A DNA stretch of 56,161 nt from Candidatus Hadarchaeales archaeon (GTDB lineage Archaea > Hadarchaeota > Hadarchaeia > Hadarchaeales > JAWBSP01). The notes under the pieces are model-generated. The model saw only the letters and a program-made list of their open reading frames with translations, did not search any database and was not told the DNA's origin. This document shows, piece after piece, positions 1 through 56,161 of this stretch. Where the stretch lies: positions 1-56,161 of the forward strand of contig JAWBSP010000005.1 in NCBI GenBank assembly GCA_038842485.1, given 5' to 3'. Both the position numbers and the translations under genes were made by a program. The stretch's first letter is position 1. Every line of letters begins with the position of its first letter.

Positions 1-20
1 GACCAGGCGCATTAGGCAGA

Positions 21-1142
21 ATGATACCTGATGTATCTAAACAGTTTGTCACCAGAGGTGACGAGGTCCACCTTTACACTGGTGAGGTTTCACGAGATAT
101 TCTAAGTACTCTAACAGAGCACAAAGCTAAAATTCACATCACATATCTGCCGGTAAATGACCGACTCTTTCTATTCAATTCCCTTTTAACTGGATTGAGA
201 TTTCGAGATAAGCCCGACGTTCTTCTAGCTTGGGAATTTCCGTCAAATATTGCTGCCGCCCTAGCGAAGAGTAGGGTAAAGGTACCCCTTGTCTGGTTCT
301 GTCAAGAACCCCCCAAATTGTTATACGAGGATTTGACTCTCAAGTACATCAGGGACCGGAGTCCCTACGCTTATCTTGCCTCCATCATCCTCCGGAAAAT
401 GTTGAAGCCCATGGATCAATGGGCTGTAGCGAGTGCGGACATCATTTTGGCCAACAGTAAATACACTGCCGAATGTGTTTGGCAGGCATATGGAAGGAAA
501 GCAGAAGTGGTACACACCTCAATAGATCACACTTTGTTTAGGCCTAAAAAGCCTCGCAGGGGGCTAAAGAAAAAATTTGACATACCTCTTAACGCAAAAA
601 TCCTGTTTTGCCCCGGTAGACTTTACCCACAGAAGAGGGTTGATATAGCCGTGAAAACTTTGGCATTCCTTTCCAAACGATATGACGATTTGGTGCTTGT
701 GATTTCCGGCGTTGGACCCGAGGGAGAAAGACTCAGAAGACTTGCGGAACAACTTGGTGTAAGCAAAAAAGTCAGGTTCGTGGGGCTTCTAGATACAGAG
801 GAGGTTGTTGAGCTATATAACCTGTCAGACATCGTCCTGTTCCCATCCATAAATGAACCTTGGGGATTCGTCGCACTTGAGGCAATGGCGTGCGGCAAAC
901 CTGTGGTCGCCTTCAAATGCGGGGGACCTGCGGAGAGCATCGTTGACGGGAAAACCGGTTTGCTTGTACGGGAAATTGGCAGTGTCGAGGCTTTCGCAAA
1001 GGCAGTCGAATTCCTGCTTCAGAACCCCAAGATTCGCAGGGAGATGGGTGAAAGCGGGAGGTCGAGGGTCAAACTGTTCTCTCTCGAAAAAACATTTTCG
1101 GGGCTTTCAAGGGCAATTGAGAAAGCGATCCATCGGTGCTAG
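21..1142 (+). CDS. Glycosyltransferase family 4 (GT-B); frame is open to the window edge, so possibly 5'-truncated
   Basis: EPWGFVALEAMACGKPVV GT4 motif, GRLYPQK; visibly more AT-rich than core genes. Confidence 0.9.
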   Translation: MIPDVSKQFVTRGDEVHLYTGEVSRDILSTLTEHKAKIHITYLPVNDRLFLFNSLLTGLRFRDKPDVLLAWEFPSNIAAALAKSRVKVPLVWFCQEPPKLLYEDLTLKYIRDRSPYAYLASIILRKMLKPMDQWAVASADIILANSKYTAECVWQAYGRKAEVVHTSIDHTLFRPKKPRRGLKKKFDIPLNAKILFCPGRLYPQKRVDIAVKTLAFLSKRYDDLVLVISGVGPEGERLRRLAEQLGVSKKVRFVGLLDTEEVVELYNLSDIVLFPSINEPWGFVALEAMACGKPVVAFKCGGPAESIVDGKTGLLVREIGSVEAFAKAVEFLLQNPKIRREMGESGRSRVKLFSLEKTFSGLSRAIEKAIHRC

Positions 1143-1307
1143 AACTTATTGAAAGCGCCTGGCAATAACAACTGTCCAAACCTTTAGATCCAACACGCTA
1201 ACCTCTCACGAACTTCAAAAGTTTCAATTAGTGCTCACAACCCAGATATGAGAAATCCAAACCCAACTACCCGCATCTCAAAATGGCAATCTAATTATGG
1301 CTCAGGC

Positions 1308-2420
1308 TTAACCCAAGAGGGATTTAAAAATTTCCTCGTGTTTTTTGGCGATGATTTCCCAGTCAAAATTTCTCACGCGTTTCTCCCCCTCCTTCACGAG
1401 CTCCTCCCTGAGGGAATCCTCCTCCAGCACCTGTTTAAGCTTCTGAGTTAACTGAGAAACATCGTGAAGTCTAAAAACCATTCCACTTTCTCCATCCTGA
1501 ACAAGTTCCGTCAGGGCCGGAATATTTGAAACCACAGGGATGGTTCCAGAAGCCCATGCCTCCAGCACCACGATCCCGAAGCCCTCGGTTGAGGAGGGAA
1601 GAACCAAAACATGGGAGGACTTGAGTATGGATATTTTCTCCTCCTCCTTCACAAAACCTGTGAAAACCACCCTTTTCCCCAAGCCGAGTTTCTCGCTCAA
1701 GCTTCTTAGTCTCCCCATCTCCGGCCCGTCCCCCACTACGAAAAGCTGTGATTCGGCTGGAAGCTTGGAGAAAGCGAGAAGGAGATCGTCCACATGTTTG
1801 TAGCCAACCAAACGCCCAACATAGACTATTCGTGGTCTGGATGCCTTTTTTGCTGGGCCTTCGTAGAGTTTTAAATCAACGCCATTTGGTATCACCTCGA
1901 TCTTTTCTTCGGGAAGCTCTCTCATGAGTTTCCTTTTGGTGGAGTTCGAAACGGTGATCACCTTGGAATAGGGAAGTCTGAGAATGATTTTCTCGAATAG
2001 GGACATCAGCACGCCCTTTAATCCATATTTCTGCGTCCAGGTTTCTCGGTAAACGTCATGGATGGTTGGAACTATGATTTTTTCCCGGGCGCACGCTGAC
2101 AGCCAGAGAGGAGGGATGGGAAAGAACTGCTGGGGGGCGTAAACATCGAAGTCGTCGGGCCTCATCCCTTTTAGCAGGGTTCCTGCCGTGAAAACAAGCC
2201 CGTCCGTTGGTGACTCTAGTTTTATTCTCCCCGAGGGAACGAAAACCCTGTGGATGTGCACACCCTCATGCAACTCATAACTTGGCAACCCCCTGAATCT
2301 CCTCGTCAGAACATGAACCTCATGCCTCCTCGCCAGCCTGCGAGCAATTTCGTACATCCGCCTTTCCCCGCCCCCCAGCAAGTAGGGGTGAAAGAGATCG
2401 GAGGCCATCAGGACGCGCAT
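1308..2420 (-). CDS. Glycosyltransferase family 4
   Basis: N-terminal GGGERR, IPNGVD, EGFGIVVLEAWASG. Confidence 0.92.
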   Translation of the reverse strand: MRVLMASDLFHPYLLGGGERRMYEIARRLARRHEVHVLTRRFRGLPSYELHEGVHIHRVFVPSGRIKLESPTDGLVFTAGTLLKGMRPDDFDVYAPQQFFPIPPLWLSACAREKIIVPTIHDVYRETWTQKYGLKGVLMSLFEKIILRLPYSKVITVSNSTKRKLMRELPEEKIEVIPNGVDLKLYEGPAKKASRPRIVYVGRLVGYKHVDDLLLAFSKLPAESQLFVVGDGPEMGRLRSLSEKLGLGKRVVFTGFVKEEEKISILKSSHVLVLPSSTEGFGIVVLEAWASGTIPVVSNIPALTELVQDGESGMVFRLHDVSQLTQKLKQVLEEDSLREELVKEGEKRVRNFDWEIIAKKHEEIFKSLLG

Positions 2421-2562
2421 TCCATCCTATACTGAGGCAAGAGAATTTTCGTCATTAGCCGGAGTTTCTTATTGAGGGATTTTTTGGCTCAGGGAATCTC
2501 CACGACCAAAACCTCCTTCAATCCACCACTGTCTCGCGAAACAAGCAGATATCTTGACTGAG

Positions 2563-2634
2563 AGCCGGGAGCCGGATTTGCACCGGCGTAAAGCGGGTCT
2601 GCAGCCCGCCGCCTAACTACTCGGCCATCCCGGC
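2563..2634 (-). tRNA. tRNA-Cys (GCA), no intron, CCA not encoded
   Basis: Reverse complement GCCGGGA...TCCCGGC-T acceptor stem; GCGGG-CT-GCA-GA-CCCGC anticodon arm; U73 and G37. Confidence 0.96.
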
Positions 2635-2704
2635 TCAATAACTTAATTCACGCATCTTAACAACCTTCTTACAAAAGGCGTTAAGGGGCGACGGGGATCT
2701 AGGG

Positions 2705-2932
2705 ATGGAGGTTACCGAAGAAACTCCTCTAAGCGAACTGATGGAAAACCCGAAGGCCCTGGCAGTACTCTCCAAGCACGGACTCCCCTGCCTCTTCTGT
2801 CCAGCCATTGGCTTCGAGATGGGCTTCCTGAAGGTTGGGCAGGTCGCCAAGGCCTACGGGCTGGACGTTAAGAAGCTTCTGGAGGATCTCAACCGGGCGC
2901 TCCAAGAACCCTCACCGCATCCCCAACCCTGA
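2705..2932 (+). CDS. DUF1858 / hybrid-cluster-associated small CxxC protein
   Basis: VLSKHGLPCLFCP...AKAYGLD...LLEDLN pattern. Confidence 0.8.
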   Translation: MEVTEETPLSELMENPKALAVLSKHGLPCLFCPAIGFEMGFLKVGQVAKAYGLDVKKLLEDLNRALQEPSPHPQP

Positions 2933-3329
2933 TTCTCCCTCCCCTCAGCACGCGGGCGAAAACCCCCTCCCTCGGCATGATGCACACACCGATTCTTTTT
3001 GACACCTCGCAGGGCTCGGGGCAAACCTTCCCCACCTGTGAAATCTCGAGCAGGACCTCCCCCACCTCCAGCCTCACCCCCCGCCCCAGCACGGAGAAGT
3101 CCAGCCCCTCCACCGTCAGGTTTTCCGCGAAGCTCCCCGGTCCGACCTCGAACCCCCTTTCCCTCATTCTGTTGATGCTTTCCAGCGGGAGGAGACTCAC
3201 CTGTCTCTCCGGATCTCCGGCGTGAGCGTCGCCAACCAAACCGTGGTTTTCCTTCACCTCCGCCTCTCCCACATTCCTCTTTGCCACCCCTTTCCTCTCG
3301 CTGAGGCAGACCGCCACCACCCGCGCCAT
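2889..3329 (-). CDS. MOSC domain protein
   Basis: GLVGDAHAG, RQVSL, FAENLTVEG, C..PC, MPREGVF; start set at MARVV after a GGTGAGGTG SD. Confidence 0.88.
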   Translation of the reverse strand: MARVVAVCLSERKGVAKRNVGEAEVKENHGLVGDAHAGDPERQVSLLPLESINRMRERGFEVGPGSFAENLTVEGLDFSVLGRGVRLEVGEVLLEISQVGKVCPEPCEVSKRIGVCIMPREGVFARVLRGGRIRVGDAVRVLGAPG

Positions 3330-3371
3330 CACCTCACCAAGCCAAAGCAGATAAATCTGGGCGTGAGTCTC

Positions 3372-4091
3372 ATGATGCAAGCAATCACGGTTCAGAATCT
3401 CACCAAGTACTACAACCATTTCCTAGCCTTAGACAATCTCTCCTTGGAGATACCTCAAGGTGAGAGCGTGGCCCTGCTCGGACCCAACGGTGCTGGGAAA
3501 ACCACCGCCCTAAAGATAATCTGCGGGGTTCTGCGTCCGACTAGCGGTACCGTTCATGTAAACGGGGTGAACCTCCTCACCGATCGGGAAAAGGCCCTGT
3601 CACAAATCGGGAGCATACTTGAAACCCCAGAGTTCTATCCCTTCCTCACCGCCAGAGAAACCCTCTCCTATCTGGGAAGGTTGAGGGGGATGCGCGACCG
3701 GGAGCTGGGCGACAGAATAACAGAACTTCTCAAACTGGTGGGACTGGGAGAGTGGGTGGATGTCAAGGTGGGCAAGTTCTCCAGGGGCATGAAGCAACGT
3801 TTGGCTCTCGCACAGGCCCTTCTCCACGATCCACCCATTCTCATACTCGATGAGCCCTCCCTCGGTCTGGACCCCAAGGGAATGGTCGAGATGAGGGAGA
3901 TAATAAAGAGAGCCAAGAGAAGGAAAACCATCCTCTTCGCCACCCACCTCCTACACGAGGCCGCCCAAGTGTGCGAGAGGATAGCCATTCTTGAAGGAGG
4001 CAAACTGCGCTCCTACCAAGAGGTGAAGCAGCTGAGGAAGAAATACGGGTCCCTAGAAAAGGCATATCTGAAACTTACCGGTGGGGCATGA
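3372..4091 (+). CDS. ABC transporter ATP-binding protein
   Basis: GPNGAGKT, FSRGMKQRL, ILDEP. Confidence 0.95.
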   Translation: MMQAITVQNLTKYYNHFLALDNLSLEIPQGESVALLGPNGAGKTTALKIICGVLRPTSGTVHVNGVNLLTDREKALSQIGSILETPEFYPFLTARETLSYLGRLRGMRDRELGDRITELLKLVGLGEWVDVKVGKFSRGMKQRLALAQALLHDPPILILDEPSLGLDPKGMVEMREIIKRAKRRKTILFATHLLHEAAQVCERIAILEGGKLRSYQEVKQLRKKYGSLEKAYLKLTGGA

Positions 4092-4975
4092 GCGAGCTGG
4101 AAAAGCTCAGGGTGGTAACCAAGTACGAGTTCCTCAAACAGGTGCGTAGGAGGAGATTCTACGGATTCTTGGCCATGACCTTGCTCGCCGTCGGGCTGAC
4201 AGCTGCCTTGTACCAGTCCCTGGACCTCCCCAAGAGGATGAGGACGGAGCTGAAGAAGAGGATGGGTGAAAACATACCAGAGGCAATGAAGGACGATCTG
4301 CTGAATCAGGCGGGGATAAAAGACAGCCCGGAGTTCTTTGCCCTGTGGGTGAGCTCGATGGGTGCCCTAGCCCTCATCGGCGCCGTTTTCTTTGGGGGAG
4401 ATTCGATAGCCTCAGAGTTTGAGCACAGAACGGGATACCTCCTCTTCCCCAATCCCGTGAAGCGGAGCACCCTAGTGATTGGAAAATACTTGGCGTGTTT
4501 TCTCGCGGCAGTGGCAGTGTTGGCAATCGGCTATGCCTTCTCGGCCATCAACCTCTTGGTTTTCTACCAGACCATACCGATTGGGCTACCAAAATCCCTA
4601 GGCGTGGCCATTGCGCTCACCTGCTTCATGGTGAGCTTCGCCTTCGTCTTCAGCGCCCTCATGAAGGGTGGCATGGGGGCTACCGTCGCCGCCCTCCTCA
4701 GCTACATGGCAATCTTTCCCATCATCTCAATGGCCCTCTCCGCCACCGGTCATGATCCGTGGTTCATGCCCGACAGAGCCGGGGACGCCATAGGTGCTAC
4801 CTATGACATCTCGTATGAAAGTTTGTCGGAAGTCTTCGGCGGGGAGGGGGGGAGCATGCGCGGAGTAGCTAGGGCGTCTCAAGATCCGCTCCGGGCCTCA
4901 CTCGTGTTAGTAGGATATGCGCTCGTGTTGCTCCTCCTTTCCGTGCAGCTCACCCTCAGAAGAGAGATGGTCTAG
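4088..4975 (+). CDS. ABC-2 type permease
   Basis: Multi-TM, SIASEFEHRTG motif, ATGA-coupled to the ATPase. Confidence 0.9.
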   Translation: MSELEKLRVVTKYEFLKQVRRRRFYGFLAMTLLAVGLTAALYQSLDLPKRMRTELKKRMGENIPEAMKDDLLNQAGIKDSPEFFALWVSSMGALALIGAVFFGGDSIASEFEHRTGYLLFPNPVKRSTLVIGKYLACFLAAVAVLAIGYAFSAINLLVFYQTIPIGLPKSLGVAIALTCFMVSFAFVFSALMKGGMGATVAALLSYMAIFPIISMALSATGHDPWFMPDRAGDAIGATYDISYESLSEVFGGEGGSMRGVARASQDPLRASLVLVGYALVLLLLSVQLTLRREMV

Positions 4976-5049
4976 ACGGTTTCTGCAGCCTCTCCAAGAC
5001 TTGTCACTGACCTCTCACGGACGGTTTAAACTAAAACAGGGAGAGAGTG

Positions 5050-6546
5050 ATGCGTAAAACCGTCCAAGAAATCAACGAGAAGATCAAGAGGGGGGAGGCA
5101 GTAGTTCTGACCGCTGAGGAGATGGTTGAACTGGTCAAGTCCAAGGGGCCAGAAGCTGCGGTGAGGGAAGTGGATGTTGTCACCACCGGGACCTTCGGGG
5201 CCATGTGCAGCACGGGTGCCTTCCTCAACTTCGGACATGCGGATCCACCCATCAAGCTCGGAGGGGGAGAGGTGTACCTGAACGATGTCCCCGCATACAC
5301 GGGATTGGCGGCCGTGGACGTTTACGTGGGCAGCACGTCCATTTCCAGAACCAGGGGGCTGGAGTATGGGGGAGGGCACGTTCTCGAGGATTTGGTGTCG
5401 GGGAAGGAGATCGAGCTCATTGGTAAGGGATACGGGACCGACTGTTACCCGAGGAGGGAGATAAGAACCACCTTCACCATCCACGACCTAAATCAGGCAA
5501 TCCTCTGCTGCCCCAGAACCTGCTATCAGAGGTACAATGCGGCGACCAACTCCCGCGACGAAACGCTTTACACTTATATGGGCATGCTTCTCCCCAACTA
5601 TGGCAACGTGACTTTCTCATGGGCGGGTGTGCTCAGCCCCCTCTCAAGAGACCCGGAATACAGGACGATAGGGATCGGCACAAGGATTTTCCTGGGGGGT
5701 GCCCAGGGTTACGTGATCTCCGAGGGAACGCAGCATGATCCGGAGAGAGGAATGGGCACCCTCGCCGTCGCTGGTGATATGAAAAAAATGAATTCGAGGT
5801 ACATCAGGGGCTGTACTATTCCGAGATACGGGACCTCCTTATACTTGGGGATCGGAATTCCCATCCCTGTTCTCGATGAGGGGATTGCCATGACCGCGGG
5901 GAGGGATGAGAGCCAGCTGAAAACAAACATCTTGGACTACGGTGTCCCTAGCCGGGAAAGACCGGTGGTGCGGGAGGTTACGTGCGCTGAGCTACGCTCG
6001 GGGAAGGTCGAGCTCGCCGGAAAGGAGGTGCCCGTGAGCCCGCTGAGCAGCTTCGCCATGGCCAGGGAGATAAGCGAGACCCTCAAGAGGTGGATAGAGA
6101 AAGGGGAGTTCCTGCTCTCCGAACCGGTGGAACCCCTCTCGAGGGAGAGGACTCTCAAACCCATGAGGATGGTGGAGCGACTGGTGAGGGTGAAGGACTT
6201 GATGACCAAGAGGCTCATCACCATAGGGCCGGACGAGAGCTTGGAGGCCGCAGCCACCCTCATCAAGCAGCACAACATTGACCATCTGCCGGTGGTGGAA
6301 AAAGACCGGTTGGTGGGAATCGTGACCTCCTGGGATCTGGCGGTCTCGCTCGGCACGGGAAAGAAGAGGGTTTCGGAAATCATGACCAGAAAGGTCATCA
6401 CGGCCAACGAGGAGGAACCGGTTGATGTGGTGGTGAGAAGACTTGAGCAGCACAAGATTTCAGGTGTTCCCGTGGTGGACGGGGAGGGCAGACTGAGGGG
6501 AATTCTGACCACGGACGATATCTCAAAATTCGCGGTGAGAAGATGA
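5050..6546 (+). CDS. Homocysteine biosynthesis protein (L-aspartate semialdehyde sulfurtransferase, DUF39 + CBS pair; MA1821/MJ0100-like)
   Basis: INEKIKRGEAVVLTAEE, VDVVTTGTFGAMCS, GYGTDCYPR, C-terminal tandem CBS domains. Confidence 0.92.
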   Translation: MRKTVQEINEKIKRGEAVVLTAEEMVELVKSKGPEAAVREVDVVTTGTFGAMCSTGAFLNFGHADPPIKLGGGEVYLNDVPAYTGLAAVDVYVGSTSISRTRGLEYGGGHVLEDLVSGKEIELIGKGYGTDCYPRREIRTTFTIHDLNQAILCCPRTCYQRYNAATNSRDETLYTYMGMLLPNYGNVTFSWAGVLSPLSRDPEYRTIGIGTRIFLGGAQGYVISEGTQHDPERGMGTLAVAGDMKKMNSRYIRGCTIPRYGTSLYLGIGIPIPVLDEGIAMTAGRDESQLKTNILDYGVPSRERPVVREVTCAELRSGKVELAGKEVPVSPLSSFAMAREISETLKRWIEKGEFLLSEPVEPLSRERTLKPMRMVERLVRVKDLMTKRLITIGPDESLEAAATLIKQHNIDHLPVVEKDRLVGIVTSWDLAVSLGTGKKRVSEIMTRKVITANEEEPVDVVVRRLEQHKISGVPVVDGEGRLRGILTTDDISKFAVRR

Positions 6547-6941
6547 GGAAAATACTACTCAGGTACAGCCCGGAGAAGAGTTCAGAGCCGATTCTTGCCT
6601 CGGTGATAAAGGATACCGGTGTTCTGCTGAACGTTTTGCAGGCCAAAGTCAACAGCCGGGGCGGGGAGATCATAGTCGCGGTCGAGGATGATGAGAGGGT
6701 CCCGGAGATAATAAGAACTTTTCAGTCAAGGGGGGTGGATGCGGAGGAGCTTAAGTTGACAACCGTGCTCAACAGGGACGCCTGCATGGACTGTGGTGCC
6801 TGCCTCTCGCTCTGCCCCACCAAGGCCCTTCACTTCAACCCCGAGTACAGGCTCGAGCTCGACAAGGAAAAGTGTGTTTACTGCAAGCTCTGCATCGAGG
6901 CATGCCCCGTAAGGGCACTCTCCATCCTGAGCCTAGAATGA
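6543..6941 (+). CDS. NIL domain + 2x[4Fe-4S] ferredoxin (MA1822-like partner)
   Basis: CMDCGACLSLCP and CVYCKLCIEACP; N-terminal NIL-like domain; coupled to the DUF39 gene. Confidence 0.9.
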   Translation: MRKILLRYSPEKSSEPILASVIKDTGVLLNVLQAKVNSRGGEIIVAVEDDERVPEIIRTFQSRGVDAEELKLTTVLNRDACMDCGACLSLCPTKALHFNPEYRLELDKEKCVYCKLCIEACPVRALSILSLE

Positions 6942-7795
6942 AGCCAACCTACGAGGAACTCTTTTCTACCAACCTTGGAATTTTCTCCCCAGCTGAAATG
7001 GAAAAAATCAGGAGGTCCAACGTGCTCGTCGTGGGGTGCGGAGGTGTGGGAGGAGCAGTAGCCATCATCCTTGGCAGGAGTGGAATCGGGAGCTTCATCC
7101 TAGCCGATCCGGAGAGCTTTGAACCCTCCAATATGAACAGGCAGATCACCTGTTTTCTGGACACGCTGGGAAAGAACAAGGCGGAGGTCACGGCCTTGGA
7201 GTTGAAGAGGATAAACCCGGAGGTCTCGGTCGAAGTGCATACCCGATACGGGCCCAAGGAGCTGAAGAAAATGCTGGAAAAAGCCGATGTGGTGGTGTTG
7301 GCGGCGGACGACTTCGCTTGGGATGTGTACGTGGCGAGGGAAGCGAGCAAGCTTGGCAAACCGGTAGTGGTGCCTTACCCCACGGGATTATTGAGCCGGG
7401 TGACCGTCGTGATGCCGGGGGGGTCGGTCGAGGACTGCTTTGGGTTACCTAGGGGTCTGCCGTACAGGATTCTCAAAAAAATAATCGAGTCTCCCCTGTT
7501 GCGCAAAAAATTCAGGAAGGAGCTGGAGCTCTATCGGAAGGAGGGGGGCTGGAGAGATGAATGGTTCGAGGATTTTTTGAACACTAAAGTACCGCTCGCC
7601 CAGATCTGCCCGATGGTTTACTTGACCGCCTCGCTTGCCGCGCTGGAAGTGCTCAAACTGGTCACCGGAAGGCTCAAACCTGTAATCGCGCCCAAGCATT
7701 GGTGTATAACCGCAAGCGGAGCATCCATACGAGAGTTCCGTCCCCCCGCAGTCGGCTCAAAACTTAGACTCTTGGGAAAACTTGCCAGAGCTTGA
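6938..7795 (+). CDS. ThiF/MoeB/E1-family adenylyltransferase
   Basis: VVGCGGVG, D.ESFEPSNMNRQ, GKNKAE; no C-terminal CxxC zinc pairs. Confidence 0.88.
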   Translation: MKPTYEELFSTNLGIFSPAEMEKIRRSNVLVVGCGGVGGAVAIILGRSGIGSFILADPESFEPSNMNRQITCFLDTLGKNKAEVTALELKRINPEVSVEVHTRYGPKELKKMLEKADVVVLAADDFAWDVYVAREASKLGKPVVVPYPTGLLSRVTVVMPGGSVEDCFGLPRGLPYRILKKIIESPLLRKKFRKELELYRKEGGWRDEWFEDFLNTKVPLAQICPMVYLTASLAALEVLKLVTGRLKPVIAPKHWCITASGASIREFRPPAVGSKLRLLGKLARA

Positions 7796-8930
7796 AAAGT
7801 ATACGGGCCTAACACGCGAGTGGACCAAATACATCAACTTGAATCCCATTCAGCGGGGTGGCATCCTGAGCCCGGAAGCGAGAAGAGTGCTCTCGGAGTT
7901 CGGCGATGGATACTCCGTTTGCGACTGGTGCAGGGGAAGGCTAGATGAGATCTCGAAGCCCCCTGTGTCGGACTTTTACCAAGATCTGGCCGATTTCCTG
8001 GGCATGGATGTTGCAAGGGTGGTCACGAGGTGCAGGGAGGCCAAGTTCATCGTATTTTCCACCCTCGCCAAACCAGGACAAACGGTTGTGGTGGACAGTC
8101 TTGCTCACTACTCCAGCTTCCTCGCCGCCGAGCTGGCCGGCCTCAGAATAAAGGAGGTTCCCAACACCGGTTATCCAGAGTTCAAAATCTCACCCGAGGA
8201 ATATGAGCGGAAAATCGAGGAGGTAAAGAAAGAGACGGGGGAGCCACCCGCCCTAGCGCTGCTCACCCATGCGGACCCCCACTATGGAAATCTCAGCGAC
8301 GCGAAAGAAATTGGAAAAATTTGCCACGAAAAGGGAGTTCCTTTCATGCTCAACGCTGCCTATACCGCGGGTGTAATGCCCGTCAACGGGCGCGAGCTCG
8401 GGGTGGACCTGCTCGTGAGCAGCGGACACAAATCTTGGGCAGCCAGCGCCCCCACTGGAATCCTAACGATGAGGAAGGAATTTGCTGACAAGGTTTTGCG
8501 GCGCTCGGAGCTCTTCCCGCAGAAGGAGCTGGCTCTCTTGGGATGTACCGTGATGGGTGCACCCCTCCTTTCCCTGATGGCCTCCTTCCCCTCGGTGTTG
8601 GAACGTGTGAAACGTTGGGAAGAAGAGGTGGAGAAAACGAGGTTTCTGGTGAGGGAGCTGGAGGAAATAAAGGGAACCAAACAGCTGGGGACGAGACCAA
8701 AACAGCACCACCTGATCCATTTCGAGTCAACCGGATTGGCGGAGGTCTCGAAAAAGCACAAACGGAAGGGATTCTTCCTGTATGAGGAGCTGAAGGAGAG
8801 AGGAATCGTTGGAATTATACCGGGGCGGTCAGAGCATTTCGAGCTGAGCGTTTACGGGCTCGAGTGGGAGAGGGTGAAGTACGTTGCGGATGCCTTCAAA
8901 GAAATCGCTAGGAAATACGGCCTGCTATAG
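7782..8930 (+). CDS. pscS: Sep-tRNA:Cys-tRNA synthase (SepCysS)
   Basis: INLNPIQRGG, GYSVCDWC, SGHKSW PLP lysine, LLGCT. Confidence 0.95.
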   Translation: MPELEKYTGLTREWTKYINLNPIQRGGILSPEARRVLSEFGDGYSVCDWCRGRLDEISKPPVSDFYQDLADFLGMDVARVVTRCREAKFIVFSTLAKPGQTVVVDSLAHYSSFLAAELAGLRIKEVPNTGYPEFKISPEEYERKIEEVKKETGEPPALALLTHADPHYGNLSDAKEIGKICHEKGVPFMLNAAYTAGVMPVNGRELGVDLLVSSGHKSWAASAPTGILTMRKEFADKVLRRSELFPQKELALLGCTVMGAPLLSLMASFPSVLERVKRWEEEVEKTRFLVRELEEIKGTKQLGTRPKQHHLIHFESTGLAEVSKKHKRKGFFLYEELKERGIVGIIPGRSEHFELSVYGLEWERVKYVADAFKEIARKYGLL

Positions 8931-10118
8931 AAGCACTCGCGACATCAGCCAGTAGAGAAAACCCGAGAGGAGCATGGCGGAGGGGATGGTCAGCATCCAG
9001 TAAAGCAGAATCCGAAGGAGCACGGATTTGTCTATTCCCTTTATTCCCTTTGAGGCTAGACCCACCCCAACCACGGTGCCCACGTTGCTGTGTGAGGTGG
9101 AAATAGGGATACCAAAGCCCCATAGCCAGTGCGGGACGGTAGTGAAGACCAAAACGTTGAGGGCCTGAGCGTACTCCGCCGCGAGCCCGGTAACCGGATC
9201 CAGTTTGGTCACCCCATACGCACACGTGTACAACACCCTGTAACCCCAAGTGAGTCCACCCAGAGCGATGCCTGCGGCACCCATGATGGAAAGGAGCAAC
9301 ATGGTGGACAGGGAAGGGATCCCGATCAGGCGCTCCGCTGGAGTGACGAAGACACCCGTGGCATTGGCCATGTCGTTTGCCCCGAACGCAAAGGCGCTGA
9401 GGAAATGAACCAGTATGAGAAGATTGCCTGCAAGTTGTAAGCCAACTACCCCTCCCGTCCAGACAAGGACCGCGACCATGGTTAGGAAGGAGCAGAGAAA
9501 GGTTGCCCAGAGGGAAATGCTTGGAGGTAGCTTCCAAATGCCGAAAAAGAGGGAAAAATACGCTATGAGAAAAATAGGTAAGTAAAGGCCGACGGTGAGG
9601 AGGCTTCCACTGAGCCTCCCGCGCTGGCTGACAAAGTACCTCTCTAGAAGGAGGAAGAGAAGGGCGGAGAGCCCCATAGCGGTGAGGGGGGAGAGGGGGA
9701 TGCTCAGCAGTGTACGGATTAAAACCCACCTGTTCACGGAAGCTCCGGCTACCAAACTTGCCCCCAGCACGCCACCTATGATCGAGTGGGTGGTGGAAAC
9801 GGGCATGCCGCGCCAAGTGCTGAGAGTTATCCACAATCCCCCGGCTAGTGCCGCACACAGACTTGCCAGCACGAGCGAGGAGGTTTCAAGCTCACTTCTC
9901 CGAATGAGCCCCCTGTCGATTGTCTTCATGACGAAGGGACCGAATGCGATTCCCCCGATGGCGCTGAAAATTGCGAAGGTTATAAGCGCTTTTTTGGTTG
10001 AGTAAACGCCGGCCCCCACCACACAGTTGCAGGGGTTCGCGGCATCGTTGGCTCCTAAGCACCAAGCTATGTAGAAGGAGAGGAGCAACCCTAGCCCAAA
10101 GACTAGGGAAACCAACAT
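8925..10118 (-). CDS. PiT-family inorganic phosphate transporter
   Basis: Two GAND motifs, PVSTTHS and PISTSHS. Confidence 0.93.
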   Translation of the reverse strand: MLVSLVFGLGLLLSFYIAWCLGANDAANPCNCVVGAGVYSTKKALITFAIFSAIGGIAFGPFVMKTIDRGLIRRSELETSSLVLASLCAALAGGLWITLSTWRGMPVSTTHSIIGGVLGASLVAGASVNRWVLIRTLLSIPLSPLTAMGLSALLFLLLERYFVSQRGRLSGSLLTVGLYLPIFLIAYFSLFFGIWKLPPSISLWATFLCSFLTMVAVLVWTGGVVGLQLAGNLLILVHFLSAFAFGANDMANATGVFVTPAERLIGIPSLSTMLLLSIMGAAGIALGGLTWGYRVLYTCAYGVTKLDPVTGLAAEYAQALNVLVFTTVPHWLWGFGIPISTSHSNVGTVVGVGLASKGIKGIDKSVLLRILLYWMLTIPSAMLLSGFLYWLMSRVLL

Positions 10119-10156
10119 CCACCCGAGGATTACGCTCTTTTATAGCTAAGCAAAAA

Positions 10157-10825
10157 CTAGCGGCTGACCGCTACGCACCTCAGTATATCGCTGGCATCCT
10201 CGCAGAGATCCGCAACACTCTCAAGGTTCTCAAGCGCCTTCTCCAGAAGGAAGGATGTGCCAGTGTCTCTTATCGCCCTGTGCCACTTCAAAAGTTTCGG
10301 AAAAAGCTTGCTCTGCCTGAACTCGTCCACTTCCTCCTCCTTCTCCTCCACTTGGTGCGAGAGTTCCAGCGCTAACTTTGGATTCTTTACAATTGCCTTC
10401 AGGGTTTCGTTCAGCTTCTGAACCGCCTCCAAATCCTTGTAAGCAAAGGCGTGCAAAATTTCCCTGAGTTCCCTACAGAACTTTCGCGGGGAAAGGTAGC
10501 GCAACTTTCCGGTGGCAGCTTTAGCGTTGGCCGCCACCTCATCCACCGTCATGACCAGCCTGACGAGTTCATCCCTGTCTATGGGATGGAAGACCCCAGA
10601 GGAAAGTTCCTCCAAGATTTTCCTTTTCAGTTCGTCAGCCTTTCTCTCGCAGGAAAAAACCTCCTCGTATATTTTCTGAACCTCCTCGGTACGCTTTTTG
10701 GCGAAGGCCTCATACGCTCTGCACATAGCGCCAACAGTACCCACCACCTCCTCCATGTGTTTCTGCTGAAGCTCCAGCAAGTATTTCTCCCTTCCCTTCC
10801 CCAGCCACCCAAACTTTCCAGCCAT
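10157..10825 (-). CDS. DUF47 PhoU-like phosphate transport regulator
   Basis: E..AD repeats, PIDRDEL, adjacent to PiT. Confidence 0.9.
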   Translation of the reverse strand: MAGKFGWLGKGREKYLLELQQKHMEEVVGTVGAMCRAYEAFAKKRTEEVQKIYEEVFSCERKADELKRKILEELSSGVFHPIDRDELVRLVMTVDEVAANAKAATGKLRYLSPRKFCRELREILHAFAYKDLEAVQKLNETLKAIVKNPKLALELSHQVEEKEEEVDEFRQSKLFPKLLKWHRAIRDTGTSFLLEKALENLESVADLCEDASDILRCVAVSR

Positions 10826-10857
10826 GGAAAACTAAAAATCACAAATATAAATGGTGG

Positions 10858-12087
10858 TCACATCCAAATCAGCTGCAACAAAAGGTGAGAAACCGCAACT
10901 GCGAGGAGGGTGAAGGGAAGCGCCACTCTAACGTATTCCCTTAGCCTTACACGGTACCCCTGTTTCTCCAACATGCCGCAGGCGATAACATTGGCTGTGG
11001 CCCCCACTGGAAGCAGATTTCCACCGATGCCTGTTCCCACAACCATCCCGTAGAGGAGGGGCATGGGACTCATTCCCAATCCGGAGGCGATTCCTTTACA
11101 GACTGGTATCATCAGCAGGGTGAAAGGAACATTATCGATGAAGCTGGAAAGACCCACCGACAACCAAACGACCAAAGCGAGGAGGAGGGAAGGATTCCGT
11201 ATCTGGAGGGTGGCAAACCAGTTGACGAACTTCTCCAGAACACCGGTGAGTTCCAGTGAGCCAACAACCACGAATATCCCGGCGATAAAGAGGAGAGTTT
11301 CCCAGTCAAATTCCTTAAGCCGGTGAAGGTTGTTTCGCATTAAAGCAAGCGAGAGAATTCCCACGCCGATACCTACTAGTCCAGGAGGCGCACGGAAGAT
11401 CAATGCCAGAATCCCCCCAACAAGAAGCGCGGTGGCACCGTATGAGACCTCGATTTTCTCCCCCGCTAGGAAGACCTTTCGGGTTTTTGTTCTGAAAACC
11501 CACAGGAGGGAAAACAGGGCTGCCACCGCACCCAAGGCCGAGATGATCCCCAGCCCGATCTTGGAGTGGAACCAGTAGAAGTCCAGAAATCCCATACCGC
11601 TCTTTTCGGCTAGAATGAGGGCGGGGGGATCCGAAACCATGGTAACGGTGGTCACGGCGTTGGAGCTGATGGCCAAGGGAATCAGATAGTCGAAGAGGCG
11701 GGAGCCCGTTCTGCGAGCGGTTTCCATCGCAATGGGGGCTAACATAAGTACCACCACGGGATTGTACAGGAAGGAAGAGAGGAAAGCCGCCAAGCAGCAC
11801 AGGTAAAAAATAATCAGCTTCTCTTGTTTGGGTCTCCGCAGTAGAGAAGAGGCGATGGCGGCCGGGACTCTGCTTTGTATGAACGCCAAGGAAAGCATTC
11901 CAAATCCCCAACACATACCGAGAACGTTCCAGTCAATTAACCGGGTGGCTTGCGAGGGACTCACCACCCCCGTCAGGAGGAGCGCACCAGCGGCGGCGAG
12001 GGCCACGTAGGCTACCCTGAATCTTCTGAGAATGATGAGGACAAAGCACGGGATGAAGACGGCGAGGGCTATGATTTGCTCGTTCAT
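10858..12087 (-). CDS. ArsB/NhaD/SLC13-family ion transporter
   Basis: SSFIDNVP, GGNLLPVGATAN, many TM helices. Confidence 0.88.
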   Translation of the reverse strand: MNEQIIALAVFIPCFVLIILRRFRVAYVALAAAGALLLTGVVSPSQATRLIDWNVLGMCWGFGMLSLAFIQSRVPAAIASSLLRRPKQEKLIIFYLCCLAAFLSSFLYNPVVVLMLAPIAMETARRTGSRLFDYLIPLAISSNAVTTVTMVSDPPALILAEKSGMGFLDFYWFHSKIGLGIISALGAVAALFSLLWVFRTKTRKVFLAGEKIEVSYGATALLVGGILALIFRAPPGLVGIGVGILSLALMRNNLHRLKEFDWETLLFIAGIFVVVGSLELTGVLEKFVNWFATLQIRNPSLLLALVVWLSVGLSSFIDNVPFTLLMIPVCKGIASGLGMSPMPLLYGMVVGTGIGGNLLPVGATANVIACGMLEKQGYRVRLREYVRVALPFTLLAVAVSHLLLQLIWM

Positions 12088-12137
12088 GCTCAACTGCCCG
12101 AATGAATTATTAACTGCCAGCTGAGTTATCGAAGATA

Positions 12138-13340
12138 ATGAATCTGAACATCCAAAATATAAGAAAAGATTTCCCCATTCTCAAAACAGGGATCATTTAC
12201 TTGGACAGTGCTTCGAGCAGCCTCACCCCCGAGCCCGTGCTCAACAAGATGCTGGAATACTACCACAGTTACAGGGCAAATGTGGGAAGGGGGATCCACA
12301 CTCTTTCGGCGAAGGCCACCGACGAGTTTGAGGCTGCGCGGAAAACGATCGGTAAGTTTATACATGCAAAGCCTGAGGAAATCATTTTCACCAAAAACAC
12401 CACTGAGGGCATAAACCTTGTAGCGGGCGGAATAAGGTGGAAGAGGGGCGACAAAATCGTTTCAACCCTGCTAGAGCATCATTCGAACTTCATCGTCTGG
12501 CAGAGGTTGGAGAAACAGGGCGTGAGGCTGGAGAAGGTTAGACCGAATGAGGAGGGCCTGTTGCAGGTTGAGGATTTTGAAAGGGCGATAGATGAGAACA
12601 CGAGGCTTGTTTCACTCACTCACGTTTCGAACGTTCTGGGAACCGTCTCACCCGTTGAGGAGATCGCGAGGCTGGCCCAGGAGCGGGGGGCCGAGCTGCT
12701 GGTGGACGGGGCACAGTCCGTCCCACACATGGAGGTGAATGTCAAGAAGTTGGGCTGCACCTACCTAGCCTTTTCGGGTCACAAGATGCTGGGACCCACC
12801 GGGATTGGGGTGCTGTATGTGAAGGAGGAGGCGGTTCAAAAACTCGAGCCCCTCTCCATAGGTGGGGGAACCATTGCCGATGTGAGTTCGGAAAGGTACG
12901 AGCTCACCAAACCTCCCGAGCGGTTTGAGGCCGGGACGCCCCCCATTGCCGAGGCCATCGGACTTGGGGAGGCTATCAGGTATCTCACCAGGATTGGCTT
13001 CCCATCCATCGAACGGCATGAAAGATTTCTCACCAAACTCACCTGCCAAGCGCTGGGAGACCTTCGTGGTGTGGAGGTTTACGGCCCAGCGGATGCTAGC
13101 AAAAGAAGGGGTATAATTCCCTTCAACGTTCGGGGGGTCGCTCCCGATGATGTTGCCAGGGTGCTTGCTAGGGCGAACATCATGGTTAGATCCGGCCACC
13201 ACTGCGCACTCCCCCTCCACAAGGAAGTGCTGAAAAGACCGGGCACCGTTAGAGTTTCGGTGTATATTTACAACACGGCCGAGGAAATCGAGAGGCTCTC
13301 CCAGATCGTTGCCGAGATCGTTAAGAAAACGGAGCTCTAG
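12138..13340 (+). CDS. sufS: Cysteine desulfurase, SufS type
   Basis: YLDSAS, EHHSN, FSGHKMLGPTG, RSGHHCA. Confidence 0.93.
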   Translation: MNLNIQNIRKDFPILKTGIIYLDSASSSLTPEPVLNKMLEYYHSYRANVGRGIHTLSAKATDEFEAARKTIGKFIHAKPEEIIFTKNTTEGINLVAGGIRWKRGDKIVSTLLEHHSNFIVWQRLEKQGVRLEKVRPNEEGLLQVEDFERAIDENTRLVSLTHVSNVLGTVSPVEEIARLAQERGAELLVDGAQSVPHMEVNVKKLGCTYLAFSGHKMLGPTGIGVLYVKEEAVQKLEPLSIGGGTIADVSSERYELTKPPERFEAGTPPIAEAIGLGEAIRYLTRIGFPSIERHERFLTKLTCQALGDLRGVEVYGPADASKRRGIIPFNVRGVAPDDVARVLARANIMVRSGHHCALPLHKEVLKRPGTVRVSVYIYNTAEEIERLSQIVAEIVKKTEL

Positions 13341-14287
13341 TCTCTGGGTGCTTTACCAGAAATCTCAAACATGCGCTCGATTGATTTACGCGCTCGCTCA
13401 GCTATCTTCTCCGGCACTTTAACCACATGCTTTTCATCCCTGAGTGCTAGGTAAACTTTCTCCAGCGAATGCTTTTTCATTTCCTTACAGACAGCCGTTT
13501 CGAGTAGGGGAATGAACTCTTTGTTTGGGTTCTCCCTCCTCAGACGGTCAACCAACCCCACCTCAGTAACTATAATGAAGCGCTTGGCCGAAGAGGCCTT
13601 AGCTCGGACTAGCATTTGTGTAGTGCTACAGATGTGCGAGGCGAGCTCCTGAACTTTTGGGTCACATTCGGGATGAACCAGTATTTCCGCATCCGGAAAG
13701 CGTTCCTTCAGGAGGGAAAGATCAGCCGGGGAAAACATTTTGTGAACGTAACAGTGTCCGTCCTCGGGGATGGGCACGATTTTCTTTCCGGAGCGCCGCT
13801 GGACGAACCAAGCTAGGTTTCGGTCTGGACCAAAAAGCACCTCTTCTTCCTCTAGCGCATTCACCACCTGCGGTGAATTCGCGGAAGTGCATATGACATC
13901 TGCCTCCGCTTTGGCCTCAGCCAAGGTATTCACATACAGCACCACAGCCGCATCTGGATGTTTTTTCTTAGCATCTCTGACAACTTGAACCGGTAGCTGG
14001 GATGCCATCGGGCAGCGAGCCTCCAAATCAGGTATCAGCACTTTTTTCTTGGGATTGAGTATCGAGGCAGTCTCCGCCATAAAATCCACGCCGCAAAAAA
14101 CGACCAGGTCCTTCTCAACCTCGGCAGATCTCCTCGCCAGCTCCAGGGAATCCCCCACAAAATCGGCGATGAGCTGCACCTCCGGTACTTGGTAGTTGTG
14201 GGCCAAAATCACCGCCCTCTTCTCCTTCCTCAACCGATTGATTTTCTCGATGAGCTGTTGTGGAGCCTTCAATCTGGAGAACTTCAT
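13337..14287 (-). CDS. nadA: Quinolinate synthase
   Basis: ILAHNYQ, FCGVDFMAE, CPMA, CYVH, HPEC, C.EMK. Confidence 0.97.
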   Translation of the reverse strand: MKFSRLKAPQQLIEKINRLRKEKRAVILAHNYQVPEVQLIADFVGDSLELARRSAEVEKDLVVFCGVDFMAETASILNPKKKVLIPDLEARCPMASQLPVQVVRDAKKKHPDAAVVLYVNTLAEAKAEADVICTSANSPQVVNALEEEEVLFGPDRNLAWFVQRRSGKKIVPIPEDGHCYVHKMFSPADLSLLKERFPDAEILVHPECDPKVQELASHICSTTQMLVRAKASSAKRFIIVTEVGLVDRLRRENPNKEFIPLLETAVCKEMKKHSLEKVYLALRDEKHVVKVPEKIAERARKSIERMFEISGKAPRD

Positions 14288-14302
14288 CTGGTGTTATATT
14301 AA

Positions 14303-15094
14303 TTGAACCCCCGTATGCTGATGGAAACGGAAATTTCCTCCTGCATAGTGAAGGAGTTTCTGGAGGATTTCTTAAGGAATCTCCACACCGATGTGATAAT
14401 AGCTGGGGCAGGCCCGGCAGGATTGACCGCTGCGAGATACCTCGCTCGACAGGGAATCAAGACCGTGGTTTTTGAGCGCAACCTCTGGGTTGGGGGAGGA
14501 ATGTGGGGCGGAGGAATGCTTTTCCCGAAAATAGTCGTGGAGGAGGAGGCCTCTGCCATCCTGAAAGAGATAGGGGTTAGATTGCAAAGCGCGGGTTCTT
14601 TTTTCGTTGCCGACCCGGCCGAAGCGGTAAGCAAATGCACTTCCTCGGCCATCGACGCTGGGGCAAAGATTTTCACCGGCATGGAAATTGAGGATCTTGT
14701 GGTAAAAAATGCTCAAGTGTGCGGGGTGGTTATAAATTGGAGTGCCGCCAAGTTGGCGAAACTACATGTGGATCCTATAGGTGTTGAATCCAAGCTCGTC
14801 ATAGATGCAACTGGACACGAGGCCTCGCTCGCAAAAATTTTATCGGAGAAGGTGGCTGGAGCCAAGCTTCCTACCCCCACCGGAAAAATCGTGGGCGAGG
14901 GTTCAATGAATGCGGAGCTAGCGGAGGAGGAGGTCGTGAAATGGACAAGGGAAGTGTATCCTGGCTTAATCGTGGCGGGGATGGCAGCGAGTGCAGTTTT
15001 TGGTTGCCCCAGGATGGGACCCATCTTCGGAGGGATGCTTCTTTCTGGTAAGAGGGCGGCCGAGATAGCGGCTGAAATGCTCAAATCGAGATAG
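14303..15094 (+). CDS. thi4: Sulfide-dependent thiazole synthase (His-type Thi4)
   Basis: GAGPAGL, GGGMWGGGMLF, LHVDP, RMGPIFGGMLLSG. Confidence 0.95.
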   Translation: MNPRMLMETEISSCIVKEFLEDFLRNLHTDVIIAGAGPAGLTAARYLARQGIKTVVFERNLWVGGGMWGGGMLFPKIVVEEEASAILKEIGVRLQSAGSFFVADPAEAVSKCTSSAIDAGAKIFTGMEIEDLVVKNAQVCGVVINWSAAKLAKLHVDPIGVESKLVIDATGHEASLAKILSEKVAGAKLPTPTGKIVGEGSMNAELAEEEVVKWTREVYPGLIVAGMAASAVFGCPRMGPIFGGMLLSGKRAAEIAAEMLKSR

Positions 15095-15170
15095 TGTAAT
15101 TTGCCCCTTGGTTTTGAGATAAGCCCGAACGTATACCGATAGATTTAAAAAACAATAAAATATCTAAAGG

Positions 15171-15398
15171 ATGCCGAGGAAAAAAGTTACACCAGAACTT
15201 GTGAAGAAAATGGAGGAGCTGAGAAAACAGGGGTGGACATATCAGAAAATTGCCACCAAGCTGGGGCTCAGCACGATGACGGTTTATAATCATCTGAAGC
15301 AGCTCCAGGGAGCGCCAAAGGAGGAAGCCCCCAAAGAGGTACCAGAGGAAAAAAAGGAAGAGAGGAAAGGATTCTTCAGACGGCTATTCGGGAGATAG
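15171..15398 (+). CDS. Small HTH protein with a C-terminal amphipathic helix
   Basis: GWTYQKIATKLGLSTMTVYNHL helix-turn-helix; C-terminus KGFFRRLFGR. Confidence 0.75.
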   Translation: MPRKKVTPELVKKMEELRKQGWTYQKIATKLGLSTMTVYNHLKQLQGAPKEEAPKEVPEEKKEERKGFFRRLFGR

Positions 15399-15439
15399 AA
15401 TTCTGTCTAAAAGACCGCTTTACAGAAAATTTCTCTAAA

Positions 15440-15982
15440 CTAGAAACCGAATGTTACCACTCGGGTGCCAAAGGCGCAAAGTTTCAGCTGTTTGCAACCC
15501 CTGCAAAGATTAATAATTCCGTGAACTTTTTACCGAGCTCGAGTTCGTGGGCCGGATCGCAGGCATCCACCCTGAATGCCTTCGGTGTCCCGAAAGCCAG
15601 CAGAGTGAGCGTTCTGGTTATCCCCTTCACCCTATGATTTTCTCGGGAACTATCTTCGAGAGTTTATCAAAAGAGTCGGCCTCGATCTTGGCCACAATGG
15701 AATAGGGACCGGCAACCGAGTAGACCTCCGAAACCTCCTCCATCGCCTGAAGCTCGTTTAGAACGCTCGCAATTTTCCCGACCTCTCTATTAAAACGAAA
15801 CCCACCGGTGCTCGGTGACGGTCTGGGCCACCTTCTCAAACTTGTCTGCCTCGAGCTTGACCAAGACATCATAGGGTCCCGCCACCAAGTATGCCTCCGT
15901 CACCCCAGGTAGGGTTTTGACCTTCTTGACGAGCGGGGGCCTTCCCGACCTCCACTTGGATGAGGACAAAGGCGACTACCAT
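15440..15982 (-). pseudogene. Decayed tandem Lrp/AsnC ligand-binding-domain gene(s) with a Cys-rich tail
   Basis: [14 protein letters not shown] / LVKKVKTLPGVTEAYLVAGPYDVLVK / EVYSVAGPYSIVAKIE / VKGITRTLTL / LCRGCKQLKLC lie in different frames. Confidence 0.75.
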
Positions 15983-17346
15983 CATCCCAGTTTGGGAACG
16001 ACTTTTGGTATTTTCGCTATGGCCTCACGCACGGCCTCCTCTGGGTACTCGTAGTCCACGAGCTTTCCCCTCAGGAAGGAATCCCAAGCACTGAGATCGA
16101 GCAAACCGTGACCCGAATTGTTAAACAGAATCACTTTCTCTTCCCCGGTTTCCCTGCACTTGAGCGCCTCGTCCACCACGGCCTTGACGGCGTGGGCAGT
16201 CTCGGGAGCAATCACGAACCCCTCCGCTTGGGCGAAAATCCTAGCCGCCTGGAAGACCTCGTTCTGGTGGTAGGCGGCGGCTTCCATGTATCCCTCGTTG
16301 GTTAGCTTGCAGAGCAGCGGGGCGTCACCGTGATATCTTAGACCCCCAGCGTGGATGGGTGGAGGAACATAGGTGTGCCCGAGCGTGTACATCTTGAGCA
16401 GAGGGGTCATCCTAGCAGTATCCCCAAAATCATAGGTGTATACCCCCTTGGTCAGAGTGGGGCAGGCCTTGGGCTCGCAGGAGATGGCCCTCAGGTTGGG
16501 TTTCTTTCCCGTGAGCTTGTCCGCAAGGAACGGAAAGGAAAGACCTGCAAAGTTACTTCCTCCACCCACACAACCCACCAAGATATCTGGGTACTCGCCG
16601 ATTTTCTCCATCTGCATTTTTGCCTCCAGACCCACCACCGTCTGGTGAAGCAGAACGTGGTTCAACACGCTACCTAGGGAATACTTGGTTCTGGGGTGGG
16701 TGACTGCATCCTCGATGGCCTCCGAGATGGCAATCCCCAGCGACCCGGGACAGTTTGGATCCTCCTGGAGTACCTTTCTGCCGAACTGGGTCCGGTCACT
16801 CGGGCTCGGAATGCACTCCGCCCCCCAAATTTCCATCAGAATCCTCCGGTAGGGCTTCTGCTCGTAGCTTGCCCGGACCATGTAAACAGTGCATTTCATC
16901 TCGAAGAGCATGGTAGCGAAGGAGAGCGCACTGCCCCACTGTCCCGCCCCCGTCTCGGTGGTCAGGCGCTCTATCCCCTCCTTCTTGTTAAAGTAGGCCT
17001 GCGCAACGGCGGTGTTGGGTTTGTGGCTTCCAGGGGGACTCACTCCCTCCCACTTGTAGTATATTCGCGCTGGCGTTTTCAGGGCCCGCTCCAGACGCAC
17101 CGCTCTGTAAAGTGGGGTGGGTCTCCAAATCCTATAAACTTCCCTCACCTCCTCCGGGATTGGAATCCAGCGTTCTGTGCTTATCTCCTGCTGGATTAGA
17201 GACTTTGGAAAAACCGCCTCCAGCATCTCGGGCTTGATGGGCTCCCCCGTTGCAGGATTCAGCGGGGGAGGAAGGGGCGTGGGAAGGTCCGCTTGGATGT
17301 TATACCAGTACTTCGGAATCTCCTCTTCCGACAGCAGAATCTTCAT
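15982..17346 (-). CDS. trpB2: TrpB2 (tryptophan synthase beta-like, operon-independent type)
   Basis: [36 protein letters not shown]. Confidence 0.95.
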
Positions 17347-17393
17347 TTTCCATCTAGATGGTCAATTTAAGACTTTACTCCCCATTTTTGTGC

Positions 17394-18014
17394 ATGAAAG
17401 GGCTCTCAATGCTCCCAGTTGGCCTTCTGGTCGGCCTCTCCGGCTCGCTCCTTCCAGGCCCCATGCTCGCCTACACCGCTACTAAATCGCTCTCGGACGG
17501 TGCGGGCGTGGGAACGAGGGTGGTGAGCGGACATCTCCTGACCGAAGCATTCTACCTCCTGCTGTTCCTGCTGGGCTTCAGAACAGTCTTTCAGCTTCCC
17601 TCCGTTCAGACAGCTCTAGAACTGACCGGTGGTTTTCTGTTGGTCCTGCTGGCGGGTTTGGCCTTGAGATCGGCCCTCAGGCGACTTGAAACTTCACCTC
17701 TTGTCTTGGGTTCTAACCCGCTGGTAGGAGGTGTGCTTCTTAGCAGTGTCCTGAATCCCACCGTTCCGCTGTGGTGGGTAGGAATCGGTTTCCCCAACCT
17801 TCTGGCGGCATATCAGCTCGGTTCTCTCCTAGGTCTCGCTTTCTGGTTAGTGGGTCATGCCTTGTCCGACATTGTATGGTTCGGTGGAGTTTCCATCTTG
17901 TGCGCGAGGGGGAAAAAATTCATCGGGACTGGTTTTCACCGGGCGCTCCTCTTGGGTTGCAGCACCTTTCTGCTCACTTGGGGGGCCTTCCTGATTTTAC
18001 ACGTTGCTCTATAA
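17394..18014 (+). CDS. LysE-family translocator
   Basis: LLPGPM, GHLLTE, LNP..WW, GHALSD..W. Confidence 0.85.
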   Translation: MKGLSMLPVGLLVGLSGSLLPGPMLAYTATKSLSDGAGVGTRVVSGHLLTEAFYLLLFLLGFRTVFQLPSVQTALELTGGFLLVLLAGLALRSALRRLETSPLVLGSNPLVGGVLLSSVLNPTVPLWWVGIGFPNLLAAYQLGSLLGLAFWLVGHALSDIVWFGGVSILCARGKKFIGTGFHRALLLGCSTFLLTWGAFLILHVAL

Positions 18015-18076
18015 CGAGATCACCTAAAGCCCGCGAACTGGCTCAGCCTTCCTAGCTGTATGTTAACAGAATCGAA

Positions 18077-18859
18077 TTAACTTGCTCCCTTTTTCAACTC
18101 TTTCAAAAAACCAGAAATTTCTGGGAGTGTTTCCTCGGGTCTTTCAAGCTTCTTTGAGTAAATGTCTGCAATGGCGCTACCGACAACCACCCCATCCGCA
18201 CCCGCGGAAAGAACGGCTCGGACATGCTCCGGCCTAGAAATACCAAACCCCACGAGCAGGGGCAAATCCGTCAGCCGCCTCACCCTCCTAATGAGTTCCA
18301 AAGTTGAGGGTGGCAGAGTTTCCCTAGCACCCGTGACACCTTCAACGTTTATTATATACAGGAAGCCGCTGGCGGCCTCGATAATTTTGACCAGCCTCTC
18401 CTCAGTTGTGCTGGGCGCCACCTGAAATATAAAATCTATACCCAGCTCCTGAGTTTTTTCCGCAATTTCCCTCGCTTCCTCAAAAGGAAGATCGGGGATG
18501 ATTAATCCCTGAACTCCAGAGTCGACCAACCTGCCCAAGAAACTGTCTACTCCGTGGGCGTACGGGATATTCATGTAGGTAGTGACGATGATGGGAACTT
18601 CTACTCCCTCCTCCCTGAGTTTCCTCACCCCCTCCAAGCACTGGGAAGGGGTAATCCCTCCCCTCAGAGCCCTCTCGCAGGCGGCAATGAAGGTGGGGCC
18701 ATCCGCTATCGGGTCGGAGTAGGGGATTCCCACCTCGAGAAGATCGGCCCCGTTTTCGACCAAGGTTTTGAGAAGTTTCAGCGAGAACTCCTCGCTGGGG
18801 TCGCCATAGTAGACGTGAGGCATGAGAATTCCCCTCCTGCCCTTCAGGTCAAGCCCCAT
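18077..18859 (-). CDS. trpA: Tryptophan synthase alpha
   Basis: EVGIPYSDPIADGP, GVTGAR, VGFGIS. Confidence 0.97.
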   Translation of the reverse strand: MGLDLKGRRGILMPHVYYGDPSEEFSLKLLKTLVENGADLLEVGIPYSDPIADGPTFIAACERALRGGITPSQCLEGVRKLREEGVEVPIIVTTYMNIPYAHGVDSFLGRLVDSGVQGLIIPDLPFEEAREIAEKTQELGIDFIFQVAPSTTEERLVKIIEAASGFLYIINVEGVTGARETLPPSTLELIRRVRRLTDLPLLVGFGISRPEHVRAVLSAGADGVVVGSAIADIYSKKLERPEETLPEISGFLKELKKGAS

Positions 18860-20015
18860 ACACGTGCCTCAGGATGGTGTCTAGATCCTTGTCTCCCCTC
18901 CCAGAATAGTTTATTACCACCACCTCATCCTTCCCAAACTCCTCCCTGTGGTTCAGCACGTAGGCGATAGCGTGGGCGGTCTCGAGGGCAGGAATGAGTC
19001 CCTCAGTTTTGCACATCACCTTAACGGCCTCGAAGACCTCTTGGTCAAAGGCGTAACCTGCCTTGACCCTTCCTGTCTGCACCAAGTGAGAGATTTCCGG
19101 ACCCCTCCCGGGATAGTTGAGCCCAGCAGCCCTAGTTTTGGAGGGCTTAACCTGTCCGTTCTCATCCTGAAGAATCCACATCAGTGCCCCGTGAAGTATG
19201 CCTGGCCTTCCTATCTGAAAGGCCGCCGCACAGTTGTCCGCATCCAAGCTCTCCCCCCCACCCTCCACGAAGTAAAGTCTCACCTCATCCTCCAGAAAGG
19301 CCCTGAAGGCCCCGATGGCGTTGCTGCCCCCGCTTCCACAGGCCACCACGGCGTCCGGTAACCTCCCCTCCCTCTCGAGGATCTGTTCCCTGATCTCCCT
19401 TCCAATGACGCTCTGGAAGGTGGCGACCATCTCCGGGAAGGGGTGCGGGCCCACCGTGGAGCCCATCAGGTAGTGTGCCGTCCTCCAGACCTCAGCCCAT
19501 CTCCTGAGCGTGTCCGAAACGGCATCCTTCAAAACCCCCGTCCCCGTCGAAACTGGGATGACCTTCGCCCCGAGCAACCTCATCTTCTTCACGTTGGAGG
19601 CCTGCCTCTCCATGTCCTTGACCCCCATGTACACCTCCACCTCCATGCCCAGTACGGCGCCGGCCATGGCCACCGAAAGACCATGCTGACCAGCCGCGGT
19701 CTCGGTGATCAGCATCCTCTTTCCCATCCTCTTGGCCAGCAGGGCCTGCCCCAGGCTGTTGTTCAGCTTGTGCGAACCGCCCGTAACCATGTCCTCCCTC
19801 TTCAGGTAGACCTTGAAGCCCACCAGCTCGCTGAAATTCCGGGCGTGGTAGAGGGGCGTGGGTCTCCCAGCATAATCCCTGAGAAGCAGATTCAGCTCCC
19901 TCTGGAACTCGGGAGTGGGGTAAATTCTCCTGAAGGCCTCCTCCAATTCGATGAGTGCCTGCATCAGAACCTCGCTGACGTACCTCCCACCGAAAATCCC
20001 GAACCTCTCAGGCAT
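18849..20015 (-). CDS. trpB: Tryptophan synthase beta
   Basis: YAGRPTPL, LKRED..GSHKLNN, SGRGDKD. Confidence 0.97.
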   Translation of the reverse strand: MPERFGIFGGRYVSEVLMQALIELEEAFRRIYPTPEFQRELNLLLRDYAGRPTPLYHARNFSELVGFKVYLKREDMVTGGSHKLNNSLGQALLAKRMGKRMLITETAAGQHGLSVAMAGAVLGMEVEVYMGVKDMERQASNVKKMRLLGAKVIPVSTGTGVLKDAVSDTLRRWAEVWRTAHYLMGSTVGPHPFPEMVATFQSVIGREIREQILEREGRLPDAVVACGSGGSNAIGAFRAFLEDEVRLYFVEGGGESLDADNCAAAFQIGRPGILHGALMWILQDENGQVKPSKTRAAGLNYPGRGPEISHLVQTGRVKAGYAFDQEVFEAVKVMCKTEGLIPALETAHAIAYVLNHREEFGKDEVVVINYSGRGDKDLDTILRHVYGA

Positions 20016-20649
20016 TTTTGACCGCCTCCAAGAACCTCTTCATCTTTTCGGGATCCTTCCTTCCCGGCATGCTCTCAATCCCCGTTGAAACGTCCACCCC
20101 ATCGGGTTCGACCATCTGGATGGCTTTCGCAACGTTTTCCGGGTTGAGACCGCCCGCAAGAAAGAAGGGTAGCTTCACGTTTCTCCTGATTTCCCGACTT
20201 ATCCCCCAGTCGTGCACCAGTCCAGTTCCACCTCCCGTCGGTCCGTGGGTGTCGAGCAGCACCATGTCGCACAGGGATGCGTGGGTTTCAATGGCCTCCA
20301 AGATGGGAGCGGCGGAAACGCGGCCGAGCGGTACGGAGAAAACCATGATGATTCCGGCTTTTTCCCTCAGCCTCCTGAGCTGCTCCGGACTGAAGATTGG
20401 GGGTATCTGGATGTAATCCGGCCGGAGAACCCTAACCGCCTCGAGCAGCCTCGGGAACTCCATCCTGGTCACGCAGACCCTCCCTATCCCGCCCGGTACC
20501 TGACTCATGAGTTTCCCCGCTCGCTCCACCTCCAAGTTTCTTGGTGAGGAGGGAATGCCCACGATGAACCCCACATAGTCGGGTTTGAGTTCACATGCTA
20601 GGCTCAGGTCCTCCTCGCAGGTGAAGCCGCAGAACTTAACCTTCACCAT
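20008..20649 (-). CDS. trpF: Phosphoribosylanthranilate isomerase
   Basis: VKFCG, GGTG, LAGGLNPENV, GVDVSTG. Confidence 0.96.
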   Translation of the reverse strand: MVKVKFCGFTCEEDLSLACELKPDYVGFIVGIPSSPRNLEVERAGKLMSQVPGGIGRVCVTRMEFPRLLEAVRVLRPDYIQIPPIFSPEQLRRLREKAGIIMVFSVPLGRVSAAPILEAIETHASLCDMVLLDTHGPTGGGTGLVHDWGISREIRRNVKLPFFLAGGLNPENVAKAIQMVEPDGVDVSTGIESMPGRKDPEKMKRFLEAVKNA

Positions 20650-21379
20650 ACACAAGTTCCCTGACGGCCTTCCTTACATCGGGCGCCCTCATTATCCTCG
20701 TACCAACCAGCACGGCATCCGCCCCCGCCTCAATCATCCTCACGGCTTCTGAGTGCGAGCCTATGCCACTCTCACTCACCACTACCACCTCCTCGGGAAC
20801 TAGGGGCGCCAGATGAACGGTTCTCCCGAGGTCGACCTCCAGAGTGTGGAGGTCCCGGTTGTTGATCCCCACCATTCTCGCCCCGCACTCCAAAGCTGCG
20901 GAAAGTTCCCTCTCGTTTGAAACCTCCACCAACGGTTCCATTCCCAGTTCCTCGGTGAGTCTGATGAATCCCCCCAATTTCCTCCCGAGCGCCCCGGCAA
21001 GGAGAAGAAGCGCATCAGCCCCAACTTCGGCGGACTCGTATACTTGGCTCTCGTAAACGATAAAATCCTTTCTCAGGATTGGCACCGGAACTCTTCTCTT
21101 GACCTGCTCGATAAAGGACGGGCTACCTCCAAAATATTTCTCCTCGGTCAGGACCGAAAGAGCGATCGCCCCCCCCTCCACCATCTGCACCGCGAGTTCT
21201 CCGGGATCCGTGAACTCCCGTAAAGTCCCGGATGGGGATCTGAACTTTATTTCGGCTATCAACGGCAAGTCAAGCTTGCAGGTGCGGATGGCATGGATAA
21301 GACTTCTGGCCTTTACCGGTGAGGGACGTGGGCATGCTGGGGGTTTTATCTCAGCCAAAATTTTCTCAAGAAAGTCCAT
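20636..21379 (-). CDS. trpC: Indole-3-glycerol phosphate synthase
   Basis: IAEIKFRSPS, LRKDF, GINNRDL, SESGI. Confidence 0.96.
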   Translation of the reverse strand: MDFLEKILAEIKPPACPRPSPVKARSLIHAIRTCKLDLPLIAEIKFRSPSGTLREFTDPGELAVQMVEGGAIALSVLTEEKYFGGSPSFIEQVKRRVPVPILRKDFIVYESQVYESAEVGADALLLLAGALGRKLGGFIRLTEELGMEPLVEVSNERELSAALECGARMVGINNRDLHTLEVDLGRTVHLAPLVPEEVVVVSESGIGSHSEAVRMIEAGADAVLVGTRIMRAPDVRKAVRELVYGEG

Positions 21380-22421
21380 ACTCCAGCGCCCTCAGTTTTT
21401 GGAGGTCCCCACCCGTGCAGGCGATGAAGTCCACCAGTTTCCTGTACGCGCTGCCGGAGTCTATGGATTCAGCGGCCAGCTCTATGCCCTCGCCCAAGTC
21501 ATCCACCAAGGCGCCCGCCCAAATCGCCGCCGCCGAATTCAAAAGAACAATGTCCCTCTTCGGTCCCTTGTGTCCCTTCAGAATTTGGAGGAGGATTTTG
21601 GCATTCTCCTCAACCCCCGCCCCCAGCAAATCCTCAGCCCTAGCTCGAGGGAGGTTGAACTGCTCAGGAGAGATCTCATAGGTTTTCAGCTCACCGCTGC
21701 GGAGCTCCGAGACTTTTGACTTCCCCAAGGTGGATAACTCATCCAGACCGTCGAGCCCGTGAACCACCATGGCCCTCTCAACTCCCAATTTTCTCAGAAC
21801 TCCTGCAATGATTTCCGTGAGGGATGGGTGATAAACCCCTAAGAGCTGTCCCTTCGCCCCAGCGGGGTTGGTGAGGGGACCTAAGATGTTGAAGACCGTT
21901 CTCACTCCTATCTCCCTCCGGGGGCCCAGCGCGTGCTTCATGGAGGGATGGAAGACAGGGGCAAACATGAAGCCTACCCCTACCTCCTCAATACAGCGCT
22001 CGACCCCCTCGGGTCCCAGATCGATCCTCGCGCCCAGAAACTCGAGGACATCCGCACTTCCTGCCTTGCTTGTCACCGAGCGGTTCCCGTGCTTGGCAAT
22101 TTTCACCCCGCTGCCCGCCGCGACAAACATGGAGCAGGTGCTTATGTTGAAGGTTTTTATTTTATCCCCCCCAGTGCCACACGTATCGACCAGCCTGCCC
22201 CCCACCCTGGGCCTAACCTTCAAACTAAACTCACGCATGGTCTGAGCCAGCGCAAAAATTTCCTCCACCTTCTCCCCCTTCATCCTCAGGGCGGTGAGGA
22301 AGGAGGCGATTTGGGCGGGGGTGGCCGAGCCCGTCATGATTTCCCTCATGGCCCCCCTTGCCTCCTCCTCCGTCAGGTCCTGGAACTCAACCAGTTTTTT
22401 GATGGCCTCTTGGAGCATCAT
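21366..22421 (-). CDS. trpD: Anthranilate phosphoribosyltransferase
   Basis: [18 protein letters not shown]. Confidence 0.97.
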
Positions 22422-22990
22422 CTTGCCTCCCTCAGGAAGTTCTCCATTATTTTTCGCCCCGCCTGCGTCAGGATGGACTCTGGATGGAACTGCACCCCAA
22501 ACACCGTTTCTCTGATATGTTCCACTGCCATTATCTCGCCATCTCCCTCGCTGAAAGCGGTGACGCGAAGACAGGGGGGAAGAGTTGAGGCATCTGCTAC
22601 CAGCGAGTGATACCTAGTGGCCTGGAAGGGATTTGGAACCCCTTCAAAAATCCTTCTCCCATCGTGCCTGATGTTTGAGGTTTTGCCGTGAACCAGCCTC
22701 TTGGCTCTGACAATCTTGCCCCCAAAAACATGAACCACGCACTGGTGTCCCAAACACACACCCAGTACGGGAACTTTGCCTGAGAAGTGTGAGATTACTT
22801 GGTTGGAAATCCCGGCCCGTTCGGGGGAGCCCGGACCAGGAGAGATGAGAACAGCATCGGGGTCGCATGCCAGCACCTCCCTCACCTCCGCATCGTTCCT
22901 GAAGACGAGCGGCTGCGCCCCGAGCTCGCCAACCATCTGGACCAAATTGTAGACGAAGCTGTCATAGTTGTCCACCACCAGAACCCTCAC
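22418..22990 (-). CDS. trpG: Anthranilate synthase component II
   Basis: DNYDSF, SPGPG, GVCLGHQ, QFHPES. Confidence 0.96.
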
Positions 22991-24267
22991 CCCCTCACCC
23001 CCGCGGCCTCCAGCAGCGCTGCCGCTTTGTTCTCAGTTTCCAGCCACTCCTTCCAGGGGGTGGAGTCCGCCACTATCCCTGCCCCCACCTGCACGTGCGA
23101 CCATTCCCTTTCCATAACCAGGGTCCGTATGGTGATGGCCAGGTTCAGGCTGCTCGGGCCGATGAACCCCACGGCGCCCGCATAGATGCCCCTGCGGGTG
23201 GGCTCCATTTCCTCGATGATTTCCATGGCCCTGAACTTCGGTGCCCCCGTCACGGTTCCGGCCGGAAAGGTTGCCCTGACCACTTCGGCGGTCCCGATCC
23301 CCGGCCTCAGCCTGCCCCTAACGGTGCTGACGAGGTGCTGGACATGGCTGAACTTCTCCACTATCATGAATTCTGGGACACTGACAGAACCGAACTCGCA
23401 CACCTTACCGAGATCATTTCTAGCCAAATCCACCAGCATTACGTGCTCCGCCCTTTCCTTCTCATCCCTGAGGAGTCCCAGCTCTATCCTTCTGTCCTCC
23501 TCCTCATCCCTCCCCCTTCTCCTCGTCCCGGCGATGGGTCGGGTCATGATCTCCCTGCCATCCACGCGGACCAGCATCTCGGGGCTAGACCCAACCACCT
23601 TCCGATTCCCGAAGTCCAAGAGGTACATGTAGGGGGAGGGGTTTATCGACCTTAACCTCAGGTAGAAATCCTGGAGCGAAGGCGAGCGGAGCGGAATCCT
23701 TCTGGAGATGACCGCCTGAATGATGTCCCCCGAGGCGATGTACTCCTTCACCCTCTCAACCTTCCGGATGAACTCCTCCTTCTGCACGGTGATGTCAGAA
23801 GGTGGCGAGGGACGGTCTTCCCCCTCACCGATGACGATTTCCCTCCTTTCCTCCGACTCGTAACGGCACCGGACCGCCTCCCCCGTCTCGTGATCGATAA
23901 TTACCAGCTCCCGCGGAAGAAGAAATTCCAAAATAGGGTGGTGCAAATCATCCGTTGCCAGTTGTGGTAGCTTGTGTAGAAAGCGGACGTAGTCATACCC
24001 TATATAGCCGAATACCCCGAACTGGTAAGGAACCCCGCTCTGGGGGAGTTCAAGGGACTGAAGCTCCTTTAGCATCTCCTGTAGGGGATCTTCCTTCCCC
24101 CCGAACCCTATGAAGTGCAAGATCGGATCCCACCCCATGATGGAGTACCTACCGAACCTTCCTCTTTCGGCTGACTCAAGGAGGAAAGAGAGAGCGGAGT
24201 TCTTCTTGGAGAAAAATAAATCCACCGCATCGCCCCGGTAGGTTAGCCTAGTGAGCTTGATTTCCAT
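22987..24267 (-). CDS. trpE: Anthranilate synthase component I
   Basis: [36 protein letters not shown]. Confidence 0.96.
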
Positions 24268-24300
24268 CAATTGTTAAAATTGCTCATTTTTAAGCATTAA

Positions 24301-24316
24301 TGCACAAAAATGTACA
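24301..24316. promoter_or_regulatory. Paired TRP-box-like operator TGCACA-N4-TGTACA upstream of trpE
   Basis: tgcaca aaaa tgtaca between divergent promoters; matches the TGTACA TRP box bound by TrpY in Methanothermobacter. Confidence 0.6.
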
Positions 24317-24349
24317 TCAAAAAGTTATAGGCCTGAGAACGAAAGGAAA

Positions 24350-24787
24350 ATGGAAAACACTCTAAAACAGTGGGTGCTCGTTGGACTGAGCGGTAGTTTG
24401 ATTTCTGTGCTCAGTTTAAACATGCCTTGGCTTTCTATGGAGGGGATTGGAATTGGCTCGGGCTGGGAACTCAAGATATATTCTCCCGCCCCTTATCTGC
24501 TCCTGTTTGGGGGTCTTCTAGGACTCGGCACCGTGCTTGGCATAATGTGGAAAGAGATGCGAAAAAGATCTTTCCCGCGCGAAGAATCCCTTCCCTTACC
24601 TCTGCCGACGCTCTTGCTCGGTGGATTGCTAGCGTTCCTCGGTTGGATTTGGGCGACCGTAACACTTTGGAGGAAGTACCTACAACTCGGTATTGGAGTT
24701 GGTTACGGATTTGGAGCAGGTTTCTTGGGTCCGGCCATGATGTTAACGAGTTTCCTTGCTTTGCGAAAGGGACCCTCGCTGGATTGA
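24350..24787 (+). CDS. Hypothetical 4-TM membrane protein
   Basis: Hydrophobic segments, MPW motif, TATA-like element upstream. Confidence 0.65.
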   Translation: MENTLKQWVLVGLSGSLISVLSLNMPWLSMEGIGIGSGWELKIYSPAPYLLLFGGLLGLGTVLGIMWKEMRKRSFPREESLPLPLPTLLLGGLLAFLGWIWATVTLWRKYLQLGIGVGYGFGAGFLGPAMMLTSFLALRKGPSLD

Positions 24788-24892
24788 CAATTAAACTTCC
24801 GATTAGTTTTGTCGGGCTCACCAGGAGAGGGGCAGCCTAGCAGGCACTCATCGAGCAACTTGGGGTTTTATATCCATCCACCCCGTAAAACC

Positions 24893-25483
24893 ATGGAAGT
24901 GGATACCTCAAAAATAGGGCGTGCAACATTCCGACTCATCCTCTATCTCTCTCTTTACTGCACGTGTTCAATAATCTGCAACCGGATTTTGAGCGATTTG
25001 CATCTCACCCAGTACTCGGTATACTTGAATGTAGGTCTCCTCCTGCTTTTTGGGTATCTGGCAATCTCCGCTGGGGCGGATGTCGCCTACTGGAGCGCGA
25101 AGGCAAAATACCCCCACTCAACGGCGGTGGCGATAAGAAGCGTGATCAGAATTGTTGGCGTTGGGGCGCTGGTAGTGAGCATCGCCGGGGCGATAGCAGG
25201 GGGGGTGGCAGGGGTGGCGCTCGGTGGTTTTCTCGGAATGGTGGTGGGATTCGCCTCCCAGAATGTCTTGGGGCAGGCGATGGCGGGACTTTTCATCCTC
25301 CTCACGAAACCGTTCCAGATCGGGGAGGTGGTCACGGTGGCTGGTGAGGAGGGGACGATAGAAGGTATCGGGCTCCTATTTACCGTGGTGAAAAAGGCTG
25401 ACGGAACAATCGTGTTTATCCCAAACAACATGGCCATGAATGCCAAAATCTTTCGAAAACCAGCCTCATCCCCAGCGGGCTGA
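24893..25483 (+). CDS. mscS: MscS small-conductance mechanosensitive channel
   Basis: GFASQNVLGQ..AG..I..KPFQIGE. Confidence 0.88.
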   Translation: MEVDTSKIGRATFRLILYLSLYCTCSIICNRILSDLHLTQYSVYLNVGLLLLFGYLAISAGADVAYWSAKAKYPHSTAVAIRSVIRIVGVGALVVSIAGAIAGGVAGVALGGFLGMVVGFASQNVLGQAMAGLFILLTKPFQIGEVVTVAGEEGTIEGIGLLFTVVKKADGTIVFIPNNMAMNAKIFRKPASSPAG

Positions 25484-25492
25484 TGAGAAGCT

Positions 25493-25591
25493 GTTGAAAA
25501 ACCCCTATTAGACGTCCACACAAGAGGATTGTCGGCGAAAATTTGGCGATCCCAAAGCAGGGCCGAGCGGCGTCTACATAGCGTTCTCAAC
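25493..25591. repeat. Approximately 100-bp element with imperfect terminal inverted repeats (possible MITE remnant)
   Basis: Left GTTGAAAAACCCCTATTAGACG versus right (reverse complement) GTTGAGAACGCTATGTAGACG. Confidence 0.35.
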
Positions 25592-25601
25592 GAATTTGGG
25601 G

Positions 25602-26348
25602 ATGTATGACCCTCTCCGTTACGCCGAACAGGTCAGGGCAGTGGTCGCGAGAGGGAACCTGAGGAGATACTACCGGGTGGCCAGACCGGGACGCTGGTAC
25701 GGCGGAATTGCCACGGCTGACTGTTGTGGGTGTAACCTTAAATGCATTTTCTGCTGGAGCGGGTACCCCCGAGACCACCCAGAAGTTGGGGAGTTGCGGT
25801 CGCCTGCCGAGATTTATGAGAAGCTGACGGGTTGTGCCTCCAAGTTCGGATACACCCTTTTGAGGGTGAGCGGAAACGAGCCCACCCTTTCCCCCGATCA
25901 TCTGCTCGAGCTCCTCGAACTTGTGGATGCGAGCAACTACCGGTTCATCCTAGAGACCAATGGGACCCTAATCGACCGGTCGTTCGCCAAGCGTCTTTCA
26001 AGGTTTAAAAACCTGCACGTTCGCGTTTCGTTGAAAGGGACGAACGAACAGGAGTTTGGTATGCTCACGGGCGCAAAGCCGGAGGCCTTCAACCTCCAGC
26101 TGCTCGCCCTGAGGCATCTGCTGGACGAGGGGGTCTCCTCCCATCCTGCCATCATGCTCTCCTTCAGCCCCCCAGACGGTCTCGAGAAACTCAAGGAGAG
26201 GCTGAGGGAAATCGATGAGGGGCTCGTCAACCAGGTGGAGGAGGAATACGTCTTTCTATATCCCCACGTAATTGAGAAACTCGAACGGGCGGGGATCAGT
26301 CCCAGGGTTGCCTACCGTCCCGATCGAATTCCGGGTGACCTCATCTAA
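25602..26348 (+). CDS. Radical SAM protein of unknown function
   Basis: GCNLKCIFC, SGNEP, LETNG. Confidence 0.9.
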   Translation: MYDPLRYAEQVRAVVARGNLRRYYRVARPGRWYGGIATADCCGCNLKCIFCWSGYPRDHPEVGELRSPAEIYEKLTGCASKFGYTLLRVSGNEPTLSPDHLLELLELVDASNYRFILETNGTLIDRSFAKRLSRFKNLHVRVSLKGTNEQEFGMLTGAKPEAFNLQLLALRHLLDEGVSSHPAIMLSFSPPDGLEKLKERLREIDEGLVNQVEEEYVFLYPHVIEKLERAGISPRVAYRPDRIPGDLI

Positions 26349-26997
26349 CCAGTTTAAAAGACAGAAGCTTGAGGAAGATTCTAATCCCGCTCAGGATGGT
26401 GGTCCCCTTAGCTTTGGCATGGGGAGGGTAGTAACACTTCACGGGTACCGACTTAACCCTGAGCCCAGCGCGGGAGGCCCTAAGGAGGATTTCGGAGGAA
26501 ACCTCGTAGCGGTTCCCCACTATCCGGATGCTTTCCAGCGCCTTTCGCGAGAGAGCCCGACTACCAGACTGGGAATCCGTGTAAATGCCCGTGAGAAGAA
26601 AGGTAATCAGATTTAGAATGAAGTTTCCAACCCGTTTGTTGAGGGGCATCCCGAGCGATCTCCTGACCCCAATCACCAAGTCGGCATCCCTCAGCCCCTC
26701 CAGCAGAGACCTCACCGATTTGGGTTCGTGCTGTCCGTCCGCATCGAAGGTCACGGCCGCGTCCGCCCCCCTCCTCAGCACCTCCCTGAAGCCGGTTCTG
26801 AGCGCCGCTCCTAGTCCAAGGTTTCTGGGATGGGTGAGAACTTGGGCACCCCTATCCCTCGCCACCTCCCCAGTTCGGTCCGTCGAGCCATCGTCCACCA
26901 CTAACACGTTCCGATAACCCTCCCTCCTAAGCGAGTCGATCACCGACCCAATGCTTCTCTCCTCATTGTAGGCCGGCACCACTATCCAGACCTTCAC
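26341..26997 (-). CDS. GT2 glycosyltransferase (DPM-synthase-like)
   Basis: PAYNE, VDDGSTD, DADGQH, DSQSG. Confidence 0.93.
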   Translation of the reverse strand: MKVWIVVPAYNEERSIGSVIDSLRREGYRNVLVVDDGSTDRTGEVARDRGAQVLTHPRNLGLGAALRTGFREVLRRGADAAVTFDADGQHEPKSVRSLLEGLRDADLVIGVRRSLGMPLNKRVGNFILNLITFLLTGIYTDSQSGSRALSRKALESIRIVGNRYEVSSEILLRASRAGLRVKSVPVKCYYPPHAKAKGTTILSGIRIFLKLLSFKLVR

Positions 26998-27035
26998 AGA
27001 AAACTAGGCGAGAATGCTTATTCCACGAGGCTTAG

Positions 27036-27911
27036 CTACTTCCTCTTGGGAAGTTTTGGGTACAGAGTATAAAACAGCCACTCCAGCAGGTCGTGCTCCG
27101 TTATGATCCCAGCCACCCTGCCTTTCCTCAACACAGGAAGTCCGCTGATCCCCCTCTCCCTCATCAGCTTGGCTGCCTCCCCCAAATCCGCTCCGTCGTT
27201 GACAGTTAGGGTGCTCCTACTCATGAAGTTCCTAACCTCAGTTCTGAAGACATCATCTGCCCTACCCTGTAAGATGAGGGCATAAATCTTCTCGGAGTTA
27301 AAAACCCTCAAAATATCCATGGTTGTGACAATCCCGCACAGCTCCCCTCCCCTAAGTACGGGCACCCTCCTGATGCCAAAGGAAACCATACGCTCACAGA
27401 GCTCCCTCAAACTCATCCCTGGGTCTGCCGTCACCACATGCCTAGACATGTGGTACTCCACTGGAACTCCGGTCTTCTCCGGAACCAGCGAAACCAGATC
27501 CCTTTCAGAGAGAATCCCCTCCACCTTCCCCTCCTTGTTTGTTAGCGGGAGCCCGCCAACCCCGGTCTTCATGAGAATCCCTAGGACTTCCCACAGGGTA
27601 GCGGTGGATGGAGCGGAAATAACATGAGTTGACATGAGATTTTGGACGGGGAGGGAGAGGGCCCTCGCGAAATCCCCCCTCATTCCCTCCATCCAAAGGT
27701 TTGCCCTAGGCCCACCACCCAAGTAGTCAATCAGGTTCCGGGAGATGACAATACCCACCATTTTACCGCTTCTTTCTGAGACGATGGGAACTCTCCTTAT
27801 CTCATTCTCCACCATGAGCCCTATGAGCTCCCTGACGGTGGTGTTCGAGGTGGCGGTTATCACCTCTCTTGTTGAAAACTCGATTGCTTTTTGTTTCGGA
27901 TTCAACTCCAC
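27036..27911 (-). CDS. Four-CBS-domain protein
   Basis: Four repeats of RRVP/GLP...GI(V/L)(T/S)..D. Confidence 0.92.
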   Translation of the reverse strand: MELNPKQKAIEFSTREVITATSNTTVRELIGLMVENEIRRVPIVSERSGKMVGIVISRNLIDYLGGGPRANLWMEGMRGDFARALSLPVQNLMSTHVISAPSTATLWEVLGILMKTGVGGLPLTNKEGKVEGILSERDLVSLVPEKTGVPVEYHMSRHVVTADPGMSLRELCERMVSFGIRRVPVLRGGELCGIVTTMDILRVFNSEKIYALILQGRADDVFRTEVRNFMSRSTLTVNDGADLGEAAKLMRERGISGLPVLRKGRVAGIITEHDLLEWLFYTLYPKLPKRK

Positions 27912-27959
27912 TAATTTAATTTTGACCTAACACGATTTATCCTCTCCACGAATGGTGTG

Positions 27960-28370
27960 ATGAGGGTTTGGACTCGTGAGTTCACTCTCTCCACCAAAAG
28001 GAGGAGGGAAGTGGTGGACATAACCGACGAGGTTCTCCGAGCTGTTAGGGAATCTGGGGTGAAGAATGGGATCTTGGTGGTGCAGCTCCCGCACGCCACC
28101 GCCTCGCTGGTGCTGAACGAGGGGGAGGAGGGGGTGAAGCAGGACCTCCTCAACAAGCTGGAGGAACTAATCCCAAGCAACGGTGGATACCTGCACGACC
28201 GAATTGACGATAACGCTCATGCACACCTGAAGTCCGCCTTGGTGGGCTCCTCGCGGGTTCTCCCCATCGTCGACGGTCATCTGGTCAGGGGCACCTGGCA
28301 GAACTTTCTGGTGATCGAGGAGGACGGGCCGAGGACGAGAAGAGTTTCGATCTTCATCATGGGGGAGTGA
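27960..28370 (+). CDS. yjbQ: YjbQ / UPF0047 family
   Basis: PHATA, HD..DNAHAHL, GTWQ, DGPR. Confidence 0.93.
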   Translation: MRVWTREFTLSTKRRREVVDITDEVLRAVRESGVKNGILVVQLPHATASLVLNEGEEGVKQDLLNKLEELIPSNGGYLHDRIDDNAHAHLKSALVGSSRVLPIVDGHLVRGTWQNFLVIEEDGPRTRRVSIFIMGE

Positions 28371-28371
28371 G

Positions 28372-28881
28372 GTGGAGGCCTACCTCGACATAGAAACCAC
28401 CGGAAAACGGGCGGACGAGGGGATGGTGGTGGCTATCGGGCTCTTGAAAGAGCAGCCGGCCGTCAGGACCTGTCTGAACCTCCGCGAGGAGAGAAGAGCG
28501 CTGGAGTGGCTGGCTGAACAGCTCGAGGGGATCACTTGTCTGATAACCTGGTTCGGCTCCGGCTTCGACCTTCCCTTCCTGAAAGCCAGGGCGGCCGTGC
28601 AGAGGGTGGACATGAGGAAACTGTGCGAGCTGCCGACCCTCGACCTATGCGAGTGGTGCCGAAAGAACCTGCTACTCTCCAAATACAGCCTAGAGGCGGT
28701 CGCAAACTACTTCGGTTTGAGCAGGAGAGTCCCCTTCGAGGGTGCTGATGTGGGTGCCCTGTTCAAGCTCGCTGAGGCGGGTGACCACTCGGCCCTTAGA
28801 AGGATAGTAGAACACTGCACCGAGGACCTCTTACTGCTACGCGGGATTCGCCGGAGGCTCTCGGACTCCCTCGGGCTCTGA
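28372..28881 (+). CDS. YprB-like RNase H-fold 3'-5' exonuclease
   Basis: YLDIETTG, W.GSGFDLP, H..ED. Confidence 0.85.
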   Translation: MEAYLDIETTGKRADEGMVVAIGLLKEQPAVRTCLNLREERRALEWLAEQLEGITCLITWFGSGFDLPFLKARAAVQRVDMRKLCELPTLDLCEWCRKNLLLSKYSLEAVANYFGLSRRVPFEGADVGALFKLAEAGDHSALRRIVEHCTEDLLLLRGIRRRLSDSLGL

Positions 28882-29403
28882 TGCTTCCCTCAGCCTCTTG
28901 CTCTCCCTCTCCAAGAACTTGTAGAAGGTTGAGTGCTGTGCACCCTCGAGCAGCATCTCGACCGCCCTCCTAGCTACCCTGATGGCCTCGGGGTCCCCGA
29001 TCAGGGAAACCGTCTTCCCATAAACCGAAACCCATACCTTCAGCCTCTCCTCCAGTGCCCTCCTAGCCTTCCCCCCCTCGCCTATAACCCTCCCCCTCAT
29101 CCGCTCAAGAGCCCTGTCGGAAACGTACTCGGTCATGTCAATGATTTCCAGATACTGGCTCTCGTCAAAGAGCCTGAAGGCCCGCTCAGGGCTGAAACCC
29201 CTCCCCATCGCCAACACGATATCCTTGGCCCTCAGAACGGCGAGCGGATTCTCATCTGGGCCTCTTATGGTAATCTCCTCCCCCTCTATCTCAACCTTCA
29301 CGCCCAGCCTCTGCTCGATTTCCCGCTTCACCTCCCCACCTTTTCCGATCACCACCCCAATCCTCTCCTTGGGAATGAGGAGTCTGTACTCAGCCATGCC
29401 CAA
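28837..29403 (-). CDS. KH-domain pre-rRNA processing protein (Dim2/Pno1)
   Basis: IGKGG, GRGFSPERA, GRVIG.GG. Confidence 0.93.
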   Translation of the reverse strand: MGMAEYRLLIPKERIGVVIGKGGEVKREIEQRLGVKVEIEGEEITIRGPDENPLAVLRAKDIVLAMGRGFSPERAFRLFDESQYLEIIDMTEYVSDRALERMRGRVIGEGGKARRALEERLKVWVSVYGKTVSLIGDPEAIRVARRAVEMLLEGAQHSTFYKFLERESKRLREASEPEGVREPPANPA

Positions 29404-29461
29404 TCACATCCTAGCCAGAGTTGAATAATGTTCTTATACACTAAAATACACTTGAGAAAAC

Positions 29462-30310
29462 ATGAGCTCCGTAGCGGTTCTAGGAACAGATTTTGAAGTG
29501 GGCAAAAGCTTCGTGGTTTCGCTGCTATGCAGGTATTTGCGGGAGCGGGGAAAAGTGACCCCTTTCAAGGGGATTTCATTAACCAATCAGGTTATCGATT
29601 CACCACGCATAGCCTTCGCTCAGGCCGTGCAAGCCAAGGTTGCCAACACCAAACCAGATCAGAGGATGAACCCAGTGCTGCTGGTTCCCTCCAAAAACCG
29701 AGTAGAGATTTATGTGGAGGGGGAAAAGCTTGGTCTCTATCGATTGAAGGAGATTCCCCCTAAAATTCTGGAGCAGATGAAGGGAGCGGTTGAAGAGAAT
29801 GCAAAGAGCCTGCTGGGAGACCACGAGTTTGTTTGCGTGGAGGGGATGGGAAACCTGAGCCCGAGCGTGGAGCTCGGAACCCTGAACCGCTTGATGGAAA
29901 TTGGAAACTGGCATGCCACTAGGGTAGTGAACGCCCGAGTAGTTCTGTGCTCGAGGGACTTGGAGGGCCTGTCTTCCTTCGTCAGCAGATTGCCCCAGGA
30001 GGACCGCGAGAGGGTTAAACTGGCACTCACCAACAGGCTGGATCTCATCCAGACCGTCTTGGAGTGGGGATACAAAGAGAGGGAGGCAAAACTGCTGGCA
30101 GCCGTTTTTCGACTGTTTTATAGGAAACCGAATAAGCTCAAGTTTCTCGGGATACTACCCGAATTTCCAGAGCTTTCCGGGCTGCCACCTCTGGATCCCC
30201 CAACCGGTAAACACCCCGCACAAGTGGACAAGTGGGTGGAGGCAATCGAAGGAATTTGGGGGAGGGCCAAAGAATACATGAAATGGGGAAGGCTCGATAA
30301 GATTCTATGA
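29462..30310 (+). CDS. CbiP/CobQ-like ATPase domain only, paralog 1
   Basis: GTDFEVGKS, PFK, AQ..QA, MNPVLL.P, VEG; no glutaminase domain. Confidence 0.7.
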   Translation: MSSVAVLGTDFEVGKSFVVSLLCRYLRERGKVTPFKGISLTNQVIDSPRIAFAQAVQAKVANTKPDQRMNPVLLVPSKNRVEIYVEGEKLGLYRLKEIPPKILEQMKGAVEENAKSLLGDHEFVCVEGMGNLSPSVELGTLNRLMEIGNWHATRVVNARVVLCSRDLEGLSSFVSRLPQEDRERVKLALTNRLDLIQTVLEWGYKEREAKLLAAVFRLFYRKPNKLKFLGILPEFPELSGLPPLDPPTGKHPAQVDKWVEAIEGIWGRAKEYMKWGRLDKIL

Positions 30311-31203
30311 GCGCCAAAAAACTCATGGTACACGGGAGCTTCACAGGGAGCGGGAAGAGTCTTTTGGTTTCCATCCTTTGCCGGATTTTCAGGGAGGACG
30401 GGCACAGGGTTGCACCCTTCAAGCTTCTCAACTGGACTGGAGTGGTCTACAAGGATGCCGAGGGAAGGGAGTTTGGGTACTCTCAAGCCCTTCAGTGCGA
30501 GGCGGCCGGGATACCCCCCGATTACCGGTGCAATCCTTTCACCCCGAAAACCATGCCCAACGGGAGAATAGATTACCTCATCGAGGGGAGGGTGGCGTGG
30601 GGGGAGTACCGCCCCCTCCGGGCGATGCTGAAGGGGCTATACTTCGGGTGGAGGCTCAAGCGCCGACGTCTCTACAAAAAGGCGAAGGAGGCCGCTGAGA
30701 GATGTTTCAAAAGTCTGTCGGAGGAGTTCGATATCATTGTCATGGAAGGCTCCGGCCCAGCGAATCTTCCCTGGAGGAGGGGAGGGTATCCCAAGCTGAT
30801 CGAGCTCGCCAACCGCTGGCCGGCCGAGACCTTCAACCCCTCAGTCGTGCTAATCGGGCCTAACGTGGAATTCGCGCCCCCGCTACTCTCGAGAATGAGC
30901 GAGAAGTGGAGGGCGAACGTGCGGGGGCTGGTTCTTAATCCCTTCACCCTCCCCAGGCTGGTCTCGGATTTGACGGGTGAGAACTTGGAGAGGGAGATAC
31001 TGTCACAGCTGGAGAAGGTCTCGGAGGTGCCGGTATTGGGGTTCCTGCCCTACTTTCCGGAGCTCTCGAAGCTCCCACCGTTGGACCCGATTCTCTGGGG
31101 TGAGAAGATTCCGCTCAGACCTTGGGGGAAGCTGGTCGCGAAGATGGCAGCCGAGGCCAGGAAGTCCCTAGATTTGGAAAAGATCTACTCCGCCCTTCAG
31201 TAA
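30307..31203 (+). CDS. CbiP/CobQ-like ATPase domain only, paralog 2
   Basis: GSFTGSGKS, VAPFK, SQALQCEAAG, MEGSG; no glutaminase domain. Confidence 0.75.
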   Translation: MSAKKLMVHGSFTGSGKSLLVSILCRIFREDGHRVAPFKLLNWTGVVYKDAEGREFGYSQALQCEAAGIPPDYRCNPFTPKTMPNGRIDYLIEGRVAWGEYRPLRAMLKGLYFGWRLKRRRLYKKAKEAAERCFKSLSEEFDIIVMEGSGPANLPWRRGGYPKLIELANRWPAETFNPSVVLIGPNVEFAPPLLSRMSEKWRANVRGLVLNPFTLPRLVSDLTGENLEREILSQLEKVSEVPVLGFLPYFPELSKLPPLDPILWGEKIPLRPWGKLVAKMAAEARKSLDLEKIYSALQ

Positions 31204-31955
31204 CTGGCTTCTATCTCCTCGAAGAGCTGTTGAGGTGTGGGCAGCTTGAGTCCCAGCTTCCCGAAATAGTTCAAAACCTTTTCAACATCCCTCATGAGAA
31301 GCCCTTTGGAAGCAGGATTCGCCACGTCGGTTGCCATGGAGAAATCTATCATCACTGGATCCGGCGTCAGGAGCACGTTGTACTCGCTCAGATCTGCGTG
31401 GACGAGCCTGCCGAGTCCGTAAAGGCGCTTCATGTCCTCGACCAGCATCTCGAAAACTCTTTTTGGGCTGGCCGGCGGCTGGTCCACCATCCTCGGATAC
31501 GGCACGCCCTCCTCGCCTATGAACTCCATCACCAAGATGTTCTTGGCAAAGGCCACGGGTCTCGGTGCCCGAACCCCCGCCTCTTGGGCCCTCTGCAGGT
31601 TCTTGAACTCGCGCGTCACCCAAGCATACACTACCGCCCTTCTGTCCCTCCGCAACCCGTGGAACCTTGGGTCGGCCGAGATGTACTCGAACTTCCTCTT
31701 GAAATCGGTCGTGGCCGTCCTGTATATTTTCACTGCCAAGTACTGACCGCAGGGATCCAAGGCACAGAAGACGTTGGCCTCCTTCCCTGTGCTCACCACG
31801 CCGTGAAACACATCTATCACGCCACGCTTCACCAGCCCATAGAGGGAGAGAAGGGTCGAGTGGTCGAAAACCCTCTCCAGAATCTTGTAAAACTCGGAAT
31901 CCTTCTCGAGCCTCTCCGGTTTCCCCCTCTCCAGCCTCCTCAGAAGCTCGGCCAC
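31197..31955 (-). CDS. rio1: RIO1 kinase
   Basis: STGKEANV, AVKIY, LVHADLSEYN, IDF. Confidence 0.96.
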   Translation of the reverse strand: MAELLRRLERGKPERLEKDSEFYKILERVFDHSTLLSLYGLVKRGVIDVFHGVVSTGKEANVFCALDPCGQYLAVKIYRTATTDFKRKFEYISADPRFHGLRRDRRAVVYAWVTREFKNLQRAQEAGVRAPRPVAFAKNILVMEFIGEEGVPYPRMVDQPPASPKRVFEMLVEDMKRLYGLGRLVHADLSEYNVLLTPDPVMIDFSMATDVANPASKGLLMRDVEKVLNYFGKLGLKLPTPQQLFEEIEASY

Positions 31956-32225
31956 CTACTCCCAGAGCTTCAGGCGCTTTAAATCCTCGACTTCCGTTTT
32001 GGTGTAAACGTTGACGATATCCCCCCTTTCGTTTCCCTGAACCAGCCAAGGCTCGACCAGGACCACATCCCCCTCCTTCATCCAAACCCGCTTCTTCAAT
32101 CTGCCGGGAATCCTGCAAATGCGGACGTGCCCATCCCTGCACCTCACCGTCACCCTGTCAAATCCCACCATCTGTTCGACCACACCCAAGACCTCACCCT
32201 CCTTGGGCAGGCGCAGCCTCTCCAT
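31956..32225 (-). CDS. eif1a: Translation initiation factor aIF-1A
   Basis: [26 protein letters not shown]. Confidence 0.96.
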
Positions 32226-33694
32226 TACCCCAGCAGGGTGTTCACTCCACTCAGCAGAGCCTGCACGCTAGCCATGATGATGTCCCCGCTTATCCCCCTG
32301 GCCGTCACGATCCTCTTGCCATCCGTAAGCTTGACCACCACGTCCACCACCGCATCCGTGCCACCGGAAATGGCGTCCACATGGTACTCCAGCAACCTTA
32401 TGTTGGCCATCTCCTCAATGACTTTCCTTATGGCGTTCATGGCCGCATCCACTGGCCCCACCCCCACCCCAGACTCCACCAGCTCCTTGTCCCTGAACCT
32501 CAGCCGGGCGGAGGCGGTGGGTGTAACCTTGTTCCCACTCACCACCGTCAGCTCCTCCAGCCTGATTACCTCCTCCATCTTTCTGCCGGTTATCGTAGCG
32601 GCGAGAGCCTTCAGCTCCGAGTCTGAGATGGACTTCCCCATATCCCCCAGCCGCTTGACCTCCTGAAGGATTTGAGCCACCTGCTCCTTGGTGGGGGAAA
32701 ATCCCCAGCTTAGGAGTTCCCTCTCTAAACCATGCGTGCCGGCGTGTTTGCCAAAGAGAATCCTGCGCTGCCTTCCCGCCAGCTCGGGGGGGAAGGGCTC
32801 ATAAGTCGCCGGGTTCTCAAGCACCCCATGCACGTGTATCCCTGCCTCGTGGGCGAAGGCGTTTTCCCCCACTATGGGCTTGTGCGGCTGGAGGGGTATT
32901 TTGGAATACCGCTCCACCAGCTTCGAAACCTCAAAAATTTTCTCAGCCTTGACACCTGTAGTCACCCCATAGAGTTGCCGGAGCGCCATCACCACCTCCT
33001 CGAGTGGGGCGTTTCCCGCCCTCTCCCCAAGCCCATTCACCGTGACGTGCACCTCTGAGGCCCCAGCCCGAACGGCAGCCAGGGTGTTGGCCGTTGCCAT
33101 TCCCAAATCATTATGACAGTGGGCCGCAACGGGGGCCTTCAGATTCTTTACCGCCTCCGAGAAAAGTTCGAAGGATCGCTCGGGGGTCAGCACCCCTACC
33201 GTATCACACAGACAGACCCTTTGGGCACCCGCTTGGATTCCCTCTGAGAGAAGGGAGAAAAGGAAGGTTCTGTCGGACCTGCTTGCATCCTCGGCTGAGA
33301 ATTCAACCGTCAGCCCGTGATCGAGAGCGTACTGAAGGGACTCCAAGGCCATCTCCCTAGCCTGCTCTCTGGTCTTCTTGAGTCTGGACTGAAGGTGAAG
33401 GTCTGACGTGGGAATGACCAAATGGATGGAGTCAACACCACAGTTCAGAGCCAGATCTATGTCCTCCTTAAGGCACCTAGTGAAGCAGCAAATTTCCGCT
33501 CTCAGTCCTTCCTCCGCAATCCTCTTCAGCGCCTTTCTCTCGCCCTCCGAGGTCGCGGGTGACCCGCCCTCTATTATATCCACCCCGAGCTCATCCAGAG
33601 CCTTAGCTATCTCGAGTTTCTGCTCTGGGGTAAGGGCTACTCCTGGCGTCTGCTCGCCCTCTCTCAGGGTGGAGTCTAGGATCTTGACTCCCAT
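32225..33694 (-). CDS. IPMS-family synthase, probably (R)-citramalate synthase
   Basis: [23 protein letters not shown]-terminal LeuA regulatory domain; substrate cannot be determined by eye. Confidence 0.8.
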
Positions 33695-33790
33695 CCCTTT
33701 TTTGCGGAGGTAGAAGTTTATCCCTTCAATCTCGCCTACAAAACCTGTTCTCCCGTGATAACCTGCTTAAGTGTACTACCGAAATTGGGG

Positions 33791-35344
33791 ATGGAGATAC
33801 TGGTCGGAAACTACATTAAAAGGGTAGAAGACCAGATCAAGCTTCCACCAAAGGTGAAAATATTCGATACCACCTTAAGGGACGGGGAGCAGACACCAGG
33901 AGTTTCGCTGACCCCGGAGCAGAAGGTAACCATAGCAAGGCAGCTCGACAAGCTGGGGGTGGATGTCATTGAGGCTGGGTTCCCCGTGGTCTCGGAGGGG
34001 GAGAAGAGAGCGGTCTCCGACATATGTAGGGCGGGACTGGAGGCAAAAATCTGCGCGCTTGCGAGATGCAAAAAGGAAGACATAGACACGGCTCTCGGTT
34101 GTGGGGTTGGGCGCGTCCATGTGTTCATCGCCACTTCCGACATCCATCTGCAGCACAAGCTGAAGATTTCTAGGGAGAAGGCGCTGGAAGAGGCCGTCAA
34201 ATGGGTTGAGTACACCAAGTCTCATGGGGTGGAGGTGGAATTCTCGGCCGAGGATGCCACCCGGACGGAGCTAGAGTACCTGAAGAAGGTATACCTCGCC
34301 ACGGTTGAGGCCGGGGCAGATCTCATAAATGTGCCGGATACCGTGGGAGTCATGACTCCCCGGGCAATGTTCTGGCTGATAGACAAGTTGAGGGAAGTGG
34401 TGAAAGTGCCCATCAGTGTGCACTGCCACAACGATTTGGGACTCGCCGTGGCAAACTCCTTGGCGGGCGTGGAGGCGGGGGCCGAGCAGGTACACGTAAC
34501 GGTGAACGGTCTGGGCGAGAGGGCGGGGAATGCCTCTCTGGAGGAGGTGGTCATGGGACTCCGAGCGCTATACAACCTCAAGCCGAGGGTGAAAACCGAG
34601 TTGCTGGTCGAGACCTCCGAGCTTGTAAGGCGTTTGACCAGGGTGCCCGTCCAGCCCCATAAACCAATCGTGGGGGACAATGCCTTCGCGCACGAGGCAG
34701 GGATACACGTGCATGGAGTGCTGCAGTTTCCCGGAACTTATGAACCGCTCTCGCCCGAGCTGGTAGGGGCACACCGCAGGCTGCTGGTGGGAAAGCACGC
34801 CGGCGTCCATTCGGTTGAAAGCCAGCTGCTAGAGTTGGGAATAAAGCCCACCAAGGAACAGCTGACCGAAATAACCCGAAGGGTCAAGGAGCTGGGGGAT
34901 AAGGGTAAGCAGGTTTCCATCTTGGACCTCAGAGCCATTGCCGAGGGTGTGGTGGGTGGAATTCCCAAGGAGCAAAAGGCGGTGGAGCTGAAGGAGGTGA
35001 CCGTGACAACCGGTAACACCATAACCCCCACGGCTTGTGTTCGCCTGCTGGTAAAGGGGGAGGCACGCACGGGATCGGCCACGGGGGTGGGTCCGGTGGA
35101 TGCCGCCATCAAGGCCATCAACAGCGTGATGGGCGAGATCTCCAAACTCGAGCTGGTGGAATACCACCTCGATGCGATAACTGGGGGAAGTGATGCGCTC
35201 GCGGACGTGACGGTAAGGTTGCGGGACGAGCGAGGGAGAACCTATCTTGCTAGGGGGATCTCTGAGGATGTGGTCCTCGCAAGTGTCCAAGCAATGATAA
35301 ACGGGATTAATCAGTATTTTTTGCTTAAAGAAAGGGAAAAGTGA
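33791..35344 (+). CDS. leuA: 2-isopropylmalate synthase
   Basis: DTTLRDGEQ, EAGFP, HCHND, regulatory domain. Confidence 0.82.
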   Translation: MEILVGNYIKRVEDQIKLPPKVKIFDTTLRDGEQTPGVSLTPEQKVTIARQLDKLGVDVIEAGFPVVSEGEKRAVSDICRAGLEAKICALARCKKEDIDTALGCGVGRVHVFIATSDIHLQHKLKISREKALEEAVKWVEYTKSHGVEVEFSAEDATRTELEYLKKVYLATVEAGADLINVPDTVGVMTPRAMFWLIDKLREVVKVPISVHCHNDLGLAVANSLAGVEAGAEQVHVTVNGLGERAGNASLEEVVMGLRALYNLKPRVKTELLVETSELVRRLTRVPVQPHKPIVGDNAFAHEAGIHVHGVLQFPGTYEPLSPELVGAHRRLLVGKHAGVHSVESQLLELGIKPTKEQLTEITRRVKELGDKGKQVSILDLRAIAEGVVGGIPKEQKAVELKEVTVTTGNTITPTACVRLLVKGEARTGSATGVGPVDAAIKAINSVMGEISKLELVEYHLDAITGGSDALADVTVRLRDERGRTYLARGISEDVVLASVQAMINGINQYFLLKEREK

Positions 35345-37029
35345 ACAGGCAGAACATCATCGCCCTGATAAGCGATTTCGGAAGTAGGGATTATTACGTC
35401 GGGGCGGTGAAGGGGAGAATCCTGTCTATAAACCCCGAGGCGAGGATTGTTGACCTGACCCACGAGGTATCCAAGGGAAACGTGCTCGAAGGGGCCTTCA
35501 TCTTGCTGGAAGCTTCCGCAACCTTCCCCGCGGGGACCATCTTCCTGGCGGTGGTCGACCCCGGGGTGGGCACGGAGCGCAAGTGCTTGGTCATGAAGAC
35601 TAAGAACGACTTCATTTTTGTTGCGCCCGACAATGGAATCCTTACCTTGGCGGCAGACCGATACGGTGTGGAGGAGGTTAGAGAGATTCGGAACAGAAGG
35701 CTGATGGCAAGCGAGATCTCCAAGACTTTCCATGGAAGGGATGTGATGGCACCGGTTGCGGCTTGGCTGAGCAAGGGGGTACAGTTCGAGGAGGTTGGAC
35801 CACTTACCGACTTCAGGCGACTGGAAATTCCCAAACCCCTTCTGAAAGGGGGGACTTGGGAGGGCACCGTTCTGCACGTTGATAGCTTTGGGAATTTGAT
35901 CACAAACCTGCGTCCGGAGATCGAGATTGGCCGAACTCTGTTGGTCGAGTTCTCAACCAAAAGGCTTGGGCTCAAATTTGTGGGTACCTTTGGGGAGGTC
36001 CAGCCAGGTGAACCTTTGGCGTACATCGGGAGCGCGGGCCTTCTGGAACTGGCCAAGAATCTGGGTAATTTTTCAAGAGACATGAGGGTGGGGTCGGGAG
36101 ATCGTTTCCGGATGACCCCCATGCCGGCCCCACCGGAGCAGGTCAACGCCTACTTAAAGCAAGGATACCGGATAATCGGGCAGAACTCCGCCATCAAGAT
36201 ATGCCAGTGGACAAGGAGCAGCCTGCTAGGAGGTGAGCCCTGTTACAAGTCCAAGTTCTACGGGATTCCATCTTGGCGATGTATACAACTCACACCCTCG
36301 CTCTTCAACTGCACCCACCGCTGCCTCTTCTGCTGGAGGATGGTGGAAGCCACCGCCGAGGAAAAAATCCAGCATGATGAGCCGGAAATAGTAGTGGAGG
36401 AGGCAATTCGGCACCAGAGAGAACTCCTCAGTGGATTCAAGGGGAACCCCAAGACGGTGGGGGAAAGGTGGAAGGAAGCGCAACAACCCAGTCACGCCGC
36501 GATTAGTCTTGCTGGGGAACCCCTTGCTTACGACCGGCTCTCAGAGCTGATAGGTGAGTTCAGAAGAAGGGGATTCACCACCTTCGTGGTTTCAAATGGC
36601 ACCCTCCCCGAACGGTTGGAGAGGCTGAGCGAAGAACCCACCCAGTTTTACCTAACCCTCCCAGCCCCCGAGGAAGAAACATACCGTGCAGTCTGTCGCC
36701 CCCTCCTACCGGATGGATGGGAGAGGATCCTAAGAAGCTTGGAGCTGATGGGAAGCCTGAGATGTAAAAAAGTTCTGCGCCTGACGCTTGTGAAGGGACT
36801 TAACATGAAAAATCCCGAGGATTACGGCGCTTTGATCTTGAAGGCATCACCCGATTTTGTTGAGGTGAAGGCCTACATGCATGTGGGCTTCTCAACATAC
36901 AGGCTCGCGGAGGCGAACATGCCCTCCCACCAAGAAATCTCCTCGTTCGCCCAGCAACTTTCCAGGTATACGGGTTATGAAATAACCAACGAATCAGTTA
37001 GCAGCCGGGTGGTTCTACTCAAAAGGTGA
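35341..37029 (+). CDS. taw1: Fusion of DUF62 SAM hydroxide adenosyltransferase and TYW1/Taw1 4-demethylwyosine synthase
   Basis: N-terminal SDFG..D, VVDPGVG.ER, TFHGRD; C-terminal KICQWT, CYKSKFYGI.SWRC, CTHRCLFCWR, SLAGEP, VEVKAYM. Confidence 0.9.
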   Translation: MNRQNIIALISDFGSRDYYVGAVKGRILSINPEARIVDLTHEVSKGNVLEGAFILLEASATFPAGTIFLAVVDPGVGTERKCLVMKTKNDFIFVAPDNGILTLAADRYGVEEVREIRNRRLMASEISKTFHGRDVMAPVAAWLSKGVQFEEVGPLTDFRRLEIPKPLLKGGTWEGTVLHVDSFGNLITNLRPEIEIGRTLLVEFSTKRLGLKFVGTFGEVQPGEPLAYIGSAGLLELAKNLGNFSRDMRVGSGDRFRMTPMPAPPEQVNAYLKQGYRIIGQNSAIKICQWTRSSLLGGEPCYKSKFYGIPSWRCIQLTPSLFNCTHRCLFCWRMVEATAEEKIQHDEPEIVVEEAIRHQRELLSGFKGNPKTVGERWKEAQQPSHAAISLAGEPLAYDRLSELIGEFRRRGFTTFVVSNGTLPERLERLSEEPTQFYLTLPAPEEETYRAVCRPLLPDGWERILRSLELMGSLRCKKVLRLTLVKGLNMKNPEDYGALILKASPDFVEVKAYMHVGFSTYRLAEANMPSHQEISSFAQQLSRYTGYEITNESVSSRVVLLKR

Positions 37030-37079
37030 TTTCAAATAACATAAACAAGGAAAAAAGTGAAAAAAGAAAAGCAACCCAC

Positions 37080-38834
37080 TTATCTTCCGCCCGCTACCTC
37101 CCCTAGGAAGTTCTGGTTTTCTATCGTCCTAGCCCCCTGCATAAGGTTGAGATATAGGTATCCTTGGAAGGAGTTCTCAGTTATCCTCCCCACGAGTCTG
37201 CCATCCACAGTGAGGGAAACCTGGAGTGACCAAGTACCAAAACTCAGGTTACCCTCCGATCGTAGGGTTCCAGTTCCTTCGACTTCGCATACAACAATGG
37301 GTTGGGCAGACCCTTCAATCCTACCCTCCGCGTCAAGTGTCCAAGTGCTGGTACCTTGAGGTAGAACGAGATCGATCTCTGCCTCTCCCTCCATCGTGCC
37401 CGTCATCCTGTTGTCCAAGATCGTTCCGTTTACCGTCAGCGACCAGCTCCTGCTCGCACTCACCGTTACCCCGGTTGCATCACTGAAAGAAACCATGCCT
37501 GGGTCCGAACTGGAGGCCGTGATGATGAGATTACCGTCAACCACTCTTCCCGTTACGGGAATAAGTAGGTGCCTCCATGGCATGGACCAGCTGGCTAGGA
37601 AATTGGTGAAACCCTCGCGACTCCTGATTTCCCTGGCGCCCCTCACGGCACTCAAGAGCTCTTCCCTCGCTCTGTTCTCCTCACCAGCGTACTGTGCCCT
37701 CAGGTTCTCCACTAGGGCCACATATTCCTCCTTCGCCCCTGTGACCTCCTGTACGATCCGGTGGGCAATCTCAATCACAGCTGTCTTGGCGGCGGGTGGG
37801 AGGTTCTCAATGGATGTCCCCACCTCCTCCCTTATCCTCTCGGATAATTGGGCGAGGGTCCCCTTGCACTCCTTCCAGGCATTCTCGTGCTCCCTCTCCC
37901 ACTCCTCAGCATGCTCTAGGATTCTCTCTGCATTGCCCAAAAGCTTCTCAGCCGCCATCAGAGTCCCGAAGGCGGCTCCTGTTCTTCCTTGGCTTATTGC
38001 AGTAACCGCCTTATCCCTCAGCTCCTTGGCCTCGGTCACCAGACTCTCCACAGCCTTGCATCCTGCCGGAGCAACCTTGGCCGCCGCCACTGGAACCGTT
38101 ATTTGAGAAATCACAACGAGCTCCGCCTCCAGCTTGGTGATCTTTGCCTCAACCTCTGAGAGCTTCTCCTCAATATTTTCCACCGGCCTGACCCCGGTCT
38201 CCACTCTCTCCTCAGTCAATTCCTCTTTCACCTTTTTCCTCGCCTCCACGGTTGCCCTCACTCTGGCATCAACCCTGTTGCGATAGGCTTCCTTCAATTG
38301 CTCCACCTTTTGCTCGATTAGCTCTAGTTTGGCTTCCACCGCTTCCAGACGAGTCGCCACCTCTAGGCGCATCTGTGTAAGCTCAGCCTCCATGTTCTCA
38401 CAAAGTGCGGCATCCTCCGTTCCGGAGAGATCCTTTCTCAATTGTTTTGCCGCCTCCAGAGCGAGTTGTATTCTGTTCTGAATCATCTTGGCCTCCTGCG
38501 CCTGCAACCGCTCCAGAAGACGGGACCTCTGTGGCGTATTTTCGGCAAACTTTGTGAGTAGCTTAGTTCTTATGTTGGCATAGTCTTCGAACACGCTCGT
38601 GAACTGGGATCCCTTGCCCTTCTCGCACATTTTGGAGAATTCGTTGAACCTCTCCTCCATCCTCGCCTCGTCCCCAACGCGCTTGATTGCTTCTCCGATC
38701 CTCTCCAAGGCGTACAGCGGATGATCTGGGTCTACGTCAATGGAGTCCACTGCCACCGGTGTCGCCACCGCCCCACCAGCGCATGCCGCCACGATCACTA
38801 TGACCACTAGGGGGGCTATCCCTCTCGCTTCCAT
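37080..38834 (-). CDS. Surface or membrane-anchored coiled-coil protein (DUF5667-like N-region, beta-rich C-terminus)
   Basis: RG|IAPLVVIV N-terminus, PDHPLYALERIGE, long heptad region; GGAGGAGGTG SD. Confidence 0.75.
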   Translation of the reverse strand: MEARGIAPLVVIVIVAACAGGAVATPVAVDSIDVDPDHPLYALERIGEAIKRVGDEARMEERFNEFSKMCEKGKGSQFTSVFEDYANIRTKLLTKFAENTPQRSRLLERLQAQEAKMIQNRIQLALEAAKQLRKDLSGTEDAALCENMEAELTQMRLEVATRLEAVEAKLELIEQKVEQLKEAYRNRVDARVRATVEARKKVKEELTEERVETGVRPVENIEEKLSEVEAKITKLEAELVVISQITVPVAAAKVAPAGCKAVESLVTEAKELRDKAVTAISQGRTGAAFGTLMAAEKLLGNAERILEHAEEWEREHENAWKECKGTLAQLSERIREEVGTSIENLPPAAKTAVIEIAHRIVQEVTGAKEEYVALVENLRAQYAGEENRAREELLSAVRGAREIRSREGFTNFLASWSMPWRHLLIPVTGRVVDGNLIITASSSDPGMVSFSDATGVTVSASRSWSLTVNGTILDNRMTGTMEGEAEIDLVLPQGTSTWTLDAEGRIEGSAQPIVVCEVEGTGTLRSEGNLSFGTWSLQVSLTVDGRLVGRITENSFQGYLYLNLMQGARTIENQNFLGEVAGGR

Positions 38835-38859
38835 CCCTTCACCTCCTCCTTTTTCGGGT

Positions 38860-38909
38860 AGATGCTCAGCCGCATCCCCCCTGTGAGGATACGGGTCATC
38901 ATCGCTTCT
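38860..38909 (-). ncRNA. Putative box C/D K-turn hairpin in the 5' leader
   Basis: ATGATGA (38896-38902) and CTGA (38866-38869) enclose a 10-bp hairpin; GC/GC outer pairs. Confidence 0.5.
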
Positions 38910-39078
38910 TTTGATTTATAGAAGGTATAAGAAATTTGGTCAAACGGTTTTTCTATTTTAAAAATAACTCAAAAAAATCGTTTTTTTTAATTTTTCGTGT
39001 TAAATTTTGCCCCTTATCGTTCCTTTTTTCATATTTTGTCTCTGGTTTTAAAAACTTTAAAAATAGGTCACGTTAGAA

Positions 39079-39504
39079 ATGATGAGCATAAGAGAAGCTG
39101 TAGGAATCGTTGTAATTATCATGGTGGTGGAAATTTCCTTCGCGGTACTTATCTATACCTTCGGCGGGCCGACGCTTGAGCTTTCTACCGTTGTGTACTC
39201 AACCATCTTGATGGTTGGAGTAGTGGGAGGGCTTTCCATAACCCTCTATTTCCTCTTCAAACATTACGCGCACGAGAGAACGCTTCGCGTCGCCATGCTT
39301 ACCCTGACTCCTGACGAGCAACGTGTTCTCAAAGAAATTCTGGCCAGAAAAGAGGTTCGGCAGGACGACCTCAGACGGATCGTTGACATGTCTAAAACCA
39401 AGCTAAGCATGATAGTAAACAATTTAGAGAAGAAAGGTGCCATCCACAAGTTCCGGTACCACAAAACCAACATCTTGCGGCCAACCAAGGAGTTCAGCGG
39501 ATGA
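39079..39504 (+). CDS. Two-TM protein with a C-terminal winged HTH (MarR-like)
   Basis: LTPDEQRVL...Q..L....MSK.KLS.I...LE.KG. Confidence 0.82.
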   Translation: MMSIREAVGIVVIIMVVEISFAVLIYTFGGPTLELSTVVYSTILMVGVVGGLSITLYFLFKHYAHERTLRVAMLTLTPDEQRVLKEILARKEVRQDDLRRIVDMSKTKLSMIVNNLEKKGAIHKFRYHKTNILRPTKEFSG

Positions 39505-40058
39505 AGTCGTACCGGGCCATGAAGGAGTATTTTGACAGGCAGGAGAGGGTGGCGAGAGAGGCCGAGAAACTTTCGAGAGCAGTGGTGAGAGCATGTTCCA
39601 AGGGCATCATGAGGCTACACGCGGGAAAAGGTGCTGGAACCTTGCTCCTGCAGGCTAAGAGAATCCTACAGAAACTCGAAGGTATCTGTGAGAATCCCCA
39701 ATCCCTTGTGGTTGCCCAGCAGGAGTTCGGTGAGTTTTTTGTTCTGAATTCCATCCTTAACCAAAACAGAATACCCGAGCCGGAGGAGGTCGGGATCCCC
39801 TACTATCCCTACCTGATGGGGCTGGCCGAGGTGGGGGGAGAGCTCAGAAGGGCCATGCTGGACTCCCTTAGGAAGGGGGAGCTGGAAAAGGCGGAGAGGC
39901 TCTTACAGCACATGGAGAGGGTTTTTGAGTTCCTCTGCAGGTTTGATCACCCGGAGAGCATCCTACCGGGGTTGAGGCGAAAGAGGGATATCTACAGAAG
40001 AATTCTGGAACAAAGTAGGGGGGATTTCATCTTGGCTGGGAGAGGGAGAAATGTTTGA
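39501..40058 (+). CDS. Archaeal translin/Trax-family protein
   Basis: QEFGE, YLMGLAEVGGELRR, GLRRKRD..R. Confidence 0.85.
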   Translation: MKSYRAMKEYFDRQERVAREAEKLSRAVVRACSKGIMRLHAGKGAGTLLLQAKRILQKLEGICENPQSLVVAQQEFGEFFVLNSILNQNRIPEPEEVGIPYYPYLMGLAEVGGELRRAMLDSLRKGELEKAERLLQHMERVFEFLCRFDHPESILPGLRRKRDIYRRILEQSRGDFILAGRGRNV

Positions 40059-41610
40059 TCCAAAAAGAATTCGGGAGGAGGCCCAGAAGGATTTCGAGAA
40101 AACTTGGCACGAGTCGGTGAAGCTCCTACCGGAAGGGGGTAGTTTTAAACTGGAGCGGAAGGGGAGCAGGCATCCCCTCTGGAAAGTTATAGAGAGGGCC
40201 AGAAACGCCCTGCTAGAAATGGGATTTTCCGAAACCGTTGTCCCCACCATCATCCACAAGCACGAGGTTTACAGGCAGTATGGACCCCAAGCCCCCCTCA
40301 TTCTCGACCGAATTTTCTTTCTCTCTATGCTGGAACGTCCCGATATCGGAATAGACCAAGAGAAGATTGAGAAGCTGAGGGAAATCTCCCCAGAGCTGGA
40401 GATACCGAAACTCCAGCAGATTCTGAGGAGATACAAGCTGGGTGAAATTTCGGCCGATGATTTGGTGGAGGTCATGATGGACGAGCTGGGATTGAGCGAG
40501 GAGCAGGCCAGCCGGGTTCTCTCCCTCTTCAAGGAGTTCACAGAGCTCAAGCCACAAACCAGCGAGATGACCCTCCGCTCCCACACCACGGCAGGATGGT
40601 TCACGGTGCTCCGAGAGGCAATGAAAAGGGAGCCTCTCCCCCTCCAGCTTTTCTCCATTGGGCCGAAATACAGACGTGAGCAGAGGCTCGATCCCTCCCA
40701 CCTTTACGAATCCTGGACCGCCTCCCTCGTGGTGATGGCTAGGGAGCTGGGGTTGAAGGATGGAGTGAAGATAACCGAGGAGTTCCTAGGGAGGCTGGGA
40801 TATCCACGACTAGAGTTCCGGTTCAAGCGTGCAACCTCTAAGTACTACGCACCCGGGACCGAGTTCGAGGTTTTCGTCAAACATCCAATCAGTGATGAGC
40901 CCATAGAGGTCGGGGATGGCGGAATGTACAGCCCCGTGGCTCTCGCCAATTACGAAATCCCTTATCCCGTCTTCAACTTGGGAGTGGGACTTGAGCGAAT
41001 AGCCATGCTGGAAACGGGGGAAACCGACATCAGAAGACTCGTTTACCCCTACCTCTACCTCCCAGCCTCCTTCACCGATGAGCAGCTCGCAAAAATGCTA
41101 GAATTCATTGAGATTCCGAAGACCCCAGAAGGCCTCCAAATTGCGGAAAGGATAGAGGAGGTTGCTAGAGAAAAGAAGGACGAGCCAAGCCCCTGCAGCT
41201 TCCCAGTGTGGGAGGGCACGCTGCTTGGAAGGAGGGTGAGGGTTGAAATTTTTGAACACGAGGAGGGGAAAAAACTTGTGGGTCCCGCTGGCTTCAACGA
41301 GCTTTACGTATACCAAGGCAACCTGCTGGGAATAGATCCGGGATGGAAGGAAGCACGGGAGGTGGTGGAGAGAGGGGTATGCGTGGGCTTGAACTATATG
41401 AGAGCCTTTGCCATGTTGGCAGCCAGGAGAATAGAGGAGGCGTGCGAGAGGGGAGAGAAATCGGTGGAGGTGGAGGTGAAGATGGTGAGGCATCCCAGCG
41501 ACATAAACATACGTCTAGAGGAGCCGTTCCAGTATCACATCAACTCCAACAGGAAGAGAGTGGACATCAGGGGGCCGGTCTTCACCTCGGTGAGGGCCCA
41601 GATCGACTAA
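40051..41610 (+). CDS. sepS: O-phosphoseryl-tRNA(Cys) synthetase
   Basis: VYRQYGP.A..ILDR.F, TLRSHTTAGWF, RREQ..D..HL, SKYY, NLGVGLER. Confidence 0.96.
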   Translation: MFDPKRIREEAQKDFEKTWHESVKLLPEGGSFKLERKGSRHPLWKVIERARNALLEMGFSETVVPTIIHKHEVYRQYGPQAPLILDRIFFLSMLERPDIGIDQEKIEKLREISPELEIPKLQQILRRYKLGEISADDLVEVMMDELGLSEEQASRVLSLFKEFTELKPQTSEMTLRSHTTAGWFTVLREAMKREPLPLQLFSIGPKYRREQRLDPSHLYESWTASLVVMARELGLKDGVKITEEFLGRLGYPRLEFRFKRATSKYYAPGTEFEVFVKHPISDEPIEVGDGGMYSPVALANYEIPYPVFNLGVGLERIAMLETGETDIRRLVYPYLYLPASFTDEQLAKMLEFIEIPKTPEGLQIAERIEEVAREKKDEPSPCSFPVWEGTLLGRRVRVEIFEHEEGKKLVGPAGFNELYVYQGNLLGIDPGWKEAREVVERGVCVGLNYMRAFAMLAARRIEEACERGEKSVEVEVKMVRHPSDINIRLEEPFQYHINSNRKRVDIRGPVFTSVRAQID

Positions 41611-42419
41611 CCCAGAAGATTTCTGAGGCTTTTCCTCGCTCTCCTCGCGGTGTCCCAAGGATTTTTTGGATCCCACAGTTCGGCAACCACAATCTCGGAG
41701 AAACCGGCTTCCTTCAGGCACTCCACCACGGGCTCCAGCCTCAGCCTTCCCTCCCCGGGAACTAGGTGCTCGTCCCTGTGCCCCATGCTGTCATGAATGT
41801 GTACATGCCTGATCAGGGAACCCACCCTCCTGACATCCCTAACGATTTCCCTCACCTTTCTGGAACCATATCTCAGAAAGGCATGCGGGATGTCCAAGGT
41901 CATGCCAATCCCCTCAGCCTCAACCAGCTCCCCCAGCTCGGGAAGTAGGGAATACGGGTTTTCTCTAGAGTTTCCGTTCTCGAGGCAGGGCTCCACACCC
42001 ATATTTTTGGCGTAGGGGACCACCTCCCTCAGGAATTCTCGATATAGCTTGGCCGTTCCCTCCCGCACCCATCTCGCGTCAGGAGCTGGGCACTTACCCG
42101 GGTGGACCACCAGCACCTGCCCCCCTAACTCCTTGCAGACCCTAGCGCTTCTTTTCACCCTCTTCACGCTCAGCCGCTGCAGAGTTGGGTAATAGCTAGC
42201 TGGGTTCAAATCCCAGAAGCTGGAGTGAACGGAAACAGCCAGCGAGGCATCCTCCAGCAGACCCCTCAACCTTCTCAAATCCGGCTCTTTCCTCCCCGGC
42301 ATGAAGTGAGGCATGTCGTACACGATCTCCACTGCCTGGTAGCTCAAGCTGGCGGCCGCCTCAATCGCCCTCTCCAGCCTTTCGCAGGTGAAGAGGAGGC
42401 TGGAAAGCCCTAGCTTCAC
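41607..42419 (-). CDS. Sugar-phosphate isomerase/epimerase (AP endonuclease 2 TIM barrel)
   Basis: VVHPG, LEN, D..H, HVHIHD, H..PGEG. Confidence 0.88.
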   Translation of the reverse strand: MKLGLSSLLFTCERLERAIEAAASLSYQAVEIVYDMPHFMPGRKEPDLRRLRGLLEDASLAVSVHSSFWDLNPASYYPTLQRLSVKRVKRSARVCKELGGQVLVVHPGKCPAPDARWVREGTAKLYREFLREVVPYAKNMGVEPCLENGNSRENPYSLLPELGELVEAEGIGMTLDIPHAFLRYGSRKVREIVRDVRRVGSLIRHVHIHDSMGHRDEHLVPGEGRLRLEPVVECLKEAGFSEIVVAELWDPKNPWDTARRARKSLRNLLG

Positions 42420-42465
42420 TTCGGGTTGATAAACCGTACTTTAAAGCCTATCCTCTGACTGAAAA

Positions 42466-43767
42466 ATGAGCGAAAACTCCGCTCTAATCGAGAAAATAGC
42501 GGTGATAACCGTTTACTCGGGCATTTTCGCCTTCCTTTTCCTCTCGAATCTCGCTTCGGACACGGACTACCCCTACCACCTCCACCACTGTTGGGTAGTC
42601 AGTCAGGGGTACTTGACATTCAACCCCTACCTGAACGGTGGTTCCTCCTTAACGCTTGCCTACGGGGGACCAGCTTACCTCATGGGAGGGCTTCTGTACC
42701 CCCTCCTAGAGAGGTACACGGTGGCAGCCCTGATGGTGGTGGGATTCCTGCTCCTCTGGTGGGGCTCCAACCGTTTCTTCCGTGAGCTCACAGAAAAACA
42801 CCGCTTAGCCACCCTCTTGGTTCTGCTCAACCCCCTCACCCTCCTCTACTTCCTGACCGTCAAGCTACCCTTCCTCTGGGGTGCGGCTTTCTCCCTCTTC
42901 TCGCTTTCCTCCTACCTCCGGGGTGAGAGGGGAAGGGCGGTCCTGATGGGAGTACTCGGGGCCCTTACCCATCCCCTCTCCATCGCCCTTCTGGCCGCGA
43001 TCCTCCTCGTCAGGTTTGAGCCCAAGAGGTGGATGTTCTCCTTCCTCCCCGTCTACACGGTTGCCCTCTCCCTAGACCTCGCGCTGATGGGCATGCGCTC
43101 CCTGCTCCCCCCTGCCTATATCCTCGCTCCCTTCTCGGTCTGCCTCCTGCTCGGTTCCCTCCTGCTCCTGCTCGTGCTCGAACCCAATGCCAGGATCCCG
43201 TGTATGCTGGCTTTCGCGGTTACTGCCCTCGCACTCCTAGCACACTTCCCCGACACTAGGTATTTCGAGAGGTTGGGCTGGTTCGTCCTCCTCGTCTCCA
43301 CACCGGTGATGGTGGAGAAAATTCGGTTGGCGCGGTTGGGTGCCCTCTTACCCCCCGCCCTGCTTTTCCTAGCAGCCGTACCCATAAGCTGGTCATTAGC
43401 TCGCGAGCGTTGGGACAATCCCCTCCTTTACGAGAACATCTCCACCGACAATCTGCTCTTGTCCGAACTCCAAAAAGGGTACGTGAGGTACTCTGGCGAT
43501 GGCTCGGCCATCTACTTCCTACCCATGGCCGGGGTCAGGTTCACCAACAGTGGTTTCTCCCCCCTCGAGCTGGAGCTGCAGTTCAAATTGGAGAACATGC
43601 CAGAGGGTTTCCTAGAACAGCTAAGAAAGGAAAACGCCAGCTTCCTCCTGATTTACCCCGAGTCTCCCGAGGAAAATTACGCTAGGCTTCTGGGTTTCCC
43701 GCTCATCTACGAACGGGAGAACCTCAAGATTTACAGAATCACCCCTGGAACCGGCCCTCAGGTTTAA
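42466..43767 (+). CDS. Polytopic membrane protein, GT-C-like
   Basis: D.PYH after TM1, P..NGG, about 11 TM segments, soluble C-terminus. Confidence 0.6.
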   Translation: MSENSALIEKIAVITVYSGIFAFLFLSNLASDTDYPYHLHHCWVVSQGYLTFNPYLNGGSSLTLAYGGPAYLMGGLLYPLLERYTVAALMVVGFLLLWWGSNRFFRELTEKHRLATLLVLLNPLTLLYFLTVKLPFLWGAAFSLFSLSSYLRGERGRAVLMGVLGALTHPLSIALLAAILLVRFEPKRWMFSFLPVYTVALSLDLALMGMRSLLPPAYILAPFSVCLLLGSLLLLLVLEPNARIPCMLAFAVTALALLAHFPDTRYFERLGWFVLLVSTPVMVEKIRLARLGALLPPALLFLAAVPISWSLARERWDNPLLYENISTDNLLLSELQKGYVRYSGDGSAIYFLPMAGVRFTNSGFSPLELELQFKLENMPEGFLEQLRKENASFLLIYPESPEENYARLLGFPLIYERENLKIYRITPGTGPQV

Positions 43768-43787
43768 TCTCTGGGGAAACCCCTCTG

Positions 43788-44552
43788 ATGGAAAGGATGA
43801 AGGTTGCGCTCTGTGGGGCGGCTGGGAGGATGGGGAGAACCCTCATCAGGATGCTGGTGAACGAGCCAGGACTGGAGCTTTCCCTTGCCGTGGAGGCACC
43901 TCACACACCGTTGGAAGGAAGAGATGCAGGGGAAATCGCCGGGGTTGGGAGGATTGGCCTTCCCATCAGGGGAGCAGAGAAGCTGGAGGAGTTGCTGGCT
44001 GAGGTCAAACCCGACGTGCTGGTGGACTTCACCGTGCCCCAAGCCTGCGTGGAGAATGTGAAGAAGGCGTGCGCTCGAGGCGTGGATGTGGTTGTTGGAA
44101 CAACTGGCTTGACCACCCAGCAGGCACGCGAAATCGAGGAGGCCGTGCGAAAAGCTGGAGTTAGGGCGGTTGTTTCACCCAACATGTCCTTGGGGGTCAA
44201 CCTGCTCTTCAACCTGCTGGAGAGAACATGTGCACGCCTGAAGGACTACGATGTGGAAATTGTGGAGGCGCACCATGCGACCAAGAGGGACGCCCCGAGT
44301 GGAACCGCCCTCAAGATGGCCGGAATCATTGAGCAGATCGCCGGCAAGAAACCCAAGATTCACTCCATAAGGGCCGGGGAAATCGTGGGGGATCATACCG
44401 TGATTTTTGCCGGACCCGGGGAGAGGCTGGAGATCACTCACCGGGCCCAGGGGAGGGAGGCATTCGCTTCGGGCGTCATAAAGGTGCTCAAACTGCTCAG
44501 GGAAAGGGGAAAACCCGGAGAGGTCCTAAGCACGGAGGAAATCTTCAGCTAG
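43788..44552 (+). CDS. dapB: 4-hydroxy-tetrahydrodipicolinate reductase
   Basis: GAAGRMG, VGTTG, EAHH..KRDAPSGTA. Confidence 0.96.
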   Translation: MERMKVALCGAAGRMGRTLIRMLVNEPGLELSLAVEAPHTPLEGRDAGEIAGVGRIGLPIRGAEKLEELLAEVKPDVLVDFTVPQACVENVKKACARGVDVVVGTTGLTTQQAREIEEAVRKAGVRAVVSPNMSLGVNLLFNLLERTCARLKDYDVEIVEAHHATKRDAPSGTALKMAGIIEQIAGKKPKIHSIRAGEIVGDHTVIFAGPGERLEITHRAQGREAFASGVIKVLKLLRERGKPGEVLSTEEIFS

Positions 44553-44941
44553 CCCCTGCCAAGTAGCACAATCCCGACGAAAATTATCAGCACCGCCACC
44601 ACTTTAAGGACCGTGAAGCTCTCACCGAGCATTAGGTAGGCGGAAATGAGGGTGGTGGTGTAACCGGTCCCTCCGCTCAGTGGGAAGAGTACCGAGACCT
44701 TTCCGTAGGAGAAGGCAACGATCGAGACAATCACGGAGAGGACGCCCAAGACGGCTCCCGTGAGGAAAACTGGGTTGAAAAAGATGGCCCAGTCAGCCCC
44801 CATCAGGGGATTGAAGGAGGAGGGCATGGCGGATTTTATCAGGGTAGGAGCCAAACCCCCGAAAACTCCGGCGAGGAGGGCGGTAGCCACGCCGAGGCCT
44901 GCAACCTCCCCCCTTTTCAGTCTCTCCCAGAAGTCGCTCAA
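44549..44941 (-). CDS. SMR/EamA-like 4-TM protein
   Basis: GKVSVLFP, LGE..T..K; TTG start overlapping the upstream stop. Confidence 0.75.
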   Translation of the reverse strand: MSDFWERLKRGEVAGLGVATALLAGVFGGLAPTLIKSAMPSSFNPLMGADWAIFFNPVFLTGAVLGVLSVIVSIVAFSYGKVSVLFPLSGGTGYTTTLISAYLMLGESFTVLKVVAVLIIFVGIVLLGRG

Positions 44942-45324
44942 CCTGCACCACCCGCGAACCCCAGCACCAAGATTCCCAAGAGGAGGATGCCCAAACCCAT
45001 TCCCTCCCTCGGGGTAAGTCTCTCCCCCAAGTAGAACCGGGCCACGAGCAGACTGGTAATGTACATGGCCGCCAGAATTGGTCCGCCTATCATCGCCTCG
45101 AGACCGGAGAGCCCGCTCAGCCAGAGGACCCAGCCTCCAAACCCGAAGAGGACCGCCGCTAGGAAGGTGAGATTGAAAACCAGCCTTGAAATCATTCCTT
45201 TGGGGTCCCTCAGGAATTTTTCGACCGAGATCTTCCCCACCCTCTCCGTGCACTTTTTGTAGAGGGGGGCACCGATGCCCATCAGGAGCGAACCGGCAAA
45301 GGCAAGTAGAAAAGAACCGATCAT
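44938..45324 (-). CDS. SMR/EamA-like 4-TM protein
   Basis: LGERLTPRE.MG...GI motif. Confidence 0.78.
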   Translation of the reverse strand: MIGSFLLAFAGSLLMGIGAPLYKKCTERVGKISVEKFLRDPKGMISRLVFNLTFLAAVLFGFGGWVLWLSGLSGLEAMIGGPILAAMYITSLLVARFYLGERLTPREGMGLGILLLGILVLGFAGGAG

Positions 45325-45440
45325 GTCGCCGGTCTCTTATGGATCGGGCAGTTCAGCCCCAGCCTGCACATCCTGCATTTCTCGGGCGGGGGCGGCGGGG
45401 GGAGGGGCTTGACCATGTGCCCGTATTTTCTCCTTGGCAT
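45321..45440 (-). CDS. 39-aa Pro-rich Zn-finger microprotein (not in the ORF track)
   Basis: MPRRKYGHMVKPLPPPPPPEKCRMCRLGLNCPIHKRPAT; ATGA overlap with the next gene. Confidence 0.6.
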   Translation of the reverse strand: MPRRKYGHMVKPLPPPPPPEKCRMCRLGLNCPIHKRPAT

Positions 45441-45484
45441 CAAGGTTCGGTTTTCCAAACTTTTAACGGTGCTCGAAGGAGAAC

Positions 45485-45817
45485 ATGGAGGCCGTCGATC
45501 TCGACAACGGCGCGAGGCTTGCGGAAAGAGTGGAGGTAGCGGACACCTTCTGGAGGAGGTTCAAGGGGCTGATGCTGTGCGGGAAACCCAAGGCACTGCT
45601 CTTCAGGGGGAGGAGGCTTCACGTACATACTTTCTTCATGCGCTTTCCCATCGACCTCCTTTACCTGAGAAGGGGGAGGGCCGTGAAGCTCGTCCACTCG
45701 ATCAAGCCTTGGAGGTTCTGCCGAGCGCCACCCCATTCCGATGCCCTGCTCGAACTGCCCGCCGGAACTCTCTACAAGTGCGGGGTTGAGGTCGGGCACA
45801 GGATACTCCTGAAATAA
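45485..45817 (+). CDS. DUF192 protein
   Basis: ADTFWRRFKGLM, HTFFMRFPID, LELPAG. Confidence 0.9.
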   Translation: MEAVDLDNGARLAERVEVADTFWRRFKGLMLCGKPKALLFRGRRLHVHTFFMRFPIDLLYLRRGRAVKLVHSIKPWRFCRAPPHSDALLELPAGTLYKCGVEVGHRILLK

Positions 45818-45834
45818 ACCCGGATGATTTTTGT

Positions 45835-46974
45835 ATGGAGAAACTCAAGGTGGGAATCCTAGGAGCCACGGGCGAGGTCGGGCAGAAGTTCATCCTGAAC
45901 CTGCAGGATCATCCCTGGTTCGAAATCACCGAGCTGTACGCATCCAAGAAATCGGCTGGGCGAAGCTACGCTGAGGCTCTGGGCTTCGGGACCGATTCCT
46001 CGCGATGGTTCCACAGGAAAACCCCGAGGGACGAGATATTGGAGCTAGAGGTTTTAGACTTGGAGGAGAGCCCGAAAGGTGAGGCGGATTTCTTCTTCTC
46101 CGCTCTTCCCTCTGAGGTGGCGCTGGAGGCCGAAGGAAAAGTAGCCAAGGAGAAGCCAGTGGTCAGCACCGCCTCGGCCTACAGATACTTCGAGGACAGC
46201 TTCACCTACCTGCCGGCCGTCAACGAGTCCCACGCACCCATGATAGAGGAGCAGCGCAGGCGCAGGGGGTGGAAAGGATTCGTGGTTCCGCAGCCCAACT
46301 GCACCACCATAGGACTCGCGCTATCTCTGAAACCGATCTACGATGCCTTCGGTCTGGAGAGCGTCATCATGGCCTCCATGCAGGCGGTCTCGGGGGCCGG
46401 GTACGAGGCGGTTAGGAGGTGGGAGGAACAGAGGAGGAAGCAGGGGGGCTCCCTTCCCCAGCCGCTTGAACAGTACGAGCCCTTCACCTTCGAGGGGAAC
46501 GTCATTCCCTACATCAAGGGGGAGGAGGAGAAGGTGAAGAAGGAAACCGTCAGGTTGCTAGGGAGGTTTGAGGGAGGGAGGGTCGTTCCCGCTCCCTTCA
46601 AGATAACCTGCAAGTGCAATCGGGTTCCTGTGCTCGAGGGCCACACCGAGTCCGTCTTCATCGTCACCTCGAGGGAGACCACGGTGGAGGAACTCAGAGA
46701 ATGTCTGCGCGCCTATCGGGGGGAACCGCAGCGCCTCGGACTACCCACTGCCCCTCCCCAGCCCATCTTGGTGTTGGACGAGGTGGACAGACCCCAGCCG
46801 AGATTTGACTCCTACCGAGAGGGTGGGATGGTTGTGTGCGTGGGGGGGCTGGAGAAGAATGTATTCGAGCGCGGCTTCCAGTATACCGTTCTCTCTCACA
46901 ACACCGAGCTAGGGGCTGCCAAGGGTGCGGTTCTAGCGGCCGAATATCTGCTGAAAGCAGGTTACTTGGGCTAG
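45835..46974 (+). CDS. asd: Aspartate-semialdehyde dehydrogenase
   Basis: GATGEVG, PNCTT, QAVSGAG, RVPVLEGH, HN..GAA. Confidence 0.95.
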   Translation: MEKLKVGILGATGEVGQKFILNLQDHPWFEITELYASKKSAGRSYAEALGFGTDSSRWFHRKTPRDEILELEVLDLEESPKGEADFFFSALPSEVALEAEGKVAKEKPVVSTASAYRYFEDSFTYLPAVNESHAPMIEEQRRRRGWKGFVVPQPNCTTIGLALSLKPIYDAFGLESVIMASMQAVSGAGYEAVRRWEEQRRKQGGSLPQPLEQYEPFTFEGNVIPYIKGEEEKVKKETVRLLGRFEGGRVVPAPFKITCKCNRVPVLEGHTESVFIVTSRETTVEELRECLRAYRGEPQRLGLPTAPPQPILVLDEVDRPQPRFDSYREGGMVVCVGGLEKNVFERGFQYTVLSHNTELGAAKGAVLAAEYLLKAGYLG

Positions 46975-47000
46975 AGAAAGCCGCAATCTTCTTCGCACAA

Positions 47001-47016
47001 TGTACAATTTTGTACA
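47001..47016. promoter_or_regulatory. TGTACA-N4-TGTACA palindrome upstream of the nurA TATA box
   Basis: tgtaca attt tgtaca; TTTTATAA near 47043-47050. Confidence 0.5.
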
Positions 47017-47074
47017 TTTTACTCACCGCTATCTCTCCCTTTTTTTATAAGGGATAACACCAAGGTTCGCTAAG

Positions 47075-48160
47075 ATGACCACTAGAGAATTCGTGGTGGG
47101 CGGGGAAGATCTGGACCGGGCACTTGAGGAGGTGCTGCTGAGAATCAGAGAGACCGAACAGAAACGCAAGGAGATCGCCTCCCTTCTTCTGCCCCTCAAA
47201 GAGCAGCCCCTACCCCAAGAGCTCGCGGGGGAGGCGCTAGAGAATTCCTTCATCCTGAAGGTTCGAAGGATCGAAAAGCTGGAGTCAAGAATCGCTGCGG
47301 TGGACAGCGGATTCTTGGGGGAGGAACTCCATACTCTCGATCTGATGATGGTGAGGGCGGTGGCGGTAATCTTCCAGTACGACGGGGGGACCGAGCTGGA
47401 GGGAGTGGAGTATTACCCCAACCCGGTGCCCTCGGCCAAACTCCTCTGCTCGATGGAACCTATGGATTCCTTCGAGTTTGAAACCCTCACTTCCATCGAG
47501 CGCCTTTCGGCGGAGCTGAGAATGGCGATCGAAACTGCTCGCAAGTACCGGCCGGATCTGCTACTCCTAGATGGTTCGCTTCTCCCACGGTATTTCGACC
47601 CAGCAAACCTGAGGGGGGAGGTGGCGGCCAAACTCCACGCTCTGCTGCAACAGTACCGTGAACTCTACTCCCTCTGTGCAGAAACGGGCGTGATGCTGGC
47701 GGGGGTGGTGAAAGACTGCAGGAGCAACTATCTCCTGAAGTCTCTCCTGAGAGTACTGCCGAGGCTGGGAATCAAATTTTCGCCGGAGGACGAAGAGTTC
47801 CTAAAACACCTGAGGGACACCGTCTTCTTGGATTCCCTGCTTTCCGTGGGAGAGAGAACGTTCTCTTTCAAGTGTTCCGACGAATTTCCGCTTTACGCCT
47901 TCTATCTGAAGTCCGTTCCAGAGGACAGACCGTTGAGAATCGAGTTTTTGGGGGGTGCTGGAACCGCCGTAAGAGTGGCCGAGCTCGTGTATGCCATCTC
48001 CGCCCACCATCCCTCTTTCGCGGTTCCAGCCCCCCTCGTTGAGGCCGACCTACGTGCCCATCTCTTCAAGGAGGAGCTGGAGCTGGTGCACGAGACCCTG
48101 GTGGACAGGATGGGTTTCACCTCCCTGCTCGATCTGCGGAGGGAGAGGAGACCATTCTGA
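47075..48160 (+). CDS. nurA: NurA nuclease
   Basis: AAVDSG, E....A, LLDGS, GVVKD, P.PLVEAD..A. Confidence 0.9.
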   Translation: MTTREFVVGGEDLDRALEEVLLRIRETEQKRKEIASLLLPLKEQPLPQELAGEALENSFILKVRRIEKLESRIAAVDSGFLGEELHTLDLMMVRAVAVIFQYDGGTELEGVEYYPNPVPSAKLLCSMEPMDSFEFETLTSIERLSAELRMAIETARKYRPDLLLLDGSLLPRYFDPANLRGEVAAKLHALLQQYRELYSLCAETGVMLAGVVKDCRSNYLLKSLLRVLPRLGIKFSPEDEEFLKHLRDTVFLDSLLSVGERTFSFKCSDEFPLYAFYLKSVPEDRPLRIEFLGGAGTAVRVAELVYAISAHHPSFAVPAPLVEADLRAHLFKEELELVHETLVDRMGFTSLLDLRRERRPF

Positions 48161-49656
48161 TGGAGCGAAAGCCTGTGGGACAGGTGGTTTGCGACCTGGA
48201 CTCGCCTTCCCAGCTCTCCTTCTCCTTCGTGGTCACCGAGGAAGATAGGCTCCCCATCAGACAGGGGCAATTCGTTGAAGTCGAGACCGAAGAGGGCAGG
48301 GTGGTGGGAACCGTGACCAACCTCCTCAAAACCAACCGATATTTCATGAGAGCGGAGGCCGTCAAGGCATACGGGGAAGAGCTTCCATCCATCTACCCAA
48401 CAAGCAAGTGGGAGTATCTCCTAGCGCGCGTCCAAGTTCTGGGGGTCCTGAACGGCTCCGGCTTCGACAGGGTGAGCTACCCTCCCTCCCCCGGCCAACA
48501 GGTGTACAGACTTGAGGGCGAGTCCCTTGCCTCCTTCCTCGGTTTCAACCCAGATGGTCTGGAAATCGGCCAGCTCAAGCACTACAGTTTGCCCGTGAGG
48601 CTGGACCTCACGAGACTTTTCCAGAAGCATGTTGCCATCCTCGCCATGTCTGGGGCGGGGAAGAGCTTTTGCGCTCGAACCATGATCGAGGAGCTCCTGA
48701 AACGCGGGCCCGGAAGGGGCAGACCCGCGGCAGTTTTAGTGGATGTCCACGGGGAATACACGGACCTAGCGGAGGCCCCGGAGTACCAAGGAAGGGTGAC
48801 CGTGATCAGAGGGAACAAGATGAGGATCGGAGTTCCAGAGCTTAACGGGGGGGACTTCCTCGAGTTTGTGCCTGACATGTCCGAGATGCAGGCTAGGGAA
48901 CTGCAGCAGGTCATCAGCGAACTCAGGAGGCGGATGAGGGAGGGAGGAAGACCCTATGGTCTCAGGGAGCTCATGGACGCGATACAGGAGGCCGAGATGA
49001 ACTCCAACACGAAGGCCGCACTGCTGGCTTGGCTCTACAACCTACAATCCCTCGGCATCTTCGATTCCTTTGACGACCCGGCCCTAGAGAGTCTGCTCTC
49101 TTCGGGCTCGGTGGTAATTTTGGATTTCAAACCGATGGTCAGCCTCAGGAAGAAACAGATTCTAGTGAGCTACTTGGTCCGGAGACTCTTTGAGCTCAGA
49201 AAAAGAGAGTGCATTCCCCCCTTCATCCTCTTCTTGGAGGAGGCCCACCAGTTCGCACCCTCCGAGGACCGAGCCATCTCGAAGTCTGCCATAGAGATGC
49301 TGGCGCGGGAGGGGAGGAAGTTCTCCGCCTCCCTTGTGGTCATAAGCCAGCGCCCCGTGCGACTCTCCACCACCGTGCTCTCCCAAGCCGGAACCAACAT
49401 CATCCTGCGCATGACCAATCCCTACGATCTGGAGCACATCAGGAGATCATCCGAAGCCATCACGAGCGAGGTTGCCCAGAGCATCTCCTCCCTGCCAGTG
49501 GGGGAGGCCCTGATAGTGGGAGAAGCGGTCAACTTCCCCCTCTTCGTCAAGATAAGAAAACCAGAGCACCTGCCGAGGGGTAGCATTTCCTTCGAGGAAG
49601 CCAGCAGGAATTACGAAGCGCGGGAAAGCCAGAGGTTCGCCGACGCACAGTTCTAA
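48160..49656 (+). CDS. herA: HerA helicase
   Basis: HAS barrel, HVAILAMSGAGKS, D.HGEY, EEAH, AREGRKF, SQRP. Confidence 0.93.
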   Translation: MERKPVGQVVCDLDSPSQLSFSFVVTEEDRLPIRQGQFVEVETEEGRVVGTVTNLLKTNRYFMRAEAVKAYGEELPSIYPTSKWEYLLARVQVLGVLNGSGFDRVSYPPSPGQQVYRLEGESLASFLGFNPDGLEIGQLKHYSLPVRLDLTRLFQKHVAILAMSGAGKSFCARTMIEELLKRGPGRGRPAAVLVDVHGEYTDLAEAPEYQGRVTVIRGNKMRIGVPELNGGDFLEFVPDMSEMQARELQQVISELRRRMREGGRPYGLRELMDAIQEAEMNSNTKAALLAWLYNLQSLGIFDSFDDPALESLLSSGSVVILDFKPMVSLRKKQILVSYLVRRLFELRKRECIPPFILFLEEAHQFAPSEDRAISKSAIEMLAREGRKFSASLVVISQRPVRLSTTVLSQAGTNIILRMTNPYDLEHIRRSSEAITSEVAQSISSLPVGEALIVGEAVNFPLFVKIRKPEHLPRGSISFEEASRNYEARESQRFADAQF

Positions 49657-49672
49657 CGCGAGCGTTCTTCCT

Positions 49673-50425
49673 CTAAGCTGGCGGGCTAGGAGCAACCGGC
49701 TGACCGAGAACCAAAAGGCAGAGCGATTTTTCGCATATCTCTCGTAGAAGCCGTGGTTGGAGGGTTCCATGCTTTGAGAAATCCCCGAGCGGTCCACCCA
49801 TGTCTAGGAGGAGGAACTTGAACGCTAGGGTGCCGGGGTTGGTTTTCCCCCTAGTCATCTTCTCCAGTGTGAAGACCAAGGAACGCAAGTTGGAGTCCCT
49901 CCTCGACTTGATCTCTGCCAGAACTCTTTCCAAGGAGAAGCCGTTGCCCAAGTTCTCATAGATGAGCTGGCCGACCTCACCGGCAAGCTTCCTGTACGCG
50001 CAGAGAACCTCTTTGAGAGCCATCTGCTCGGCGTGGAGGTCAAACTCCCAAACCACGGCCGACCCAGCCTTTACCACTCGCTGCAGGAGTTGGGGATCCA
50101 AACCGAAAAGCGGGAGTGCCAAGTGGCCGGAGAGCATGAGGGCCCTGAGATCTGTGAGTGGGATTTCGCGCTCGGCCTCGAAAAGTAGCCTCCTCGCCAC
50201 CTCATCCAAGATTTCCGGCAGGTAGACGGCTATCACCTCCCCCCTCCTGACAAAGTCTCCCACCAGACTGTGAGTCAGGACGATCTCCCTGACCGAAATC
50301 ACCCTCTCCCTCACCAGCCAGCTGTAGGTGGATGAAGGCAGGTAGAAGGGTCTCCCCACCAGCCTTTTCGCGGCCTCTAGGCTCTCAGGGGATTGAAGAA
50401 CGCTCACATCGCAGACGGCTCCCAT
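49673..50425 (-). CDS. Hypothetical protein with a PIN-like N-terminus
   Basis: AVCDVSVL, later TDLRAL and GLD acidic residues. Confidence 0.5.
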   Translation of the reverse strand: MGAVCDVSVLQSPESLEAAKRLVGRPFYLPSSTYSWLVRERVISVREIVLTHSLVGDFVRRGEVIAVYLPEILDEVARRLLFEAEREIPLTDLRALMLSGHLALPLFGLDPQLLQRVVKAGSAVVWEFDLHAEQMALKEVLCAYRKLAGEVGQLIYENLGNGFSLERVLAEIKSRRDSNLRSLVFTLEKMTRGKTNPGTLAFKFLLLDMGGPLGDFSKHGTLQPRLLREICEKSLCLLVLGQPVAPSPPA

Positions 50426-50465
50426 TGTGGATTTTGCCCACCGGTGCCGTTTAAAGGGGAAAAAT

Positions 50466-50873
50466 CTAGCTCCAGCCCAGCACCAGCAGTTCACCTAGCT
50501 CTGAAACGTGGGTCGGCGGTAAGAGGGCTTTCGATTTCACCTCGGCCAGAAGCTTTTTCTCTTCCCTCGGGAGGAGAATGCCATACACAACAAACTTTTC
50601 ATCGGGTCGGTCTGAGGTGACCACATAGCACATGTATTTGACACCTTCCCTCCCCATTTTGAGAAAATCGGAAACTTTCGGGGCTCCTCCACAGCGGTAC
50701 TCCAAGTTCTTTGGTGGGAGAAGCTTCCCGACCCGCTTCAACACCTCCCAGGGTATCTCCTTGAGCCTCACCTCGCCCTCCTCCCTGAACTTGATATAGG
50801 GCCTCAGAAGGCGGAGGATGGGTTTGGTGAAACCCCTTGGCCCGTATAGACCCTCCTCCTCAGAACCTACCAT
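50466..50873 (-). CDS. Hypothetical protein
   Basis: 135-aa ORF with host-like codon usage. Confidence 0.6.
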   Translation of the reverse strand: MVGSEEEGLYGPRGFTKPILRLLRPYIKFREEGEVRLKEIPWEVLKRVGKLLPPKNLEYRCGGAPKVSDFLKMGREGVKYMCYVVTSDRPDEKFVVYGILLPREEKKLLAEVKSKALLPPTHVSELGELLVLGWS

Positions 50874-50935
50874 TTAAAACTCGTTATGGCCCGTTTCAAT
50901 TTTACCCTTCTTCGCTAACCCGAAGATTGCTGAAA

Positions 50936-51031
50936 TGGTAGCGGGGGGAGGACTTGAACCTCCGACCTCCGGGTTATGAGCCCGGCGGGCACTCCACGCT
51001 GCCCTACCCTTATAGACCGGTTAGGTTCGCT
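50936..51031 (-). tRNA. Initiator tRNA-Met (CAT) with an 18-nt intron at 4/5 (51010-51027); CCA encoded
   Basis: Spliced product AGCG|GGGTAGGGCAGCGTGGAGTGCCCGCCGGGCTCATAACCCGGAGGTCGGAGGTTCAAGTCCTCCCCCCGCTACCA; A1:U72 and three consecutive G-C pairs in the anticodon stem. Confidence 0.9.
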
Positions 51032-51124
51032 ACGGCAGGGTAGCACACCCGCTACCATTATTCTTAGACTCCCAGCGATAAAGGTTTTCGCCGAGTAACG
51101 AAATAGCAACCTGCGAATCTTTTG

Positions 51125-52138
51125 ATGGTCATCATCCTCCGGGTGGGAGAACTCTTCCTCAAGAGCGCAAAAACGAGAAGAAGGTTTGAAAATCTCCTAA
51201 TCCAAAATCTGCGGGAGGTCCTCCACGGGATAAAGTTTGAACTGGAGAAAGAAAGGGGACGAATTTACCTCTCGACGAAGAGCAGGAGGGCCTTGGATAG
51301 GCTTACCAAAGTTCCAGGCATAGTTTCCCTCAGCCCGGCCGTTACAGCCGGCCCTGAACTCAAGGATATAGTCCAAACTACAACGAAGTTTGCGAGCAAG
51401 TTCCTGAAGCCCGGCATGAGTTTTGCGGTTCGGGCTAGGGTCGTCGGAAAACACCCCTTCACGGCGGATGAGCTCAACCGGGTGGTGGGTGCATCCATCC
51501 TCCAAGCACTTCCTCGTACCACCGTCAACCTCTCCCACCCCTCTCTAACCGTTGAGATAGAAGTACGTGGAGGGAAGGCCTACGTCTTTTGTGAGAGGAT
51601 CAAGGGAGCGAGAGGGTTACCGGTAGGCTCGGAGGGGGAGGTCGTGGCCATCTGCAGCGGTAGGGCTGAGGAGGTGCTGGCCACCTGGCTTTCCCTGAAA
51701 CGGGGCTGCTCGGTGCATCCAGTTGTACTCTCCCACCAACCCCAGAGGGTGCTAGAGCAGCTCAGGAAGCTGGGGCAGCCGATGAACGGGATGCTGGTGC
51801 GGAGGAGAGTTGTGGATGGCACCATCGAAGGCGCGGCTATTGCCCTCAGGGTTGCGGGGGAACTTGGAAGGAAGATGGGTGCCCTTGCGGTCGTTTCGGC
51901 TGAACTGCTCGAAAACCTGCCCCCGGACCTCTCCCAGTTGGACTCGTTCTGCCCCCTACCCGTGCTCAGACCGCTGGCCGGAATGGACCTGGAGCTCGCG
52001 AGAACCTGCGCATCAGAAACCGGCCTCCAGCTCGAAGCTCCGCCTCCCTTGAAACCGGCCGAACTCTCGCCCGCGCAGATCGAGGAAACCGCCAAGGAAC
52101 TCCTGAAGCTGGCTAGAGAATTTCGCTTGAAGCCTTGA
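51125..52138 (+). CDS. ThiI-like protein (NFLD + THUMP) with a degenerate PP-loop domain
   Basis: GELFLKS..RRRFE, FAVRAR, VNL..P, GLPVG, KRG; SGRAEE in place of SGGxDS. Confidence 0.8.
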   Translation: MVIILRVGELFLKSAKTRRRFENLLIQNLREVLHGIKFELEKERGRIYLSTKSRRALDRLTKVPGIVSLSPAVTAGPELKDIVQTTTKFASKFLKPGMSFAVRARVVGKHPFTADELNRVVGASILQALPRTTVNLSHPSLTVEIEVRGGKAYVFCERIKGARGLPVGSEGEVVAICSGRAEEVLATWLSLKRGCSVHPVVLSHQPQRVLEQLRKLGQPMNGMLVRRRVVDGTIEGAAIALRVAGELGRKMGALAVVSAELLENLPPDLSQLDSFCPLPVLRPLAGMDLELARTCASETGLQLEAPPPLKPAELSPAQIEETAKELLKLAREFRLKP

Positions 52139-52697
52139 CCATTTTTGCAAGCTCGGAAATGGGATCCTCCGAATCCCTAACCTCAAACCTTAGAAGGCGG
52201 CGGGTCGCATACAAAATCGCCGCCGAACGTTCGCCCCTCCTATCCCCTCCAGCCTTGGCTCCTTCCCTTAGTGCCGCGAGCAGTCTTTGAATGGGGGATC
52301 CTCCCGAGCGAAACCCGGCAACCATAGCCCTCAGGACCCGCTCGCCCGCCAAAAAATTCCCCCCGCACAGGAAGTCCTCACCCGCCAGGTGTCCGGCGAA
52401 GGGTAGACACCTGCTCCCCGTGTGGGCCGCCGCTCCGCCCATGCCCAGAATCAGCACCTGCCTCAGCTCCCGGCCCGAATCCCTCTCAAGCAGTCTCTTT
52501 AGGCATTCCTCCGGTTTCACGCCCTTTCGAAGGAGCTCGAGTCCCTTAGGTCCATAGGAGGTTTCGGTGAGGCCTTGGGTTGCGACCGCACCCACCCCTC
52601 TCTCCGCCCAGGGAACCCTCTCCCCCACGCTGGTCGAGCCGGAGGCTACTGCCACCCCGAAGTTCTCCCCCTCCCTAACCAGGATCGAGAAGGTCAA
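52113..52697 (-). CDS. DUF1028 Ntn-hydrolase-like protein
   Basis: MTFSI, GVGAVATQ, RQ, GGDRRG..SAA. Confidence 0.9.
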   Translation of the reverse strand: MTFSILVREGENFGVAVASGSTSVGERVPWAERGVGAVATQGLTETSYGPKGLELLRKGVKPEECLKRLLERDSGRELRQVLILGMGGAAAHTGSRCLPFAGHLAGEDFLCGGNFLAGERVLRAMVAGFRSGGSPIQRLLAALREGAKAGGDRRGERSAAILYATRRLLRFEVRDSEDPISELAKMVKASSEIL

Positions 52698-53328
52698 GCT
52701 TCGCCTCCAACTCGCGGAGATCCCGAATAACGTAATCCCCGGTGAACCTCCCGGTTCTATCCATGAGATAGCTCCTTATCCCGAACGAGCGGGGTACCTC
52801 CAAGTCGAACTTGGGGTGATCCCCCACATGAACCAGCTCCTCAGGTCCAAGTCCCAGCTCGGATAGGATCCGCTGGAAGGTGGAGCACTTCTTCAGCTCC
52901 CCAAAATCCGTGAGGGCGGAGTAAACGCGGAAAAACATGTCCCTGATGCCGGCCTTCTCGAGCTGGAACTGGGCGAATTCTTTCGGCGCATTGGTGCAGA
53001 TAACCAGTCTAAACCTCTTGAAGAGAGCCTCCAGCACCCCTCTCGCCTCGGGGTACAGTTTGACCTTCCCGCCGCAGGCCGAAAAAATCTCCTCCTTGGT
53101 TACCCCCAGACCAAACTTTAGGATCCAAAATTCGAGATCGTACCATTCCCTTCTCTCGTCCCCCACCCTCTCGTACTCACTCTCCACCACCCTCTTCGCC
53201 TCCTCCAGGGGGATTCCCAGTCTACGGGCGTAAAGGCGCGGGAGATGCTCGTGCCAAACTTCATCCGCGAAGGTAGGCTGAAAGAGAGTGCCGTCCATGT
53301 CAAAGGAAACCGCCTTGATACCTCCCAT
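52675..53328 (-). CDS. HAD-superfamily hydrolase
   Basis: FDMDGTL, TN, HVGD...D. Confidence 0.92.
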   Translation of the reverse strand: MGGIKAVSFDMDGTLFQPTFADEVWHEHLPRLYARRLGIPLEEAKRVVESEYERVGDERREWYDLEFWILKFGLGVTKEEIFSACGGKVKLYPEARGVLEALFKRFRLVICTNAPKEFAQFQLEKAGIRDMFFRVYSALTDFGELKKCSTFQRILSELGLGPEELVHVGDHPKFDLEVPRSFGIRSYLMDRTGRFTGDYVIRDLRELEAKLDLLDPG

Positions 53329-53355
53329 ATATAGGTGGAAACGCCGAACGATTAA

Positions 53356-54435
53356 ATGAAAACTTTGGCAATCGTTTTGCTCTCTCTGGTCTTTCTGGAA
53401 CCCGCCCTCGCCCAAGTGGCCGAGCGTCCTATCTGGCAGGTGGGGGACGCCTGGGCTTGGGGAGGAAGCTATGACCTTGGGGGCTCCTGGGCTGGGTTAA
53501 GCTCAAGAGGAAGGCTCGAAGCATACGCGGCGATGAAGGTGGAAGCCATCGAGAACGGATGTTATAATAACTCCATGAAGCTCGGGATGGAGCTCAAGGA
53601 TCTAAAGATTTCGATCAGCGCTGAGGGGGCCTCCGCTGAAATCTGGGGATCGGGAATGCTGAAGGGGGATGGAACCCTCTCCTACACGGTGGAGGAGCTT
53701 GCAAACAGCTCAGGTCAACTGACGCTGACCGGCTGGTTCTCCCTCGGGATGAGGGCCCCAGGCCTGGAGGCCGAGGTGAGGCTCCGGGACCTCACCGTTC
53801 AGATGCAGGCAACGTGCGATCCCCCCATCGACTTTTACGATTTCCCCATGGAGGTTGGCGAGAACTGGCTGTGGGGAGGGAGGGTGCTGGCGAAGGTCTC
53901 CGTGCACGGGTGGGTGGAGGCCACGGTCAAGATGATCGGCTACGAGAACAGCTTTGCAGAGGAAATAAGGGAAGAGGACACCAAGGAGGAGTTCATCAAC
54001 GGGCAGAACTCCTGCACCCGTCTGGTACCGGTGGTGGTTGACGGGACAACGGAAGATTGCTTTGAAATTCTCGTCTCCTTCCCGCTCTCTGAGGGACTCC
54101 CTCCCATACCAATGCTGTACCTTTATTACTCACCCACCAAACGCAACCTTGTCGGTGCCTCCATCCCATGGGCTGGTCTACTTTCCCTGCCTTCTCAGGT
54201 GATAGGGGAGAGAGAGTTGCCACCTCAGTTGTCTGGATCCTTCGAGCAGCTTGGAAGCATGCTCGAGTCCCTGCAGGGTATGGAGGAGAGTGCGCTTTCC
54301 TTCTATTCCATTTCACCCTCCGAGGCCGAGCACAGGATTTCTGCCATGGGTAAGGGTTTTGAGATTCCTTGGATAGCGCTCGCGGTAATTCCCGCCCTTG
54401 TGGTTGTGGTAGTGCTGGTTGCGAGGTTGCGCTAA
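53356..54435 (+). CDS. Secreted beta-rich protein with a C-terminal TM anchor
   Basis: Signal peptide, P.WQVGD.W, DFP..VG..W, YYSP, terminal TM followed by Arg residues. Confidence 0.75.
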   Translation: MKTLAIVLLSLVFLEPALAQVAERPIWQVGDAWAWGGSYDLGGSWAGLSSRGRLEAYAAMKVEAIENGCYNNSMKLGMELKDLKISISAEGASAEIWGSGMLKGDGTLSYTVEELANSSGQLTLTGWFSLGMRAPGLEAEVRLRDLTVQMQATCDPPIDFYDFPMEVGENWLWGGRVLAKVSVHGWVEATVKMIGYENSFAEEIREEDTKEEFINGQNSCTRLVPVVVDGTTEDCFEILVSFPLSEGLPPIPMLYLYYSPTKRNLVGASIPWAGLLSLPSQVIGERELPPQLSGSFEQLGSMLESLQGMEESALSFYSISPSEAEHRISAMGKGFEIPWIALAVIPALVVVVVLVARLR

Positions 54436-54469
54436 TACTGTAATATTCTCCCCTCACCACGGAATTTGA

Positions 54470-54542
54470 GGGCCCGTGGTCTAGCGGTTATGACGGCGGT
54501 CTTACACACCGCAGATCCTGGGTTCGAATCCCAGCGGGCCCA
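54470..54542 (+). tRNA. tRNA-Val (TAC)
   Basis: GGGCCCG...CGGGCCC-A; GCGGT-CT-TAC-AC-ACCGC; GGTTCGAATCC. Confidence 0.96.
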
Positions 54543-54766
54543 TGTGAATTTTTGAAATCAATTGACAATAGCTGGTCTTCTCTGAGCCTCCGGAGATTTG
54601 GTCAGAGTTCTGAAATCCGTTCGCTGGAATTACTGAGGAGCGATTGAGAAAGTTCACTGGACAGGATTGTTGCTTTGAGGAAATTCCTAAGGTGTTTAAA
54701 CGACCGTATGTTTTACGCCTCGAAAAGAGTCCCGAGCGCCTTTTTTCTTGGAAAAACCTAACTTGG

Positions 54767-55701
54767 ATGGAGAAGCTGCGCATAGAGAATTTCAAATCGA
54801 TCGAGATGCTAGAACTGGATTGCAAGAGACTCAATGTGTTTATCGGCGAACCCAACACAGGTAAATCGAACATATTGGAGGCGTTGGGGCTCCTGTCATA
54901 CTGCTTTTACGGCCAGGGGAAATCCATCGGGGATTTCGTCAGAATGGAAGACATGACGAATCTATTTTACAAACGCGAGATAGACCGGCCAGTGAAAATT
55001 TCCGCAGACGATAAAACTTTATTTTTGAGATTATGACGAAAACTCATTTATTTTGGAACTCGGTGATCGATCCCTCTCGAGGCTTGCTCTAAACGGAAGA
55101 GAAGCGCCGATGCTATGGTTGCCACCGGAGTTCAAGCCCTTCAGGTTTTACAGGTTTGCCGAACTCAGAAAATTCTCTGCGACCAATCCAGACCATCTAG
55201 CCCCCACATGGGGAAAATCTGTTTGGCGTTCTCCTAACGAATAAAGACCTCAGAGAATTGATTGGGGAAATATTCGCCAAGTTTAACCTAAAACTCGTCC
55301 TTCATCCACGTGAAGAGAGAATGGAGATACAGGAGGAAAAAAGGGGGATTGCCATCGCCTATCCCTACTTTACCGTTTCGGACACTTTGCGTCGCCTGCT
55401 CTTCCATCTGGCAGCAATCAAGACGGCTAAAAAGTCCGTGCTGATTTTTGAGGAACCCGAGGCCCACGCCTTCCCATACTACTCAAAATACCTAGCCGAA
55501 CTGATAGCGGGTGATGAAAACAACCAATACTTCATTTCAACCCACAATCCGGTTTTCCTCCTAACTCTGGTTGAGAAGACGCCCAAGGAGGAGGTACAGG
55601 CTCTACAGGTTTATTGGGAGAACCACCAAACAAAGGTTCGAATTCTCGAGCTCAAGAAAATTTTGGAAGCTGATTATGACATCTTTTTCGAACTGCAATG
55701 A
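54767..55701 (+). pseudogene. AAA_15/AAA_21-type ABC ATPase split by two frameshifts
   Basis: IENFKSI and GEPNTGKSN in fragment 1; LIFEEPEAH and FISTHNP in fragment 3; frame changes near 55030 and 55203. Confidence 0.8.
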
Positions 55702-56105
55702 TTTGCGAATGTGAAACAGAGCGTGTCTTAGCCACACTTCTTCACCTCAAAGGAACTCATGTGGGAGGAAAGAGCAGAGTTCTCAAGAGAATAGAGAGAG
55801 GCGAGGGGGAAATTGGACTTATTGATGAGGATCCATCATGTGAGCAACCTCCGTCTCTTCAAATGTATAGAATCGAGTACGAAGGAGAAGGTATCAAAGT
55901 TTTAGTTAAAGGAGGAAACCGAATAGTTATGCTCTGTCCAAACTTCGAGGAATGGGTGCTAACGACAAGTAAAGAATCAGGGGTGGACCCCAAGAAATAT
56001 GGTCTCCCGGATGATCCTGAAAGGCTCCACGAAGTAGCAGGGGGCGCACCGACCGGCTCAAAAAATGGATTTCGGAGCTTATCCAAGCAAGGGGAACTCG
56101 AATAA
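55698..56105 (+). CDS. TOPRIM-like partner of the ATPase, possibly degraded at the 3' end
   Basis: CECETE, GGK, IDED, FEEW; ATGA-coupled. Confidence 0.55.
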   Translation: MICECETERVLATLLHLKGTHVGGKSRVLKRIERGEGEIGLIDEDPSCEQPPSLQMYRIEYEGEGIKVLVKGGNRIVMLCPNFEEWVLTTSKESGVDPKKYGLPDDPERLHEVAGGAPTGSKNGFRSLSKQGELE

Positions 56106-56161
56106 GTAGGTTGATTCAACTACTTACCTCAGCCTAGGGACTCTTCCGTTGAGCCCTTAAA

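Follow-up and report, generated by a model that had tools for sequence, protein, structure and literature searches.

On its minus strand, the window (the whole 56,161-nucleotide stretch of Candidatus Hadarchaeales archaeon DNA that was analysed) carries what is probably a functional initiator tRNA-Met gene with an 18-nt BHB intron between positions 4 and 5, the splicing of which would depend on the 5' leader and would precede 5' maturation; we put the probability of this reading at roughly 0.8. At the sequence level, the identity of the locus as a tRNA-Met gene of the initiator type and the position of its intron, 4/5, are confirmed. The original prediction had proposed such a gene, with a 4/5 intron and with the helices H and h built by the leader, and in these points it holds, but it overlooked a second, upstream pseudo-acceptor strand. 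Since this strand is predicted to hold the 3' acceptor strand prior to splicing, the maturation model changes.

Structure of the gene and of the splicing motif

All parts of the gene lie on the minus strand. A putative archaeal promoter was recognized from the sequence and consists of an A-rich BRE-like stretch and a TATA-like motif, TTTATC (51077-51088, with TTTATC at 51082-51077). It is followed by the upstream pseudo-acceptor strand UGGU + AGCGGGU (51057-51047), which is seen in the MFE fold and is called the decoy in the following; the TATA-like motif starts 29 nt ahead of the A of this upstream copy (51053). The trinucleotide GUG separates the decoy from the leader element GCUACCC (51044-51038), which can pair either with GGUAGC of the decoy, giving a leader hairpin, or with G5-G10 of exon 2 (GGGUAG). 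UGCC-GU (51037-51032) makes up the rest of the leader. The leader strand of the BHB motif (51040-51032) comprises CCCUGCC (51040-51034), forming the outer helix h with G6-G12, and GU (51033-51032), forming the first half of H. Exon 1, AGCG, corresponds to tRNA positions 1-4 (51031-51028); A1 and G2 are part of H, the 5' bulge begins with C3 and G4, and the cut is placed after 51028. The 18-nt intron (51027-51010) opens with A, which completes the 5' bulge, and continues with ACC-UAACC-GGU, the hairpin of h'; its strand of H, CUAU, follows, and AA at its end supplies the first two bases of the 3' bulge. Exon 2 (51009-50936) contains tRNA positions 5-73 with the anticodon CAU and an encoded CCA (50938-50936), as identified by ARAGORN on the spliced form.

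Both exons are collinear on one strand and span 96 nt. The leader ends with ...GTGCTACCCTGCCGT, the intron is AACCTAACCGGTCTATAA and exon 2 opens with GGGTAGGGC...; read onward from AGCG, the next 18 bases (51027-51010) are AACCUAACCGGUCUAUAA, followed by GGGUAGGGC... up to CCCCGCU-A-CCA, which ends at 50936. The coordinates and strings given earlier for exon 1, intron and exon 2 match the minus-strand sequence exactly.

The splicing motif was analysed with a strict BHB scan, which requires a 4-bp H flanked by helices of 2 bp or more, and two 3-nt bulges, each cut behind its second base. In the window the scan returned a 4-bp H of GUAG (51033-51030) with CUAU (51015-51012), a 7-bp h of CCCUGCC (51040-51034) with GGUAGGG (51008-51002) and a 3-bp h' of ACC with GGU (51026-51024/51018-51016). 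The two bulges, CG/A and AA/G with the slash marking the cut, are situated on opposite strands. The window intron hence shows the two 3-nt bulges, the 4-bp H and the flanking helices of an hBHBh' motif. Leader bases -2 and -1 constitute half of H, and the 5' side of the outer helix is leader entirely. A complete hBHBh' with a leader-borne half of H, as originally drawn by eye, was thus recovered by the strict scan with h, H and h' of 7, 4 and 3 bp.

Archaeal initiator tRNA-Met is marked by the anticodon CAU and by three consecutive G-C pairs closing the anticodon stem. The RNA spliced in silico was drawn by ARAGORN as a perfect 78-nt cloverleaf including CCA, a tRNA-Met(CAU), in agreement with the expectation that splicing yields a canonical initiator tRNA plus CCA. 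The product has a 7-bp acceptor stem with A1-U72, the D stem GGGC/GCCC, the T arm GGAGG/CCUCC, the terminal CCA and the anticodon stem CCGGG/CCCGG with three G-C pairs beside the loop. In this drawing CAU, A1-U72 and the three G-C pairs are all found; in the passages cited here, A1:U72 is named as a feature of eukaryotic initiators (PMC8450103). It had been supposed that standard scanners could miss such a gene. On the unspliced DNA ARAGORN calls a distorted 73-nt tRNA-Met(CAU) (50936-51008) with a mismatched acceptor stem, and the Rfam tRNA model covers positions 5-66 of 71 at this locus with 44.2 bits, the tRNA-Val and tRNA-Cys of the window being matched at full length with 70 and 58.1 bits. 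Contrary to that supposition both programs detect the gene, but they mis-draw its 5' end. As described in the cited portion of its publication, tRNAscan-SE 2.0 extends candidates by 60 nt for introns near the ends (PMC8450103).

A search of sequencing runs listed no RNA run that contains the organism. Mapping of four metatranscriptome runs to 50800-51200 resulted in 0, 0, 13 and 7 records and no splice joints; the mapped records were all located within 50926-51009, where the conserved T-arm region cross-maps, and carried variants of other organisms.

A BHB motif alone is weak evidence: 24 motifs with h of at least 7 bp and h' of at least 3 bp occur in 284,694 bases (two contigs, both strands), and for a 56-nt piece the fold had a z of -1.29, with 26 of 200 shuffles folding at least equally stably. 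When the 51-nt flank was shuffled 20,000 times, 3,889 shuffles contained a minimal strict BHB with cuts close to where the tRNA body begins, and only 23 combined one with a restored 7-bp acceptor stem.

Conservation among relatives

The collection contains 66 species genomes of the phylum; class and order consist of the same 65. The full module was searched for as a pattern of upstream copy, leader, GUAGCG, an insert of 12-22 nt and GGGUAGGGC. It was found in 9 of the 66 phylum genomes, which belong to 5 of 20 genera, and the reversed control pattern gave 0 matches. Metagenome contigs yielded at least 120 matching loci, and among the matches listed L212 is a near-identical copy of the window locus, L290 a further variant and the others are coding sequence. 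Likewise, a wider pattern scan of genome contigs yielded at least 120 loci, among them four initiator genes with a double copy (L119, L121, L155 and L172). Neither of the two wide scans bounds the distribution outside the phylum. Of the at least 120 matches in genome contigs, 80 loci carry titles, and nearly all of these are bacterial.

In all 10 distinct aligned sequences we found a strict BHB with cuts directly after AGCG and directly before GGG. The layout is the same throughout, with h of 2-7 bp, h' of 2-4 bp and introns of 15-18 nt. In the register originally drawn, the outer helix has 2 contiguous base pairs in six of the ten sequences, 3 in two, 6 in one and 7 in the window. The 7-bp outer helix of the original prediction is therefore present in the window but is not general, as only the two C-G pairs adjacent to the bulge, 51034/51008 and 51035/51007, are invariant in 10/10 sequences. 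The leader block CUACCC is also invariant and pairs perfectly with G5-G10 in another register in all ten. For GCUACCC the pairings with the decoy and with G5-G10 are both 100% complete in 10/10, and the changes are one-sided C-to-U changes only. The proximal GUAGCG, the preceding CC and the inner hairpin were kept in every sequence.

For 15 pairs (the leader hairpin, the 2 bp of h beside the bulge, H and h') 98.0% of the cells are paired, compared with 32-44% when the partners are slid. Eleven of these pairs are invariant, two vary on one side only and two on both sides. The two-sided changes in h' are A-U/G-C/G.U and C-G/G-C, and the first pair of H is G-C in five sequences and G.U in the other five. 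The covariation is modest: the observed score was matched by 27 of 500 column shuffles, and most BHB columns are invariant. Consequently, the support comes mainly from conservation together with a few compensations. With the module and the same cuts in 10/10 sequences, compensations in h' and G-C/G.U exchange in H, conservation among relatives agrees with the motif.

The tRNA body is 99-100% identical to the initiator genes of relatives. In the two other genomes of the same genus the initiator genes are uninterrupted, and in both of them the initiator gene adjoins the ThiI/THUMP protein that is encoded divergently in the window (51122-52138, plus strand). The metagenome contig L212 reproduces the locus and both flanking genes with more than 99% protein identity. 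A recent lateral transfer from the genome G017 was considered and dropped: identity is 92% over 122 nt but, by a count on the alignment, only about 80% in leader and intron, and the gene next door shares its synteny with the genus of the window and not with G017.

The upstream copy of the acceptor 5' strand and the predicted folds

The upstream copy of the acceptor 5' strand (51057-51047) went unnoticed in the original prediction. It is complementary to the 3' end of the tRNA (C67-U72, A73 and CCA), and with A51058 and A51059 the helix amounts to 12 bp. We compared 50 initiator genes from 50 genomes; this table is without about 16 phylum genomes lacking a found or retrieved initiator match. 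One gene cut by a contig end was dropped (G012, L011), as were the non-initiators L031, L037, L038, L041, L042, G055:C21, G026:C9, G019:C175 and G002:C3. The copy is present in 31 of the 50 genes, representing at least 11 genera, and is absent in 19. Nine of the genes with a copy have the 4/5 intron and 22 an uninterrupted acceptor 5' strand. Among these 22, a D-arm insertion of about 30 nt after G10 is carried by 21, and only G030, the copy of which has one mismatch, shows none near the 5' end. Altogether 30 of the 31 genes with a copy also contain an intron or insertion close to the 5' end. The D-arm insertion would be located at 10/11, judging from the alignment, and in the 6 examined of the 21 relatives of this type no strict BHB was found at the required boundaries.

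The TATA-like motif is located 29-34 nt before the copy in double-copy genes and 27-36 nt before A1 in the uninterrupted relatives, which suggests that the copy lies at the ancestral 5' end, with transcription probably starting a few bases ahead of it. Of the 44 tRNA matches in the window genome, only the initiator gene has an upstream acceptor complement; two tRNA-Gln flags in this screen turned out to be true 5' exons ahead of D-arm insertions.

A 130-nt piece folded with -60.6 kcal/mol and a z of -3.53, and none of 200 shuffles was equally stable. In this fold the true 5' exon is not paired with the 3' strand; instead, AAUGGUAGCGGG (51059-51048) pairs with CCCGCUACCAUU. In the unspliced RNA of the window genome (G000), G017, G062 and G039, the decoy helix reached a probability of 0.95-1.00 and the true acceptor stem 0.00, both at 37 and at 70°C. 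The G039 gene is of the D-arm type. In plain genes the true acceptor stem had a probability of 0.97-1.00, and in G030 of 0.73. For the window ensemble at 37°C the originally drawn register of the outer helix was predicted with a probability of 0.76 and the CUACCC/G5-G10 register with 0.22. Helix H reached only 0.24-0.27 in RNAfold; we assume that this low value may be due to the way the energy model handles a short helix with a bulge on either side.

For the window RNA spliced in silico, the decoy form was still favoured (-59.7 vs -53.5 kcal/mol, true acceptor stem 0.00), so that the release of the mature fold needs a factor outside the model. When the four bases before the decoy were removed from the spliced RNA, the true acceptor stem had probabilities at 37°C of 0.14 in G000, 0.61 in G017 and 0.97 in G062. 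Removal of these four bases is what RNase P might do on the pseudo-acceptor helix. The folds, which are secondary-structure models without tertiary contacts or modifications, would fit a two-step model loosely and partly count against an easy release.

Proposed maturation and relation to known systems

The assembly (943 kb, 88.9% complete) encodes the archaeal RNase P RNA (226 bits, full length), RtcB (PF01139, 580 bits) and one EndA, a 171-aa ORF on contig C13 with the N-terminal and catalytic domains PF01974 and PF02778. No EndA paralogue was found in the genome at E<=1. By its domains the EndA looks like the homotetrameric type, which is reported in the cited passages to need a canonical motif (PMC5829648); the window intron supplies such a motif.

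We propose the following course of maturation. Judging from the promoter spacing, transcription would start a few bases before 51053, so that the leader would measure about 25 nt. Within the precursor, it would pair with exon 2, and G-2, U-1, A1 and G2 would pair with the intron CUAU, resulting in the strict hBHBh' motif, while the prediction for the upstream copy, at the transcript's 5' terminus, is a helix with the 3' end of the tRNA before splicing. EndA would cut after 51028 (G4) and after 51010, that is before G5 (51009), and the encoded RtcB would join the exons. The 7-bp acceptor stem would form after splicing, and RNase P would then remove the leader at 51032/51031. Splicing should come before RNase P, because a cut at -1/+1 would cost the motif its entire outer helix h and one half of H. 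Conversely, RNase P should act only after splicing, because in the unspliced precursor the acceptor stem is interrupted and the decoy occupies its 3' strand. We further hypothesize that the decoy helix prevents competition between the 3' strand and the BHB motif, holds the pieces together and tethers the 4-nt exon, and it may deny RNase P the true site until splicing is done.

A more specific proposal, which we consider tentative and put forward with the odds somewhat against it, is that the upstream copy is a working surrogate acceptor strand within a four-element RNA switch, a checkpoint that forces splicing before end maturation and that is reused in the phylum for 4/5 introns and for D-arm insertions. 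The elements would be the decoy GGUAGCGGG (1), the leader GCUACCC (2), the exon AGCG/GGGUAG (3) and the 3' end CCCCGCUACC (4). Before splicing, 1 would pair with 4 and 2 with 3; after ligation, 3 would pair with 4 and 1 with 2. In the former state a pseudo-cloverleaf would display the BHB motif, and the 4-nt exon would remain tethered through cleavage and ligation at high temperature. This state would offer no RNase P substrate at the true +1, and RNase P would trim at most the bases before the decoy; the true RNase P site would appear only after ligation.

We considered three alternatives to this picture. First, the intron could be real and the upstream strand a functionless relic of a duplication or insertion, retained only as the promoter precedes it. 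We regard this as unlikely, though as an explanation to be taken seriously. The copy is positionally homologous to the ancestral 5' end, the one-mismatch copy in G030, where no intron lies near the 5' end, looks like what remains once an intron has been lost, and the secondary-structure models let the copy trap the spliced RNA. A relic would, however, have been kept in 31/50 genes of at least 11 genera while the spacer adjacent to it varies. In 31/31 genes the copy agrees with the stem at 6-7 of 7 positions, and in all 31 its own leader continues the pairing with the trailer for 3 bp or more, compared with 8/19 plain genes. Moreover, G035 and G041, two genomes of one genus, have GAU in place of GGU together with UCA in place of CCA in the trailer, which counts as one compensatory event, and in 30/31 cases the copy goes together with an intron or insertion that has to open up the acceptor 5' strand.

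Second, the upstream copy AGCGGG (51053-51048) could itself be the real exon 1, with a 40-nt intron reaching to just before G7/U8 and with the same mature sequence as the result. The copy is situated at the normal promoter distance and is preceded by the GGU that is seen before A1 in 9/19 uninterrupted genes, GUAGCG is duplicated so that the upstream GUAG could also pair with the intron CUAU, and the copy is paired with the 3' strand in every fold. The motif would nevertheless be without an outer helix, its inner helix would consist of 2 wobble pairs in the window and of 1 bp in the G017 and g10 sequences, and the strict scan reports no such motif. In addition, the proximal GUAGCG, the CC and the inner hairpin would be unneeded in the interior of an intron but are kept in 10/10 sequences, and position 7 of the copy varies (U, A or G), so that the copies of 5/9 genomes, the window included, pair at only 6/7 positions. 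Taken together, these points make an upstream exon improbable to a high degree.

Third, a decaying pseudogene or an assembly artefact, with the working initiator in the unassembled part of the genome (roughly 11%), would accord with the completeness of 88.9%, with the low or distorted calls of standard scanners and with the uninterrupted genes in two other genomes of the genus, but it is hardly credible given a tRNA body 99-100% identical to relatives, an interrupted architecture that 9 genomes and 2 metagenome contigs share, with changes that preserve the structure, the finding of no other initiator gene in any of those genomes and the near-identical locus with both neighbours in L212. Concerning the other initiator gene, a check that had been suggested with the original prediction, 44 Rfam tRNA matches were found in the genome, and the sole other CAU tRNA, on contig C8, has G1-C72 and resembles an elongator or Ile2 tRNA. 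Neither the 88.9%-complete assembly nor the other genomes with the intron yielded a second initiator gene.

Several further arrangements were tried and rejected. Neither the strict scan nor inspection by hand revealed a second BHB motif through which the upstream copy could be joined directly to exon 2, be it ahead of the first splicing or after it. By hand analysis the helices required for an EndA cleavage at the true -1/+1 junction do not form. A BHB motif of leader and trailer as in permuted genes was dismissed as well; the two form a 12-bp helix without bulges, and the single strict match of UGGU with the 3' end is out of register. Finally, a permuted or split tRNA gene does not apply, since the exons are collinear and the upstream element duplicates the 5' strand instead of providing a 3' half.

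Leader-dependent splicing at 4/5, as proposed here, can be related to several known systems, for which we refer to the passages cited. The original prediction needs correction with regard to acceptor-stem introns: non-canonical BHB introns have been described in Thermoproteales at many positions, including 3/4 in the acceptor stem (PMC4090602, citing Sugahara et al. 2008). Like those introns of Crenarchaeota/Thermoproteales, the window intron has an EndA-type BHB motif that is not at 37/38 but among the first bases of the acceptor stem, and with such a position the motif must use the 5' flank. As in the multi-intron genes of Thermoproteales, relatives of the window genome have several insertions per gene. 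Unlike there, the position is 4/5, the host is of the Hadesarchaea/Hadarchaeota type, a single initiator tRNA is concerned and the leader contains a conserved acceptor copy.

In split and permuted tRNAs the BHB motif is made from leader and trailer and is spliced before end maturation; for permuted genes in particular, the cited sections state that splicing precedes RNase P and tRNase Z (PMC4033280, PMC4090602, PMC3218864). The window gene resembles the split tRNAs of Nanoarchaeum equitans and the permuted tRNAs of Cyanidioschyzon merolae and Thermofilum pendens in that its BHB motif uses sequence outside the mature tRNA. It differs from them in being a collinear single transcript to which the leader alone contributes, with an ordinary cis intron and no circular intermediate. 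In Methanopyrus kandleri, according to the part of the report cited, the ends are trimmed before the intron is removed (PMC3695527). The enzymes, namely RNase P, EndA and ligase, are the same, but the geometry of the window gene would require the opposite order.

In the literature searched, which included few subscription papers and no supplements, we found no description of a duplicated acceptor strand in a tRNA leader. On tRNA introns of Hadesarchaea the same literature contained only a survey figure, and tRNA tables in supplements could list such genes.

The initiator tRNA is indispensable and is encoded here by a single copy, so its maturation route cannot fail. A BHB motif that borrows from the leader is a natural and compact substrate for studying how processing order is enforced without compartments. 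The conserved surrogate strand, which is found almost exclusively where introns or insertions lie close to the 5' end, suggests a solution at the RNA level. This idea can be tested with three enzymes and a 125-nt transcript, and the gene would gain in interest if the surrogate-strand model were true. As ARAGORN and Rfam mis-draw the 5' end, such genes may be mis-annotated in metagenome-assembled genomes.

The acceptor-strand copy in the leader across the phylum

A second copy of the initiator acceptor 5' strand was found in the leader of 31 of the 50 initiator genes compared within the phylum. This copy follows the consensus GGU+AGCG(G/A)G(G/A/U) and occupies the end of the leader nearest the promoter. 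It is situated at 51047-51059 on the minus strand in the window and is also present in relatives (loci L009, L017, L019, L026-L030, L044, L045, L048-L050, L060-L069, L191, and L192). Of the 31 copy-bearing genes, 22 have no interruption in the acceptor 5' strand of the tRNA itself; in all but one of these (21/22), about 30 nt are inserted in the D arm.

Insertions in the initiator genes of relatives

Six genes with a D-arm insertion (L009, L026, L027, L028, L030, and L067) were scanned for a strict bulge-helix-bulge (BHB) motif at the boundaries required by an insertion after G10, and none of the six had one. In these genes the 3' site looks canonical, with a CCYC helix followed by AA|G, and the 5' cut falls within a 7-nt loop. 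Either a relaxed motif is used or the boundaries of the insertion have been wrongly assigned.

The initiator tRNA genes of genus g10 (loci L020, L021, L023, and L033) contain the 4/5 intron together with four other insertions. One of these interrupts the anticodon stem and one follows position 37; the remaining two lie within the variable region and the T loop. The span from G5 to A73 comprises 185-188 nt in these genes versus 71 nt in the window gene.

Interrupted tRNA-Gln genes of the same genome

Two tRNA-Gln genes (UUG and CUG) lie about 220 nt apart on the minus strand of another contig of the window's own genome (C4:43190-43570). In both genes the D arm is interrupted by insertions, so that the Rfam match covers just the 3' part of each. 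The two genes also share a leader GGU complementary to a trailer ACC. The intron mode of ARAGORN instead predicted spurious genes with introns of 22 nt and 958 nt at this pair.

Neighbouring genes and related sequences

Divergently transcribed from the initiator tRNA gene is a gene for a ThiI-like protein (51122-52138, plus strand), which combines a ThiI ferredoxin-like domain with a THUMP and a ThiI domain. Enzymes of the ThiI family are known to thiolate U8 in tRNAs. In both other genomes of the genus, this ThiI-like neighbour (47-53% identity) likewise adjoins the initiator gene.

The metagenome contig L212 has an A for G at the equivalent of window position 50971, on the 3' side of the anticodon stem; it is otherwise identical to the window across the locus, and the neighbouring proteins are more than 99% identical. 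The substitution would produce a C.A mismatch in the anticodon stem, and either strain variation or a sequencing error could account for it.

A 32-nt string with an A-rich middle (GTAGCG... ...GGGTAGGGC) is identical in two genomes belonging to different families (G026:C9:1852-1883 and G019:C175:6048-6079). A motif search did not find the initiator D-arm motif at either locus.

The window also encodes tRNA-Cys(GCA) (2562-2634, minus strand) and tRNA-Val(UAC) (54470-54542, plus strand), both ordinary and uninterrupted genes in which the CCA is not encoded.
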